Shown one piece after another: positions 1-56,281 of a stretch of DNA of 56,281 nucleotides (positions within the stretch are counted from its first letter, which is position 1; each line of letters starts with the position of its first letter). Source of the stretch: Chthoniobacteraceae bacterium (GTDB taxonomy: Bacteria; Verrucomicrobiota; Verrucomicrobiia; Chthoniobacterales; Chthoniobacteraceae); the NCBI GenBank assembly GCA_037190965.1, contig JBBCKI010000026.1, forward strand, positions 1 to 56,281, read 5' to 3'. Below the pieces are notes generated by a model, which was not told the origin of the DNA, made no database searches, and saw only the letters and a list, made by a program, of their open reading frames with translations. Made by a program: the position numbers and the translations under genes.

Positions 1-164
1 CCCTTGATCGCATTTTTCTACACCGTGGACCGAAACGGCGTGAAGTTCCACTGTTTGAACCCTCATTGACCTTCGATGCCCTCGGTGCTTTCAGTGCTCG
101 CCGGGGGTGTTTTCACACAGTCTCAGAGTTTGGGAACGAGGAAAATATTAGGAGATTTTTTTGT

Positions 165-746
165 CTATAGGCGTCGCCAGACCTGCCAGCGTTCCTTATC
201 GGCAAAAAAGGGCAGGGAATCGTCGACTTGTGCATCCTCGATGCGCTCGAACCCACTGCCGAGAATCACGGCAAGGCCACCGGGAGGCAGCGCGTATGGC
301 GGCGGTTCCGGCTCCGGCCCATGGAAGAAGAAACCGGCAAGGAGCCCCCCGGGCCGAAGAGCCTTTGTAATCCGTTCGGCATACGCAGGCCAAAGCTGGG
401 GAGAGAGCGCGGTGAGAAACGTCCGCTCGTAAATCACATCGTATGAGCTGCAAGGGGTGTCCACGAAGAAATCGGCCTGCCGCACTCGATTACCGCCCTG
501 ATCTCCCAACAACGCTTTGGCGCGTCGCACCGCTTCGGCGGAAAAGTCAATCGCATCGACAACCCAGCCTGCCTGAATAAAGGGGCGGACCTCGTAGGCG
601 GCTCCGCAGCCGGGGATTAGCACCCGGCCCGGTTGATGTCGCTTGAGGAAGCCGGTCAAGGCCCTCGGTACGCCCCCAAAGTCCCATGGCGTCATTCCGC
701 TCGAATAACGCTCATCCCAGAATGCAGGTCTGCTGCTCTCTTCCAA
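165..746 (-). CDS. Thiopurine S-methyltransferase-like class I SAM-dependent methyltransferase
   Basis: 193 aa; FWDERY..GMTPWD N-terminus, SAM motif VLIPGCG, DFF and YERTFLTAL, all typical of the TPMT/thiol-halide methyltransferase family. Confidence 0.85.
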   Translation of the reverse strand: MEESSRPAFWDERYSSGMTPWDFGGVPRALTGFLKRHQPGRVLIPGCGAAYEVRPFIQAGWVVDAIDFSAEAVRRAKALLGDQGGNRVRQADFFVDTPCSSYDVIYERTFLTALSPQLWPAYAERITKALRPGGLLAGFFFHGPEPEPPPYALPPGGLAVILGSGFERIEDAQVDDSLPFFADKERWQVWRRL

Positions 747-771
747 TGCGATATGACTTCTCCGAACCTGT

Positions 772-1251
772 CTACACAGCCTTGCTCTTCTCGTGCACCG
801 GCTTCTTCACCGACCAATTCAAGATATCGAGATCGGGCGGCGGTCCCTGGGGCTCTGCGGCCCAGGTGAAGTGGCAGTTCTGACAGTAGTATTGGCGCGG
901 GAGGAGGCGCAGAAGCGTCAGGAAGGCGAAGAAAACCGTCATCAAGGTTTTTCGCGAAAACTGCGGGTATTCGATGCTCGATGATCCGCACTCCGGGCAG
1001 CGGATCGCCCCGTTGAGAACGTGATCGGTGGCGTCCCATTCTTTCATCACCGCTTCCGCGCGTTCGGCGTTCTTCTTTTCCACGCGCACCCGCATGTGCG
1101 CCTTCGGGGAGACAAACCACCAGATCCGCTGAGTGGTGCTTTCATCAAAAACCTGGGAGGGAATGCCCGCTCCGTCGAAACGGTGGCGCAGGGCGTCGGC
1201 TTTGTCCCAGTCGTTGAAAGTGGCTACGGTCATTAATTCTTCCAATTGCAT
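772..1251 (-). CDS. DUF2007-like protein with C-terminal zinc ribbon and hydrophobic segment
   Basis: N-terminal TVATF..A..L...GIPS.V.DE pattern; CPECGS and CQNCHFTW cysteine pairs flank a hydrophobic helix. Confidence 0.7.
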   Translation of the reverse strand: MQLEELMTVATFNDWDKADALRHRFDGAGIPSQVFDESTTQRIWWFVSPKAHMRVRVEKKNAERAEAVMKEWDATDHVLNGAIRCPECGSSSIEYPQFSRKTLMTVFFAFLTLLRLLPRQYYCQNCHFTWAAEPQGPPPDLDILNWSVKKPVHEKSKAV

Positions 1252-1391
1252 ACGCTGGTTTCCTTTCAGAGGTGGAGGATGAATGGGCGCGTCCCGCTGA
1301 ATCGCGACACGCTCCCATTATGGCTCGGCCTCAAATGTCCTCAATGCAAGGGATTTCTGCCGATTTCCGAAGGTTCGTTGCTGTTTTCAGT

Positions 1392-1536
1392 GGTGCGGCA
1401 GCACCGGTAGCCCGATCGCGCCGCCGAGCGCGGGATTCATGAGGGCCGCATCCCAACACCAACAGCCGTCCTGCGGGGATGGGCGTCAAATACGACTCTT
1501 CGCCCCATCCCGCGCTCTCGGCGAGAGCGGGCTACC
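1392..1536 (+). repeat. REPIN-like element, family B, copy 1 (two inverted GTAG-tagged palindromes)
   Basis: ggtagcccgatcgcgccgccgagcgcggg (from 1406) ... cccgcgctctcggcgagagcgggctacc (to 1536); the whole unit recurs at 10691-10853 (reverse) and 28865-29024. Confidence 0.8.
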
Positions 1537-1553
1537 TCATCCTCCATTCAAGA

Positions 1554-4133
1554 TCAGGCTTTTTCGAAGACGAGCGCGTCCTCGCGCAGGGTGACCCGGA
1601 TCGTGTCGCCCTCCTTGAAGCGCCCCTCCAGCAATTCCAGGCTCAACGGGTCGAGCAACTGGTGCTGGATGGCCCGTTTGAGCGGCCTCGCTCCGTAGAC
1701 CGGATCGTACCCTTCGCGAGCCAGGAACTTCTCCGCCGGGGCCGTGACTTCCAGCAGCAGCCCACGTTCTTCCAAACGCCTGGCCACGCGGCGGATCTGA
1801 ATCGCCACGATCTTGCCGAGTTCCTCCTCGCTGAGCCGGGAGAACATGATGATTTCGTCCACACGGTTGAGGAATTCCGGGCGGAAATGCCCGCGCAACG
1901 CGTCCATCACCTTCGCCTCGCGCTGCTCCTGGTTGCCGTCTTCCTCCAGCAGGTAGGCGCTGCCGATATTGGAGGTCATGATGATGACGGTGTTTTTGAA
2001 ATCGACCGTGCGGCCCTGGCCGTCGGTGATCCGCCCGTCGTCGAGTACTTGGAGCAGGACGTTGAAGACATCGTGGTGCGCCTTTTCGATTTCGTCGAAA
2101 AGCACCACCGAATACGGCTTGCGGCGGACGGCCTCAGAAAGCTGTCCGCCTTCCTCGTAGCCGACATAGCCGGGAGGCGCGCCGATGAGCCGGGCTACGG
2201 TGTGTTTCTCCATATACTCGCTCATGTCGATCCGGATCATGTTGTTCTCGTCATCGAAGAGGAACTCCGCCAGTGCGCGCGCCAACTCCGTTTTGCCGAC
2301 GCCGGTTGGCCCGAGGAAAATGAAGGAGCCAATGGGGCGGTTCGGATCGCCGAGACCGCTGCGTGAACGGCGAACGGCGTTGGCCACGGCGGTGATTGCG
2401 GCGCGCTGCCCGATCACGCGGTCGCCAAGACGCTCCTCCATATGCACGAGCTTCTCGCGTTCGCTCTCCTGAAGCCGCGAAACGGGGACGCCCGTCCAAC
2501 TGGAGACGACTTCCGCGATGTCCTCTTCGGTCACCTCTTCCTTGAGCATCGGGTGGCCGCCCTGCTGCATTTCGCGGAGCTTCGCGTTGTGCTCGTCGAG
2601 CTGCCGCGTAATCTCCGGGATGCGCCCGTACTGGATTTCGCTCGCCTTGCTGAGTTCCCCCCGGCGTTGTGCCTGCTCCAGTTCGGTGCGAAGACGCTCC
2701 AGTTCCTCCCCGAGCTTGCGCGATTTGTCGATTTCCTCTTTCTCGGCAAGCCACTTCGCTTTCATCCGCGAGCTTTGCTCACGGAGGTCGGCCAGTTCGC
2801 GTTCGATCTTCTGGAGCCGGTCACGGCTGGCGTCGTCCTTCTCCTTTTTGAGCGCCTGCCGCTCCATCTCAAGCTGCATGATTTGCCGCTCTACCTGGTC
2901 GATCTCCGTCGGCATCGAGTCGAGTTCGATCTTGAGGCGGGAGGCGGCTTCGTCCACGAGGTCCACCGCTTTGTCGGGGAGGAATCGGTCGGTGATGTAA
3001 CGGTGCGATAGCACGGCGGCGGCCACGAGCGCGGCATCCTGAATACGGACGCCATGATGAACTTCGTAGCGCTCCTTCAACCCGCGCAGGATGGCGATGG
3101 TGTCCTGCACGCTCGGCTCGTCCACCAGCACCGGCTGGAAACGGCGCTCCAGCGCGGCGTCTTTTTCGATGTACTTGCGGTATTCGTTGAGCGTCGTCGC
3201 CCCGATGGTCCGCAGTTCGCCCCGGGCGAGTTGCGGCTTGAGCATGTTGGAGGCGTCCACCGCTCCCTCCGCCGCGCCCGCGCCGACAATGGTGTGTAAT
3301 TCGTCGATGAAAAGGATGACCTCGCCCTGCGAATCGGTGACTTCCTTCAGGAATGCCTTAAGGCGGTCCTCAAACTCGCCCCGGAATTTTGCCCCGGCAA
3401 GCATGGAGCCGATGTCGAGCGCGATGACCCGCTTGTTTTTGAGCGATTCCGGCACGTCGCCGCTGACAATGCGCCGCGCCAACCCCTCGACAATCGCCGT
3501 CTTGCCGGTGCCCGGTTCGCCGATGAGCACCGGGTTGTTCTTGGTGCGCCGGGAGAGCACCTGCATGACTCGCCGGATTTCGTTGTCGCGGCCGATCACG
3601 GGGTCGATCTTGCCCTTGCGCGCCTCCTGGGTGAGATCGCGCCCGTATTTCTCCAGCGTCTGGTATTTCCCTTCCGGGTTTTGATCGGTCACGCGCTGCG
3701 AACCGCGCACCGCGATGAGCGCCTGCATCAGCTTGTCCCTCGTGACGCCCGCTTCCTTGAGCAGCCGCCCGGCGGCGGTGCTCCCATCCACGAGCGCCAG
3801 CAGGAAATGTTCGCCGCTCAGGAACTCGTCCTTCATGCGGGTCATCTCGCGTTCCGCGCTCTCCAGGGTCTTCTGGAGGTCGTTGCCGATATAGACCTGG
3901 TTTGAACCGTGGACGCGCGGGCGGCGGGCGATCTCCGCCTCCAATTTATCGCGTAATGGCGCGACGGGAACGCCCAGTTTGTCCATCAACGGGCGTGCCA
4001 CGCCTTCGCTTTGGTCCAACAGCGCCAGAAGCACCCCCTCCGGGGTCAGCTCCTGCTGTCCATTCTTGGAGGCGGTATCCTGCGCCGCGGTAAGGGCTTC
4101 CTGCATTTTGGCCGTCAATTTATCCAGTCTCAT
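1554..4133 (-). CDS. clpB: ATP-dependent chaperone ClpB
   Basis: 859 aa; two AAA+ modules ([16 protein letters not shown]), KFRGEFE and GYVGYEEGG pore loops, long middle coiled coil. Confidence 0.98.
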
Positions 4134-4271
4134 AGCAATCGATAAAAGAGGTGATTGAAGGTGATTCCCTCATCATAGTCATGATCGGTAAAGTTGCCAG
4201 TGCTTCCGATTCCGCTTTCGAGTTATTTGGCTGGCTTTTCTCTGCGGTTCGCCGTCACTTCTGCAGGAAGA

Positions 4272-4712
4272 TCAATCGAACCCTACTGCATTGGGTAGTT
4301 CGTTGGGACCCTCCTCACCGGGAGGGCGGGGGAAGTGCTTCGCAAGGAGCTTGCCACACTGTTCTACCGCGAGGATTATGGCTTCGGTGAATTGATTCTG
4401 CTTCAGGAGGTCGCTCATCGGGGAGGGGAGCGACTGCCAGAAGGTATCGCCGCAGCGGTTGTGAATTGCGACGTCGCCGACAACGGCAAAGCCCTGCGAA
4501 CGAGGCGCGAAATAGATCAGGACGGCGTTTCGCTCGCGCGTTTTGTCCATCCCGAGTTTGAGAAACCGGGTCTTGGCGTGTTCCATGGGGTCCGCGATTT
4601 CCCGATGGGAAACAAAGACACGGATTTCCCCGGAAGTTTGAGTTTCAGCCCGGGCGATCGACTCGACGATCCGCTTCTCGTCGAGGTGACTGAAAAAGTG
4701 CCGTATTTTCAT
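4272..4712 (-). CDS. TPM domain-containing protein (short form)
   Basis: ETQTSGEIRV, GMDKTRERNAVLIY and NELPN motifs; start reassigned to ATG at 4712, which overlaps the upstream TAA (TAATG coupling). Confidence 0.88.
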   Translation of the reverse strand: MKIRHFFSHLDEKRIVESIARAETQTSGEIRVFVSHREIADPMEHAKTRFLKLGMDKTRERNAVLIYFAPRSQGFAVVGDVAIHNRCGDTFWQSLPSPMSDLLKQNQFTEAIILAVEQCGKLLAKHFPRPPGEEGPNELPNAVGFD

Positions 4713-5494
4713 TACCAGCTTCCTCCTGCTCCGCCTCCTCCGAAACTGCCGCCGCCGCCGCTGAAACCTCCTCCTCCCGAGCGGCCCGATCTTCCTCCGC
4801 CCCCGCCCCACCCCCCGCCGTAGTAAGTGGGCCCCTGGCTCGTGTAACCCCTTGAACCGTCCCCTCCTCCGGAACTCCCTCGGTTTGCAAGCCAGACGAT
4901 AAAGAAGAAGATCAGAAAGAAAAGAAGTGCCGCAGGCCAACTGTCTCCCCCGGAATCGTTGGCCGCTCCCTCCCGCGCGGTGCGGCCGGTCCCTTTGTAT
5001 TCCCCTTTTGCGGCGGCCATCATCGCATGGACTCCGGCTTCGAGACCGCCACTGTAGTCGCCTGCCTTGAAGCGTGGTTTAATGTCGTCTTCGATGATCC
5101 GGTGGGCCAGGAAATCGGGAATGGCCCCCTCAAGGCCGTACCCGACCTGGATGAACATCTTCCGGTCCTGCACGAAGACAAAGAGAATTGCACCGTTGTC
5201 CCGGCCCTTTTGGCCTGCGTGCCATGCCTGGGCGACGCGGACGGTGTAATCCTCAATCGAAGAGTCGCTCCGCATCTTCGGCTCGACCACGACGAGGATC
5301 TGGTTGGAGGTGGCGCGCTCAAACTGCTCCAACTCCGCGTTGAGGCGGGCGGCGACGTCGGGCCTGACCACCCCCGCGTCATCGGTAAAATACGCTTTCG
5401 GGGGCGGTGGGATGACCTCCGCGGCCCGAAGAGGGATCAGAAGAAAGGCAAAAAGACCTGCCAGAAAAAGCGCCACCTTCTGTGGAGCGTTCAT
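4712..5494 (-). CDS. TPM domain-containing protein (YgcG family) with Gly-rich C-terminus
   Basis: Signal peptide, GQKGRDNGAILFV, IQVGYGLEGAIPD, TM helix and GGGGSFGGGGAGGSW end. Confidence 0.92.
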   Translation of the reverse strand: MNAPQKVALFLAGLFAFLLIPLRAAEVIPPPPKAYFTDDAGVVRPDVAARLNAELEQFERATSNQILVVVEPKMRSDSSIEDYTVRVAQAWHAGQKGRDNGAILFVFVQDRKMFIQVGYGLEGAIPDFLAHRIIEDDIKPRFKAGDYSGGLEAGVHAMMAAAKGEYKGTGRTAREGAANDSGGDSWPAALLFFLIFFFIVWLANRGSSGGGDGSRGYTSQGPTYYGGGWGGGGGRSGRSGGGGFSGGGGSFGGGGAGGSW

Positions 5495-5496
5495 TT

Positions 5497-6159
5497 TTAC
5501 TGAATGGCTGGAGCGGTCGGGGCAGGGACGGCGGGCGCTGGCGAACCAAAGCCGAACTCCACATTCGGCGGGACGTTGGCTCCTTCGGTGGCGGTGAAGT
5601 ACGGTTTGGCAGGGAAGCCGAGCAGGGGAGCGATGAATACCATGGGAAACCTGCGGACGGCCGTGTTGTAGGTTCTGACCGCTTCGTTGAACCTGCCGCG
5701 TTCCACGGCAATCCGGTTCTCCGTCCCCTCCAACTGGGCTTGGAGCGCTTGAAAATTCGCGTTTGCCTTCAGTTCCGGATAACGCTCCACCACCACCAGG
5801 AGCCGGGAGAGCGACGAGGTTAACGCGCCCTGGGCCTGCTCGAATTCCTTGAGCTTCCCTGGGTCGGTGGGTGCTTTGGTGGGGTCTACCTGCACCTTAC
5901 CGACCGAAGCCCGCGCGTTGGTGATGTCCGTGAGGGTCGATTTTTCGAAATTGGCGGCTCCGGAGACGGTTTTAACGAGATTCGGAATGAGATCGGCGCG
6001 CCGTTGGTAAACGTTTTGTACTTGAGCCCATTGGGCGTCCACGTGTTGGGAGAGGTTCACCAACCGATTGTAGGCAGGAACGACGGTGAGAGCGCCAATG
6101 GCGGCAACGATGACCAGGACAACGAAGAATGCGGCGATACAGCCAAGGAATGGTTTCAT
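5497..6159 (-). CDS. lemA: LemA family protein
   Basis: N-terminal TM, YQRRADLIPNLV, ERYPELKAN, LEGTENRI; classic lemA-TPM-TPM operon. Confidence 0.95.
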   Translation of the reverse strand: MKPFLGCIAAFFVVLVIVAAIGALTVVPAYNRLVNLSQHVDAQWAQVQNVYQRRADLIPNLVKTVSGAANFEKSTLTDITNARASVGKVQVDPTKAPTDPGKLKEFEQAQGALTSSLSRLLVVVERYPELKANANFQALQAQLEGTENRIAVERGRFNEAVRTYNTAVRRFPMVFIAPLLGFPAKPYFTATEGANVPPNVEFGFGSPAPAVPAPTAPAIQ

Positions 6160-6417
6160 GGTGCTGGGAAATCGATCCCATTACTGATCGCGCAATCTTT
6201 GCCCTGTGGTCCCCTCCGATTGAGCAGCCTTTCCGAACACGAGAAATCAATAGACGAATCAAGAAATCCTTGCATAACTTACGGCTCATTTTTTCCGGCG
6301 AGGGGCTTCCTTTCGAGAAAGATGAGCCCGGCGCAGGGAGCCATGAAGGTTTCTGAAGCCTAAAGCACCCTGACGCACCCTGTAACCAGACCTTTTCACT
6401 CCTAAACCGAGCACTTT

Positions 6418-6753
6418 ATGACACATCACCTTACCGTTCTCCTCGCCCAAGCCTCACCCGCTCCGGAAGGCATGCCGGCCGGAAGCCCCCTCGGCGCCCT
6501 CGTTCCCTTCGTCCTGATCGCGGTGATTTTTTACTTCCTGATCATCCGCCCGCAACAGAAGCGGATCAAGGAACAGGCTGCCATGATCGCCTCCGTGAAA
6601 ACAGGGGACTCGGTCATCATGAACAGCGGCATTCACGGCATCGTGACCAACGTGAAGGACACCACGCTGATCGTCAAAGTCGCCGATAACGTGAAGCTTG
6701 AATTCGAGAAAGCGGCGGTCGCCTCCGTCGCCAAGGTTGCTTCCGAAGGATAG
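6418..6753 (+). CDS. yajC: Preprotein translocase subunit YajC
   Basis: IFYFLIIRPQQKR, GDSVI..SGIHG; directly upstream of secDF. Confidence 0.95.
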   Translation: MTHHLTVLLAQASPAPEGMPAGSPLGALVPFVLIAVIFYFLIIRPQQKRIKEQAAMIASVKTGDSVIMNSGIHGIVTNVKDTTLIVKVADNVKLEFEKAAVASVAKVASEG

Positions 6754-6804
6754 CTCTGGCGCTTTCCATTGTTTGCGTTAGTTTACCGTTCTTTTTAACA
6801 ATCC

Positions 6805-9138
6805 ATGAGTCCCGCGCTGACGTTCCTATCCGGCCTTCTGGCCCTCATTCTGTTCTGTTGGTATGTGGCCACTGATTCCTTGCGTCGCAAGAGGCTGGTG
6901 GGAACGATACTGACGCTCGTTATTCTGGCGATCTCCTTCCAGTCGATCTATCCGTACAAGGAGAAGATCCGGCTCGGGCTTGATTTGCAGGGCGGAACTT
7001 CGTTCCTTCTCCGCCTGGTCAAGGTGGAGGGGCAAACGGTGGATGCCCGCGTGCTGGAGCAGGCCGTGGAGGTCATCCGGAAGCGGATCGACAAATTCGG
7101 CGTTAGCGAGCCGGTCATCACGCCACAGGGGAGCGACCGCATTCTGGTCCAAATTCCCGGCATGGATGCCGAGAAGATCAACGAAGCCCGCGAGCAGCTT
7201 CAAAAGGTTGCCAAGCTGGAACTGAGGTTGGTTCACCCTCAGAGCCGGGAACTCGTTCCATTGATCGAATCAGGGCAGGCCCGCCTGCCTCACGGCTACT
7301 CAATCGAGGTCGAGAAGGATCGCAACCCCGAGGGGAAGGAAGTGCATCTCGAACGCCTTCTGGTCCGCTCCAAGGCGGATATCGAGGGAAGCGACGTGAA
7401 GGGCGGTTACCCGTTTGCGGATCATTCGGGATGGGGCGTCGGCCTCCAGTTCACTCCCAAGGGCGGGGAACTTTTCGGAAAGCTGACGGCGGCACACATT
7501 GGCGACCGTTTCGCCATTATGCTTGATGGTGAGGTGCAGAGCGCCCCGGTCATTCAGGGGGCCATCTACGGCGGGACCGCCTCCATCACCGGCAGATTCA
7601 CCGAAGCGCAGGCTCGGACTCTCGCCAGCGTGCTGGAGAACCCTCTTGCAGTGCCGGTGAAGATTGAGGAAGAGCGGAGCGCGTCCAGCACCCTTGGCGC
7701 GGAGGCGATTCGTAGCGGCGTCCTCGCGGGGATCGGCGGCTTTGCGGCCGTTCTCGTCTTCGTGATGATTTATTACAAAATGGCCGGGTTGATCGCGATG
7801 ATCGGCCTGATGGTCAACATCGTCGTCCTCCTCGGGGTGATGGCCATGTTCAATTTTGTGCTTACGTTGCCCGGTATCGCGGGCATCATCCTGACCATCG
7901 GTCTCGCGGTGGATGCCAACGTGCTCATCTTCGAACGGCTGCGTGAAGAACTTGCCACCGGCAAGTCATTCACCGCGGCGATCCAGAGCGCTTATTCCAA
8001 GGCATTCTCGGTCATCTTTGACGCCAACGTCACCACGCTGATCATGGCGGGTATTCTGTTCTGGCAGGCGACCGGGCCCGTGAAAGGGTTCGCCGTGACG
8101 CTGACCGTCGGCGTGATCGCCTCTGTCTTTACCGCGATGATCGTCGGGCGCACCTGCTTCGGCTGGGGCACAAGCATGGGCCTTAAGCGGGTCTCCATGC
8201 TTCACCTCATCCCCACGGGGACGAAGATCGACTTCTTAGGGAAGCGCAAGGCTTGGCTGATTGCTTCCACCGCTCTCATGCTGGCCGGTATTGCCGCCTT
8301 TGTGATCCGGGGTGAAAACAACTTCGGCATCGACTTCAAGGGAGGCGACCTCCTCGAGTTGGAGGTCAACAAAGACGTTTCGGAAACGCGTGTGCACGAT
8401 TCCTTGGCGGCTGCCGGGTTCCACGATTTTGCCGTTCAGAAGATTAATGCCGGAGGGGATCGCGAATATATCTCCATTCGCAGTCAGCTCGATACGGCCG
8501 ACAAGATTCAGGAACATCTCACCAAGACGATGCCCGAGGCCGGGTTCAAGGAACAGAAGCGGGACCGCGTCGGAAAAATCGTTGGCGGGGAACTGGCGAA
8601 GACCTCGCTCATCGCCCTTGGACTGGGAATTCTCGGCATCCTCTTCTTCGTGAGCGCGCGATTCGAGGTTGCGTTCGCCATCGGGGCGATCGTCGCCATG
8701 CTGCATGACATCGTCGTGACCATCGGCATGTTCGCACTCACCGGCAGGGAGCTTTCCCTGGTGATCATCGGCGCAATCCTGACCATCGCCGGTTATTCCA
8801 TCAACGACACCATCGTGATCTTCGACCGGATTCGCGAGAGTCTTCACAGCGGAAAGAAGGGGACGATCCAGGAGTTGATGAACACAGCCATCAACGAAAC
8901 GCTGTCCCGGACGATCCTCACCAGCGGCACGACCTTCCTGGCAGTGGCATCGCTCTATTTCTTCGGCGGTGCCGTGCTGAAAGACTTCGCATTCGCCATG
9001 ATGGTCGGCATCGTGGTCGGCACCTACTCCTCCATCTTCATCGCCTCCACGATCGTTCTCTGGTGGAGCCGCCACAACGAGCACAAGCTCGTCGCGGAAT
9101 TGAAGGGTAAGGGGACGGAAGCGACGGTGGAAGGGTAG
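6805..9138 (+). CDS. secDF: Fused protein translocase subunit SecDF
   Basis: LGLDLQGG, AVDANVLIFER (SecD part); FGIDFKGG, GYSINDTIVIFDRIRE (SecF part). Confidence 0.97.
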   Translation: MSPALTFLSGLLALILFCWYVATDSLRRKRLVGTILTLVILAISFQSIYPYKEKIRLGLDLQGGTSFLLRLVKVEGQTVDARVLEQAVEVIRKRIDKFGVSEPVITPQGSDRILVQIPGMDAEKINEAREQLQKVAKLELRLVHPQSRELVPLIESGQARLPHGYSIEVEKDRNPEGKEVHLERLLVRSKADIEGSDVKGGYPFADHSGWGVGLQFTPKGGELFGKLTAAHIGDRFAIMLDGEVQSAPVIQGAIYGGTASITGRFTEAQARTLASVLENPLAVPVKIEEERSASSTLGAEAIRSGVLAGIGGFAAVLVFVMIYYKMAGLIAMIGLMVNIVVLLGVMAMFNFVLTLPGIAGIILTIGLAVDANVLIFERLREELATGKSFTAAIQSAYSKAFSVIFDANVTTLIMAGILFWQATGPVKGFAVTLTVGVIASVFTAMIVGRTCFGWGTSMGLKRVSMLHLIPTGTKIDFLGKRKAWLIASTALMLAGIAAFVIRGENNFGIDFKGGDLLELEVNKDVSETRVHDSLAAAGFHDFAVQKINAGGDREYISIRSQLDTADKIQEHLTKTMPEAGFKEQKRDRVGKIVGGELAKTSLIALGLGILGILFFVSARFEVAFAIGAIVAMLHDIVVTIGMFALTGRELSLVIIGAILTIAGYSINDTIVIFDRIRESLHSGKKGTIQELMNTAINETLSRTILTSGTTFLAVASLYFFGGAVLKDFAFAMMVGIVVGTYSSIFIASTIVLWWSRHNEHKLVAELKGKGTEATVEG

Positions 9139-9188
9139 GCTGTTCTTTTTGCGATTAGAGAGGCGAGAGACGCCTCGCCTTCCGGATA

Positions 9189-9407
9189 CTCGTCCCAATC
9201 TCCAGATTGGGAACGCCGTTGTCCGCGAAACTCCAGTTTCGAAACCGTGCCTCGCGCACCAAGGCCCCCGCAAATAATGGGGCCTCGTCGCGGGGCATTT
9301 TCGGTAAGGCGTGCGGCTCTCGGACCTCCGAACGCGCACGAATCGAAGATTCGAAGATTCGAAGATTCGAAGACAGCGGCATTACCAATCTGGAGATTGG
9401 TAACGAG
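9189..9407. repeat. REPIN-like inverted doublet of family A palindromes, with an internal 8-bp tandem repeat
   Basis: ctcgtcccaatctccagattgggaacg at 9189-9215; inverted attaccaatctggagattggtaacgag at 9381-9407; (tcgaagat) x~4 at 9343-9373. Confidence 0.8.
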
Positions 9408-9454
9408 GAGACTCAAAATCGTTCCCGTGCCCTTCGATCATATCCAATATGCGA

Positions 9455-9470
9455 TGGCATAGTTCCTGCT
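9455..9470 (+). promoter_or_regulatory. Candidate sigma-54 (-24/-12) promoter of the PEP-CTERM gene
   Basis: TGGCATAGTTCCTGCT has GG-N10-GC spacing and lies 100 bp upstream of ATG 9571. Confidence 0.5.
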
Positions 9471-9570
9471 TTTGCTTGACGGATAGCCCCCTCCCGCTCC
9501 GAGAGGGGCTCCCATCACAAAGAACCTCATCCTCGGATACACTGTATCCCTGGCCTGTTACGGAAGAACT

Positions 9571-10573
9571 ATGCCCACTAGAACTACCAGGAAAACCATC
9601 ACCGCTTTTACTCTTCTGATGGGGATGATGCTCAGCGGGCCTGTTTACGGCGGTATCATTGCCGAAGACGACGCTGTTCCCGGCAAAATGGATGAAGGCG
9701 GCACACTCGCGGACCCTGCGCTTTATGTTGCCGGAAGCTCCGGAGCGGTTATCTTGGGGAATGGCTCCTTGGTTGTCACCGTAGGATCTCTCAATTCCTA
9801 TAACCAACTCACCATTCAGAACGGTTCAACCTTCACAAGTTGGTTTTCCTATATTGGGTTTGAAACGACCAGCGGCTTCAACTCCGTCACGGTCACGGGA
9901 GAGGGCTCGAATTTCCACAGCGACAGCTATGTGGACATCGGCACCAAGGGTTCCAACAACTCGGTGATCGTCGAAAACCGGGCGTCGATAACCAGCATAG
10001 GCGCTAGGATTGGTGATAGGGAGTCGGCAAGCAACAATTTCGCCATTATCCGTGGCACCGGCTCAACGTGGACAACCACCTGGGGAGGGTTTGTCATTGG
10101 AAATTTGGGACAATTCAACTCGTTGACCGTTGAAGACGGTGCATCGGTGACAACCACTTCCTATTTCTCGATTGGCTCGGGAGATAGCGGCTATTCCGAA
10201 CGGTGATCTGCTTCTAGATGCAAGTGATGACTTCCTGCGTCTTGACGGAGGGTTTTTTGCATGGCAGGGCAACCGCCTCTCGGAGGTAAGCGCCCTTATC
10301 GCAGGAGGCGCAATCCAGCTCTGGGATAGTGGGGAATGGATCAGCGCTTCGAGCGACGATCTCACCTTTTTGTTTTTCGCGACCGATGAGAGCGCATTCG
10401 GCTATACCGGATACGCCGACCTGGGAGGATATACCATTTTAAGCACAGTCGCCATCCCCGAACCCGGCACGTTGGGCCTGCTTGGAGGGGCTGTTCTCGC
10501 CGCAATGCCTCTTGTTTGTCGACGGCGGCGGAGGCAACGCTGCTTGGACGTTCCATTGCTCCACGACCTCTAA
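9571..10573 (+). pseudogene. PEP-CTERM surface protein with beta-strand repeats, split by a frameshift/deletion near 10190-10205
   Basis: ORF 9571-10206 has a signal peptide and G..G..NSLTV..G repeats. ORF 10172-10573 in another frame has GGFFAWQG...LGGYT...IPEPGT-TM-RRRRR. Together they align with the intact paralog 33233-34165. Confidence 0.8.
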
Positions 10574-10585
10574 ACTCGTTTTAAG

Positions 10586-10617
10586 CTCGTTCCCAATCTC
10601 TCCAGATTGGGAACGAG
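10586..10617. repeat. Family A REP palindrome (perfect 14-bp stem hairpin)
   Basis: ctcgttcccaatct-ctcc-agattgggaacgag. Confidence 0.8.
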
Positions 10618-10690
10618 GCAAAGCGCACGCCCTTCTCGTCGACACGCCCCAAACAACGCTTGATCAAAGGCGATTAGAAAAAACGGAAAG

Positions 10691-10853
10691 CGGAGCCTGC
10701 TCTCGCCGAGAGCGCGGGATTGTTTGAAGAGTCGCGTTTTGCATCCATCCCCGCCGGACAGGCTGCTGCTTGTTGGAAATGCGTCGCTTATGAAGCCACG
10801 GGAGCCGATACCCGCGCTAGACGGCGCGAGCGGGCCACCGGTGCTGCCGCACC
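10691..10853 (-). repeat. REPIN-like element, family B, copy 2 (reverse orientation)
   Basis: Reverse complement aligns with 1392-1536 and 28865-29024 (e.g. gctctcgccgagagcgcgggat ... cccgcgctagacggcgcgagcgggccaccggtgctgccgcacc). Confidence 0.8.
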
Positions 10854-10863
10854 ATTTTACCCC

Positions 10864-10933
10864 CTCGTTCCCAATCTCCAGATTGGGAACGCCGCTGTCC
10901 GCGAAACTCCAGTTTCGAAACCGGTCTCGCGCA
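10864..10933 (+). repeat. Family A REP with conserved flank
   Basis: ctcgttcccaatctccagattgggaacgccgctgtccgcgaaactccagtttcgaaaccg is nearly identical to 9189-9247. Confidence 0.85.
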
Positions 10934-10959
10934 TCTAAGCCAACCGCTTGCGCGTTTCG

Positions 10960-12033
10960 CTAGAGTTCGACCACTTCGCCGCTGCGCATTGATTCGTCAG
11001 CCGCAAGAACAATCCGGAGGCTTCCGAGGGCGGAATTCCAATGGTCCGTGAGGTCGAGATCTTCAAGAATCGCCGCAGCGAGGAAGGCCTGTTCCCGCGC
11101 GCAGAGCCCGTCGTGATCGGGTTCGTCGGTCATCTCCACCACGCGATCTTTTTCGACGAAGCGCCCGTTACTATCGAGTGCCGCGCGGTGGACGAGGATC
11201 GAATCGGTTTTCGTGTGTGAATTGACATCCGAGGAGTCCTTCAGGGTGGACTGCGCGGCCGCAATACTGGCGCTGCCGAGCGGCCCCACCACATCTTTGA
11301 CGAAGAACGCCGTCTGGCTCATCATCGGGCCCCAGCCCGCCTCGTACCAGCCCACGGAGCCATCCTCGAAGGTCACTTGTAATTGCCCGTAGTTCACCAT
11401 TCCTGCTGGGAGCTCCTCCGTCAGGCGAGCCCCGATGGCATGAACGCGAACCGGGCGGGATTGGGTCATCCGGCACATCACCTCCACGTAGTGGACGCCG
11501 CAATCCACGATGGGCGACATTGAGCTCATGATGTTCTTGTGCGTCAGCCAGTCCGCGCCCGAGCTTTGCTGGTTGAGATTCATCCGCATCACCAGCGGTT
11601 TACCCAACTGGCGTGCTTCTTCGACAAAGCGAGTCCATGCGGGATGTTGTTGAAGGATATAGCCGACCACCAGCTTCCGGTTCTTCTCGCGGCACAATGC
11701 GATTAGGCGTTCGGCTTCGGCAAGCGTGTTTGCCATCGGCTTTTCGAGAAAAACGTGGCATCCCGCCCGTAGCGCCGCTTCGGCATATTGCGCGTGGGTG
11801 TCGGGGTAGGTGCTGATACAGACCGCGTCGGGCTTTGTCGCTTCCAGCGCCGAGCAATAGTCGGAGAACTCGGGATAGTTGGCCCCCAGGCGTTGGTTGA
11901 GCCGAGTGCGTGTGTCCGGAGTTCTGCTGACCAAGCCGACAATCTCGAAGGCTTCGGATTGATGGTAGGCGAGAGCGTGGGAAGCGCCCATGTGTCCACA
12001 GCCTGCAACCAAAACGCGAATGGGGTGATTCAT
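10960..12033 (-). CDS. Gfo/Idh/MocA family oxidoreductase
   Basis: GCGHMG Rossmann motif, HVFLEKP, DCGVHY, GWYEAGWGP. Confidence 0.9.
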   Translation of the reverse strand: MNHPIRVLVAGCGHMGASHALAYHQSEAFEIVGLVSRTPDTRTRLNQRLGANYPEFSDYCSALEATKPDAVCISTYPDTHAQYAEAALRAGCHVFLEKPMANTLAEAERLIALCREKNRKLVVGYILQQHPAWTRFVEEARQLGKPLVMRMNLNQQSSGADWLTHKNIMSSMSPIVDCGVHYVEVMCRMTQSRPVRVHAIGARLTEELPAGMVNYGQLQVTFEDGSVGWYEAGWGPMMSQTAFFVKDVVGPLGSASIAAAQSTLKDSSDVNSHTKTDSILVHRAALDSNGRFVEKDRVVEMTDEPDHDGLCAREQAFLAAAILEDLDLTDHWNSALGSLRIVLAADESMRSGEVVEL

Positions 12034-12066
12034 AGTCGTTACCGTATTCGGAAAAAATGAGGGCGG

Positions 12067-12975
12067 CTACACCAGAGTTTTAACCAAGGTCTCCCGATCT
12101 CCGGGAAGGAAGTCCATCGGCGGCACCTCGGGCATGGTGTAGGCTCCCGGGCGGAGACGCGTTGCCGCGCGGGCACATGAGACCATGATCTGCGCAGTGA
12201 GCGCGGGGTTGTTGATCTTCATGCGAAACTCGAAGAGCTGGTTGTGGGTCTTGCCGCTTGCCCCCTTGCGCTCCATCACAACGCCGTGCCCCATGTCCTT
12301 CAAGGCATCGATGCTGGGGACAGCCGTGACCACCGTTTGGTCGTTGACGAAATAATCGTCGCTCTTGATGGCGTGCTCCACCTCGGCGAAATTTGCGCCC
12401 GGCTCCAACTCGACATAGACCATGCGGCGGTGCACGCCCGTGCCGGTGGGGATCGTCATCGAGAGGGCATCGCGAACGCCTGCCTTCGATTTTGCGCAGA
12501 CGGAATGCCCCATGCTCATGCCGGGGCCAAAATTGGTGTAGGTCAATCCCTTGGGGGCCATCGCCAGCAGCAGGGTGCGGAGGACGGAGTCACTCCCCGG
12601 ATCCCAGCCTGAGGAGATGATGGCCACGCTCCGGTGTTCCCGCGCCACGGCTCCAAGGGTCTGGCGCAGATCCCAGAGCTTCTGCCCGTGGATGTCGAAG
12701 CTGTCGACGGTATGGATGCCGCGGGAGAGGTAGAGGGGGGCGGTCTCGGGAATGCTGCGGGTGGGGCCGCAGAGCAACGCGACATCGACCTTCCCGAGGT
12801 CGGCCACGTTTGAAGTCACCGTGACGTCGGCCAGTTCAGGCGGTTTGCATTCTCCGACGGACCCGGCTCGCCGCACGACTCCCGCAACCTCCATATCAGG
12901 AGCTTCCTCGACTGCTTCGACCGCAAACCGGCCGATGTTTCCGTAACCGACGATGGCGACTTTGATTTTTTGCAC
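12067..12975 (-). CDS. ddh: meso-diaminopimelate D-dehydrogenase
   Basis: VGYGNIG, TVDSFDIH, GWDPGSDS, TNFGPGMSMGHS, DMGHGV, NNPALT; GTG start. Confidence 0.95.
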   Translation of the reverse strand: MQKIKVAIVGYGNIGRFAVEAVEEAPDMEVAGVVRRAGSVGECKPPELADVTVTSNVADLGKVDVALLCGPTRSIPETAPLYLSRGIHTVDSFDIHGQKLWDLRQTLGAVAREHRSVAIISSGWDPGSDSVLRTLLLAMAPKGLTYTNFGPGMSMGHSVCAKSKAGVRDALSMTIPTGTGVHRRMVYVELEPGANFAEVEHAIKSDDYFVNDQTVVTAVPSIDALKDMGHGVVMERKGASGKTHNQLFEFRMKINNPALTAQIMVSCARAATRLRPGAYTMPEVPPMDFLPGDRETLVKTLV

Positions 12976-13136
12976 GGCCGAAAGGATTCAAAATCCGGGA
13001 AAAGTGACAAGGACAGAACGCATTTTTTCCGGGTTTAGCGTCCGCTTTCTCTGAGGCTCAGACTTTTCGTAAAAAAATTTGAAAAACATCTTGAGTTCCC
13101 GGGAATCCAGTGCAAATTAGCCGCTCTCTTTTCCAA

Positions 13137-13212
<76 letters not shown>

Positions 13213-13221
13213 CTTTTTCCC

Positions 13222-13992
13222 TTATTTTTCGCATCTCGCGATTTTTCTCAAGAGAGCCTTCAAAAACAGCGGATCTCTTGAGGGATGAACAGAAAGTAAA
13301 CGCGCCACCATTCCGGTGAGATATGCGGCCGCGAAGCTGCTTCCCGTCATGATACGATGAGTTCCATCTTTCCAGGGAACTTTGCGGTTGGATCCCGGCG
13401 CGGTGAACTCCACGACTCGTCCCTGGCAACGAGTAATTTCCGATTCAGCGGTCCTGCTTGCATCCACGCCGAGAACGCTCGGGAAATGGGCGGGCCATTC
13501 CGGTTGGCGGGGGTCGTGACTCCCGGAAGCCGCAATCACGTGGACACCGCAAAGCTCCGCTCGATCCACCCATGCCTTGTAAAGAGGCAAGTGTCCCAAA
13601 ATCGAGCAGCCGAAACTGCAGTTGAGCACATCGTAACCCAGTTCCATGGCGCGATTGGCGGCTAAAGAAACTTGAGCCGTCCGCGCTCCGAGATTGGGCC
13701 CGAGGATACGCAAGCTCCCTATCTCCGCTTCCGGTGCCAGGCTCCAGATGATCCCGGCTATGGCGGTTCCATGGCCGTACAGATCCCGCCCATTTCCGGG
13801 CTGGAAAGGATCCTGGTGGTCGACCTCCAATACAAAATCATCCCGCAGCTTGCGCCCGAGGAAATCGGGATGCCCAATCTCAACGCCCGAATCAAGCACG
13901 GCGATTTTGACTCCCCGGCCGCGCCCCTGATCCATCGCCTTTGCGCCCTCTTCAGGAGAAATCCAACGGCTCAATCCAGTCACCTCCCTCAA
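13222..13992 (-). CDS. Minimal S8 (subtilisin-like) serine peptidase
   Basis: Catalytic triad motifs AVLDSG, GHGTAIAG, TGSSFAA; no signal peptide or pro-domain; exact start uncertain. Confidence 0.88.
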   Translation of the reverse strand: MREVTGLSRWISPEEGAKAMDQGRGRGVKIAVLDSGVEIGHPDFLGRKLRDDFVLEVDHQDPFQPGNGRDLYGHGTAIAGIIWSLAPEAEIGSLRILGPNLGARTAQVSLAANRAMELGYDVLNCSFGCSILGHLPLYKAWVDRAELCGVHVIAASGSHDPRQPEWPAHFPSVLGVDASRTAESEITRCQGRVVEFTAPGSNRKVPWKDGTHRIMTGSSFAAAYLTGMVARLLSVHPSRDPLFLKALLRKIARCEK

Positions 13993-14539
13993 TGGTTAAA
14001 TCCAGGGATCCTTGCGATGGGGAATCGATGTGATGCTGCAGACGATGCAGCGCTTCTTCAATAATCGACAAGTCCCTTGAAGAAAACGACTCAGGATCCG
14101 GCAAAGAAAGAGAACTCTTGAGGCGCACGCAAGAAACAACCCCTTGGGTTGCCCCGTGAAAACGAAGCGGAACCGCGATCATTGCACAAGTCACCTTCTC
14201 CAGGTAGCCGTCAAGGGTACGGTCCTGATTTCTATTTTCGTAAACCGAATTTTCACACAGCCCTTGCTCCGACACGCAAACCAGACTGATGAGGCCGGAA
14301 TCCAGCGGCTGGCAATGACGTCCGACAAAACGGCTGCCAGTGGTACCTGAATTCCAGACCGGCACTAGCATTCTCTGGGCTTCATCCAGAAGCCAAAGTG
14401 TTCCTTCGTCCGCCCTTACCGCCGAGAACGAGGCAGCGAGAAAGTCGTGTGTGCCTTCGCGAAGGCAAACTTCAACGATGCTTTGGGAAATGCTTATCCC
14501 TCGCGCTTCCAGGAGCTCTAAAACTTGGTTCAGTTTCAA
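13952..14539 (-). CDS. Stand-alone GAF domain protein
   Basis: ADEGTLWLLDE...LV, QPLDSGLISLVC, CAMIAVPL..G...GVVSCV, FSSRDL..I pattern of GAF folds; TTG start. Confidence 0.75.
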   Translation of the reverse strand: MKLNQVLELLEARGISISQSIVEVCLREGTHDFLAASFSAVRADEGTLWLLDEAQRMLVPVWNSGTTGSRFVGRHCQPLDSGLISLVCVSEQGLCENSVYENRNQDRTLDGYLEKVTCAMIAVPLRFHGATQGVVSCVRLKSSLSLPDPESFSSRDLSIIEEALHRLQHHIDSPSQGSLDLTIEGGDWIEPLDFS

Positions 14540-14613
14540 TCTATTATCCCTGGAAGTAAGTTTGACTTATTCAATGCCGAGTAAATCTCAACGCGGGCCG
14601 ATATATCCTTCCA

Positions 14614-17193
14614 TCAAGATAAATCAATCGAAATTTCCATGATCCCTTGCCTCCCAAGACGTTCAACTTCATGGGAAATGTCGTCGAAAAAGGCATCGCC
14701 CTTGGTTTGACGTGCATTTCTTTCGAGCTCCAGCAAGGAGGCTTTCAAACGAATGGATGGTTGCTGTTTAAGCTGGCTTATCAGGATTTTTGAAGAGGCA
14801 AGCAGGCGGGCAGACAATTCAAATCGCCCAAAACAATCGGCAACTTTAGCAAAACAGACGTACAATCCCGGAAGGGCGGCAATCAGCTGCATCTCTCGAT
14901 GAATGACGAGGCTTTCACTATAATAGTGGCATGCCGTTTCCAGGTTACCCAAAACAAATTCCAGGTAACCACGATTTTGCAAAACAAAGGCATAAGTGGC
15001 CCGGTTCCCGGAATCTTTGAGGAGATCAACGCTCCGTTCCAAACAGGGGCGCGCTTTTGTCAAATCACCGGCCTCCAGGTAAGAGCAGCCCAACATGGTC
15101 AGCGCCGCGGCTAAATTGTGTGTTCGTCCGAGCCGCTCATAAATAGCGGCACACCGGAGATGATGTCTTTGAGCGACTTTGTAAGCACCTTGTCGAAATG
15201 CAATTTGGCCCAGATTATGAAGCGCACCGGCCGCATCAGCCTCTTCGCCCATTTTCTCGTAAAACAAAAGCGCCCTTTCGAAGACGACGCGGGCACGCCA
15301 CAGGCGTCCAAGCGTCAAGTCCAACAAACCAGCGGCATGAAGAGCACGGCCAACGACGTCCTCTTCACGAGGGTCCGAGCAGATGGGCACGCGATTAAAC
15401 CAGCGACGGTTTTCGTAAGCGCCGCCCCTTAGAAGCCATAGCGAATGAAGCGCCGTCGCCAAACGCAACCGTCGTATCGGCGTCGAAGCGTTTGCAAGAA
15501 CCTGCTGGAAGTTCAAATGCTCTTCCTCCAGTCGATCCAGGCGCAATTGATCGAGTGCCTCCTGGTTTTGCGCTTCCAGCTTATAAGCCAGGAGGGAAAA
15601 ATACCTCCAGTGCCGATCCAAAGCGTCGCCAATCGAGTCGCCGAGCTGGTCAGAGGCATACTGCCGGATGGACTCCAACATACGAAAACGCAGGCTTTCC
15701 AGCCCGTCTTCGACAATCAGGAGAGAACAGAAACGAAGAGTTTGGATGGCTGCCTGCGTTTCCTCTGCGCAACCGCCCCCCGCGACATGGATGGCCGCAT
15801 CCATGGTAAAACCGCCCCGGAAAACCGAAAGCGCAGCCAGAACTTCCCGCACCTTCTGGGGAAGCGCGTGGAAGCTCCAACTCACCGCGGCTTCGAGGCT
15901 GTGATGTCGTTCGGGATGTTCGCTCCGTTGATCCTGCAACAAAGCAAAACGACCCTTGATCTCCTGAAAGATTTGCTGAGGTGTAAGCACCGACATCCGC
16001 GCCGCGGCAAGTTCGATTGCCAAGGGAATCCCCTCAAGCAACGCACAAAGCTTATCAATGCCGGAACGGCTTGCGGCGGTAAGCTTAAAATCCGGGCGGA
16101 CAGCGCTGGCTCGTTGGACGAACAGTTCGCCGCTGGCGGACAGATGACGGGAAGAATCCCCGCCTCCATGAAACGCCAAAGGAGCGACAGGAAACTCCCG
16201 TTCTCCCGGCAACCCCAAGATCATTCGCGAGGTCACGAGACACTTGAGCCCCGGAATTTGGCCCAATAAATTTTGGACATGGGCAGCCGCTTCCGGCAGG
16301 AGTTGCTCCATATTATCCAGGACCAACAAGGCAGGGCTGGAACCAAATTCTTCGCGGAGTTGAGCCAAAGGGGTGAGGTGTGGCTCGAAGGGAATTCGCA
16401 AGGCACTGCGGATGGCATCCATCATGCGACTGGGCTCGTTGATCTCCGCCAACGAAACAAAAGTGACCGCATGGTCGAATAGCCCCAAGGCGTCTCGTGC
16501 CGCTTCGATCGAGAGCCGTGTTTTTCCGATGCCACCGGGCCCGGTGAGAGCAACCAGCCGGGCTTCGGTATTGTCCGGATCGAGCAATTTCCCGAGGGAC
16601 ATTCGTTCGGCATCGCGCCCGACGATCGGCGTTTGCATCGCCGGCAGATTGTGGGATCGCGCGTGTTCAGCCCGGAGTGGACGAAAAACAAGGCCCTCCC
16701 GCCAGAGGAGTTCACTGACCTCCTCGGCACGCTCAAAACCGCGCAAACGATAGACGCCCATTCTCCTCAAGGGCACCGAAGGCGCATTCCCCAAAGCTGA
16801 AACGGCTCCCTCGGAACAAACAATCTGCCCCCCTTGGGTCCCGGCGAGAAGACGCGCCGCAAGATTCATTGCGAGGCCACGATACTGGCCATCCCTGAAC
16901 TCTGCTTCGCCGGTGTGGAGAGCCATGCGCACCTTGAGCGCTCCGCTCTCCGGAGGCCACTCCTCAATGCTCAGGCTCCGTTGAGCTTCAATCGCGAACG
17001 CCGCAGCGTCATCAGTTTTCAAGAAGGCCAGAAGCAAACCGTCTCCGTTTTCCTGAAATTCACGACCGCCATGATCTGCCAGATGGCGACGCAAGATCTC
17101 GAAATGTCGCGCGATCGCACGGCTATACCCGGCTGGAGCCCGGGCCGCCAACTGGGTTGATCCCTCGACATCCGTAAACAGAAGCGCAATCAC
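14614..17193 (-). CDS. Class III nucleotide cyclase - STAND (NB-ARC/AP-ATPase-like) - TPR protein
   Basis: LLFTDVEGST, NGDG, RMALHTG, NLAAR (cyclase); GPGGIGKT, LLVLDNMEQ, LVTSR, GIPLAIELAA (STAND); C-terminal TPR-like repeats. Start reassigned to GTG 17193, overlapping the upstream TGA. Confidence 0.88.
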   Translation of the reverse strand: MIALLFTDVEGSTQLAARAPAGYSRAIARHFEILRRHLADHGGREFQENGDGLLLAFLKTDDAAAFAIEAQRSLSIEEWPPESGALKVRMALHTGEAEFRDGQYRGLAMNLAARLLAGTQGGQIVCSEGAVSALGNAPSVPLRRMGVYRLRGFERAEEVSELLWREGLVFRPLRAEHARSHNLPAMQTPIVGRDAERMSLGKLLDPDNTEARLVALTGPGGIGKTRLSIEAARDALGLFDHAVTFVSLAEINEPSRMMDAIRSALRIPFEPHLTPLAQLREEFGSSPALLVLDNMEQLLPEAAAHVQNLLGQIPGLKCLVTSRMILGLPGEREFPVAPLAFHGGGDSSRHLSASGELFVQRASAVRPDFKLTAASRSGIDKLCALLEGIPLAIELAAARMSVLTPQQIFQEIKGRFALLQDQRSEHPERHHSLEAAVSWSFHALPQKVREVLAALSVFRGGFTMDAAIHVAGGGCAEETQAAIQTLRFCSLLIVEDGLESLRFRMLESIRQYASDQLGDSIGDALDRHWRYFSLLAYKLEAQNQEALDQLRLDRLEEEHLNFQQVLANASTPIRRLRLATALHSLWLLRGGAYENRRWFNRVPICSDPREEDVVGRALHAAGLLDLTLGRLWRARVVFERALLFYEKMGEEADAAGALHNLGQIAFRQGAYKVAQRHHLRCAAIYERLGRTHNLAAALTMLGCSYLEAGDLTKARPCLERSVDLLKDSGNRATYAFVLQNRGYLEFVLGNLETACHYYSESLVIHREMQLIAALPGLYVCFAKVADCFGRFELSARLLASSKILISQLKQQPSIRLKASLLELERNARQTKGDAFFDDISHEVERLGRQGIMEISIDLS

Positions 17194-18110
17194 AGCTTCA
17201 TCGCAGCCTTGGTCAAAAAAATCTGACGACGATGTTTCAGCAAAAGCAAAGCGCCGACGCCGAAGATCATCAAGGAGGTTTCCGAAGGTTCCGGGATTGG
17301 GGCGACATCGAGATAGCTTGTCCCCAACCTCAACTCGTCGAATATCCACGGCGCATCCGCGCCATTGGTAAACACTCCAACACGCGAAAACTGCGGAGGC
17401 AGACTTAAGGATGCGATCGCCGCCTGATATTCAGCGGGTGGCATATTCACTCCCGGCGGGGGATCGATGTAGAGCGTTACTGATTTTCCTGGCTCAATAT
17501 GAGTCACGATAAAGTAGGTTTTACCAACGGTCATCGTCCCTTCGGCCACGACGAGCGTGTTCTGGACATTCGAACGAATCCCAAAATTTGAGGATCCCCG
17601 TGAAACCCCCATCGACAAGGAGTAGCCGGTTGTGAGAGGCATCAGGGCAACATATCCCTCAAAATCGGAAACGGAACTCCCCGAGGGAATCGAGTCGAGC
17701 CTGATCAAAAAGCTAAACCAGAGAGGGGCGTCGCTCGACACCGTCACGGGATTGATGCGCCGAACACTTTGATGCGAATCGTCGTCGCCTCCGGCAACGT
17801 GTCCCAGAACCGCATTGCCCGAGACGGCAAGGTTGGAAAAGCTCAACCCTCCGGCGTTAATTTGGTCAGGATAAAATGGAGACCTCCAGGTCCCATTCGT
17901 ACCCGCCACAAAGCCGGTTCCTCCAGCCAGTCCGTTGATGCTTTGATTGCTTACGTATTCGAACGACTCCTCAAACAAAAGGGCGGCAGTCGCCTCCGAG
18001 CGATGGAGACCGATCAGGACAACAGCTGCCAGGACGGAATAAAGGCCGCTCTGGAACCATGAGCCGAGGCAGGTTTTCTTTCGGGCCGGGACAGAAAAGG
18101 AAGAATTCAT
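17190..18110 (-). CDS. PEP-CTERM sorting domain protein (lectin-like beta-sandwich)
   Basis: Signal-like N-terminus, LLFEESFEY...GGTGF, FDELRLGTSY..V, IPEPSET-TM-KHRR; ATG 18110 follows a GAGGTGG SD-like sequence (alternative start 18149). Confidence 0.85.
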   Translation of the reverse strand: MNSSFSVPARKKTCLGSWFQSGLYSVLAAVVLIGLHRSEATAALLFEESFEYVSNQSINGLAGGTGFVAGTNGTWRSPFYPDQINAGGLSFSNLAVSGNAVLGHVAGGDDDSHQSVRRINPVTVSSDAPLWFSFLIRLDSIPSGSSVSDFEGYVALMPLTTGYSLSMGVSRGSSNFGIRSNVQNTLVVAEGTMTVGKTYFIVTHIEPGKSVTLYIDPPPGVNMPPAEYQAAIASLSLPPQFSRVGVFTNGADAPWIFDELRLGTSYLDVAPIPEPSETSLMIFGVGALLLLKHRRQIFLTKAAMKL

Positions 18111-18145
18111 TGATAAAACCACCTCACGAAAAATACCCATCGCTC

Positions 18146-18949
18146 TCACAGTACCTCGTTCATCAGATTGACCCGCCCGACATGAAAGTCGAAGAATAGG
18201 GCATTGCGATATAAGCGATGCGCCATTTTCTTCGGAAGCCGAGTGCGGTATGAAGATTTTTCACGTTCAAGAATCGGCTCCGACTGGTCGATATCCTTCA
18301 GAGCCCATGTCTTTGATCGGGCGTACTGGCCTTGATCGTCGACGATGTCATCAAGCATCGAGAGCTTCATGGGAGGCTCGTCCTGAGGCTTGCCATTTTT
18401 TAGAACGGCATCGCGCAGGATCCCTCCAGCCAAATTGTAACGGTAATCGGCGTAATAGGTGTTCGGATAGCCAAAGGGCGCCTGAGGGCCAACCCGATTG
18501 TTCATTGCTACCTCCGTATTGATCATGAAGACCGGGGTTTCCTCCGGTCGGGTGAGCACCGCCCGCCGGTTGGCGGGACAATTGAACACATCGCCCCCTT
18601 TCTTCGAACGGGTTGGAATCACAGCGAGATATTTCTGCAAATGAGTCGCCAACACCTTGGGGTCTCCTCCACCACTAACCTCCCAATAGGGAAGCTGACC
18701 GACGAGAAGAGGCCCCGGAAGGTGGTCATTGTGATCGCCCGCATAAACGAGAATACCGGCCCCAATCTGGCGAAGATTCGAAATGCATTGGAGATCATCC
18801 CGGATCTCCTGGGAGCGGCCCAGCACGGGTAAAGCCAGCGCCACCAGAACAGAGACAATCAGCGTCGCCACCAAAACTTCGACGATGGTAAAGGCCGATG
18901 TCGCTCTTTCATTCATGCATTTTGAATCCGCCTCACGTATCAAACCCAT
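18146..18949 (-). CDS. Prepilin-type N-terminal cleavage/methylation protein, H-X9-DG family (DF variant)
   Basis: AFTIVEVLVA...LALPV, CISNLRQIG, C-terminal HRLYRNALFFDFHV; start may be ATG 18916. Confidence 0.88.
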   Translation of the reverse strand: MGLIREADSKCMNERATSAFTIVEVLVATLIVSVLVALALPVLGRSQEIRDDLQCISNLRQIGAGILVYAGDHNDHLPGPLLVGQLPYWEVSGGGDPKVLATHLQKYLAVIPTRSKKGGDVFNCPANRRAVLTRPEETPVFMINTEVAMNNRVGPQAPFGYPNTYYADYRYNLAGGILRDAVLKNGKPQDEPPMKLSMLDDIVDDQGQYARSKTWALKDIDQSEPILEREKSSYRTRLPKKMAHRLYRNALFFDFHVGRVNLMNEVL

Positions 18950-19389
18950 CGAACCGTAGCAACGATCATTTGCATAACCATCTGCCGATCAGACCTTAAC
19001 AATCAGAAAACCATGGATTGAATGAGGAGGGTTGGAACCCGGATTTTATGCTTGCTGGGAGGTGTTACTTAATAATAAATCTTCGTAACCCGCTGTATTG
19101 AAGTGGGTTAGGGATTTAAAATCCTCCCTCGACTCGACGGGACGTTCTCTGTTCAGGGTTCCAATAAGGCCCGGATCCCACGGCAGAAAATTTTTGATCA
19201 TTTTTTGCAAGTTTTTCAGAACCGCGCGTATTCCCCGTTGAATGCAGGGAAGATTTTCCCCCCTCGTTCGAAAAAAGTGATTTTCATAGGGGCGCCACGG
19301 ATCAGATCGATGGAACGACTGTCAGGGATGAAGAACGGCGAGAACGGATTTAGGAACCTAGGGGAAGAATACTACCAAGGGTGGTAACG

Positions 19390-19422
19390 ATTGATGGGGG
19401 TGATACCTTCACCCCCATCAAT
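19390..19422. other. Perfect 14-bp inverted repeat in the intergenic region upstream of serB
   Basis: attgatgggggtga-tacct-tcacccccatcaat. Confidence 0.7.
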
Positions 19423-19522
19423 TTAGGCCCAAACCCGAAATCGGTGCGAACAATCTGGGCAGCCTCTGTGATTGCCCCTTTCGAAATTTCACAGAAGCCT
19501 CTAAAGTCGCTCTTTCTGTTCT

Positions 19523-20380
19523 ATGGCTTCCATCCTTACTCTCGTCAATACGGGCGGACTTGATCCCGCTACGGAAAAAAAAGCGACCTCTTTTCTGCAA
19601 TCCCAAGCGACCGAGGTGTTGGAAGTCCGGCATTTTCCCAATTCCATCGATGTTACATTCTCCGGCCCCTGCGCCAATCTGGAGAAGGAAGCTGAAAAAT
19701 GGGGGGTCGACTTTGCGGTCCAACCGGCGGAATTCCGGCATAAGAAGCTCCTCGTCTCAGACATGGAGATGACGCTGGTTCGCAATGAATTTCTCGACGA
19801 CATCGCGGAACTCGCGGGCGTCGGCGAGGAAGTTCAAAAAATTACGGCCCTCGCCATGAATGGGCAGATCGATTTTGCAGGCTCTCTCCGGGCGCGCCTG
19901 GCTCTTCTCAAGCAACAGCCCGTCGCTCTGCTGGAGAAGGCGTGGGAGGGGATGGTTTTAATGCCCGGGGCCGAAACCTTGTTTGCCACCCTTCGGAACA
20001 ATGGGATTCGGACGGTCATTGTTTCCGGCGGGTTTACGTTTTTCGTTTCGCGAATCCAAAAGATCCTCGGCGCCGATGCCGCCATCGCGAATGATCTCGA
20101 TATCGAGGGCGATCGGTTGACCGGTCACCCGAAGGAGCCAATCCTGGGCAAGGAGACCAAGCAGCAGATTCTGGAGACCGAAGCTGCGGCACTCGGGATC
20201 GATCTCAGGGAAGCAATGGCGGTGGGGGACGGCGCGAACGACCTTCCCATGCTGCTACGCGCCGGATTGGGAGCCGCGTATCACGCCAAGCCCAGCGTGG
20301 CGGCTGCCGCAAAATACCGCATCAAGCATTCCGATCTTACGGCTCTTCTCTCCTTTGCAGGGATTCACTCCTGCCACTGA
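19523..20380 (+). CDS. serB: Phosphoserine phosphatase SerB (HAD family)
   Basis: [49 protein letters not shown]. Confidence 0.9.
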
Positions 20381-22085
20381 AGTCGTTTACCCCCATGGCC
20401 GGAGGCGGCACCTGCAACACGGCCCCGTTCTCCGCGCCGCTCACCATGGCGGCATACCGGGCGAGATAGCCGGACGCGACCCGGGAAGCCGTCGGCCGCC
20501 ATGCGGCGCGGCGTCGGGCGAGGGTAATCTCATCGACCAGAAGCGTCAGTGTGCGGGCGGGGATGTCGATTTCAATCCGATCTCCCGGCTCCGCCAGCGC
20601 AATCGGCCCACCTGCGGCCGCTTCGGGCGCGATATGGCCTATCGCCCCTCCGCGCGTGGCTCCGGAGAAGCGGCCATCGGTCAGGAGCGCCACGCTTTCT
20701 CCCAGTCCGCGCCCCATGATCGCGGCTGTCGGGGCCAGCATCTCCTGCATTCCCGGCCCGCCACGCGGTCCTTCGTTGCGGATGATGACCACATCGCCCG
20801 GTTTCACTTTTCCGACCAGAATGCCCGTGCTTGCTTCCCGCTCCGATTCGAAAATGACCGCCGGGCCGGTAAAACGCATCATCGCCGGGGCCACGCCCGC
20901 CGTTTTCACCACCGCGCCATGGGGAGCGAGATTGCCGAACAGGATCGCCAGTCCGCCCTGTGGCGAGTAGGCGCGCTCCAGCGGGCGGATCACCTCCGGA
21001 TCCGCCACCGATGCAACGGCGATCTGCTCGCCCAACGTCTTTCCGCTCACCGTCGGTGTCTCGAGGTGGAGCAGCCCGGGGATTCCGGAAGCCATTTTGA
21101 GGATGGCAGGGACGCCGCCTGCACGGTCGATGTCTTCCATGTAGTGAAACCCCGAGGGGGCCACCTTGCAGAGATGCGGGGTTCGCGCCGCGATGGCATT
21201 GATCTCCCGGAGATCGAGCGGCACCCCAGCTTCTCTCGCCACGGCCAGCGTGTGCAAGATTGTGTTCGACGATCCGCCCATTGCCATGTCGAGCACCAGC
21301 GCATTTTCAAACGCCTCACGGGTGAGGAGCGCGGAGGGGCGGACGTCCTCGCGGACCAAACGCACAATCGCCTCTCCGGCGGCGGCAAAGAGGGTGTCGC
21401 GGCGCGGGTCGGTGGCGGGAATGGAGCCATTGCCCGGCAGCGCCAGCCCGAGCGCTTCGCAAAGGCAGTTCATCGAGTTGGCCGTGAACATGCCCGAGCA
21501 AGAACCGCACGTCGGGCAGGCACTGGCTTCGATCGCGTTGAGTTGCGAGTCGGAAATCGTCCCTGCCGAATGCGCTCCCACCGCTTCAAACACCGACGAC
21601 AGGCCGATTGCCGCTCCGGTGAGCGGGTTTCGGCCCGCCAGCATCGGTCCGCCCGAGACGAAGACCGCCGGAATGTTCACCCGCGCGGCCCCCATCATCA
21701 TCCCGGGGACGATCTTGTCGCAGTTCGGGATGCAGACCACGCCGTCGAAGCAGTGGGCGCGGAGCATCGTCTCCATGCTGTCGGCAATCAGTTCACGCGA
21801 CGCAAGCGAGTAGTTCATGCCGCCGTGCCCCATGGCGATTCCGTCGTCCACGCCGATGGTGTTGAACTCGAAGGGCACACCGCCTGCTGCGCGGATCGCC
21901 TCCCGCACCTTGCGGCCCACGACGTCGAGATGCGCGTGGCCGGGAATGATCTGAACGTACGAGTTGGCCACGGCGATGAACGGTTTTTCCCAGTCATCCT
22001 CCGAGCGGATTGCCCCGGTGGCCCGGAGAAGGCTTCGGTGCGGGGCTCGATGCGCGCCGCGTTTGATGGTGTCGCTGATTGCCAT
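20337..22085 (-). CDS. ilvD: Dihydroxy-acid dehydratase
   Basis: [63 protein letters not shown]; start likely ATG 22085 (ORF extends to 22109). Confidence 0.96.
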
Positions 22086-22141
22086 GCAGGAAGGGTAGCG
22101 AAACTGCATGATTCCGGAATGACTCTCTTTGTCTGCTTATG

Positions 22142-22156
22142 ATACCTTTTTGGTAT
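22142..22156. promoter_or_regulatory. LysR-type recognition site (ATAC-N7-GTAT) between divergent ilvD and lysR
   Basis: ATACCTTTTTGGTAT palindrome fits T-N11-A and overlaps the LysR start codon. Confidence 0.7.
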
Positions 22157-23030
22157 GGACTATTCTCTCAGGGAACTCGAATGCTTTATCGCGGTTGCAG
22201 AGGCGCTTTCGTTCACCCGGGCAGCCCAACGGCTTCATCTTTCGCAGCCGCCTCTCTCCCGGCATATCCGTGCACTGGAGGAGAAGATCGGCGCCCGCCT
22301 CTTTGACCGCGACCGGCGCACTGTGGCTCTTACGCCAGCCGGAGCGCTCTTTTATGAAGAAACACGCCACCTGTTGCCGCAACTGGTTCGTGCCGGAGAA
22401 AGCGCTCGGCGCGCGGTGCGGGGGGAGACCGCGCGGCTCCGGCTTGGTTTCGTCAGCGCAGTATTGAACGCGGAGCTGGTGGAGCGCTTCCGCAGCTTTC
22501 GCATGGCTCGTCCGGCCACTCAGATTATGCTTCACGACGCATCGCCCGCCGAGCAACTCGCTGCCATGGAGGGGGGCGCGCTGGATGGTGGTTTTATTGG
22601 ATTGATACCGCCTGGGCATCATCTCCGGCTCCGTTTTCTTCCGTGGCGGCACGAGCCATTGGACGCCTATCTTCCCACCGGACACCCATTGGCCTCCCGG
22701 AAGCGCCTGGACCTCGTGGAACTGCGGGAGGAACCGTTTGTCGCCGTTTCCGGAGAGTCGGCCCCGGCGTTCGCCGCCTTTGTGCGGGATGCGTGCCGTG
22801 CCGCCGGGTTCGCGCCCCGGATTTTGCTGGAGTCCCCCAGGGCGCAAGCGGTGGCGGTGATGGTGGCTGCCGGGTGCGGAGTGGCCCTGTTGCCTCGCTC
22901 TCTTTCACGCACCGTGGAGGACGCAGCGGTGGTGGTGCCGCTCCGTGACGCGCCAGTGGTGACCCATGTTTTTGCCTATCCGGTGAAGCGAAATGACACT
23001 CTTGAGACGTTTCTCAAAGTGCTCCAGTGA
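22155..23030 (+). CDS. LysR family transcriptional regulator (AlsR/BenM-like)
   Basis: [35 protein letters not shown]; LysR substrate-binding domain. Confidence 0.95.
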
Positions 23031-23152
23031 CGGACAGCGAGCGCCACCGAGTAAATTCTGGCGATCCGTACCTCCACGGAAGCACTTGCGGCGATGTCAT
23101 TTTGCCAGAGATTACTTCGGTAGAGGGGCTTTCGACGAATCGGAAATATTTT

Positions 23153-26100
23153 ATGAGGACGAAATCGGCATCGGGAACCGGAACGGTCAGAAGAGACGAC
23201 AATGAGTTCAGGCAGCTTCTTTCAGCGCTCTCGGCTTGGAGACGGGGCGAGTTCGAGGTGCGGCTTCCGGACGACTGGCTCGGGCTTCCCGGAAAGGTGG
23301 CGGATACGTTCAATGAAGTCATCGACATCAATCGGCGGTTGGTGGGGGAACTGAGCCGGATCAAACGGACCGTTGGCAAGGAAGGGCGCATCACGCAGCG
23401 CGCGGCGCTGGGAGACGTCACGGGGGCATGGGCCGACGCCATCGGTTCGGTGAACAGCCTGATCGGTGATCTCGTCCACCCCACGAGCGAAATGGCACGG
23501 GTTATCGGGGCGGTGGCAAACGGCGATTTGTCGCAGACCCTGGCGACCGATATCGACGGCAGGCCGCTGGAAGGAGAGTTCCTTCGCACCGTCACCACCG
23601 TCAATACCATGGTGGATCAGCTTCGCTCTTTTGCTTCGGAAGTAACCCGGGTCGCTCGCGAGGTGGGGACGGAGGGGGTTCTTGGTGGACAGGCGAGAGT
23701 GGAAGGGGTTTCGGGAACGTGGAAGGATTTGACCGATTCGGTCAATTCAATGGCGGGTAACCTGACCGCACAGGTGCGGAATATCGCCGAAGTGACAACG
23801 GCAGTCGCGAACGGCGATCTTTCCAAGAAGATCACCGTCGATGTCAAAGGCGAGATTCTGGAACTGAAGAACACCATCAATACGATGGTGGACCAGCTCG
23901 GTTCGTTTGCGGACGAAGTCACCCGCGTTGCGCGCGAGGTGGGCACCGAGGGGAAACTGGGCGGCCAGGCGGAGGTACGCGGTGTCGCGGGCACGTGGAA
24001 AGATCTGACGGATTCGGTGAACTCGATGGCCGGGAATTTGACCGGCCAGGTGCGAAATATCGCCGACGTCACGACGGCGGTCGCCAATGGCGATCTTTCC
24101 AGGAAGATCACCGTCGATGTCAAAGGGGAGATTCTGCAGCTCAAGGACACGATCAATACGATGGTCGATCAACTCCGCTCCTTCGCTTCGGAGGTGACCC
24201 GAGTGGCGCGCGAGGTCGGTTCCGAAGGGAAGCTTGGCGGACAGGCTGAGGTCCAAGGAGTGGCGGGCACGTGGAAGGACCTGACGGATTCGGTGAACTC
24301 GATGGCGGGAAATCTGACCAGCCAGATGAGGAATATCGCCGCGGTGACGACGGCAGTCGCAAAGGGCGACCTGACAAAGAAGATAACCGTCGACGTGAAA
24401 GGCGAGATTCTGGCATTGAAAGACACGATCAATACGATGGTCGACCAGCTCCGTTCTTTCGCTTCGGAGGTGACCCGAGTGGCGCGCGAGGTCGGTTCCG
24501 AAGGGGAACTGGGCGGGCAGGCGCGAGTCCAGGGTGTCTCCGGGACGTGGAAGGATTTGACGGACTCGGTCAACTTCATGGCGAGCAACCTGACGACGCA
24601 GGTGCGAAACATCGCCGCGGTGACGACTGCGGTGGCCAACGGCGACCTTTCGAAAAAGATCACCGTCGATGTGAAGGGAGAGGTGCTGGAGTTGAAAAAT
24701 ACCGTCAACACGATGGTCGATCAGCTCAACTCATTCGCCTCGGAAGTGACCCGTATGGCCCGTGAGGTGGGCAGTGAAGGACGGCTGGGCGGACAGGCGG
24801 AGGTCAAAGGAGTCGCGGGCACGTGGAAAGACCTGACGGATTCGGTGAACTCCATGGCGGGAAACCTGACCAACCAGGTGCGAGGCATCGCCAAAGTGGT
24901 GACCGCGGTAGCCAATGGCGATCTCAAACAGAAGCTGCTGGTCGAGGCAAAAGGAGAAATCGCGGCGCTCGCCGATACGATCAATAGCATGACCGACACC
25001 CTGGCGACGTTTGCCGACCAGGTGACGACCGTGGCGCGTGAAGTCGGCGTGGAAGGCAAACTCGGCAGCCAGGCAAACGTGCCGGGCGCGGCTGGCACCT
25101 GGCGCGACCTCACTGACAACGTCAATCAGCTTGCGGCAAATCTTACGACGCAGCTCCGGGCGATCGCCGATGTGGCCACCGCCGTGACCAAGGGCGACCT
25201 GAGTCGTTCCATTCAGGTGGCGGCTCAAGGCGAGGTGGCGTTTGTGAAGGACAACATCAACGAGATGATCCGCAACCTGCGCGACACGACGCACCGCAAC
25301 ATGGAGGAAGACTGGCTCAAAACCAATCTTGCGAAGTTCACGCGGATGCTTCAGGGGCAAAAGAACCTGTTGACCGTCGGCCGGATGATTCTTTCCGAAC
25401 TGGCTCCGGTGGTTGCGGCACAGCAGGGCGTTTTCTATATCATGAACCCCGCCAAGGACGGGCCGGAGTTGCAACTACTCGCCAGCTATGCTTATCGCGA
25501 GCGGAAGAACGTCAGCAACCGGTTTAAGCTCGGGGAAGGGCTTGTCGGCCAGGCCGCCCTGGAAAAGGAGAGGATTCTGCTTACCGAAGTGCCCGATGAC
25601 TATATTCGGATTTCATCGGGGCTCGGCGCCGCCGCCCCGAAGAACATTGTCGTTCTGCCGATCGTCTTCGAGGGGCAGGTGAAGGGGGTCATGGAGCTTT
25701 CTTCATTCGAAAGGTTCAGCCCGATCCATCAGACGTTTCTCGACCAGTTGACGGAAAGTATCGGAATCGTATTCAATACCATCGAGGCGAATATGCGGAC
25801 GGAGGATCTGCTCAAGCAATCCCAATCCCTTGCGTCCGAACTCCAGAACCGCCAGCAGGAGCTTCAGCAGACCAACCAGGAACTGGAAGAAAAAGCGCGG
25901 CAACTCGCGGTCCAGAACGCGGAAGTGGAACGCAAGAACAGCGAGGTGGAGCAGGCGAGACTGGCTCTGGAAGGGAAGGCGCAGCAGCTTACGCGGACTT
26001 CGAAGTACAAATCCGAGTTCCTCGCGAATATGTCGCACGAACTCCGTACGCCGCTCAATAGTCTCCTTATTCTTGCCGACCAGCTTGCGTCGAACCCGGA

Positions 26101-27217
26101 AGGAAATCTGATGGCGAAACAGATCAAGTTTGCGAAAACGATTCACGAATCCGGACACGATCTGTTGAAGCTGATCAATGATATTCTCGATCTATCCAAG
26201 ATCGAATCGGGGACGGCGCAGATTGAGGTCAGCGATACCAGTCTGAACGAGTTTCGGGAGAGCGTGGAGCGGACGTTCCGTCATGTTGCGGAGAAACAGG
26301 GGCTGGACTTCAGCATTGTGATCGACCCGGCGCTCCCTCCGATAATCCGCACCGATTCGCAACGGATGAAGCAAATTCTCAAGAATTTGCTCTCCAATGC
26401 ATTCAAGTTTACCGAGCGCGGCCATGTGACGCTTCGGATTTATCGCGCGGACGGGGGCTGGAATCGGGAAAATGCCTCGCTCAACCGGGCGGGAATGGTG
26501 GTCGCGTTCAGTGTCAGCGACACCGGCATTGGCATTCCCGCCGCGAATCAGCCCTCTGTTTTCGATGCCTTCCAGCAGGTCGATGGCAGCACCAGCCGCA
26601 GGTATGGCGGCACGGGGCTCGGGCTGGCGATCAGCCGGGATCTGGCGGAGTTACTTGGAGGCGAGATCCGGCTGGAAAGCGAAGAAGGGAAGGGGAGCAC
26701 CTTTACGCTCTATCTGCCGCAGGATCACTTCGGCCATTCTTTACCCTCTCCACAGAGCGTCACCCTGGAACCCGCGGAAGACAAAAAGCCGGCCTTGTTG
26801 CCGGAAGAGCAGATTCCGGTGCTCGCCGAAGGAGATCGGTCCTTTGAGGGGAAGAAGGTGTTGATCGTTGATGACGATATCCGAAATCTCTTTGCCATGA
26901 CCAGTCTTCTGGAGCGCTACGGGATGACGGTCGTTACGGCGGAAACCGGCAAGGCGGCAATCGAGATTCTACACCAAACGCCCGATATTTGTGCCGTCTT
27001 GATGGATATTATGCTGCCGGAGATGGACGGCTATGAAACCATGCGGGCCGTGCGCGCGATTCCGGCTTTCGAGAAGCTGCCGATGATTGCGCTGACAGCC
27101 AAGGCGATGAAGGGCGACCGTGAGAAATGCATCGAAGCGGGCGCATCCGACTATCTGGCAAAACCGGTGGAGGCAGCGCAGTTGCTTGCCGCTCTTCGTA
27201 CCTGCCTCGGGCGTTGA
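23153..27217 (+). CDS. Cytoplasmic poly-HAMP hybrid histidine kinase (HAMP repeats-GAF-HisKA-HATPase-REC; OsaA/Nik1-like)
   Basis: 92-aa repeats with [45 protein letters not shown]-terminal REC (VDDD, MDIMLP, KP). ORF open from 23027; ATG 23153 preferred. Confidence 0.93.
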
Positions 27218-28839
27218 TGTTTATGGCAGACGACCTATCGAACCTCGTCGAGGAATCTCCTTCTTCGGAAAAGATTAACATCCTCATCGTGGATGATCGG
27301 CCCGAAAAGCGGCTTGCTTTGGAAACGGTCCTTTCAAGCCTGAACCAGAATGTCGTCACGGCCGGTTCGGGAAGGGAAGCACTTAGGCACTTGCTGCGGG
27401 AGGATTTCGCGGTCATCCTCCTCGACGTCAACATGCCCGGCATGGATGGGTTTGAAACCGCGGCAATGATCCGTCGGCGGCCCCGTTCCGAAGCAACGCC
27501 GATCATCTTTATCAGCGCCATCAATGATACGGAGACGCATGTCTCGCGCGGCTATTCGCTAGGCGGGGTCGATTATATCCTTACCCCGATCATCCCGGAA
27601 ATTTTGCGGGCAAAGGTCGCGGTCTTTGTCGAGTTGTTCAAAAAATCCGAACAAATTAAACGTCAGGCGGAACAATCCGCCGAAATTATTCGCGCTCAGG
27701 CGGCTCGCGAAGCAGCCGAGCGGGCGAATTCCGCCAAAGATCGCTTCCTGGCAATGCTCTCCCATGAACTCCGCACGCCGCTTACGCCTGTTCTCGCGAC
27801 GGTGCTTTCGCTCGCCGATGAACCGCTTTCGGCGGAGGTGCGTGATTCCCTGGAAATGATTCGCCGCAATGTCGAGCTCGAGGCCCGGCTGATCGATGAC
27901 CTTCTCGACCTCACACGGATTTCGAACGCGAAATTGCCGGTCACCCTCGATGTGGTGAATGCTCATGAGCTCCTCGGCAATGTCATCGAAATCTGTCGCG
28001 GCGATATCGAAAGCAAAAAGCTCCGTCTCAAGACCGATCTCTCGGCGACACGCGTTTATCTGTTCGCGGATCCGGCCCGCTTCCAGCAGATCTTCTGGAA
28101 CCTCCTCAAAAACGCGGTGAAATTCACGCCGGAGGGAGGAAGTATTACCATACGAACCTATGATGCGGCTGATCACATCCGGATCGAGATTGCCGATACC
28201 GGGATGGGAATGCCGGCAAGTCTGGTGCCAAAGATTTTTGAACCATTCGAGCAGGGAGAAGAGATGCACCGGGGCGGTCTGGGCCTTGGCCTGTCGATCG
28301 CCAGGGCGCTGACTGAACTGCAAAAAGGAAGTATCACGGCCGAAAGCGAAGGGCCGGGCAGGGGATCTAAATTTACACTGTCATTCGCGACGACTTCGAC
28401 GCCGCCTGCCGAACGCGCGCCTGTAACGGCGCTCCCCACGGTTACGCCTTCCGGTGCGGAACGAGCCTCCCCACGCATTCTTCTTGTCGAAGATCACGAG
28501 GACACCAATCGTTCTCTCACGCGGCTGCTGGAGAGGCGGGGGTATCCGGTGCGATCGGCGATTTCGGTCCAAACGGCTCTGGAATGGGTGAAAAAGGAAT
28601 CATTCGATGTGCTGATTTGTGACATGGGACTTCCGGATGGAACAGGTCTCGACGTCATTCAAAAAGGATTTCGAAAAACCGTTTTTGGAATCGCGCTGAG
28701 CGGTTATGGCATGGAAGCCGACGTCACCAGGAGCATCGACGCGGGATATCGATATCACCTGGTCAAACCGGTGGATCTCAACAAACTTGACGAAATTATC
28801 CAGCGTGGCGTGATCGCTCGCAGTGTGACGAAAGAGTGA
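27217..28839 (+). CDS. Hybrid sensor kinase/response regulator (REC-HisKA-HATPase-REC)
   Basis: OsaB-like REC (ILIVDDRPE, LLDVNMPGMDGFETA), [19 protein letters not shown] (VEDH, CDMGLPDG, KPV); ATG overlaps the upstream TGA. Confidence 0.92.
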   Translation: MFMADDLSNLVEESPSSEKINILIVDDRPEKRLALETVLSSLNQNVVTAGSGREALRHLLREDFAVILLDVNMPGMDGFETAAMIRRRPRSEATPIIFISAINDTETHVSRGYSLGGVDYILTPIIPEILRAKVAVFVELFKKSEQIKRQAEQSAEIIRAQAAREAAERANSAKDRFLAMLSHELRTPLTPVLATVLSLADEPLSAEVRDSLEMIRRNVELEARLIDDLLDLTRISNAKLPVTLDVVNAHELLGNVIEICRGDIESKKLRLKTDLSATRVYLFADPARFQQIFWNLLKNAVKFTPEGGSITIRTYDAADHIRIEIADTGMGMPASLVPKIFEPFEQGEEMHRGGLGLGLSIARALTELQKGSITAESEGPGRGSKFTLSFATTSTPPAERAPVTALPTVTPSGAERASPRILLVEDHEDTNRSLTRLLERRGYPVRSAISVQTALEWVKKESFDVLICDMGLPDGTGLDVIQKGFRKTVFGIALSGYGMEADVTRSIDAGYRYHLVKPVDLNKLDEIIQRGVIARSVTKE

Positions 28840-28864
28840 TCTCGAGGACCGCCAAAAGCCAGGC

Positions 28865-29024
28865 GGTGCGGAAGCAACGGTAGCCCGCTAGGCCGTCGAG
28901 CGCGGGTATCGGCTCTCGTGCCTTCATGAAGGCTGCATCCCAATACTATCAGTCTGTCCTGCGAGGATGGGCGCCAAACACGACTCTTCGTCGATCCCGC
29001 GCTCGATGGCGCGAGCGGGCTACC
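28865..29024 (+). repeat. REPIN-like element, family B, copy 3
   Basis: ggtagcccgctaggccgtcgagcgcggg ... cccgcgctcgatggcgcgagcgggctacc; internal spacer similar to 1392-1536. Confidence 0.8.
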
Positions 29025-29908
29025 TTCAGGCAAACGTCCTACGTGGAAAAAGGAGATAGCTTGCTCGGCAGCAAGCTCAATTTCGACGGTGGCATCCTGC
29101 GCGCCACAGGAAATCAAACGAATTTTCTCCGAACTTCGGCGCGGGCGATGTGCTCATTCATAATGAGGGAGCCTTCATCGATACCGGCAGCTATAATGTA
29201 TCCATCTCCACCGCTCTTCAAAACGCCAGTGGCAAAACCGGCGGCCTGATAAAACAGGGCACAGGCAGGCTCACGCTCACCGGCACCAGCAGCTATACGG
29301 GCATCACCACGGTTGAACAAGGTTCGCTTTGGGTCAGCGGGAGGCTTGTGAGCGGGGTGAAGATCAAGTCGGGAGCAACCTTGGGGGGCACCGGCACGGT
29401 CGGTGCGGTCGTCATCGAAAGAGGTAGCATCATTGCCCCGGGCAACAGCCCCGGCACGCTCCACACCGGCAGTCAGATCTGGAACGGGGGAGGCATCTAC
29501 TTGTGGGAAATCAACGCCATTACCGGTAAGGCGGGCACCAATTGGGACCTGCTCGATGTAAACGGAACGCTCACCCTCAACTCCACAGCTCAGGATCGCT
29601 TCACGATTACCATCATCGGGAATCTCGTCGGTCTCAACGTCGCACAGAGCTATGAATGGACCATTTTGACGGCAAGCGGCGGCTTTGACGGAATCTTTGA
29701 TCCTGACAAAATCGCGTTTGACCTGACTCGCTTCACCGGGATTCCCGAGGGGATGGAGTTCAGGGCTCAATTCCAGGACAATGCCCTGTTTGTAAAACTC
29801 TTCGCCATCCCGGAGCCGAGCGCCGTGTTTCTGTCGCTCACCATGCTGGGAGTTGCGCTTTTATGCCTGCGGGGAAGGGGCAATCCTGCATGCCATCGGC
29901 GGCTATAA
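29025..29908 (+). pseudogene. 5'-truncated, frameshifted PEP-CTERM protein with autotransporter-associated beta-strand repeat
   Basis: GGLIKQGTGRLTLTGTSSYTGITTVEQGSL repeat, IAPGNSPGTL, IPEPS-TM. Upstream passenger-like YVEKG...LNFDGGILRATGNQTNFL is in another frame (shift near 29130); no signal peptide or start after the REPIN. Confidence 0.8.
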
Positions 29909-30399
29909 TCAGACAGGGGCCGGGACCCCATGAGCGCCCGGGGCATTTCTCCTTCGTTCCATGGAGAATCGAGCAGGACTGTCTGCCGGATACTTCGGCA
30001 GTCCAGCATTCGTTGTCGTGAAATTGCAAGGCGTTCAGGTCAGCTTCTCATCCGGCGGGGAATGGTATTTTATAGTGTGGGAGCCGCCGTCTTCGCTTTG
30101 TAGTTTATTTCCGTGTAGTTTCCGATCCGGCGACGCCCCGGCAGGCGGGGAAGGTGAAGCCACTCCGAAGCCATCGCTTTCACCAGTGGCCTCGGATTCG
30201 GACGAGCTGTCAACGCTGGTGACTTGGCCAACCGTTCCGTGAGTTCGATCGGGCATGCTCGACGATCCGCCCCCTGTTCTGAGCCAAGCTGTAAAACGGC
30301 GAGAGAAGTTGGGAGTTTACCCTGCATGCAATAATAACATTTAATGGCATTAAAAATGCTAATCAGGTGTTAAAATCTTTCCCCCCAGAAAAACCAGCT

Positions 30400-32277
30400 A
30401 TGCAAGAAAATGCATCCGCCGTATTGCAAAATGTGTCGCTTGATCGCGCTATGGAAAAGGCGGAGCGCCTTGCGTTTACCCCGGCTTTGCTCTTTTTGCT
30501 CATTCTTGAAGCGGCCTATCTCGGCGTGGTTCAGTTTCAGGGGCGGAATCTTGCATGGTCCTTTGCTCTGGTCCTGTTGATCGGCAGCTTTTTCTTTGCT
30601 TGTATCCAAATGGAGCGCGAGCTTCGCAAAAAGAAGAAAGCCGCTCTCAAATATGAGCGAGAACTCGCAGAGGCCCACGAACGGATCGCGCAGAGGGAGG
30701 AGACCTTGCGTGAAACCTCGGATCACCTGGACAAGACCCGTGAGGAACGGAACTCGCTAAAGGAGGAACTTGTCAAAGCCAACGAGGTTTTTGACAATTA
30801 TAGCCTGCAATTGGAGATTACTGAAAGTGAGCTTAAGGCGTTGAAATCGGAGTCGGAAGCCATTCTCGCCAATGTGAAGCAAGGCGTCTTCTTGATTAAC
30901 GAAGCTGGAACCATTGGCGCCCAGTATTCCGAAGAGTTAAAAAACATCTTTCAGATTGCAGATGCGACGGCCCGCAATTTCATGCGCCTTTTACGCCCCC
31001 TCATTCCTGAGAAAAGGCACCAAACCATTGGCAGCTATATCCAGTTGCTCTTCAACCCGAAAAAGAACGCGAAACAACTGCAACGGTTCAATCCGCTGAA
31101 ATGCGTGGAACTAAACTTCCAGCGGCCTGAAGGCGGCTTCGCGCCTAAATTTGTAGAGTTCAACTTTCAGCGGGTATTTTCCAGTGAGCGCATCAGCCAA
31201 GTGCTCGTCACCGCCGTGGACGTCAGCGAGCGGATTGAATTGGAAAGCAAGCTTCGGGAAGGGGAGGAGCGCCGAGAGAAACAATTGGAGCTGCTCTGTG
31301 ATTTGCTCTACGCCGACAATTCCCAGCTTCGGGCCTTCTTGAAAGAAGCGGAAACGGTGATCGGAAGCGTCAACTCCGCTTTCCGGGCCTCCGGCGAAGC
31401 GGCGCAGGGAGAGACGCCTCAGGAGAAGGTCCACCGGGTGTTTCGGATGGTGCATAAACTCAAATCGCAGGCTGTCGCACTGGGACTCCACTTCTTGGAA
31501 CGGGAAATCCACCAGATGGAAAATCTGTTAAATGATCTGCGGCGTAATTCCCGCGCCTCCAATGAGGATTTGCTGAATGTCCTGGTGTCGATCTCCAGTT
31601 TCCAGGCGAGGTTGAAAGAGGCCGAGGAGTTGATTGAAAAGGTTTCCAGTCTGAGTCGCCCCTTCGAGCCCGATGCTCAAGGCGGGGGCAACCGGTTCGT
31701 TCGAAATAAGCCTGGTTCGGAATTGATGGCTGCCACTGAGGAACTCTGTAGAAATGTCGCGGCACGCACCAGGAAGAAGGCGCGGATCGAGTGGAATGTG
31801 CAGGGATTCGACGGTTTGGAAATCAAATATCAGACAGCCTTGCGAGACGCGGCATTCCAACTCGTTCGCAATGCCGTGGTCCACGGAATTGAGAGCCCCG
31901 AAAGACGGGAGTTGCTTGGAAAGGATCCATGCGGATTGATCACGCTGACCATCAAAAAGATGGAGGAATTCCAAGCGTTGCACATGACGTGCCGTGACGA
32001 CGGCGGCGGGCTGGATATAGAAGCGATCCGTAACCGGGCTGTGCGCGACGGAATGCTAAAGCAGGAGGAAGCGATGGCGCTCTCCGAAAGCGAAACCTAT
32101 ATGCTGATCTTCGAGCCTGGTTTTTCGACGGCATCCTCCGTAAGCGAAGACGCGGGCAGGGGAGTCGGACTTGACGCTTTCAAAGAAATCATTTCCGGCC
32201 AGCTGACGGGGAATATTCAGATAGAATCCGGCGCAGATCGGTATTGCCAATTCGAAATGCTTATTCCTCTTGCCTAG
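30400..32277 (+). CDS. Membrane-anchored CheA-like histidine kinase (2TM-coiled coil-PAS-like-Hpt-HATPase, no CheW domain)
   Basis: Hpt FRMVHKLKS; CheA-type ATPase QLVRNAVVHGIE, DDGGGLD, IFEPGFST, AGRGVG; protein ends right after the ATPase; alternative start 30367. Confidence 0.85.
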   Translation: MQENASAVLQNVSLDRAMEKAERLAFTPALLFLLILEAAYLGVVQFQGRNLAWSFALVLLIGSFFFACIQMERELRKKKKAALKYERELAEAHERIAQREETLRETSDHLDKTREERNSLKEELVKANEVFDNYSLQLEITESELKALKSESEAILANVKQGVFLINEAGTIGAQYSEELKNIFQIADATARNFMRLLRPLIPEKRHQTIGSYIQLLFNPKKNAKQLQRFNPLKCVELNFQRPEGGFAPKFVEFNFQRVFSSERISQVLVTAVDVSERIELESKLREGEERREKQLELLCDLLYADNSQLRAFLKEAETVIGSVNSAFRASGEAAQGETPQEKVHRVFRMVHKLKSQAVALGLHFLEREIHQMENLLNDLRRNSRASNEDLLNVLVSISSFQARLKEAEELIEKVSSLSRPFEPDAQGGGNRFVRNKPGSELMAATEELCRNVAARTRKKARIEWNVQGFDGLEIKYQTALRDAAFQLVRNAVVHGIESPERRELLGKDPCGLITLTIKKMEEFQALHMTCRDDGGGLDIEAIRNRAVRDGMLKQEEAMALSESETYMLIFEPGFSTASSVSEDAGRGVGLDAFKEIISGQLTGNIQIESGADRYCQFEMLIPLA

Positions 32278-32292
32278 TACCTTGTAACGAAT

Positions 32293-32643
32293 ATGAAAAT
32301 GCTTATCGTCGATGACTCAATGATCATTCGTCGCGCGATTGAGCGGACGTTTAGTGCTACCGTTGACGAGATAAAAACGGCGTCCGATGGCCTCCAGGCG
32401 CTGGAGGAATTCCGGAGTTTTCTACCAGACGTTGTCTCGTTGGACATCACCATGCCGCACCTTGACGGGATTGAAACACTGGAAGAAATGCTCAAAATCA
32501 AGCCGGACACCAAGATCATGATTGTTTCGGCGCTGGCCGACGATGCGACCGCCATCGACGCGCTGACCAAAGGCGCCGATCAATTTATTTGCAAACCGTT
32601 TACCAACGAAGAGCTGATAGCCGCCGTGAACGAAATGTTATGA
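32293..32643 (+). CDS. Single-domain response regulator (CheY-like)
   Basis: MLIVDDS, LDITMPHLDG, ICKPF; 116 aa. Confidence 0.92.
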   Translation: MKMLIVDDSMIIRRAIERTFSATVDEIKTASDGLQALEEFRSFLPDVVSLDITMPHLDGIETLEEMLKIKPDTKIMIVSALADDATAIDALTKGADQFICKPFTNEELIAAVNEML

Positions 32644-33137
32644 TCGACTCCCGTGATTCCGCCGCCCTGCACGAAACGACGCTTTCCGTCTTCGTGCAAG
32701 CCATCATCTCTTACTTTGACCGGATCGCGGGCGTGCCCGCGGAAATCGGAACCCCTTACTTGCTCGAAGGCGATGCCGAATTGTTGGACGTGACGGCAGT
32801 GATCGGCGTGACGGGCGATGTCCAAGGATGCGTTTTCTTTACCGCGCCCGTTCCCTTACTGGATGCATTGCTTCTTCTCATTGCCGAATATGATCCCACC
32901 GAGGAACTGCGCGGCGATATCTGTGGCGAGATTGCCAACACCTTCACGGGCAACGCTCGCAAGCAACTCGGGCCGGGGTTTTTGATCTCCGTGCCCGTTG
33001 TGTTCAACGGCCAGCCGGACCGGTTGCTCTGGCCCAAAAATACGACGCGCTATGTGATTCCGATCATGTGGCAGGGCAAACGTTCGAGGCTGATCGTTTG
33101 CATTGGAAATCCCTCCTCGACCCCGGGTGCCTTTTAG
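32640..33137 (+). CDS. cheX: CheX-family phosphatase
   Basis: TAVIGVTGDVQG, DICGEIANTFTGN (E-x-x-N), FLISVPVV; ATG overlaps the CheY TGA (ATGA). Confidence 0.85.
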   Translation: MIDSRDSAALHETTLSVFVQAIISYFDRIAGVPAEIGTPYLLEGDAELLDVTAVIGVTGDVQGCVFFTAPVPLLDALLLLIAEYDPTEELRGDICGEIANTFTGNARKQLGPGFLISVPVVFNGQPDRLLWPKNTTRYVIPIMWQGKRSRLIVCIGNPSSTPGAF

Positions 33138-33182
33138 AGCGTCCATGGCGTTCCCGCCGGCGTCTGTGTTATCAAATCTAAG

Positions 33183-33214
33183 AAACCGCCCTCCAGGCTT
33201 TTGGAGGGCGGTTT
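33183..33214. terminator. Bidirectional rho-independent terminator
   Basis: aaaccgccctcca-ggcttt-tggagggcggttt hairpin between convergent cheX and PEP-CTERM genes. Confidence 0.8.
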
Positions 33215-33232
33215 AAGTTTAAACGAAAAATC

Positions 33233-34165
33233 CTACCGGCCACCTGCGAGCCGTTTGCGGCCCATGCCCGCGACGAGACCAGCCATTCCAGCGCCGATCA
33301 GGGCCCAAGTGGAAGGCTCCGGGACCACCATGGCAAGGGTGTAGCCGCCGAGGCCGTCAATGCCCGTCGCTGCAAGCGCCTCGGCGTTCGTGAGATAATA
33401 CCGAAGCGACATCTCCGCGGAGGAAATGCTGACAAACTCCGTTCCATTCCACGCCTTGAATTTGCCTGAATCGGCGAGGGAGTCGATCACCTCCGCCCAG
33501 TCTCCTTTCCAGGCGAGAAAACCGCCGGCGAAATGGATATAGTTATTCGTGGCGATCGAGATTGCGCCCCCGTAAGTAGCGTCTAATTTGAGAAGCCCTC
33601 CACTTTCGAGGGTCAGGATGCCTCCTTCGCCTCCGAAATCGTTGCCAATATTGAGCCCATCCGAAACAGAGATGCTTGAGCCAAGGCCTCTGATGGTGAG
33701 CGAATTGTTGTTTCCGACGTTGTCGCCGACCGACAGAAAACTCGCGCCAATGATCTTGCTTGCGTTCTCAACTATGATGCTGTTGTTGGAACCCGAGGAG
33801 CCGGCTCTCAGGTAATCGCCGTTCAAATTCCAAGTCGAGCTTCCGGTAAGGACGATGGAGTTATAATCCGCCCCGACGTCGACACCGGTCCAAAGAGTGC
33901 CCTCGCCATCGATATTGGCGCCGGATTGAACAATCAATGAGTTATAGGAAGTGCTCCAGCCAGCTATGACGGCGCCGACACTTCTGGTGTATCCGGGGGT
34001 GTATCCCATGATGTATTGCGCCGGATCCGCAGAGGTTCCGCCGAGATCCATAGTGGATGGGACTCCATCATCAGTCGCTTGCAGGGAGGCGTGAAGCGTG
34101 GGAACCGAAGCGGCAACGATCAGCCCCGCGACCGGGCTGAGAAGAAAGGCACCAAAGGATTTCAT
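33233..34165 (-). CDS. PEP-CTERM surface protein with beta-strand repeats (paralog of 9571-10573)
   Basis: Signal peptide, DDGVP..MD.GGT.ADPA, SYNSLIV..G repeats, GGFLAWKG, LGGYT, VPEPSTWAL-TM-RKR. Confidence 0.9.
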   Translation of the reverse strand: MKSFGAFLLSPVAGLIVAASVPTLHASLQATDDGVPSTMDLGGTSADPAQYIMGYTPGYTRSVGAVIAGWSTSYNSLIVQSGANIDGEGTLWTGVDVGADYNSIVLTGSSTWNLNGDYLRAGSSGSNNSIIVENASKIIGASFLSVGDNVGNNNSLTIRGLGSSISVSDGLNIGNDFGGEGGILTLESGGLLKLDATYGGAISIATNNYIHFAGGFLAWKGDWAEVIDSLADSGKFKAWNGTEFVSISSAEMSLRYYLTNAEALAATGIDGLGGYTLAMVVPEPSTWALIGAGMAGLVAGMGRKRLAGGR

Positions 34166-34245
34166 TGGACGAGCTTTTTGCGGGTTAATAAAGAGCAGTC
34201 AAGGTCATGGCCAGGTGTTGCCAAGCAGCGCTATCACGCCCCATG

Positions 34246-34260
34246 GCAAAGCTTCGCCCA
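34246..34260 (-). promoter_or_regulatory. Possible sigma-54 promoter of PEP-CTERM gene 33233-34165
   Basis: Minus-strand TGGGCGAAGCTTTGC (GG-N10-GC, TTTGC), about 80 bp upstream of the ATG. Confidence 0.3.
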
Positions 34261-34747
34261 GCGCGCTTGCGCGCGAGCCAACCGGGTGGAGGGCGAAGTT
34301 CCACGAACGGTACTTTGGGGTTTGCTACCACTGCAAGGAGATTCCTCAGTTTTTACTGGGTGTTAACAAGCTTGGGAAAATCGCTTTCCCGTGTTTTGGA
34401 AGACGGTTGCAGATTGAAAGCGAAATCTTATCGAGTACGAACCGTTTTCCATTCGTCCATTGAGGAGAAGAAGATCGAGCGTTTATGCCCAAGAGGTTAC
34501 GCAAGATCGCTGCGATCATTTCGGAGTTCAGGTTAAAAGCGTAGAATCTTTTCGCCACCCCGAAAGGCAACTACCCGATGCCGGAAGCACGGAGGGCATG
34601 GGTTCTGCGGCGTCCAAAACTATCGCAGGCTACGCCTTGTTGTGGTAGAGCGCGGGTTGGACGCGGTGGCCAGGTCCGAGCCGCTGGGTAGCTGATTAAT
34701 CCACCGCAGTCGAGACTCCTTTCGTCGGCTCTTTACGTCATCCTTTT

Positions 34748-35794
34748 TTACCTAGGCTGCCTGCCCGAGATCCCGCCGCGTGCATTCGCGTTTCGTGCGG
34801 CCTTGATCCATTCGCGAAAAATAGGCGTGATGGTGAACCTTAGTCCCCATTCGGGTGCGCCACTTGGTCCGTCAGCGTAATAACGTCCACCGATCTGGAA
34901 TTGCACCGGCAGAGTTCCCACCTTCACCATCTGGGCAATCTCGACATTGATCGGCACGAGCCACTGGTTCGCGCTCCAGTCGTAGAACGATTCCGTGTTG
35001 ATACCGAAGGTCGTTTGCTTTTTGGTGGTGTAACTCACGAACGGCTGAAGGAAGGTGGTGTTTAGGTCCTCACGGCCTTCCCTCCCATGGAGGCTCCAGA
35101 GATGATTGACGAGGATTCCAATACTCCACGGCCCTTTCTGTTTCACGAGGGCCAGGGTCGGCCCGGCGCCCCATTGCTGACGCCCGATCCGGCGGTCCGC
35201 GGCGCTGGCGTATCGAAACACCGGCCCCAGCCCCCAGACGATTCCTCCGGGTCCCGGCTTTTTAGGGGAGAAGAAAAAGCTCTGGGTAATATCGCTGATC
35301 CCGGCCTGATGATTGTCCATCGGAAACCGTCTCTTTATTTCCCGATTGAACTGGCGCTCGGCGGCCCGCACCAATTTTTCCCTCACTTCCTTTGGAAAAG
35401 GGGCAAGTAAGTCTTCCGGCACGCCGGGGAAGGTTGGGAGCGGACCCTTAAAGACGTCTTGCTGCGAAATATACGGGACGAAAGTGCGAATGATCAGCCT
35501 CCAGTCCGCGCCCAGGCTGACTGGCAGGGTGGGTTGGAAGATGAGTCGATATTGCCTTCCTTTGTCCAGCGGCCCCATCTTGAAATCCCAGTTGTGCAGC
35601 AACGGCACGGTAATGAGAGGAGACAACGGATTCTGCTGCTCTTTTGCGAGATTTTGCTCATCGTCCTCTGCGGAACTTTTTGACGGCCAAATCGCGACGG
35701 CTGCCGCGAAAAAAAGTATCGGAATTGTAGGCCGGAGAGGAGATCGCAGCTCTCGTCTGCGATGAGCTGTCAGAGAGAAGACGATAAACTTCAT
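34748..35794 (-). CDS. Putative outer-membrane beta-barrel protein ('neuromedin U'/MetA-pathway-like family)
   Basis: LAKEQQNPLSPLITVP, GISDITQSFFFSP, WGLGP, WGAGPT, NHLWS, LQPFVSY, WGLRFTIT; start uncertain. Confidence 0.8.
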   Translation of the reverse strand: MKFIVFSLTAHRRRELRSPLRPTIPILFFAAAVAIWPSKSSAEDDEQNLAKEQQNPLSPLITVPLLHNWDFKMGPLDKGRQYRLIFQPTLPVSLGADWRLIIRTFVPYISQQDVFKGPLPTFPGVPEDLLAPFPKEVREKLVRAAERQFNREIKRRFPMDNHQAGISDITQSFFFSPKKPGPGGIVWGLGPVFRYASAADRRIGRQQWGAGPTLALVKQKGPWSIGILVNHLWSLHGREGREDLNTTFLQPFVSYTTKKQTTFGINTESFYDWSANQWLVPINVEIAQMVKVGTLPVQFQIGGRYYADGPSGAPEWGLRFTITPIFREWIKAARNANARGGISGRQPR

Positions 35795-35965
35795 TTGGCA
35801 TCTGCATATCGTGAGCCAATATCGATTCGGTCGGCAGGGATTTGCCTTATGCTTCTACGGCCTTGCGAGACCATTTCCACCCAATGAAGGGCCCGCCCAA
35901 CCCCACTGAGGTCGAGCGTGACTCACGTTAGGGAGGGCTACCTATGCCCTATTTGCCGGCTGAAT

Positions 35966-36505
35966 TTATTGGGGTGGCCAAGCCTTATCGACGCCGTAGC
36001 GTTCGCGGTCGACCGAATCTGACAAAATCCCGTTCCTCAATAGCGTCACGAATCCAAGTTTAGCTCCATCAGGGAACTCAAATTGAAGCTCAATCGCGCC
36101 TGACTGATACTCATAAAATAGGATGGTCTCACCATCCGAACGATCGATCCAATATGGCTCTCCAAAAATTCGGCGAATGTCATCCTCGGTTGAGACCCTA
36201 CCGATCTTTAAGAGTTGGCCGTTTCGCGTGAAAGTGCCTTGGAACAAATTAAGGCTAAAGAGGCCGTAATCCAGTAAACCGTCCTTGGCGCCGATCTCGA
36301 CACCCTTTCCCTTTGGCTCAAAGACCGCTGACTTGGTCAGGATAGCGTGAAACGGATCAGCGACCGACGGCGGTGTTCCAATCGACGTCGATCCAATCTG
36401 AAACGAACCAAGATCAACATTCAAGGGAGTTTGCATCTCAGTGCTGTTTTTATCTTTGCGCGAGAATAAAAAGGCTGGAAATCCCATGGCAAGTATGGAT
36501 CGCAA
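35966..36505 (-). CDS. Hypothetical protein
   Basis: 179-aa ORF with protein-like composition (IRRIFGEPYWID...LFYEY...ELQFEF); start uncertain. Confidence 0.6.
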   Translation of the reverse strand: MRSILAMGFPAFLFSRKDKNSTEMQTPLNVDLGSFQIGSTSIGTPPSVADPFHAILTKSAVFEPKGKGVEIGAKDGLLDYGLFSLNLFQGTFTRNGQLLKIGRVSTEDDIRRIFGEPYWIDRSDGETILFYEYQSGAIELQFEFPDGAKLGFVTLLRNGILSDSVDRERYGVDKAWPPQ

Positions 36506-36738
36506 TAATATTCTGACAGACCTCGATGATCGGGCACCGGTGGAACGCCGGTTGCCTGTATCGTCTTGTGGTCACGCTCCTGCGATGATAGCGCGAGGAC
36601 AGACAGGCCGGGGGAGAAGAAATGCTCCCTCAAGCGCCATATCGACACGCTTTGGGTGGCCTTTTGCGGCATGCTTGCCGACGCGCCGCAATCTGAAGAG
36701 ATCGGTTGGTTCGCGTTCTGCCCGGCAAAGCAGTAACA

Positions 36739-38496
36739 TCAGTTCACCCGGATTGGGATCAATTCGACGTCATCGAACCAAATAACGTCATCAGGCGAAC
36801 GCTGATCTTTTACAGCAAGTTCGAGGATGACTTTTGTACCATCCCAAGGTGCATGAAGCACTGTTTGGACGAGTTGCCATCCGTCTCTCGGCGATTGGAG
36901 AGGCGTGAAAATTTTCGTCGTGTCATTACCGTCTTGAGTCACCCATCGGACTCGAATTTCGGGTTGGCCCACTCCCATTTGGCGGACACGTATGCGAAGT
37001 TTATAAAAGCGATATGGGATTATCTCCACCTCTTGGGAGAATGCGGCGTTCGCGGCGCCTTCCATACGGGCGGAGCCATTTCCTCGATAACCAAAACGCG
37101 CATCGTGACGTAAAACGCCGTCTGATCCCTTCGCTTGATTTGTCGTCCAAGAGGTGAGAGTTATGGAGTTCCCTTTCGCTGCCGACCCAAAAGTTCCATT
37201 TTGAATTAGATTGTCGATTGCGCCACCCCGGAGGGCGAGCTTTCTCTCTCTAATCGCAAATTCCCTATCGGCCCTGGCCAGCATTCGTTCTTCCGGATCC
37301 ATTCCTTTTCGCAGTGCGTTCGAAGCCCCGGGAAGGATATCGTCCCAGCTTTGGGGCTGAACCCGCTTTGCGTCCGTCGGCCACCATCGATATTGTTCAC
37401 CCCACACCCAGACGTACTGATCAACGACCTCTTGGGCAGATATGAGGGCCGACTGCAGACGATCAACTAAACGCCCCTCGATTGGAGGGTCCATGAATAC
37501 GTCGGAATGAATGTTCTCGATGGGTGCGCCTACGTAGGCATCCATATAGATCGCGAGGCCAACCTGCACTTGGGCCCGGTACTTGGCGCGGTTTTCCGGA
37601 GCGACGAAAGCAATTGTGGTATTTCGGATGGCATTACCGTGCTTGAGATACTGAATTTCGCTGCTATGCGGATAGGCATACTCTGCCCCATCTACAATGG
37701 TCATGGTGGGCGGCAGGGTATCCAGCCAGCCGTTTACAAAAGCCGGATAAAGGTTGTAATGGTGGCTGCCCTCGATCCCATCACGTGGGTCAGAGCCCAG
37801 GCTTCCAAAAGCCAAGCCGCTGTTCATAAAAAGCGTGAAAATCGTCATATCGGGGTACTCCCTCCTTAGCGCCTCCATCACCTGGCGTCCCCTTTCCCGG
37901 GCTTTGGCAGAATACTCGGCAAAGCTGTATTTTTCGCGCTGGCTCTGCTTGAGATAGGAGAAGGCGGGAGCCGCACGACCGGTCTCCGGGTCGAAAATCA
38001 GGCCCTTGAGACTTCCTTCCTTTGCAATTCGGGCAGCGAGCCTGAAATGCTCCACTACCTGCTTCCAGCCATCATCGTCAAACCAGTCAATTGCCGGGCC
38101 AGGACCGACCGACAGAAAGTTATCGGTGAGTTTCTCTGACTTTGCCTTCTGAAGCAATTCGATGTCTTGCTGAAACCATTCCTCTTTCCATGGAACGGCG
38201 GTAAACAGATTGCGGAGCGTAATCTTTTTACCCTCGTGATCCTTCGTTTTCAACTGGACACGAACCCCGGAGAAGGGTGTTTCCTCAATTCGCTTGAGGT
38301 TTGCCAGTAGAATGTCAGGGCTTGGTGAATCCCAACCGACTGCAATTAGCTTTTTGGGAGCAGGCCCTCCACCAATGTCGTTTGTGAGCGGACTAGCGTC
38401 TGTTATGGCGGAAAAGATAGCCCATCCAACGAGAGCAAAAACAGGAGTAGTAAATTTATTCATAACCAAAAAAAACCGATGGGCGGAATAGAGCAA
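36739..38496 (-). CDS. Secreted putative glycoside hydrolase (TIM-barrel-like) with C-terminal CBM4/9-like domain, paralog 1
   Basis: Signal peptide; KKLIAVGWDSP, DWFDD..W, GLIFDPE, YVWVWGE..RWW; NLIQNGTF...IWFDDVEL beta-sandwich. Confidence 0.75.
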   Translation of the reverse strand: MLYSAHRFFLVMNKFTTPVFALVGWAIFSAITDASPLTNDIGGGPAPKKLIAVGWDSPSPDILLANLKRIEETPFSGVRVQLKTKDHEGKKITLRNLFTAVPWKEEWFQQDIELLQKAKSEKLTDNFLSVGPGPAIDWFDDDGWKQVVEHFRLAARIAKEGSLKGLIFDPETGRAAPAFSYLKQSQREKYSFAEYSAKARERGRQVMEALRREYPDMTIFTLFMNSGLAFGSLGSDPRDGIEGSHHYNLYPAFVNGWLDTLPPTMTIVDGAEYAYPHSSEIQYLKHGNAIRNTTIAFVAPENRAKYRAQVQVGLAIYMDAYVGAPIENIHSDVFMDPPIEGRLVDRLQSALISAQEVVDQYVWVWGEQYRWWPTDAKRVQPQSWDDILPGASNALRKGMDPEERMLARADREFAIRERKLALRGGAIDNLIQNGTFGSAAKGNSITLTSWTTNQAKGSDGVLRHDARFGYRGNGSARMEGAANAAFSQEVEIIPYRFYKLRIRVRQMGVGQPEIRVRWVTQDGNDTTKIFTPLQSPRDGWQLVQTVLHAPWDGTKVILELAVKDQRSPDDVIWFDDVELIPIRVN

Positions 38497-38636
38497 TCCG
38501 CTACCAGCAACTCAGCCGTGCATTCCTCCAGTGAGGCGGAATTCTTTCTCAAAAAAGAGGAGCTGCGATGCCTCGAATGATTGCTTGATGTTACAATCCA
38601 AGCTGAAAATTTATGGGAAAGGGAGCTGGGAGGCGG

Positions 38637-39383
38637 TCAATAGAGTTCAGGGTATTTCTTCATATTACTAAACTGACCCTTTTCGTAAAAATACCCCCCA
38701 TTGGTGGGGTTTCCATATGTCGGAGCCTCTCGCCAGTCGTTCTTTGGCGGGGTGATCAGTTGGACGTGACCGTCTAAAAAGAAGATATTGAGGCCACGGG
38801 CATGCGCTGTGCCGTGGTACTGGGGTTTCCGTGCCTGCCCCTCTCCGAACCCATCCACACCGCCTTGGGCATCCGCTTCGCTGATCCCCCACATCGTCAT
38901 ATTCAAATGGACGCTGTGGTAAAATGTGTCTGGCGCGTATGTTTCTGCGGCAAGTGCGACGCGGGAAGCTGGCGCGGGGATGCCTGTTAATTGGCGATAA
39001 TATATACAGAGAGCGCCATTGCCGGAGTAGTTGAAATTGTCGTCGTTTATCCCTTTTAGTGGACACCGCAGCCTTGCATCTTGTACTTTGTGCAAATAGG
39101 GTCGCACCCAGGCTTCAAAATTGGGCTTGGTGGCACCCGGTGTGAGATTCCTTGTAGCGTTCCCATCCCACCATGGAAATCCCGAATTGTCAGCGGCATA
39201 GGCAAGCACGCCTGATCCGTAGTTCCTCAAATTGGTGAGGCACTGAATGGCTTTGGCATTTCGCTGTATATTCTGGTAGACCGGAAAGACAAGGGCCGAA
39301 ATAACTAAAATAATAACAATCAGCACCAACAGCTCAGCCAAGCTAAAGGCCGATCGGCGCCAGTGAAGGGGATGATTTTTCAT
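38637..39383 (-). CDS. Prepilin-type N-terminal cleavage/methylation protein, H-X9-DG family
   Basis: AFSLAELLVLIVII, CLTNLRNYG, HARGLNIFFLDGHV. Confidence 0.9.
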   Translation of the reverse strand: MKNHPLHWRRSAFSLAELLVLIVIILVISALVFPVYQNIQRNAKAIQCLTNLRNYGSGVLAYAADNSGFPWWDGNATRNLTPGATKPNFEAWVRPYLHKVQDARLRCPLKGINDDNFNYSGNGALCIYYRQLTGIPAPASRVALAAETYAPDTFYHSVHLNMTMWGISEADAQGGVDGFGEGQARKPQYHGTAHARGLNIFFLDGHVQLITPPKNDWREAPTYGNPTNGGYFYEKGQFSNMKKYPELY

Positions 39384-39401
39384 TTTATAGCCTCCTTCCG
39401 G

Positions 39402-41300
39402 TTAATCATTGATTCTGTACACTTCTACGTCGTCAAACCAAACCGCATCTTCGGCCGCTTTTGGTCCACTTGCAATTAGTTGAACCACAAGGGTGTCCAT
39501 GCCCCGAGGAATCGCAACGACACCCTGGACCAGCACCCATTCTTCTCTGGTTCCGGACGGGGTGGCTCGAAGAAAAATATTATCAGAACGCGCCAGCAGA
39601 TAGTTTCCATCGCCCTTCTTCCAACGAATCCGAACTTTCCCTTCCGCGCTCCCCCGTTGGCGGACCCGGGCCCTGACGCCATAATAGCTCTTCGCTCCAC
39701 GAATGGGAATCTCCTGGGTGTAACTGCCCGCCACTTCCCCCGACAGGCGAACTGAGCCGTTGCCTAAATGGCCAACTGAAGCGTCGTGTTCGATCGAGCT
39801 TTCACCCTCAATTCGCGTTGACCATCCTTCGGTAACTGACGCCGTGAAATCGCCATTCTTCACGAGATTCTTCGCGAGATTCCGATCTCCTCCTTCCATC
39901 ATCTTGGCGAAGCGCTGATTGGCCTCCATCAAGTCTTGTTTGAATCGTAGGGCAGGGTCGACTCCGAAGCGCAGGGCGTCGGAAATTCCAGGAGCGATTT
40001 CCTCCCATGTCTGGGGATTGACTTTGCGGACTTGTGTGGGCCACCAACGATGCTTTTCACCCCATAGCCAGACATACTCATCCGTGTTCTCTATTGCAGA
40101 TCGGATGGACGCCTCCAGACGTCCAAGCCGGGGTAGTTTGCCGTCGGTTTGTTTTGCCGCTCTGGCATTCTCTGGAGCGGGGCCAACGTAATATCTCGAT
40201 CCCGGCTCATTAATGTAGGCATCCAGGTAGATCCCAAACCCGGCCTGCACCTGGCCACGGTATTTGAGCCGGTTCTCCGGTGCTACCAGCGCCAGTGCGG
40301 AATTGCGGACCCTATGTGCCCAAGTGATAAAATTGGTTTCGTCTGCAGAGGTATATGCCTGCTCCAGACCGTCAACCAGGGTCATCTCAGGCGGAATCGC
40401 ATCCAGCCATCCATTCAGGAATGCCGGTAGTAAGTTGTAACTCCCTCCTTCAATTCTTTCGAGCGGAGCCATGCGTTCCAGCACTTCCGATGGAGTCTGC
40501 GGCCCGGCGGGTATTGCCTCATTGCCATCAAGGTAAAAGTGCGAGGGATCTCCTCCATTTCCCTCCGTTCTGAAGAAAGGGGAGTAGGCATTCCCTCCAT
40601 TGAGAAACATGCAAAAGAGCGTCATCTCCGGATACTCTTCAGCCATCGCAGCCATTACCTCCCGGCCACGCTGACGAACTTTGGCTGCATACTCATCAAA
40701 GCTATGCTGAGTCCGCGCATCTTGCCGGTTATAACTGAATGCAGGGTTTGCAGTTCCCTCTTCGGGATTGAATAGGATTCCTTTGAGGCCCGCCTCCTTG
40801 GCAATCCATGCTACGATGCGGAAATGATCGGTCACTTGTTCCCAACCGGCATCGTCAAACCAGTCCAGCTTCGCGCTGGGGCCAACCGCAAGGAAGTTAT
40901 CTGTCAGCTTTTTGGACTTCGCCTTTCGAAGCTGCTGAATCTCCTCCATAAACCATTCACGCTTCCATGGCTTGTTATTAAACATTCGCCTTGGCCCGAC
41001 TCTGGTGCCATCTTCGTCCTTGATTTCGACAATAATTCGAACGCCATGGAAAGGCGTTTGCTCGATCTCTTTTAAGTGCTCCAGCAGCACCGAAGGGCTG
41101 GGCGAATCCCATCCTGCCGCGATGAGTTTTTTTTGTGGGTAGCTGTGTGGAATTCCTTCCTTTATGCTATCGGGAGATGATGCGAACCCTGTGGCGATGC
41201 AGTATGGACTGAAGGCAACGCTAGCGATCAAGGGGAGGAGATTCAAACGATGCGTTTTTTCTCTGAAGATCAGATTTCTCATGGGGGAAAGAATTGACAA
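39402..41300 (-). CDS. Secreted putative glycoside hydrolase (TIM-barrel-like) with C-terminal CBM4/9-like domain, paralog 2
   Basis: Same motifs as 36739-38496 (KKLIAAGWDSP, DWFDD, GILFNPEE, YVWLWGE..RWW, NLVKNGDF...VWFDDVEV). Confidence 0.75.
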   Translation of the reverse strand: MSILSPMRNLIFREKTHRLNLLPLIASVAFSPYCIATGFASSPDSIKEGIPHSYPQKKLIAAGWDSPSPSVLLEHLKEIEQTPFHGVRIIVEIKDEDGTRVGPRRMFNNKPWKREWFMEEIQQLRKAKSKKLTDNFLAVGPSAKLDWFDDAGWEQVTDHFRIVAWIAKEAGLKGILFNPEEGTANPAFSYNRQDARTQHSFDEYAAKVRQRGREVMAAMAEEYPEMTLFCMFLNGGNAYSPFFRTEGNGGDPSHFYLDGNEAIPAGPQTPSEVLERMAPLERIEGGSYNLLPAFLNGWLDAIPPEMTLVDGLEQAYTSADETNFITWAHRVRNSALALVAPENRLKYRGQVQAGFGIYLDAYINEPGSRYYVGPAPENARAAKQTDGKLPRLGRLEASIRSAIENTDEYVWLWGEKHRWWPTQVRKVNPQTWEEIAPGISDALRFGVDPALRFKQDLMEANQRFAKMMEGGDRNLAKNLVKNGDFTASVTEGWSTRIEGESSIEHDASVGHLGNGSVRLSGEVAGSYTQEIPIRGAKSYYGVRARVRQRGSAEGKVRIRWKKGDGNYLLARSDNIFLRATPSGTREEWVLVQGVVAIPRGMDTLVVQLIASGPKAAEDAVWFDDVEVYRIND

Positions 41301-41311
41301 TAGTGAATCTC

Positions 41312-43042
41312 CTATGCAGAGCTTCCGATGCGTCGCCGTTCTGTAATGGGAGGTAAGGGAAACGGTGCTTTCTTGGTTGCGGGTGCGAGGCTGTAGGTCA
41401 CATCAATGTGGGCATCATGCAGCGTTACAGGGGATTGAATGTCATCGGCGTCGCGGTCTTCTTTCTGCTCGATGCCGGTCGTCCCATTCCCCGGTTTCGC
41501 GGAGGAGAAGGTGGGGGACGCGTGGCCACCCTCGCCAGCGCCGCTCCTCCGGATAGTGATTTCGTTCGTTCCTTGGTTGAGGAGGTTTGGTTCTATGGGA
41601 AGAACCAGCCAATCATTGACGATCCCACTCTTCGATAAGGGGGCGTCGTTGAGGGTGACTTGGATCAACTGCGGGTCCGACAATGGGCGGATATCGAGGC
41701 GTAGCTGCACCGTTGCTTCCTTCCCTTGGAAGTCTGCTGCTTTGAGGTCCTCAGCGGTGTCGATTGAGATGCGGATCAACTCGCCGTCAGAGAGCATCTT
41801 TGGAGTATTCGGGGAAATGGGCGTTCCGCGATTGAAGGAGATATCACTGCTGAGAAAATTTCGACAGTCGCCGCTCCGAACCGTTGCGAAATAGCGCTTG
41901 TCGAGACCGACCAACGTTTCCGGGCTTCCAATTTCACGCCACCACGGAGCTGCGCCATCGAAAGCGTTGAAGAGGTAGACGCCGTTTGCTCCCGCGTGCC
42001 ATACATTGGCAGCCCGCGCCCGGTAGACCTCCTTGATTTTCCGATCTGACCAAGGTTTTGAATCTGCGGCGATACGTGATTCGCTCAGGCATGGATAGAC
42101 AGGGATGCTAAAGCGTTCTCCCAATGCTACAGTGTATGACCACGGATTGAGTCGGAAATAACAGGTTGTGCTGATGAAATCAACCAAGCCTTCGGAAAGC
42201 CATGTCTCGATGTCGAGTCCGATCTGATAGCAGTATTCCACCGAGTCTGGGATGCGTATGGAGAGCAAAAGCGGCACTCCTCTTTCCTCACCCCTCTCGT
42301 AAGTCATTCTCCGGATTTGGCGAATGAGTTCGGTCATCTGCGTACGGTCTTCATCGGTCGCCCTACCGCCACTCGCGGCGCTTTTGAAAAAGACGGGATG
42401 CCGAAAGAAGTCCAACTGCACCCCATCAATATCGTAGCGTTCCACGACTTCTTCAACGAAGAGGTATGTCATCCTTCTAATGCCCTCCTGACCAAAATCT
42501 ACGGAAGTCGGCTTACCGTGGACCTGATGGATGCCGCCGGAGGAGAGCAGCCATTCCGGATGCTCTTGCTTGAGTCTGGATACAAGCAGCGGATTACTGG
42601 CATCGTGCGTATCATTCATCCGCATGGTCCAGATTATTTCGATCGCGTTTGCCCTTGCGAACCCGACCATTAACTTTAGCGGGTCTGTTCCCTTTGCGAG
42701 GAGATTCGGCAGTGCGTTGTAGCGATACCGTCCTGCAGTAGTCAGGAAAGGCTCGCCCACTTTCGTATCGTGTGCGAAGGCTCCGAATGAACCAGCGGTG
42801 GTGTCATAGATGATGGTATCGACTTGCGACCCAATGAGCGGAGTCGCACGAAGGGCAAGGAGATCCTCTCCGGTTCGGAGCGGGCCTTGTGGAACGCGAG
42901 CTTCGCCGCCGTCATTGTTCTGAATGATCCGACGTTTCCGCCATTTTGCCTTCTCATGCAGCGCTGAAAAAGGAACTTCAGAGTCGGCGCTGCCGGGCAG
43001 CCTATTCGTAAGCTGGGACAAAACGGCTGAGTGCGTCTTCAT
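41312..43042 (-). CDS. Glycosyl hydrolase-like 10 (GHL10/DUF187-like) family protein
   Basis: RRIIQNNDG, MRMNDTHD, EHPEWL, YDIDGVQLDFFRHP, GANGVYLFN; start reassigned to ATG 43042 to avoid overlap with the upstream gene. Confidence 0.75.
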   Translation of the reverse strand: MKTHSAVLSQLTNRLPGSADSEVPFSALHEKAKWRKRRIIQNNDGGEARVPQGPLRTGEDLLALRATPLIGSQVDTIIYDTTAGSFGAFAHDTKVGEPFLTTAGRYRYNALPNLLAKGTDPLKLMVGFARANAIEIIWTMRMNDTHDASNPLLVSRLKQEHPEWLLSSGGIHQVHGKPTSVDFGQEGIRRMTYLFVEEVVERYDIDGVQLDFFRHPVFFKSAASGGRATDEDRTQMTELIRQIRRMTYERGEERGVPLLLSIRIPDSVEYCYQIGLDIETWLSEGLVDFISTTCYFRLNPWSYTVALGERFSIPVYPCLSESRIAADSKPWSDRKIKEVYRARAANVWHAGANGVYLFNAFDGAAPWWREIGSPETLVGLDKRYFATVRSGDCRNFLSSDISFNRGTPISPNTPKMLSDGELIRISIDTAEDLKAADFQGKEATVQLRLDIRPLSDPQLIQVTLNDAPLSKSGIVNDWLVLPIEPNLLNQGTNEITIRRSGAGEGGHASPTFSSAKPGNGTTGIEQKEDRDADDIQSPVTLHDAHIDVTYSLAPATKKAPFPLPPITERRRIGSSA

Positions 43043-43067
43043 TATCAGCAAATGGGCTTGGCGAATT

Positions 43068-43862
43068 TCAGTTTCCCGTTTTCCGGGAGATATAGCGGGA
43101 GAGCCCGCCGAACCCGAACAATCCCGTAAGGACCAGCGCAACGGACGACGGTTCGGGCACCGCATCGTAGGTTATCTTGAGATTGAGGAGATCGACATTG
43201 GGGCCATCGGAGACGCTGCGGGCGCGCAGGTTTGTAAGGCTGGTAAGGAGATTTCTCCAGACGAGGCCTCCTGCGACCAGTTCCCCATTATGGTAGAGGT
43301 CAAACGTCCCTGCGTTTTCCCCGCTCAGACTGGCCGTAATCGAGAAGGTATTGACCTGGTCCACCGTGAAGCTGATATCATTGATCGTTACAAATTTTGA
43401 TCCGTTGTAATACGAGATTTCATTATCGGCGTTATGGCCAAATCGGAGCTGCGGGCCGATATTCCCATTTGCGGTTCCATTGCCTAGTACTATTTCGAAA
43501 GCACTTCTTTCAACGTGAGGGATGAAGGAAAACTCAATGGTAATTGTGCCGGAGGTATAGGTATTGGAGAAGTTGTAGTAATTGGTGCCTGTGCCGCTCA
43601 TCCTGATTCCCCTCGTTTCGTCACTCAAGTCCATTGCTCTTGCCGTGCCAGTGAAAGACCACGCACCACTTCCATCAGGAACGCTTCCCATAGCCTTGCC
43701 GGCGGGATAGAGGGTGGTGTTGGAAAAATTCGTCTCAAGCAGGACCGCGGCTTCGGCGGTAGACGACAAAGAGGAACCGCTAGCACATATAAAGGCAAAC
43801 GCTGCCGATAGCATTGCTTTGACGAAGGGAAAACGATTGGGGCGAGCGAGGAGCAATTTCAT
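43068..43862 (-). CDS. PEP-CTERM sorting domain protein (beta-sandwich)
   Basis: Signal peptide (AEA-A), GTFDLYHNG, VPEPSSVAL-TM-RYISRK. Confidence 0.88.
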   Translation of the reverse strand: MKLLLARPNRFPFVKAMLSAAFAFICASGSSLSSTAEAAVLLETNFSNTTLYPAGKAMGSVPDGSGAWSFTGTARAMDLSDETRGIRMSGTGTNYYNFSNTYTSGTITIEFSFIPHVERSAFEIVLGNGTANGNIGPQLRFGHNADNEISYYNGSKFVTINDISFTVDQVNTFSITASLSGENAGTFDLYHNGELVAGGLVWRNLLTSLTNLRARSVSDGPNVDLLNLKITYDAVPEPSSVALVLTGLFGFGGLSRYISRKTGN

Positions 43863-43950
43863 GATGGGGGATGGATTGGATGGGGTGGGTTGAAGGGGAA
43901 TAGCTGTTTGTTTTGCCTAAAGACGCTGAGCCTCCGGGCTGGAACGGCGT

Positions 43951-44673
43951 TCAATGTTGAATACCATTGCCTTCGCGGAGAAAGGCTTCTGAAACAATGG
44001 AGCGCGTAGCACTGGTGGCGGCGCGCTTCATCTGGAATCGGATCTGGTCCTGAACGACATCAGGATCTCCTTTCCGAATGCATTCTACGATCGTGCGGTG
44101 ATTCGCAATCACTTCGCTCATATGCTTTTGAATCCACTCTTCACCGGGATTGGGGCGAACCTTCCGCGCAGGATGCAGGTAGAAGACATAATGGCATTCT
44201 TCGATAAGAAGTTCGAAACTTTCGACAAGACGCAGGTTGTGACTCGCTGCCACCATTGTCTGATGGAACATCCGGTCGAGATTTGCCCAAGCCGCGGAGC
44301 CATAGTGCCCGATCTCTGCTTCCATCTGGTCGCAAATCATTTCCATTTTGAGCAACTCCGCCTGTGTTGCATTGCGGCAGGCTGAGCGCCCGCTAGCCAC
44401 TTCCAGCGCTTCACGGAGTTCATAAAGCTGAAATATATCGTCGGCGGAGTAGTTCCTCGTTCTGACGCTACGGTTCTTGTCGCCGCGTACCAGGATGCCC
44501 CGCGCGATGAGTCTGCTGATCACTTCCCGTACAGGCACGCGACTCATGCCTAGATCCCGCGCCAAGTCCCTCTCTGTGATTTTCGATCCCGGCAGCAGTT
44601 CGCCCGAAAAAAGAATCTGCAGCACCCGTTTTTCAAGCGGTTGCGCCTTATCGCGTTCAATGGTCGTTGACAT
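43951..44673 (-). CDS. GntR family (FadR/FCD) transcriptional regulator
   Basis: LLPGSKITERDLARDLGMSRVPVREV wHTH; YELREALE, DRMFH..M..ASHN FCD domain. Confidence 0.92.
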   Translation of the reverse strand: MSTTIERDKAQPLEKRVLQILFSGELLPGSKITERDLARDLGMSRVPVREVISRLIARGILVRGDKNRSVRTRNYSADDIFQLYELREALEVASGRSACRNATQAELLKMEMICDQMEAEIGHYGSAAWANLDRMFHQTMVAASHNLRLVESFELLIEECHYVFYLHPARKVRPNPGEEWIQKHMSEVIANHRTIVECIRKGDPDVVQDQIRFQMKRAATSATRSIVSEAFLREGNGIQH

Positions 44674-44691
44674 CTGATTTATCGAACCAAA

Positions 44692-44705
44692 TTTGGAATA
44701 CCAAA
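44692..44705. promoter_or_regulatory. Putative GntR/FadR operator (TGGnATACCA type)
   Basis: tttggaataccaaa palindrome between divergent gntR and dapA-like genes; related sites at 44718-44725 (ataccaaa) and 44770-44779 (tggcattcca). Confidence 0.65.
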
Positions 44706-44779
44706 GTCAAATAGATTATACCAAAATTTTGAGATTCTTCTTGAATGGCTGATATTACTAGGCAAGAAATGGCATTCCA

Positions 44780-45733
44780 ATGGCACAAATTATCGAACAC
44801 GAATTAATACCGGCCGTTCTGACGCCCTGCTCGCACCCGGGAAAAATCGACCCGGAATCCATGCGAACGCTCTGCCGTTTCCTTTACAAGGAGGGCGCTA
44901 CCGGATTGTTTGTGATCAGTTCCACTGGAGAAATGCCTCTGCTGGGCGAGTTGGACCGCATGGCGTTGATTGAAATTGCGAGGCAGGAGTCTGCCACACC
45001 CCATTTGCTGTATGTCGGAGTCAGTGGAACGGGGATCTCTCAGGTCCTTGAACATATCCGCCACGCCGCCGAAGCCGGAGGGCAGGTCGCGGTCGTCATG
45101 ACTCCGTTCTTCCTGAAGCTGGATCAGGAGCAGCTTTATCAATATGCCCTGGAGATTGCGGATCGCAGCCCGATTCCCATCGCGCTCTATCACCATCTCC
45201 GGATGCCGACTCCTATTGAAGAAGGTACGGTTCTGCGCCTTTCCGCGCATCCCAACATCGTGGGATTTAAGGAAACGAGCGGGGATGCGTCGCGATTGGG
45301 TAATCTCGCAAGGGCATTGGACGGTAGCGACTTCAAGCTTTTTCAGGGTAGCGAACCGTTGGTTCTCTCTACGCTTCAGCAGGGAGGGCGGGGCTGTGTT
45401 ACCGCGCTTGCCAATCTTTGCCCTGGTTTGCATCGCAGGCTTATCGATGCTTTTGAGGCGGGACTTACGGACAAAGCAGAAAAGCTCCAGCAGCAGTTGA
45501 CGGCGTTATGGCACATTTTCAAAATGCCGGAAGTCCAACGTTCTTTTGGTCATTTTGTCCAAACGCTCAAGATTCCGCTCTCTGAAGCGGGTGTCATCCG
45601 ATCTTCCGCGACCATGCTCCCCGCATTCTCCACGGATCCTGCCTTTCAACGTGATGTTCTCGCGTTTTATTGCGACTGGCTCGATTCTCCGAATTTCGAA
45701 GCGGCTATTGAAGCCTCTCTCGAGAGAGATTAA
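44780..45733 (+). CDS. DapA/NanA-family class I aldolase/lyase
   Basis: PAVLTP, SSTGE, LYH, HPNIVGFKETSGD (Schiff-base Lys), TALANL.P. Confidence 0.88.
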   Translation: MAQIIEHELIPAVLTPCSHPGKIDPESMRTLCRFLYKEGATGLFVISSTGEMPLLGELDRMALIEIARQESATPHLLYVGVSGTGISQVLEHIRHAAEAGGQVAVVMTPFFLKLDQEQLYQYALEIADRSPIPIALYHHLRMPTPIEEGTVLRLSAHPNIVGFKETSGDASRLGNLARALDGSDFKLFQGSEPLVLSTLQQGGRGCVTALANLCPGLHRRLIDAFEAGLTDKAEKLQQQLTALWHIFKMPEVQRSFGHFVQTLKIPLSEAGVIRSSATMLPAFSTDPAFQRDVLAFYCDWLDSPNFEAAIEASLERD

Positions 45734-45904
45734 CAGGAACGGCATTCGCTTTCCGGATTTGAGGGTCGAAACCGCCGTCTGTGCAAATCTCATTTCGGAG
45801 GGTGATAAGAAATTCTTTAAACGGGATGATTAAACCGGCAAACATCGACTCGCCCCTTGCATCTGGCTTATCAGGGAAATTCGTTTCCTTTGATCGATAA
45901 GGCC

Positions 45905-46951
45905 GTGAAGAACACTTCTGCTGAGATTCCAACATTGGTGCGCATCAAGCCTGGGGCGCTTGATCGTGTCGGCTTGTACGCTCGGCGCCTCGATTTTCGA
46001 AAAGTGGTTCTCCTTTTGAGCACCGGGCTGCCGGCCACTATCGTACAACGCAGCAAGGCAGCTTTGGGCGGGGAAGAAATCGACGTTATTCAAGAGACCG
46101 AGGTTCCATCGTCCAGCATTGAACACGCGCAAAAAATTTTTCAGGATCTGCCTTACTCAACAGATGCCGTCATTGGGCTCGGGGGAGGCAAAGCGTTGGA
46201 TGTCGCGAAGTACGTGAGCTTTTTGGCGCGAATCCCATACATCGCCGCGCCGACATCGCTTTCCAACGATGGCTTTTGCAGCCCGCAATCGAGCCTCGAA
46301 GTGTATGGCAAGCGGCGCTCTTTGCCATCCGCAATGCCCTACGGAGTCGTGGTGGATACGGAAGTTTGTCTCAGTGCTCCCCATGTTCTCTGGTGCGCTG
46401 GAATTGGAGATTCCGTGGCTAAAATCACGGCTGTGTACGACTGGAAGCTGGCCTTCCGGGCGCGCGGCACGCCGGTCAACGACTTTGCCGCGCTCCTCTC
46501 CGACGCAACTGTCTTCAAGCTCATTGCCAGTCCACAAAAAGACCTGGACGGGATCAGGCTGTTGGCGACCACGCTGATGCTGAACGGCGTAGCGATGGAA
46601 ATCAGCGGTTCTTCCCGCCCGGCCAGCGGCAGCGAACACCTGATTTCCCACGCCCTGGATCTCATTAACTCCAAGCCGAGACTTCATGGACTGCAAGTCG
46701 GCGTCGCCACTTACCTGGTCAGCCGGTTGCAGAATTACGGCACGGATCGGATCACGGCGCTATTCGATGCGACTGGCTTTTGGGACCAAGTGCGCCTCGA
46801 CCCTTTTTTTCGACAGGAATGGGAAGAAGCGTTTCGCTTGGCCCCGAGCATAAAGCCTGATTTTTACACGATCTTATCGGAACGAGATTACACCGGCGAA
46901 TTGAGTCGAATCCTACGTGACGATTCGCGTTTAACAGGGCTTTTTATATGA
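45905..46951 (+). CDS. Glycerol-1-phosphate dehydrogenase-like iron/zinc-containing alcohol dehydrogenase
   Basis: GGGKALDVAKY, PTSLSNDGFCSP, SRPASGSEHLISHALD, LHGLQVG; GTG 45905 likely start (ORF from 45857). Confidence 0.85.
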   Translation: MKNTSAEIPTLVRIKPGALDRVGLYARRLDFRKVVLLLSTGLPATIVQRSKAALGGEEIDVIQETEVPSSSIEHAQKIFQDLPYSTDAVIGLGGGKALDVAKYVSFLARIPYIAAPTSLSNDGFCSPQSSLEVYGKRRSLPSAMPYGVVVDTEVCLSAPHVLWCAGIGDSVAKITAVYDWKLAFRARGTPVNDFAALLSDATVFKLIASPQKDLDGIRLLATTLMLNGVAMEISGSSRPASGSEHLISHALDLINSKPRLHGLQVGVATYLVSRLQNYGTDRITALFDATGFWDQVRLDPFFRQEWEEAFRLAPSIKPDFYTILSERDYTGELSRILRDDSRLTGLFI

Positions 46952-47126
46952 CCCGCCCTAATAAGGAACCACTGATTAAAGCGAGCCATGCCGCAAGCTG
47001 GTCATTTTGGCGTCTTCCCAACCCGATTTTTTCCTCACCTATCTTCAGACAGGCTGCGGAAAATCGGCTTGGAAATCCATCCAAACTGCCTGCGCTTTCG
47101 TCATGCTCCATTTAATCAGCGATTCC

Positions 47127-48278
47127 CTAAAACAGCGTCAGCTGCTCCCCCGGGCGGCGGAAGGCCGCAGTGGAGAGGGACGGACGCGGACGGTCGAGCC
47201 CTGCTTTGCGGGCGGCGGCCGAGAAAATCTTGCGGATCATTTCAGCGTGGATGCCCTCTCCGCGCATCCGGGAGCCGAAGCGCGAATCGTTGAGTTTTCC
47301 GCCGCGCATGTCGCGAACCCGTTCCAGGATCTTCGTCTTGCTCCCAGGAAAATGCTCCTCCAGCCACCGCTCAAAAATGGGGCCTACGCCGAGGGGCAGG
47401 CGGATGACCACATAGCCCGCCCCGGAAGCGCCTGCTTCCGCCACTGCTTCGAGGATCGCCGGGATTTCGTGATCGTTGAGGCCGGGAATGACCGGCGCAA
47501 CCATCGCCCGCACGGGGATGCCCGCGGCGCTTAATTCCCGGATCGCGGCAAGCCGTCGCGAGGGTGGCGACGCGCGCGGTTCGAGCATCCGCGCCAGCGC
47601 GGGGTCGAGTGTGGTCACGGAGAGGTTCACCGCCGCCGCATGATGCGAGGCGAGTGCCGAGAGAAGATCGACGTCGCGGGTGACGAGATGGTTCTTGGTG
47701 ATGATCTCGACGGGGTTGCGAAATTCCGCGAGGACGCCGAGGCAGCGCCGCGTGATCTCAAGGCGGCGTTCCACCGGTTGGTAACAGTCCGTGACGCCGC
47801 TCATTACCAGCCTTTGCGGCTCCCAGCGGAGGGAAGCGAGTGCTTCTCGGAGCAACTCCGGGGCGTTTTGCTTGACGAGAATGCGCGATTCAAAATCGAG
47901 TCCTGCCGACCAACCCAGGTATTCGTGAGTCGGCCGGGCGTAACAATACGAACACCCATGCTCGCACCCCCGGTACGGGTTTACGCTGACTTCAAAACCG
48001 ACATCCGGCGATTCATTGCGCGAAAGAATTGACTGCGTGTCATCCCGGAAAAATTCCGTGCGCGGGGCGGGCGTGGGATCGTCGTATTCCCCCGGCGGAT
48101 CGGGCGTGTATTCGAGCTTTTCGAAGCGGTTCTTCGGATTCCATGCCGTGCCTCTTCCGCTTTTCGCCGGAGCGCGGGCGGGTAGGTTGGGATCAGGTTC
48201 TTCCACGGCAGTGAGAGCATCGCCGCGAAAGAGGCGCGATGCAATGGCGGGATTCAGGAATCCAGGGCGGAGTTCCAC
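47127..48278 (-). CDS. PA0069-family radical SAM protein
   Basis: NPYRGCEHGCSYCYARPTHEY (CxxxCxxC), TDCYQPVER, LEPRAS, PVIPGLND, FGSRMRGEG; true start probably slightly downstream. Confidence 0.93.
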   Translation of the reverse strand: MELRPGFLNPAIASRLFRGDALTAVEEPDPNLPARAPAKSGRGTAWNPKNRFEKLEYTPDPPGEYDDPTPAPRTEFFRDDTQSILSRNESPDVGFEVSVNPYRGCEHGCSYCYARPTHEYLGWSAGLDFESRILVKQNAPELLREALASLRWEPQRLVMSGVTDCYQPVERRLEITRRCLGVLAEFRNPVEIITKNHLVTRDVDLLSALASHHAAAVNLSVTTLDPALARMLEPRASPPSRRLAAIRELSAAGIPVRAMVAPVIPGLNDHEIPAILEAVAEAGASGAGYVVIRLPLGVGPIFERWLEEHFPGSKTKILERVRDMRGGKLNDSRFGSRMRGEGIHAEMIRKIFSAAARKAGLDRPRPSLSTAAFRRPGEQLTLF

Positions 48279-48441
48279 GACGCCCTAGGTTATGTCCACG
48301 AATTAGAGGGTAGGCTCGCACCTATTGTGTGTCTAAAAAATCGAGGTCGGCAGGATTCTTTTGTGCTGTGCACCAATTTGACCTCCAATCCAGGGTTCGC
48401 CACCGAAGCACGATGGGAACGCTGCTGGCGGATCATTGTTT

Positions 48442-51153
48442 ATGAACCTTGCGCCGGATATCTCCTTGAGTGTCACCACCCCGTACGCTTTACCGGTCGA
48501 TGACATCCTGAATCAACTGCGGAGCCACCGGGATGGTCTCTCTGGCGCCGAGGCAGCCGATCGTATCAAAGCCGTGGGCTTCAACCGGCTGCCAGCCCCG
48601 CCGAAAGAAGGGCGATTGAAGCGGTTTTTCAAGCACTTCAATGATCTTCTTATTTATATTCTGCTCGTCGCCGCTGCGGCGAAAGCATTTCTCGGAAAAT
48701 GGGTCGACGTCTGTGTGATTCTGGCTGTGGCGGTGATTAATGCGGTGATCGGTTTCATCCAAGAGGGAAAGGCTGAGGAAGCCCTTGATGGTATCCGTAA
48801 GATGCTCTCGCTCCGCGCCCATACGCGCCGGGAGGGGGAGTGGATCGAGCTCGACGCGGCAGAGCTCGTGCCGGGAGACATCGTGAGGCTTCGCTCCGGC
48901 GATCGCGTACCGGCCGACATCCGGCTCCTCGAAACCGTGAACCTGCGCGTCGAAGAATCTGCGCTTACAGGAGAATCCGTACCCACGGAGAAGTCACCGG
49001 AGCGGGTGGATGCCCGGGCCGGGGTCGGCGACCGGCGTTGTATGGCCTTCTCCGGCACGCTCGTCGCGGCAGGGCGTGGCATGGGGGTCGTCACGGCAAC
49101 GGGACCGGCCACCGAGCTGGGCCGGATCAGCCGGATGATGACCGAAGTGGAGAGTCTGGCAACGCCTCTTACCAAGCAGATGGCCGCTTTCGGCAAGTCA
49201 CTCTCTTTCGTGATTATCGCGATGGCCGCGGTGATGTTTTTGATCGGCTGGCTGCACGGCTTTGGTCTTGATGCGCTTTTTTCGGCGGCTGTCGGGTTCG
49301 CCGTCGCGGCGATCCCGGAAGGTTTGCCCGCGATCATGACCATCACTTTGGCGATCGGTGTCCGGCGAATGGTCCAGCGCAACGCCATCATGCGCAAGCT
49401 CACGGCGGTTGAAACCCTCGGCTCGGTCACGACCATTTGTTCGGATAAAACCGGAACGCTGACGCGAAATGAGATGACCGTGCGCCATTTGGTCACGAAA
49501 GCTGGAACCTATGAGGTAGAGGGCATTGGCTACTCTCCCGAGGGCCGGATCCTGCGCGACGGGCAGTGGGTCTCGCTCACTGAGAAGAAGGATTTGCACG
49601 CTTTGGTCGAAGTAATGGCCGTTTGCAACGACTCAGAGATTGCCCGCGACGGTACCCACTGGAAAGTGATCGGGGGGCCTACCGAAGGTGCATTGCGTGT
49701 TCTTGGTGAAAAAGCAAAGTTCGAAAGAGGAAGCTATCAACGGCTGGCGGTCGTTCCCTTCGAGTCGGAGAATAAATTCATGGCCACCCTCAACCGGGTG
49801 CGGGGAAATAGCGTGCGGATCCTGCTCAGTGGAGCGCCGGACAGGTTGCTCAGCCGTTGCGCCGGGGAGCGCGCCGCCAGTGGCGCTACGGAGCCGCTTG
49901 ATCGTGCTTTCTGGGAGAAACAGATCGACGCGCTTGGCGGGCAGGGGTTGCGGGTCCTTGCCGCCGCCAGCCGCGAGGTTGAGGAAGAGAAGCGGGAGTT
50001 TTCCATCGAAGATCTTAATCATGGCTTGGTCTTTCTCGGACTGGCCGGGATCGTCGATCCGCCTCGTCCGGAGGCCATCGAGGCCATCGCCGCTTGCAAA
50101 CGGGCAGGGATTCAAGTCAAGATGATTACCGGTGATCATGCCGGCACGGCGATTGCCATCGGCCGCGAGATGGGGATTACCCAAAAGGCCCAAGCGGTCA
50201 CCGGAGCTGAACTGGAGGCGGCCTCGGACGAGGAGTTGCGCCGGATCGTAACGGAAACGGATATTTTTGCCCGTACCAGCCCCGAGCATAAATTGCGGTT
50301 AGTACAAGCCTTGCAAGCCAACAACGAAGTTGTGGCCACGACCGGCGATGGCGTCAATGACGCGCCGGCCCTGAAGCGCGCTGACGTTGGAGTCGCCATG
50401 GGCATCAAAGGCACTGAGGTGACCAAGGAGGCTGCCGAAGTCGTGCTGGCCGACGACAATTTTGCCTCGATCGAGCGTGCCGTGGAGGAAGGGCGCACGA
50501 TCTATGATAATCTCCAGAAAGCGATCCTGTTTATCCTGCCGACCAACGGCGCTCAGGCGCTCGTGATTTTGACGGCGGTGCTTTTGGGGCTGGATCTGCC
50601 CTTGGTGCCCGTGCAGATCCTGTGGGCGAACATGGTCACCGCGGTGACCTTGTCCCTGGCGCTGGCTTATGAACCTGCGGAGCCGGACCTCATGCGCCGT
50701 CCGCCAGGACGACCGGGCGCACCTATTCTGGGGGGATACGCCCTCTGGCGGATTGCCTTTGTCTCGATACTGATCGGCGGCGCGACCTTGGCTATGTTCT
50801 GGTTCGAAAAGCGTCGGGGATACTCAATGGAGACAGCGCAAACCATGGCAGTCAACACCTTGGTGCTGGGCCAGGTATTTTACTTATTCAATAGTCGATT
50901 TATGCGCGAATCGAGCTTGCGGCTAGGCCTGCTGTTTACCAATCGCGTGGTTTGGGTTGCGCTGGGGGTGTTGATCGGATTGCAACTGCTGTTTGTCTAT
51001 GTCCCCATTCTGAATCTGTGGTTCCACTCAGCTCCGATCCGTGCTCGTGACTGGCTGTTCCCAATTGGGATCGGCTTTGTCATTTTTCTGGCCGTCGAGG
51101 CTGAGAAGGCGCTGGTGCGAAAAATGCATCGCCAGATCAGGGAGCACGATTGA
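48442..51153 (+). CDS. Cation-transporting P-type ATPase (type IIA, PacL/CtpF-like)
   Basis: ESALTGES, AIPEGLP, CSDKTGTLT, MITGDH, TGDGVNDAPALK; multiple TM segments. Confidence 0.95.
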   Translation: MNLAPDISLSVTTPYALPVDDILNQLRSHRDGLSGAEAADRIKAVGFNRLPAPPKEGRLKRFFKHFNDLLIYILLVAAAAKAFLGKWVDVCVILAVAVINAVIGFIQEGKAEEALDGIRKMLSLRAHTRREGEWIELDAAELVPGDIVRLRSGDRVPADIRLLETVNLRVEESALTGESVPTEKSPERVDARAGVGDRRCMAFSGTLVAAGRGMGVVTATGPATELGRISRMMTEVESLATPLTKQMAAFGKSLSFVIIAMAAVMFLIGWLHGFGLDALFSAAVGFAVAAIPEGLPAIMTITLAIGVRRMVQRNAIMRKLTAVETLGSVTTICSDKTGTLTRNEMTVRHLVTKAGTYEVEGIGYSPEGRILRDGQWVSLTEKKDLHALVEVMAVCNDSEIARDGTHWKVIGGPTEGALRVLGEKAKFERGSYQRLAVVPFESENKFMATLNRVRGNSVRILLSGAPDRLLSRCAGERAASGATEPLDRAFWEKQIDALGGQGLRVLAAASREVEEEKREFSIEDLNHGLVFLGLAGIVDPPRPEAIEAIAACKRAGIQVKMITGDHAGTAIAIGREMGITQKAQAVTGAELEAASDEELRRIVTETDIFARTSPEHKLRLVQALQANNEVVATTGDGVNDAPALKRADVGVAMGIKGTEVTKEAAEVVLADDNFASIERAVEEGRTIYDNLQKAILFILPTNGAQALVILTAVLLGLDLPLVPVQILWANMVTAVTLSLALAYEPAEPDLMRRPPGRPGAPILGGYALWRIAFVSILIGGATLAMFWFEKRRGYSMETAQTMAVNTLVLGQVFYLFNSRFMRESSLRLGLLFTNRVVWVALGVLIGLQLLFVYVPILNLWFHSAPIRARDWLFPIGIGFVIFLAVEAEKALVRKMHRQIREHD

Positions 51154-52862
51154 GCGCGCGGTCGTCATTCCTTCGCGGCCTCCGGGGTGCGCTCGAAACA
51201 CCGACGCTCAGCGGCTCGTCGCTGGCGCTTCTGTTCTGGTGGCAGTCTCTCACGCCAACATTCATTCCACGGTCGTGGGAAGTGCAGGCCGTAATCGGCG
51301 CGGTCTGTCTGGCCATCGGCTACGGGATCGGCACATTGGTCGGACGTTGGATGCATCGGCTCCTTGAGCGGTCAGCTCGGTCACCCGACGATGTGATCCG
51401 CCGGCGCAGCTGGATGGTCTTGGCCGCGACTTGGCTCGTTGCCATCCTTCTCGGCGCGACGCTGTGGATGGCCTGGCAAAACGAGCAACGCAGCTTCATG
51501 GGGATGGCGTACGTCGCCTGGTTGGACGGGATGCTGATGGCTGCGCTGTCCCTCATGGCCGGCGTGCTCCTCGTGGTCGTCGGGCGGGTGATTGCCAGCG
51601 GTTTAGCCGCAGGCAACCGGTTCATCCAGGGCCACGTGCCGGTCGTTGTGTCGGTGCCGGCAACAGTCCTGCTCACGGTCGTGCTGGGCATCGCGCTCGT
51701 GCGAGGAGTTGCGGTTCGCGTGCTCACCGCGGCCGCCAACTGGATCTACACTCCGGTGAACCAGCGAACGACCGAAGGGACTCTTCCGCCTGACTCGTCA
51801 TCAGTGTCAGGCAGCGGCGCATCATTCGTCGCCTGGAACACCCTGGGACGCATGGGCCGGACCTTCGTGGCAACGGCCACAACCGCGCCGGAGCTGAAGA
51901 TGTTCCACGGAGCCGATGCCAAGATCGTCGATCCGGTGAGAGTCTATGTTGGGGTGGACTCTGCGGACTCCGCTGCAGTGCGGGCGGAGCTCGCCGTTCG
52001 CGAGCTTGAGCGCGCGGGCGGCTTTGATCGAAAGGTGCTGGTCGTGTGGGTGCCCACTGGAACGGGCTGGATTGTCCCTAAAGCCGCCGCTGCGCTTGAG
52101 CAGTTGCACCGTGGCGACACGGCTATCGTTGCCGTTCAGTACTCTTTCCTGCCAAGCGTGCTCGCCGTCTTTATAGACGCCGGGCTGGCGAACGAGGCAG
52201 GGATCACGCTCTTCAACGCCATTCGCGCGCGTTGGTTGGAACTCCCGCCGGATGGCCGACCGAAGCTCGTCCTGTTCGGCAAGAGCCTCGGCACGGCCGG
52301 GGTGGAAGCGCCTTTTGTCGGCGTGGATGCATCGTCGTCGGTGGCCAACATGGTGGCCGGGACGGATGGCGCTCTCCTCGCCGGGGCCAAGCAAAGCAAC
52401 CCGATCCACTCACAGCTCACTCGCGAGCGCGATCCCGGGTCGCCCGTCTGGCAGCCCGTCTTCGGCAGGGGCCGAACGGTGCGGTTCTTAAATCGAGATC
52501 CGGATCAACCGGCGTTGGACACCGACTGGTCCACCCCGCGGATCGTTTACCTCCAGCATCCATCCGATCCGATCGTATTTTGGAGTGCCAAGGCGTTTTG
52601 GTGGCCGCCGGAATGGATGGATCAACCTCGTGGGTTCGACGTGCCGGACGACTCCCGTTGGTTCCCCATTGTCTCTGGCGTGCAGGCTGTGGGAGATACG
52701 GTCCTCCAGTTCGGCTCGCCGCCAGGTTTCGGACATGACTACTCGACGGACTACGTCAAGGGCTGGGCCAGCGTGTTACCTCCCGAGGGCTGGACGGACG
52801 CCGACACCAAGCGGTTGGAGCAATTCATCGATAGGATGGCCGGGGACGACACAGAGCCGTGA
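51150..52862 (+). CDS. Membrane-anchored alpha/beta-hydrolase (Abhydrolase_9 family)
   Basis: SLTPTFIPR, WNTLGRMGRTFV, PVRVYVG, PTGTGW, QYSFLPS, GKSLG nucleophile elbow, HPSDPIVFW, GFGHDY; TTG overlaps the ATPase stop. Confidence 0.88.
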   Translation: MSARSSFLRGLRGALETPTLSGSSLALLFWWQSLTPTFIPRSWEVQAVIGAVCLAIGYGIGTLVGRWMHRLLERSARSPDDVIRRRSWMVLAATWLVAILLGATLWMAWQNEQRSFMGMAYVAWLDGMLMAALSLMAGVLLVVVGRVIASGLAAGNRFIQGHVPVVVSVPATVLLTVVLGIALVRGVAVRVLTAAANWIYTPVNQRTTEGTLPPDSSSVSGSGASFVAWNTLGRMGRTFVATATTAPELKMFHGADAKIVDPVRVYVGVDSADSAAVRAELAVRELERAGGFDRKVLVVWVPTGTGWIVPKAAAALEQLHRGDTAIVAVQYSFLPSVLAVFIDAGLANEAGITLFNAIRARWLELPPDGRPKLVLFGKSLGTAGVEAPFVGVDASSSVANMVAGTDGALLAGAKQSNPIHSQLTRERDPGSPVWQPVFGRGRTVRFLNRDPDQPALDTDWSTPRIVYLQHPSDPIVFWSAKAFWWPPEWMDQPRGFDVPDDSRWFPIVSGVQAVGDTVLQFGSPPGFGHDYSTDYVKGWASVLPPEGWTDADTKRLEQFIDRMAGDDTEP

Positions 52863-53029
52863 CGTGGAGGAGCTTGATCGGAAGGAAGCGCCCTGCTTCC
52901 TGGCAGTTCTGTCAGAGAACCACCGGGCGCTGGTGCTTTGTCAGGAGGGGGGGCAGGTATCTACGGAGGAAGAGGACAGGCTGTTGGTTGCCGTCTGCCC
53001 TCTTCGATGGAGTGATCGGCACGCGCGAC

Positions 53030-53830
53030 CTACTTTCGCAGCGTGTCGAGCGCCAGCATGATGGCCAGAGTTTCTTCGCGCGGGATTTGTGCTTTTCCGG
53101 CTTTGAAGAAGTCGAGGGTGGCGAGTAGCCCATTCAGGAAGATTCGGCTTCCGTCGATGCTGATCGCCTTAGTGGCTTTCGCATCGGAGACGACGTGATA
53201 GAAGGGAGTCGCATGAGCCACATGCATCTGGATCGTGGCGATGCGGTTTCCTGAGAAGCGGAGCGTGATGCGGGTGCATCCGGCGCTCTCCTCAGCCGTG
53301 ATAGCCTCGATTTCCGAGCCCATGACGCTGACGACGCTTTCCAGCGGGTGGATGATGTATTCATTGAAATTCCCGCCAGAGGCCCAACTGCTGATGGAGC
53401 GCGGCGGCAGGTCGGGCTGACTCGCGCAGTGAATCTGTAGTTCAGTGTAGCGGAGAACGGAGCTGCTCTGGATGGCGACACCGTGCAGATCGGCCAGCGC
53501 GAAGATTTCCTGCGCGGTGGCGTAGTCGGGTGCGAAGGTTTTGTCCACATAGGTGGTTTTTCCCAGAGCGAACGTTTCCCGGCAGAGGTCGAGGTGCGTT
53601 TCGGGGTTGGACGGCGCGAGAACCATCACGTAGTCGGTCAGCGGAGCGAGATCGGCGATCCTTTCGACAGTGCTGACCTTGCGCTCATCAGCCCATACCG
53701 CAATGTTATCGCGACGGTTGGCATAGACGGCGGAGAGTCGGAAGCCGGTGTCGTGCTCGCTCAGGAGCCGGGCAAAGGTGTTCGCGTGGAAGTTGTCAAT
53801 GTCGTGATCGACGAAGGCGATGCGTTTCAT
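53030..53830 (-). CDS. Gfo/Idh/MocA-like oxidoreductase
   Basis: LAPSNPETH, YVDKTFA, SSSVLRY, YIIHPLE. Confidence 0.8.
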   Translation of the reverse strand: MKRIAFVDHDIDNFHANTFARLLSEHDTGFRLSAVYANRRDNIAVWADERKVSTVERIADLAPLTDYVMVLAPSNPETHLDLCRETFALGKTTYVDKTFAPDYATAQEIFALADLHGVAIQSSSVLRYTELQIHCASQPDLPPRSISSWASGGNFNEYIIHPLESVVSVMGSEIEAITAEESAGCTRITLRFSGNRIATIQMHVAHATPFYHVVSDAKATKAISIDGSRIFLNGLLATLDFFKAGKAQIPREETLAIMLALDTLRK

Positions 53831-53839
53831 GGTGATGGA

Positions 53840-54823
53840 TCAGGCGGTGACTTTCAACGGGCGCTGTTGATAGACGCCCTCAACGATTTCCACAGCGCGG
53901 AGGCCGTCCTGAATGCCGGTCAGCGGAGCGGTACCACACCGGGTGCTCTCGACGAAATGGGCGAGTTGTTCGGTGAACCCTCCGGTCGCTTTCACGGATA
54001 TAGACTCCGGTGCCGGTTGGCCGGGACGGTAAATATGGTAGACGGTGGGTTTCATGTAGTCGTAAACGATGCGGCCATTTTCGGTGATGATCTCCATATC
54101 GGCGCGGCCTACCCCATAGTTCCACGATGCGGCGATGATCCCGAGCGCTCCACTCTCCGAGCGGAGGGAAAGAACGGAGCTGTCCTCCACGTCGGTGCCC
54201 TCGAAAGCTCTGTCACGCTCGCCGCTGAATGTGGCGATCTCGCCGCAGTAGTGACGGAAGAGATCGATGCTATGGATGCTGGTGTCCATTAGGGTGCCGC
54301 CGCCTGAGATGGCAAAGCGGGAAAACCAGCGGTCTTTCATCTGCCGGGCGGGGCCACCAAAGACGTTTTGGAAAAGGATGACGCGGCCCAGCTCTCCGGT
54401 ATCGAGTCTGGCTTTGATCGCCTGCTGCGCAGCGGTAAAGCGGTGCCGGAAGGCCATCATCAGCGTTGCGTTGGAGGCGTTCGCTGCGGCTTCGATCCGG
54501 CGGCATTCCTTCACGTTGGCGGCGAGCGGCTTCTCGCAGAAGACATGAATGCCGCGTTGAAGGGCGGCGATGGCCACGTCAGTGTGACTGCACGGAGGCG
54601 TGCAGATGATTACGGCGTCTACAGCGCCTTGATCCAGCAGCTCTTCCGCGTTGGTAAAGCCGCGCGCTTCAGGGAGATGCTGCTCCAGAAAGGCGGTGAT
54701 GGCCTGCTCTGAGATATCAGATACGCACGTAATGGCGAATCCGTTCTCTTTGGCTGCATTGACGTGAGCCTTGGCAATGCTGCCGCAGCCGATGATTCCG
54801 AGGTGGATGGGGTGTTTGCTCAT
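53840..54823 (-). CDS. Gfo/Idh/MocA family oxidoreductase
   Basis: GIIGCGSIA, HVFCEKPLA, SGGGTLMDTSIHSID; start reassigned to ATG 54823. Confidence 0.9.
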   Translation of the reverse strand: MSKHPIHLGIIGCGSIAKAHVNAAKENGFAITCVSDISEQAITAFLEQHLPEARGFTNAEELLDQGAVDAVIICTPPCSHTDVAIAALQRGIHVFCEKPLAANVKECRRIEAAANASNATLMMAFRHRFTAAQQAIKARLDTGELGRVILFQNVFGGPARQMKDRWFSRFAISGGGTLMDTSIHSIDLFRHYCGEIATFSGERDRAFEGTDVEDSSVLSLRSESGALGIIAASWNYGVGRADMEIITENGRIVYDYMKPTVYHIYRPGQPAPESISVKATGGFTEQLAHFVESTRCGTAPLTGIQDGLRAVEIVEGVYQQRPLKVTA

Positions 54824-55062
54824 GAGTTGTATCAAAGTGGGGCGCTGCTCCAGTAGCGGCAGGGGGCGACGCCGAGGTGCTTGCGATAAGCGGAAACAGA
54901 AGAAGTCCGCCGTTTTGGGATACAAGCTAGTGCACCCATTTTCACATTGGCGACCCTCCCAGCGATATTGTGAAGAATTGCTGGAGTTCGCTGCGTTTAG
55001 AAGGGTTGCTTCGTTGGCGCGATCAGGTCACGATTTTCGCGGGCCTTCATCGTCAACTTTCA

Positions 55063-55806
55063 TTAATCAGCGTTTCCTTTAGTCTTCGCTTCCTTCTGGA
55101 ACAGTTTCGATAGTTGGGCAGGGTAGCTGGCATCGCTCTCCTTGTTGCGCACTCCCGCACCAAATGTGATGCTATCGCCGAAGCAGACGATGTGCTTGGG
55201 TAGGTTTGGCTGCTTCATGATTTGCTGGTAGACTTTCTGTGCGATCACTGCATAGCCTTCAGCGGTGGGGTGCACTCCATCTTTTCGCCCGCTATTGGCT
55301 TCATTCTGGATCCACGAAGTTTCCAGTTCGCCTATCTGTCCACGTTCCTCATAAGCTTGATAAAGATTGATCACCTTCACTTTCAATTCTTCTCCAAGCT
55401 TCAGCACCTCATTAACGTAATCCTTGACTCTTGTTGACGGTGCTTGCCCCTGAAAAAAAGCGGCCGGATGCCTCTGCAGTACATAAGTATCCACGCAAGG
55501 GATTGCGGTGATCAGGATCAGCTCAATCCCGGCGGAGCGGCTGCGCTCAATCAATGTCCTGATATTGGCGGAATACTCCAAGTGCGCCACGGCATTCCGG
55601 GAATTGATTGCGTCGTTCGTCCCTCCACCCAACACGATAAGATCTGGTTTGTGGGAAAGGGCATCCTTTTCAAAACGCTCCACGAACTGTCGGCTGTTCT
55701 GGCCATTTCTTCCGGCATTAATTACTTGAACCTCTGCGGCGGAACTCTCCCTGTTTCCCGCGAACGACAGAATCAACAAGATCAGATAGACATAGGAGAT
55801 TTTCAT
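55063..55806 (-). CDS. Secreted SGNH/GDSL hydrolase, circularly permuted
   Basis: Signal peptide, then block II (INAGRNG), block III (GGGTND) and block V (DGVHP), with block I (VCFGDSIT) at the C-terminus; ATG 55806 overlaps the upstream TAA. Confidence 0.85.
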   Translation of the reverse strand: MKISYVYLILLILSFAGNRESSAAEVQVINAGRNGQNSRQFVERFEKDALSHKPDLIVLGGGTNDAINSRNAVAHLEYSANIRTLIERSRSAGIELILITAIPCVDTYVLQRHPAAFFQGQAPSTRVKDYVNEVLKLGEELKVKVINLYQAYEERGQIGELETSWIQNEANSGRKDGVHPTAEGYAVIAQKVYQQIMKQPNLPKHIVCFGDSITFGAGVRNKESDASYPAQLSKLFQKEAKTKGNAD

Positions 55807-56213
55807 TATCGAATGCATGAGATTTGCACCTTTTTCTCATTTCCAGGAGATGTAATCGTGACCATCAGTAACACCATATTTCCCGATACATGAGGGAGCA
55901 CGGTATCGTCAGGTGATTTTGCTACGATGATACACTGGTAATGAGAATCTGAAGCTGTGGTCTTTTCTCCTTCATAGGTAAAGAAAACCGTGCGAGTGGA
56001 GCCAACCGCCGTTCCGTTTCCGGAGGTTTCTTCGCGCTTGATTAGATCAATCAGTGTCGGCAGTGCCGTAGCCTCCGCAGAGCGACGACTTGCCTGAAAT
56101 CCAACATTAAAAAGGCCGAGGAGCGCCATTAGCGAAAATGCCATAATTCCAATGGCCAGCGTAACTTCCACAAGGGTAAACGCCTGCTGCCGTTTCTTCA
56201 TCTTTCGCCTCAT
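55806..56213 (-). CDS. Verru_Chthon cassette protein B-like pseudopilin
   Basis: AFTLVEVTLAIGIMAFSLMALLGLFNVGFQASRRS N-terminus; FFTYEG. Confidence 0.75.
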   Translation of the reverse strand: MRRKMKKRQQAFTLVEVTLAIGIMAFSLMALLGLFNVGFQASRRSAEATALPTLIDLIKREETSGNGTAVGSTRTVFFTYEGEKTTASDSHYQCIIVAKSPDDTVLPHVSGNMVLLMVTITSPGNEKKVQISCIR

Positions 56214-56281
56214 GATCCGTTACCTCCCGGTCGTTCAATGAATGCATTCCCCGTTGTATTTGAGAAGACTACCCGGTAATA
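56210..56281 (-). CDS. C-terminal fragment of probable Verru_Chthon cassette protein D-like pseudopilin (runs off window)
   Basis: Reading frame YYRVVFSNTTGNAFIERPGGNGS* resembles cassette D C-termini; TGA overlaps the ATG of protein B (ATGA). Confidence 0.45.
   Translation of the reverse strand, partial: YYRVVFSNTTGNAFIERPGGNGS

Follow-up and report, generated by a model that had tools for sequence, protein, structure and literature searches.

In class I anti-sigma/ECF pairs (RsiW-SigW, MucA-AlgU, RseA-SigE), proteolysis of the anti-sigma factor proceeds via an intramembrane cascade. Avs proteins are STAND-TPR sensors of bacterial defence, Pycsar systems join a class III cyclase making cCMP or cUMP to a separate receptor, and GAF domains of the PDE/CyaB type that bind cyclic nucleotides (cNMPs) have the NKFDE motif and an adenine-contacting Arg as hallmarks. 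The closest described relay is CalpL-CalpT-CalpS of type III CRISPR, in which, as outlined in the available text of the report (10.1101/2024.05.08.593097), a nucleotide messenger acts on a protease, the protease cleaves an anti-sigma factor and a sigma factor of ECF-like type is set free; the protease is a Lon with fused SAVED, and the pathway involves Cas10/cA4 and filament formation. Mycobacterial Rv0386 and Rv2488c combine a class III cyclase, an AP-type STAND ATPase, TPR repeats and a LuxR HTH; according to the available text, they carry Gln and Asn at the two base-selecting sites, a pair that supports dual ATP/GTP activity in one mycobacterial cyclase-STAND (10.1101/2024.03.06.583649). 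QhpE is described as a cytoplasmic single-turnover leader peptidase in the accessible part of its report (PMC7876137).

Three genes in a 56,281-nt window (contig JBBCKI010000026.1, here C26, of the 73-contig Chthoniobacteraceae assembly GCA_037190965.1) appear to belong to a signalling relay of bacteria that is so far undescribed. By analogy, this relay would work like CalpL-CalpT-CalpS, with which it shares the predicted logic, but it is not a member: a subtilase and a stand-alone GAF in trans replace Lon and fused SAVED, families without a match here, and a class III cyclase-STAND and a predicted plugged active site stand in place of Cas10/cA4 and filaments. No CRISPR link was seen, and the 142 neighbour proteins taken from 35 loci included no Cas match.

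Gene Organization of the Locus

The three co-oriented, packed genes described in the earlier note were recovered on the minus strand as cyclase-STAND-TPR (14614..17193), GAF (13952..14539) and S8 subtilase (13222..13992), as was the 9-bp distance between the S8 stop and the CCA of the convergent tRNA-Phe(GAA) gene (13137..13212, plus strand). The operon is larger, comprising five genes: a prepilin-type N-terminal methylation/DUF1559-like protein (gene 1; 18146..18949, minus strand), a PEP-CTERM protein (17190..18149, minus strand) and the cyclase, joined via 4-nt overlaps, stand at its head, followed by GAF (74 bp downstream of the cyclase) and S8, whose genes overlap. The longest cyclase ORF begins at 17349, yet the start at 17193 given in the earlier note is right, as GTG 17193 (859 aa) overlaps the PEP-CTERM stop by 4 nt and couples the two genes translationally. 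For S8, an RBS-like GGAGG and the alignment point to TTG 13971 as the probable start (249 aa). GC3 of the genes is low (0.54-0.61 versus a genome median of 0.70), and none of five congeners (0/5) carries any module part. A secreted-protein gene located between cyclase and GAF in 7/7 relatives is absent from this genome.

The GAF-S8 Pair

The conserved core is GAF plus S8, an obligate pair. GAF precedes an adjacent S8 in 79/79 GTDB loci (with a 4-nt overlap in 51), the order is reversed in 65/66 actinobacterial-type loci with enough flank, and the pair also occurs in Gemmatirosa, Miltoncostaea and Streptomyces plasmids; the Verrucomicrobiota and actinobacterial-type GAF sets are homologous (prob. 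96.8%).

The subtilase (Pfam S8, E 7.5e-22) has the intact D/H/S triad ascribed to it, with D34, H74 and S219 invariant in 75/75 aligned homologues. It is cytoplasmic and has neither a signal peptide nor a propeptide: the catalytic Asp comes after 25-49 residues in 75/75 homologues, and a hydrophobic N-terminus was found in 0/75. The best PDB matches are 266-aa subtilisin BPN' variants, the alignment being gapless after HGT; the calcium-site-A loop is missing. The earlier note was silent on the oxyanion-hole position, which is Ser158 here; Asn occupies it in 55/75 homologues and is substituted in 20/75, a clade containing this S8. QhpE (NF049966), likewise a small cytoplasmic S8 protease, is the best NCBIfam match (E 2e-26), but assignment as QhpE was rejected at 92.5 bits versus a cut-off of 165 and with neighbours that do not form a qhp operon; an obligate GAF partner is found instead of qhp genes.

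That partner indeed consists of a GAF domain only, a single GAF fold (AlphaFold pLDDT 89) with a GAF_2 Pfam match under the cut-off (E 3e-4). By sequence and fold it falls with the cAMP/cGMP-binding GAFs: its nearest relatives are CyaB2 (4e-17), Lcd1-cAMP (9e-10), PDE6C and PDE10A, its best PDB matches bind cAMP/cGMP, and the G, D and T conserved in their pockets are present (G82, D110, T117, all invariant). It differs from these cyclase- or phosphodiesterase-fused domains in being stand-alone and protease-coupled, in carrying beta-1 Glu45 where CyaB2 has Arg (Glu in 63/75) and in a degenerate NKFDE motif, of which F is found in 75/75, K in 50/75 and D in 40/75, with N and E missing. A cyclic nucleotide is probably its ligand.

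Modelling of the GAF:S8 complex, a check proposed in the earlier note, predicted a complex at the active site. The scores (0.92/0.92/0.91; best control 0.02) passed a mark attained by 116/157 solved pairs and 2/215 mismatched pairs; runs had at least 93% of contacts in common, with a partner pLDDT of at least 82. GAF loop 85-98 is predicted to occupy the protease active site, with S8 S219 contacting Q92/G93. Q92 is conserved in 72/75 GAFs, and the residue after it is Pro in 44/75 GAFs and 43/51 actinobacterial ones, but Gly in this GAF. Solved structures very often show a subtilisin with a loop in its cleft, and the model pass may therefore partly reflect memorized structures; the modelled pose could be that of a substrate. 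We consider binding of GAF to S8 very likely.

A Recurrent but Optional Cyclase

The reading of the largest protein as a class III cyclase plus STAND plus TPR without DNA-binding HTH was borne out by Pfam (Guanylate_cyc, AAA_16/NB-ARC, TPR_12; no HTH family), with Guanylate_cyc at 21.3 bits in the protein search (cut-off 21.9) and at 24.7 bits, above the cut-off, in a second search. In the 859-aa numbering, all class III catalytic residues are present (Asp8 and Asp51 for the metals, Asn110 and Arg114 for the transition state), as are Walker A (218-225), Walker B (289-294) and a GxP motif. Neither base-selecting site is canonical: in the alignment, Gln47 and Gln103 fall on K101 and D157 of Ma1120, which represent the Lys and Asp/Thr adenine selectors of canonical adenylyl cyclases (PMC4215837). 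Assignment as a canonical adenylyl cyclase was rejected on these grounds, and absence of both selectors makes the product uncertain; the two sites vary freely inside the cyclase clade. The protein resembles Rv0386 and Rv2488c in architecture and first-site Gln but has Gln at the second site and no HTH, on which the Rv0386-type cyclase-STAND-LuxR assignment was rejected; the prepilin, PEP-CTERM, GAF and S8 genes are further differences from what is described for the mycobacterial proteins in the available text.

Conservation of all three genes as neighbours, as the earlier note had it, holds for GAF and S8 but fails for the cyclase as a constant third gene: of 61 Verrucomicrobiota loci whose upstream flank spans 4.5 kb or more, only 7 have this cyclase there. 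As a partner, the cyclase-STAND-TPR recurs but is optional; it lies beside GAF-S8 in three or more distinct settings (Terrimicrobiaceae-type loci, locus L086 and Streptomyces-type loci), the latter two harbouring an unrelated clade. Per genome, cyclase-STAND and S8 are both present in 40 cases, S8 only in 10 and the cyclase only in 15. The steady neighbour of the cyclase clade is the PEP-CTERM gene, which travels with it whether or not GAF-S8 is present and is retained beside it, away from GAF-S8, in 7/9 clade loci examined. Class III cyclases of several architectures occur in 14/79 Verrucomicrobiota loci and cNMP-binding domains in 12/79 (actinobacterial-type loci: 6/80 and 41/80, respectively); in 65/79 Verrucomicrobiota loci, any cyclase is absent from the flanking DNA covered.

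A Candidate Sigma-Factor Output

The earlier note overlooked the probable output, a 75-aa anti-sigma-like protein (C63:50415-50642) together with a sigma factor of ECF-like type (C63:49633-50307), which are encoded on a different contig (C63) from the operon and are the tightest partners of S8. Among 151 family genomes, S8 and sigma are both present in 47, alone in 3 and 2, and both absent from 99; the Jaccard index with S8 is 0.90 for sigma versus 0.62 for the cyclase, although the genomes are kin, so that co-occurrence overstates independence. Small anti-sigma-like genes lie in 40/79 and sigma genes in 33/79 Verrucomicrobiota loci, and of 37 actinobacterial-type loci with flank, 26 have sigma upstream of S8-GAF.

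Residues 27-75 of the small protein are predicted to adopt an anti-sigma-like fold matching RsiW (Z 5.2, 49 residues aligned at rmsd 1.9) and MucA (Z 5.1), as well as RslA, PupR, RseA and RskA; six anti-sigma chains are among the best 13 rows of the fold comparison, at Z 3.4-5.2, which is under the caution line for helical bundles. The best Foldseek E was 1.0, and Pfam and PDB searches returned no sequence relatives. In the Atlas, the protein maps to a zf-HC2 cluster at 0.79, a lead only. In common with class I anti-sigma/ECF pairs are the putative three-helix anti-sigma-like domain, the divergent or co-oriented ECF-like sigma and a TGCAA...CGTA promoter on the partner gene. The protein differs from class I anti-sigmas in being soluble, without membrane span or Zn ligands, and in having an N-terminal helix and a motif loop; its putative protease would be a subtilase of the cytoplasm in place of an intramembrane cascade. 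Linkage of an anti-sigma and an ECF-like sigma to a protease is also the arrangement reported for CalpL-CalpT-CalpS in the text available, with moderate fold support here (Z about 5).

The motif E-V-x-G-[RKH] lies in an exposed loop, the one of lowest confidence, and is present in 31/38 members versus 98/20000 background windows; in actinobacterial-type loci, it occurs on separate small peptides (54/80 loci) and not on sigma's partner. The promoter motif TGCAA-N16-CGTA precedes the small anti-sigma-like gene in 14/14 close loci examined, and also the secreted gene heading GAF-S8 in loci L041 and L046. Motif, co-occurrence and promoter motif, which underlie the sigma step, are shown computationally, as is, with moderate support, the fold.

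Proposed Relay and Alternative Explanations

Taken together, we tentatively favour, at somewhat less than even chance, a ligand-gated proteolytic relay controlling the ECF sigma factor: a cNMP/GAF-gated subtilase, anti-sigma cleavage and an ECF response. GAF and the propeptide-less S8, coupled in their genes, would be co-produced and, according to the model, would form a complex in which the V89-S90-E91-Q92|G93 loop may serve as an inhibitory pseudosubstrate. The GAF would take up a 3',5'-cyclic nucleotide, cAMP or cGMP, as its nearest relatives and the recurrent cyclase and cNMP-binding neighbours suggest; its pocket adjoins the protease-binding loop, so ligand could free the protease. The likeliest source of the nucleotide would here be the co-transcribed cyclase-STAND-TPR, its STAND oligomerizing on a cue sensed by the TPRs, while elsewhere other cyclase types would take this role; we consider the chances of this particular source evenly balanced. 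Freed S8 would cleave the 75-aa anti-sigma-like protein at its exposed loop, a substrate assignment towards which we lean slightly, and the released sigma factor would transcribe from TGCAA-N16-CGTA promoters, that of the anti-sigma gene included, thereby creating feedback. The cNMP/GAF-gated protease put forward in the earlier note survives in the GAF-S8 pairing, the modelled active-site complex, the cNMP-type GAF kinship and the recurrent cyclase, and is abandoned in its fixed trio, defence role and tRNA island. A broader version, rather unlikely as a whole, would make the GAF a cNMP-released pseudosubstrate inhibitor following protein-kinase-A logic, portable across at least three phyla with interchangeable cyclases (here an NLR-like STAND-TPR), where one short motif, [DE]-V-x-[GA]-[HRK], would connect the protease with anti-sigma factors (Verrucomicrobiota) or small peptides (Actinomycetota).

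Alternatively, S8 might be a QhpE-like maturation peptidase for leader or repeat peptides, recognizing [DE]-V-x-[GA]-[HRK], with the GAF as chaperone or propeptide substitute, sigma as expression control only and the cyclase-STAND as a mere neighbour from a prepilin/PEP-CTERM operon. We regard this as unlikely, though well worth considering: consistent with it are the QhpE match, the PEP-CTERM gene persisting beside the cyclase clade without GAF-S8, the promoter motif before the secreted gene that heads GAF-S8, and actinobacterial-type pairs that neighbour either DVE[GA]H repeat peptides together with an MFS-cNMP transporter or genes for radical SAM and heme-oxygenase-like proteins and an aroma-sacti peptide. 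On the other hand, the sole motif-bearing partner found in Verrucomicrobiota is fused to an anti-sigma-like fold, the commonest neighbour clusters contain no recurring separate precursor or exporter, and cNMP-type pocket residues and repeated cyclase or cNMP-binding neighbours would be superfluous for a plain chaperone.

The local copy of the proposed relay might also be weakened or non-catalytic, with S8 as a stoichiometric binder, little or no cNMP made and a module, split from the sigma pair, that is perhaps decaying. The oxyanion substitution, the freely varying cyclase sites, the absent secreted-protein gene, the sigma pair on another contig and the lack of module parts in congeners point this way. 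This explanation nevertheless appears improbable, since no frame is interrupted, the D/H/S triad and the D/D/N/R residues of the cyclase are intact, the genome retains both module halves along with two strong promoter sites, Asn loss is common to the whole clade and not private decay, and the Gln/Asn pair reported for the mycobacterial cyclase-STAND (10.1101/2024.03.06.583649, available text) fits dual ATP/GTP activity.

Hardly probable at all is a defence version along the lines of the earlier note, with the three genes as a self-contained anti-phage system located in a tRNA island, in which STAND-TPR would sense a phage protein and cNMP would cause a GAF-activated protease to kill or arrest the cell: STAND-TPR architecture, low GC3 and absence from five congeners (consistent with horizontal gain), and TPR-CHAT and caspase genes beside the pair in Gemmatirosa and locus L096 would fit, but the three genes are not self-contained, given the co-occurring sigma and anti-sigma-like genes, and the module is kept stably in 25/29 genomes of one genus. 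A tRNA-anchored island was not borne out: there is no att duplication, 12-20-mers of the tRNA 3' end occur only once in the assembly, its 10 integrase matches are all on contigs other than C26, and a tRNA lies within 2 kb of S8 in 0/79 relatives. Anti-phage island status is likewise without support; neighbours are mostly housekeeping genes (lpxC/lpxA, rnpA/yidC), only generic domains account for the PADLOC matches among neighbour proteins (9/142), and no module orthologues were found in viral contigs. PADLOC gave no Avs or Pycsar match for these proteins, with just a generic TPR match (E 0.003) for the cyclase-STAND-TPR. The latter resembles Avs in its STAND NTPase with a C-terminal TPR sensor but has a cyclase at its N-terminus, no other fused effector and no island context. 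A class III cyclase plus separate receptor recalls Pycsar, the receptor here being a GAF and not a cNMP-binding domain; Pycsar membership was rejected because the cyclase has no PycC match and the three cNMP-binding domains that the genome encodes are on contigs other than C26, as opposed to adjacent PycTIR/PycTM. As the CalpL-CalpT-CalpS precedent is antiviral according to the available text (10.1101/2024.05.08.593097), a defence trigger for the proposed relay is conceivable.

The literature searched contained no cAMP/cGMP-gated protease made of a GAF and a subtilase. If the relay operates as proposed, it would provide a function for stand-alone GAF proteins, which form a very large, unannotated family (at least 4733 matches to a Streptomyces member among 8000 candidates scored), explain how a propeptide-less cytoplasmic subtilase stays off, give HTH-less cyclase-STAND-TPR proteins an output and carry relays of the messenger-protease-anti-sigma kind beyond CRISPR. 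A protease switched by cNMP and recognizing a short motif would also be a useful tool.

Another observation concerns the promoter motif on C26. Its best match genome-wide lies at 19204..19231 on the plus strand and points away from the operon; a 15-bp hairpin (19389..19423, plus strand; -26.5 kcal/mol) may mark the end of a transcript of ~190 nt from this site, with a candidate 25-codon ORF (19310-19387) in between.

Results and Discussion

As in the earlier note, the minus strand carries three genes, encoding a cyclase-STAND-TPR protein (14614–17193), a GAF protein (13952–14539) and an S8 protease (13222–13992), and tRNA-Phe (13137–13212, plus strand) lies convergent with them. The cyclase-STAND-TPR gene, which begins at GTG 17193 and encodes 859 aa, overlaps with a PEP-CTERM gene (17190–18149), itself overlapping a prepilin-type gene (18146–18949), so that the unit is a five-gene operon in the order prepilin, PEP-CTERM, cyclase-STAND-TPR, GAF, S8. 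No paralogues of the last three were found elsewhere in the genome by tblastn.

The conserved core of this arrangement is the GAF+S8 pair. A GTDB scan with the GAF alignment gave 79 loci, the named relatives being Terrimicrobiaceae/Chthoniobacterales (Verrucomicrobiota); S8 lies directly downstream of GAF in all 79, with a 4-nt overlap in 51 and a spacing of −28 to +46 nt in 78. In a plasmid search this S8 subfamily also turned up in Gemmatirosa, Miltoncostaea and Streptomyces, with a GAF gene next after it every time, at S8 profile values of 1e-54 to 1e-67 versus 1e-26 or weaker for other subtilases in the same records. Among the best 80 of 235 loci confirmed in a metagenome scan with actinobacterial GAFs, S8 is upstream of GAF in 65 of the 66 having at least 300 nt of upstream sequence, and the GTDB and actinobacterial GAF sets align with 96.8% probability. 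A phylum-wide search located the GAF in 2 of 401 Verrucomicrobiota genomes. Related S8 proteins occur in 5 of 151 Gemmatimonadota genomes, four of these loci lacking GAF and being sited behind an ABC transporter; the Gemmatimonadota-group loci L194, L196, L197 (about 6600–10600) and L195 have such a small S8 coupled to an ABC transporter without GAF. Longer fused S8 forms (449–2000 aa) were not found at E 1e-20, which is weak evidence, and long proteins matching the GAF profile were rejected as fused relatives, as they are generic multi-GAF proteins.

The module is real and conserved, and the view that it is not a named system holds for the literature searched, where neither a matching name nor an account of GAF-S8 was found, most subscription papers lying outside its scope. 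The main text of an ECF reclassification paper, as far as covered, mentions GAF, cyclase, peptidase and Verrucomicrobia nowhere (PMC7826278); its group neighbourhoods are in the supplements, which may bear on novelty.

Binding between GAF and S8 is supported by structure modelling. ESMFold2 scored the pair at 0.92, 0.92 and 0.91, against 0.02 for the best control. Of 157 solved pairs 116 attained the mark, and of 215 mismatched pairs 2 did; at least 93% of contacts were common to the runs, and the partner pLDDT was at least 82. The score may partly reflect memory, because subtilisin-inhibitor complexes are common. In the modelled interface the S8 active site (H74, S219, strand 126–128, 155–158) would be placed against GAF residues 85–98, with S219 predicted to contact Q92 and G93. 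Q92 is kept in 72 of 75 homologues; Pro follows it in 44 of 75 GAFs and 43 of 51 actinobacterial GAFs, and Gly does so in the window GAF. Pro at that position normally blocks cleavage, and its frequency after Q92 suggests a pseudosubstrate. Both signal peptide and propeptide are absent from S8, which aligns best with 266-aa subtilisin BPN' variants that we take to be calcium-loop deletions folding without a propeptide; by analogy, S8 would need another off-switch.

Judged by sequence and fold, the GAF looks like a cyclic nucleotide (cNMP) receptor. A profile search of the PDB ranked CyaB2 first (4e-17), followed by Lcd1 (9e-10) and the PDE6C and PDE10A GAFs, and the top Foldseek match was Lcd1-cAMP. 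Residues G82, D110 and T117 do not vary, and each has as its counterpart a conserved CyaB2 residue at a presumed pocket position. Glu45 takes the place of a CyaB2 Arg and NKFDE is a degenerate motif here, which leaves cGMP, or another compound, as a possible ligand. The locus context agrees with a cNMP ligand, several of the loci in question being syntenic kin: class III cyclases occur in 14 of the 79 Verrucomicrobiota loci, including seven of the window STAND clade, CHASE2- and receiver-cyclases and a zinc-ribbon-cyclase-STAND-TPR gene directly after S8 (L086), and cNMP-binding domains occur in 12 of these 79 and in 41 of the best 80 of 235 actinobacterial-type loci. In actinobacterial-type loci L139, L142, L144, L155 and about 25 alike, the order is cNMP-binding protein, ECF sigma, 84-aa NHLP-like protein, S8 and GAF, then a convergent DVE[GA]H repeat peptide, an MFS-cNMP transporter and a cNMP-binding protein.

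Neighbour clustering of the 79 loci added an ECF-like sigma factor (33 loci) and a gene of 75–85 aa (40 loci), convergent with S8 or upstream of GAF in the same orientation; one or both are present in 26 of 54 loci with full flanks, and all five components occur together in L034, L036, L044 and L046. In the window genome the two genes are on another contig, C63, at 49633–50307 (sigma) and 50415–50642 (small anti-sigma-like gene). Among 151 family genomes, 47 have both S8 and sigma, often on separate contigs, 3 and 2 have S8 or sigma alone, and 99 have neither. The sigma matches TIGR03001 and sigma70-ECF below cut-off. For the small protein, Pfam and NCBIfam gave no match and PDB sequences none that was meaningful; its predicted fold consists of one helix, then a loop of low confidence, then a bundle of three helices, for which the top structure matches, of modest Z, are RsiW (5.2) and MucA (5.1), with RslA, PupR, RseA and RskA within the top 13.

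All 14 close loci have TGCAA-N16-CGTA 7–17 nt ahead of the small gene. At the fitted spacing the strict motif has three sites in this genome (one ahead of the small gene, at C63:50377, one at window position 19204 and one on contig C23), against 0–2 at seven other spacings; a looser matrix was dropped as unspecific (109 matches versus 143 in the reversed genome). The genome's best site heads window 19204–19423 (plus strand), with an ORF of 25 codons and a strong hairpin, and in at least seven related loci a similar site points away from GAF toward a region without a consistent ORF, possibly giving a short sigma-dependent transcript; Rfam matched only the tRNA, leaving 19204–19423 without a match. 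In L034 (9247–11667) the motif precedes a secreted second S8 with a P-domain, directly behind the small S8. The small gene on C63 ends convergent with tmRNA (50832–51186; about 7833–8187 in L105), as S8 does with tRNA-Phe; S8 and the small gene being convergent neighbours in relatives, both halves of a split module now border on a gene for an RNA.

E-V-x-G-[RKH] is present in the small-protein loop of 31 of 38 members versus a background of 98 in 20000, and a matching motif, [DE]V[EQ][GA]H, occurs in short ORFs, aroma-sacti peptides included, in 54 of the best 80 of 235 actinobacterial-type loci. The partners of this protease subfamily that share the motif are otherwise unrelated, and the motif is best read as the recognition site of the protease. 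We tentatively favour, as the most likely mechanism, a full relay in which a cue would drive STAND-TPR oligomerization, the oligomer would yield cNMP, cNMP would make GAF let go of S8, and the released protease would cut within the anti-sigma loop, permitting ECF transcription. CalpL-CalpT-CalpS (10.1101/2024.05.08.593097) is like it in working logic, with unrelated parts. That the module instead matures peptides, with GAF acting as a chaperone, appears less likely. A related theme appears in PMC7159879, which describes AP-ATPase-TPR proteins and a zincin peptidase in peptide processing, in some cases with a tie to cNMP sensing; GAF-S8 is absent from the portions of that account covered.

Cyclase-STAND is an optional yet recurrent partner of GAF-S8. 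Of the 61 loci whose flank reaches 4.5 kb or more, 7 have the window type upstream, and there is one partial case besides; prepilin, PEP-CTERM and secreted-protein genes always accompany it, the last missing from the window genome. Another, canonical clade directly precedes S8-GAF in L108, L116, L119, L126 and L129, and matching C-terminal tails occur in seven further short loci. These five loci (L108:2795–9349) each hold one operon of radical SAM, heme-oxygenase-like, aroma-sacti peptide, cyclase-STAND-TPR, S8 and GAF genes, often adjoining a BTAD-NB-ARC regulator. S8 is found in 50 of the 151 family genomes, cyclase-STAND in 55 and both in 40. In a quick, midpoint-rooted tree of 28 rows, 20 of them drawn from 65 family matches and 8 added, all 17 non-canonical rows came from S8-bearing genomes and 7 of 11 canonical Lys/Asp rows from genomes without S8, which favours a functional tie of the non-canonical clade with S8; as a counterpoint, 7 of 9 non-adjacent clade members have a PEP-CTERM neighbour instead. 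In L211–L216 the same clade is followed by a secreted/lipoprotein-like gene of 210–250 aa and a PEP-CTERM family gene, adjacent GAF-S8 being absent.

The D/H/S triad of S8, described earlier as intact, is invariant in 75 of 75 homologues, with the qualification that the oxyanion site is Ser here versus Asn in 55 of 75. The window cyclase retains D8, D51, N110 and R114 and has Gln at both sites aligned with K101 and D157, the base-selecting residues of Ma1120 (PMC4215837). We regard a weakened local copy as quite improbable. Our own profile search revealed a second, degenerate cyclase-like protein, so the Pfam-based result of an only cyclase is not strict. On contig C62 (46211–49864) a Ser/Thr-kinase-like gene precedes one for a membrane protein with a cyclase-like domain whose first metal Asp is apparently missing.

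GC3 is low in the five operon genes and in the C63 pair (0.54–0.62 versus a median of 0.70), and searches of five congeners, 65–96% complete, did not find them, a pattern consistent with horizontal gain here or with loss in the congeners; an empty insertion site was not demonstrable there, the flanks being scattered and one contig stopping at the tRNA. The proposal that tRNA-Phe marks an island found no support: the tRNA end is unduplicated, the window contig has no integrase and a tRNA lies within 2 kb in 0 of 79 relatives. A three-gene defence system is improbable. PADLOC gave generic matches only, both for the window proteins and for 9 of the 142 neighbours that were sampled (out of 201 picked proteins, from 35 loci, cut at 450 aa). 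Viral contigs held 54 loci of at best 30–31% full-length identity, none orthologue-like, and no RNA holder was among the matches listed; defence is a possible trigger of the relay, with no positive support.

Three further observations concern neighbouring genes. A YkuD L,D-transpeptidase gene follows S8 in 10 Verrucomicrobiales-type loci (L069, L084, L088–L090, L093, L095, L097, L098, L101). In L106, a Gemmatirosa plasmid (5068–19871), L085 and L096, S8-GAF or GAF-S8 adjoins TPR-CHAT, caspase and CHASE2-cyclase genes. In the window, a secreted repeat-like ORF (9571–10206) and a PEP-CTERM ORF (10172–10573), both on the plus strand in different frames, look like a single frameshifted gene.
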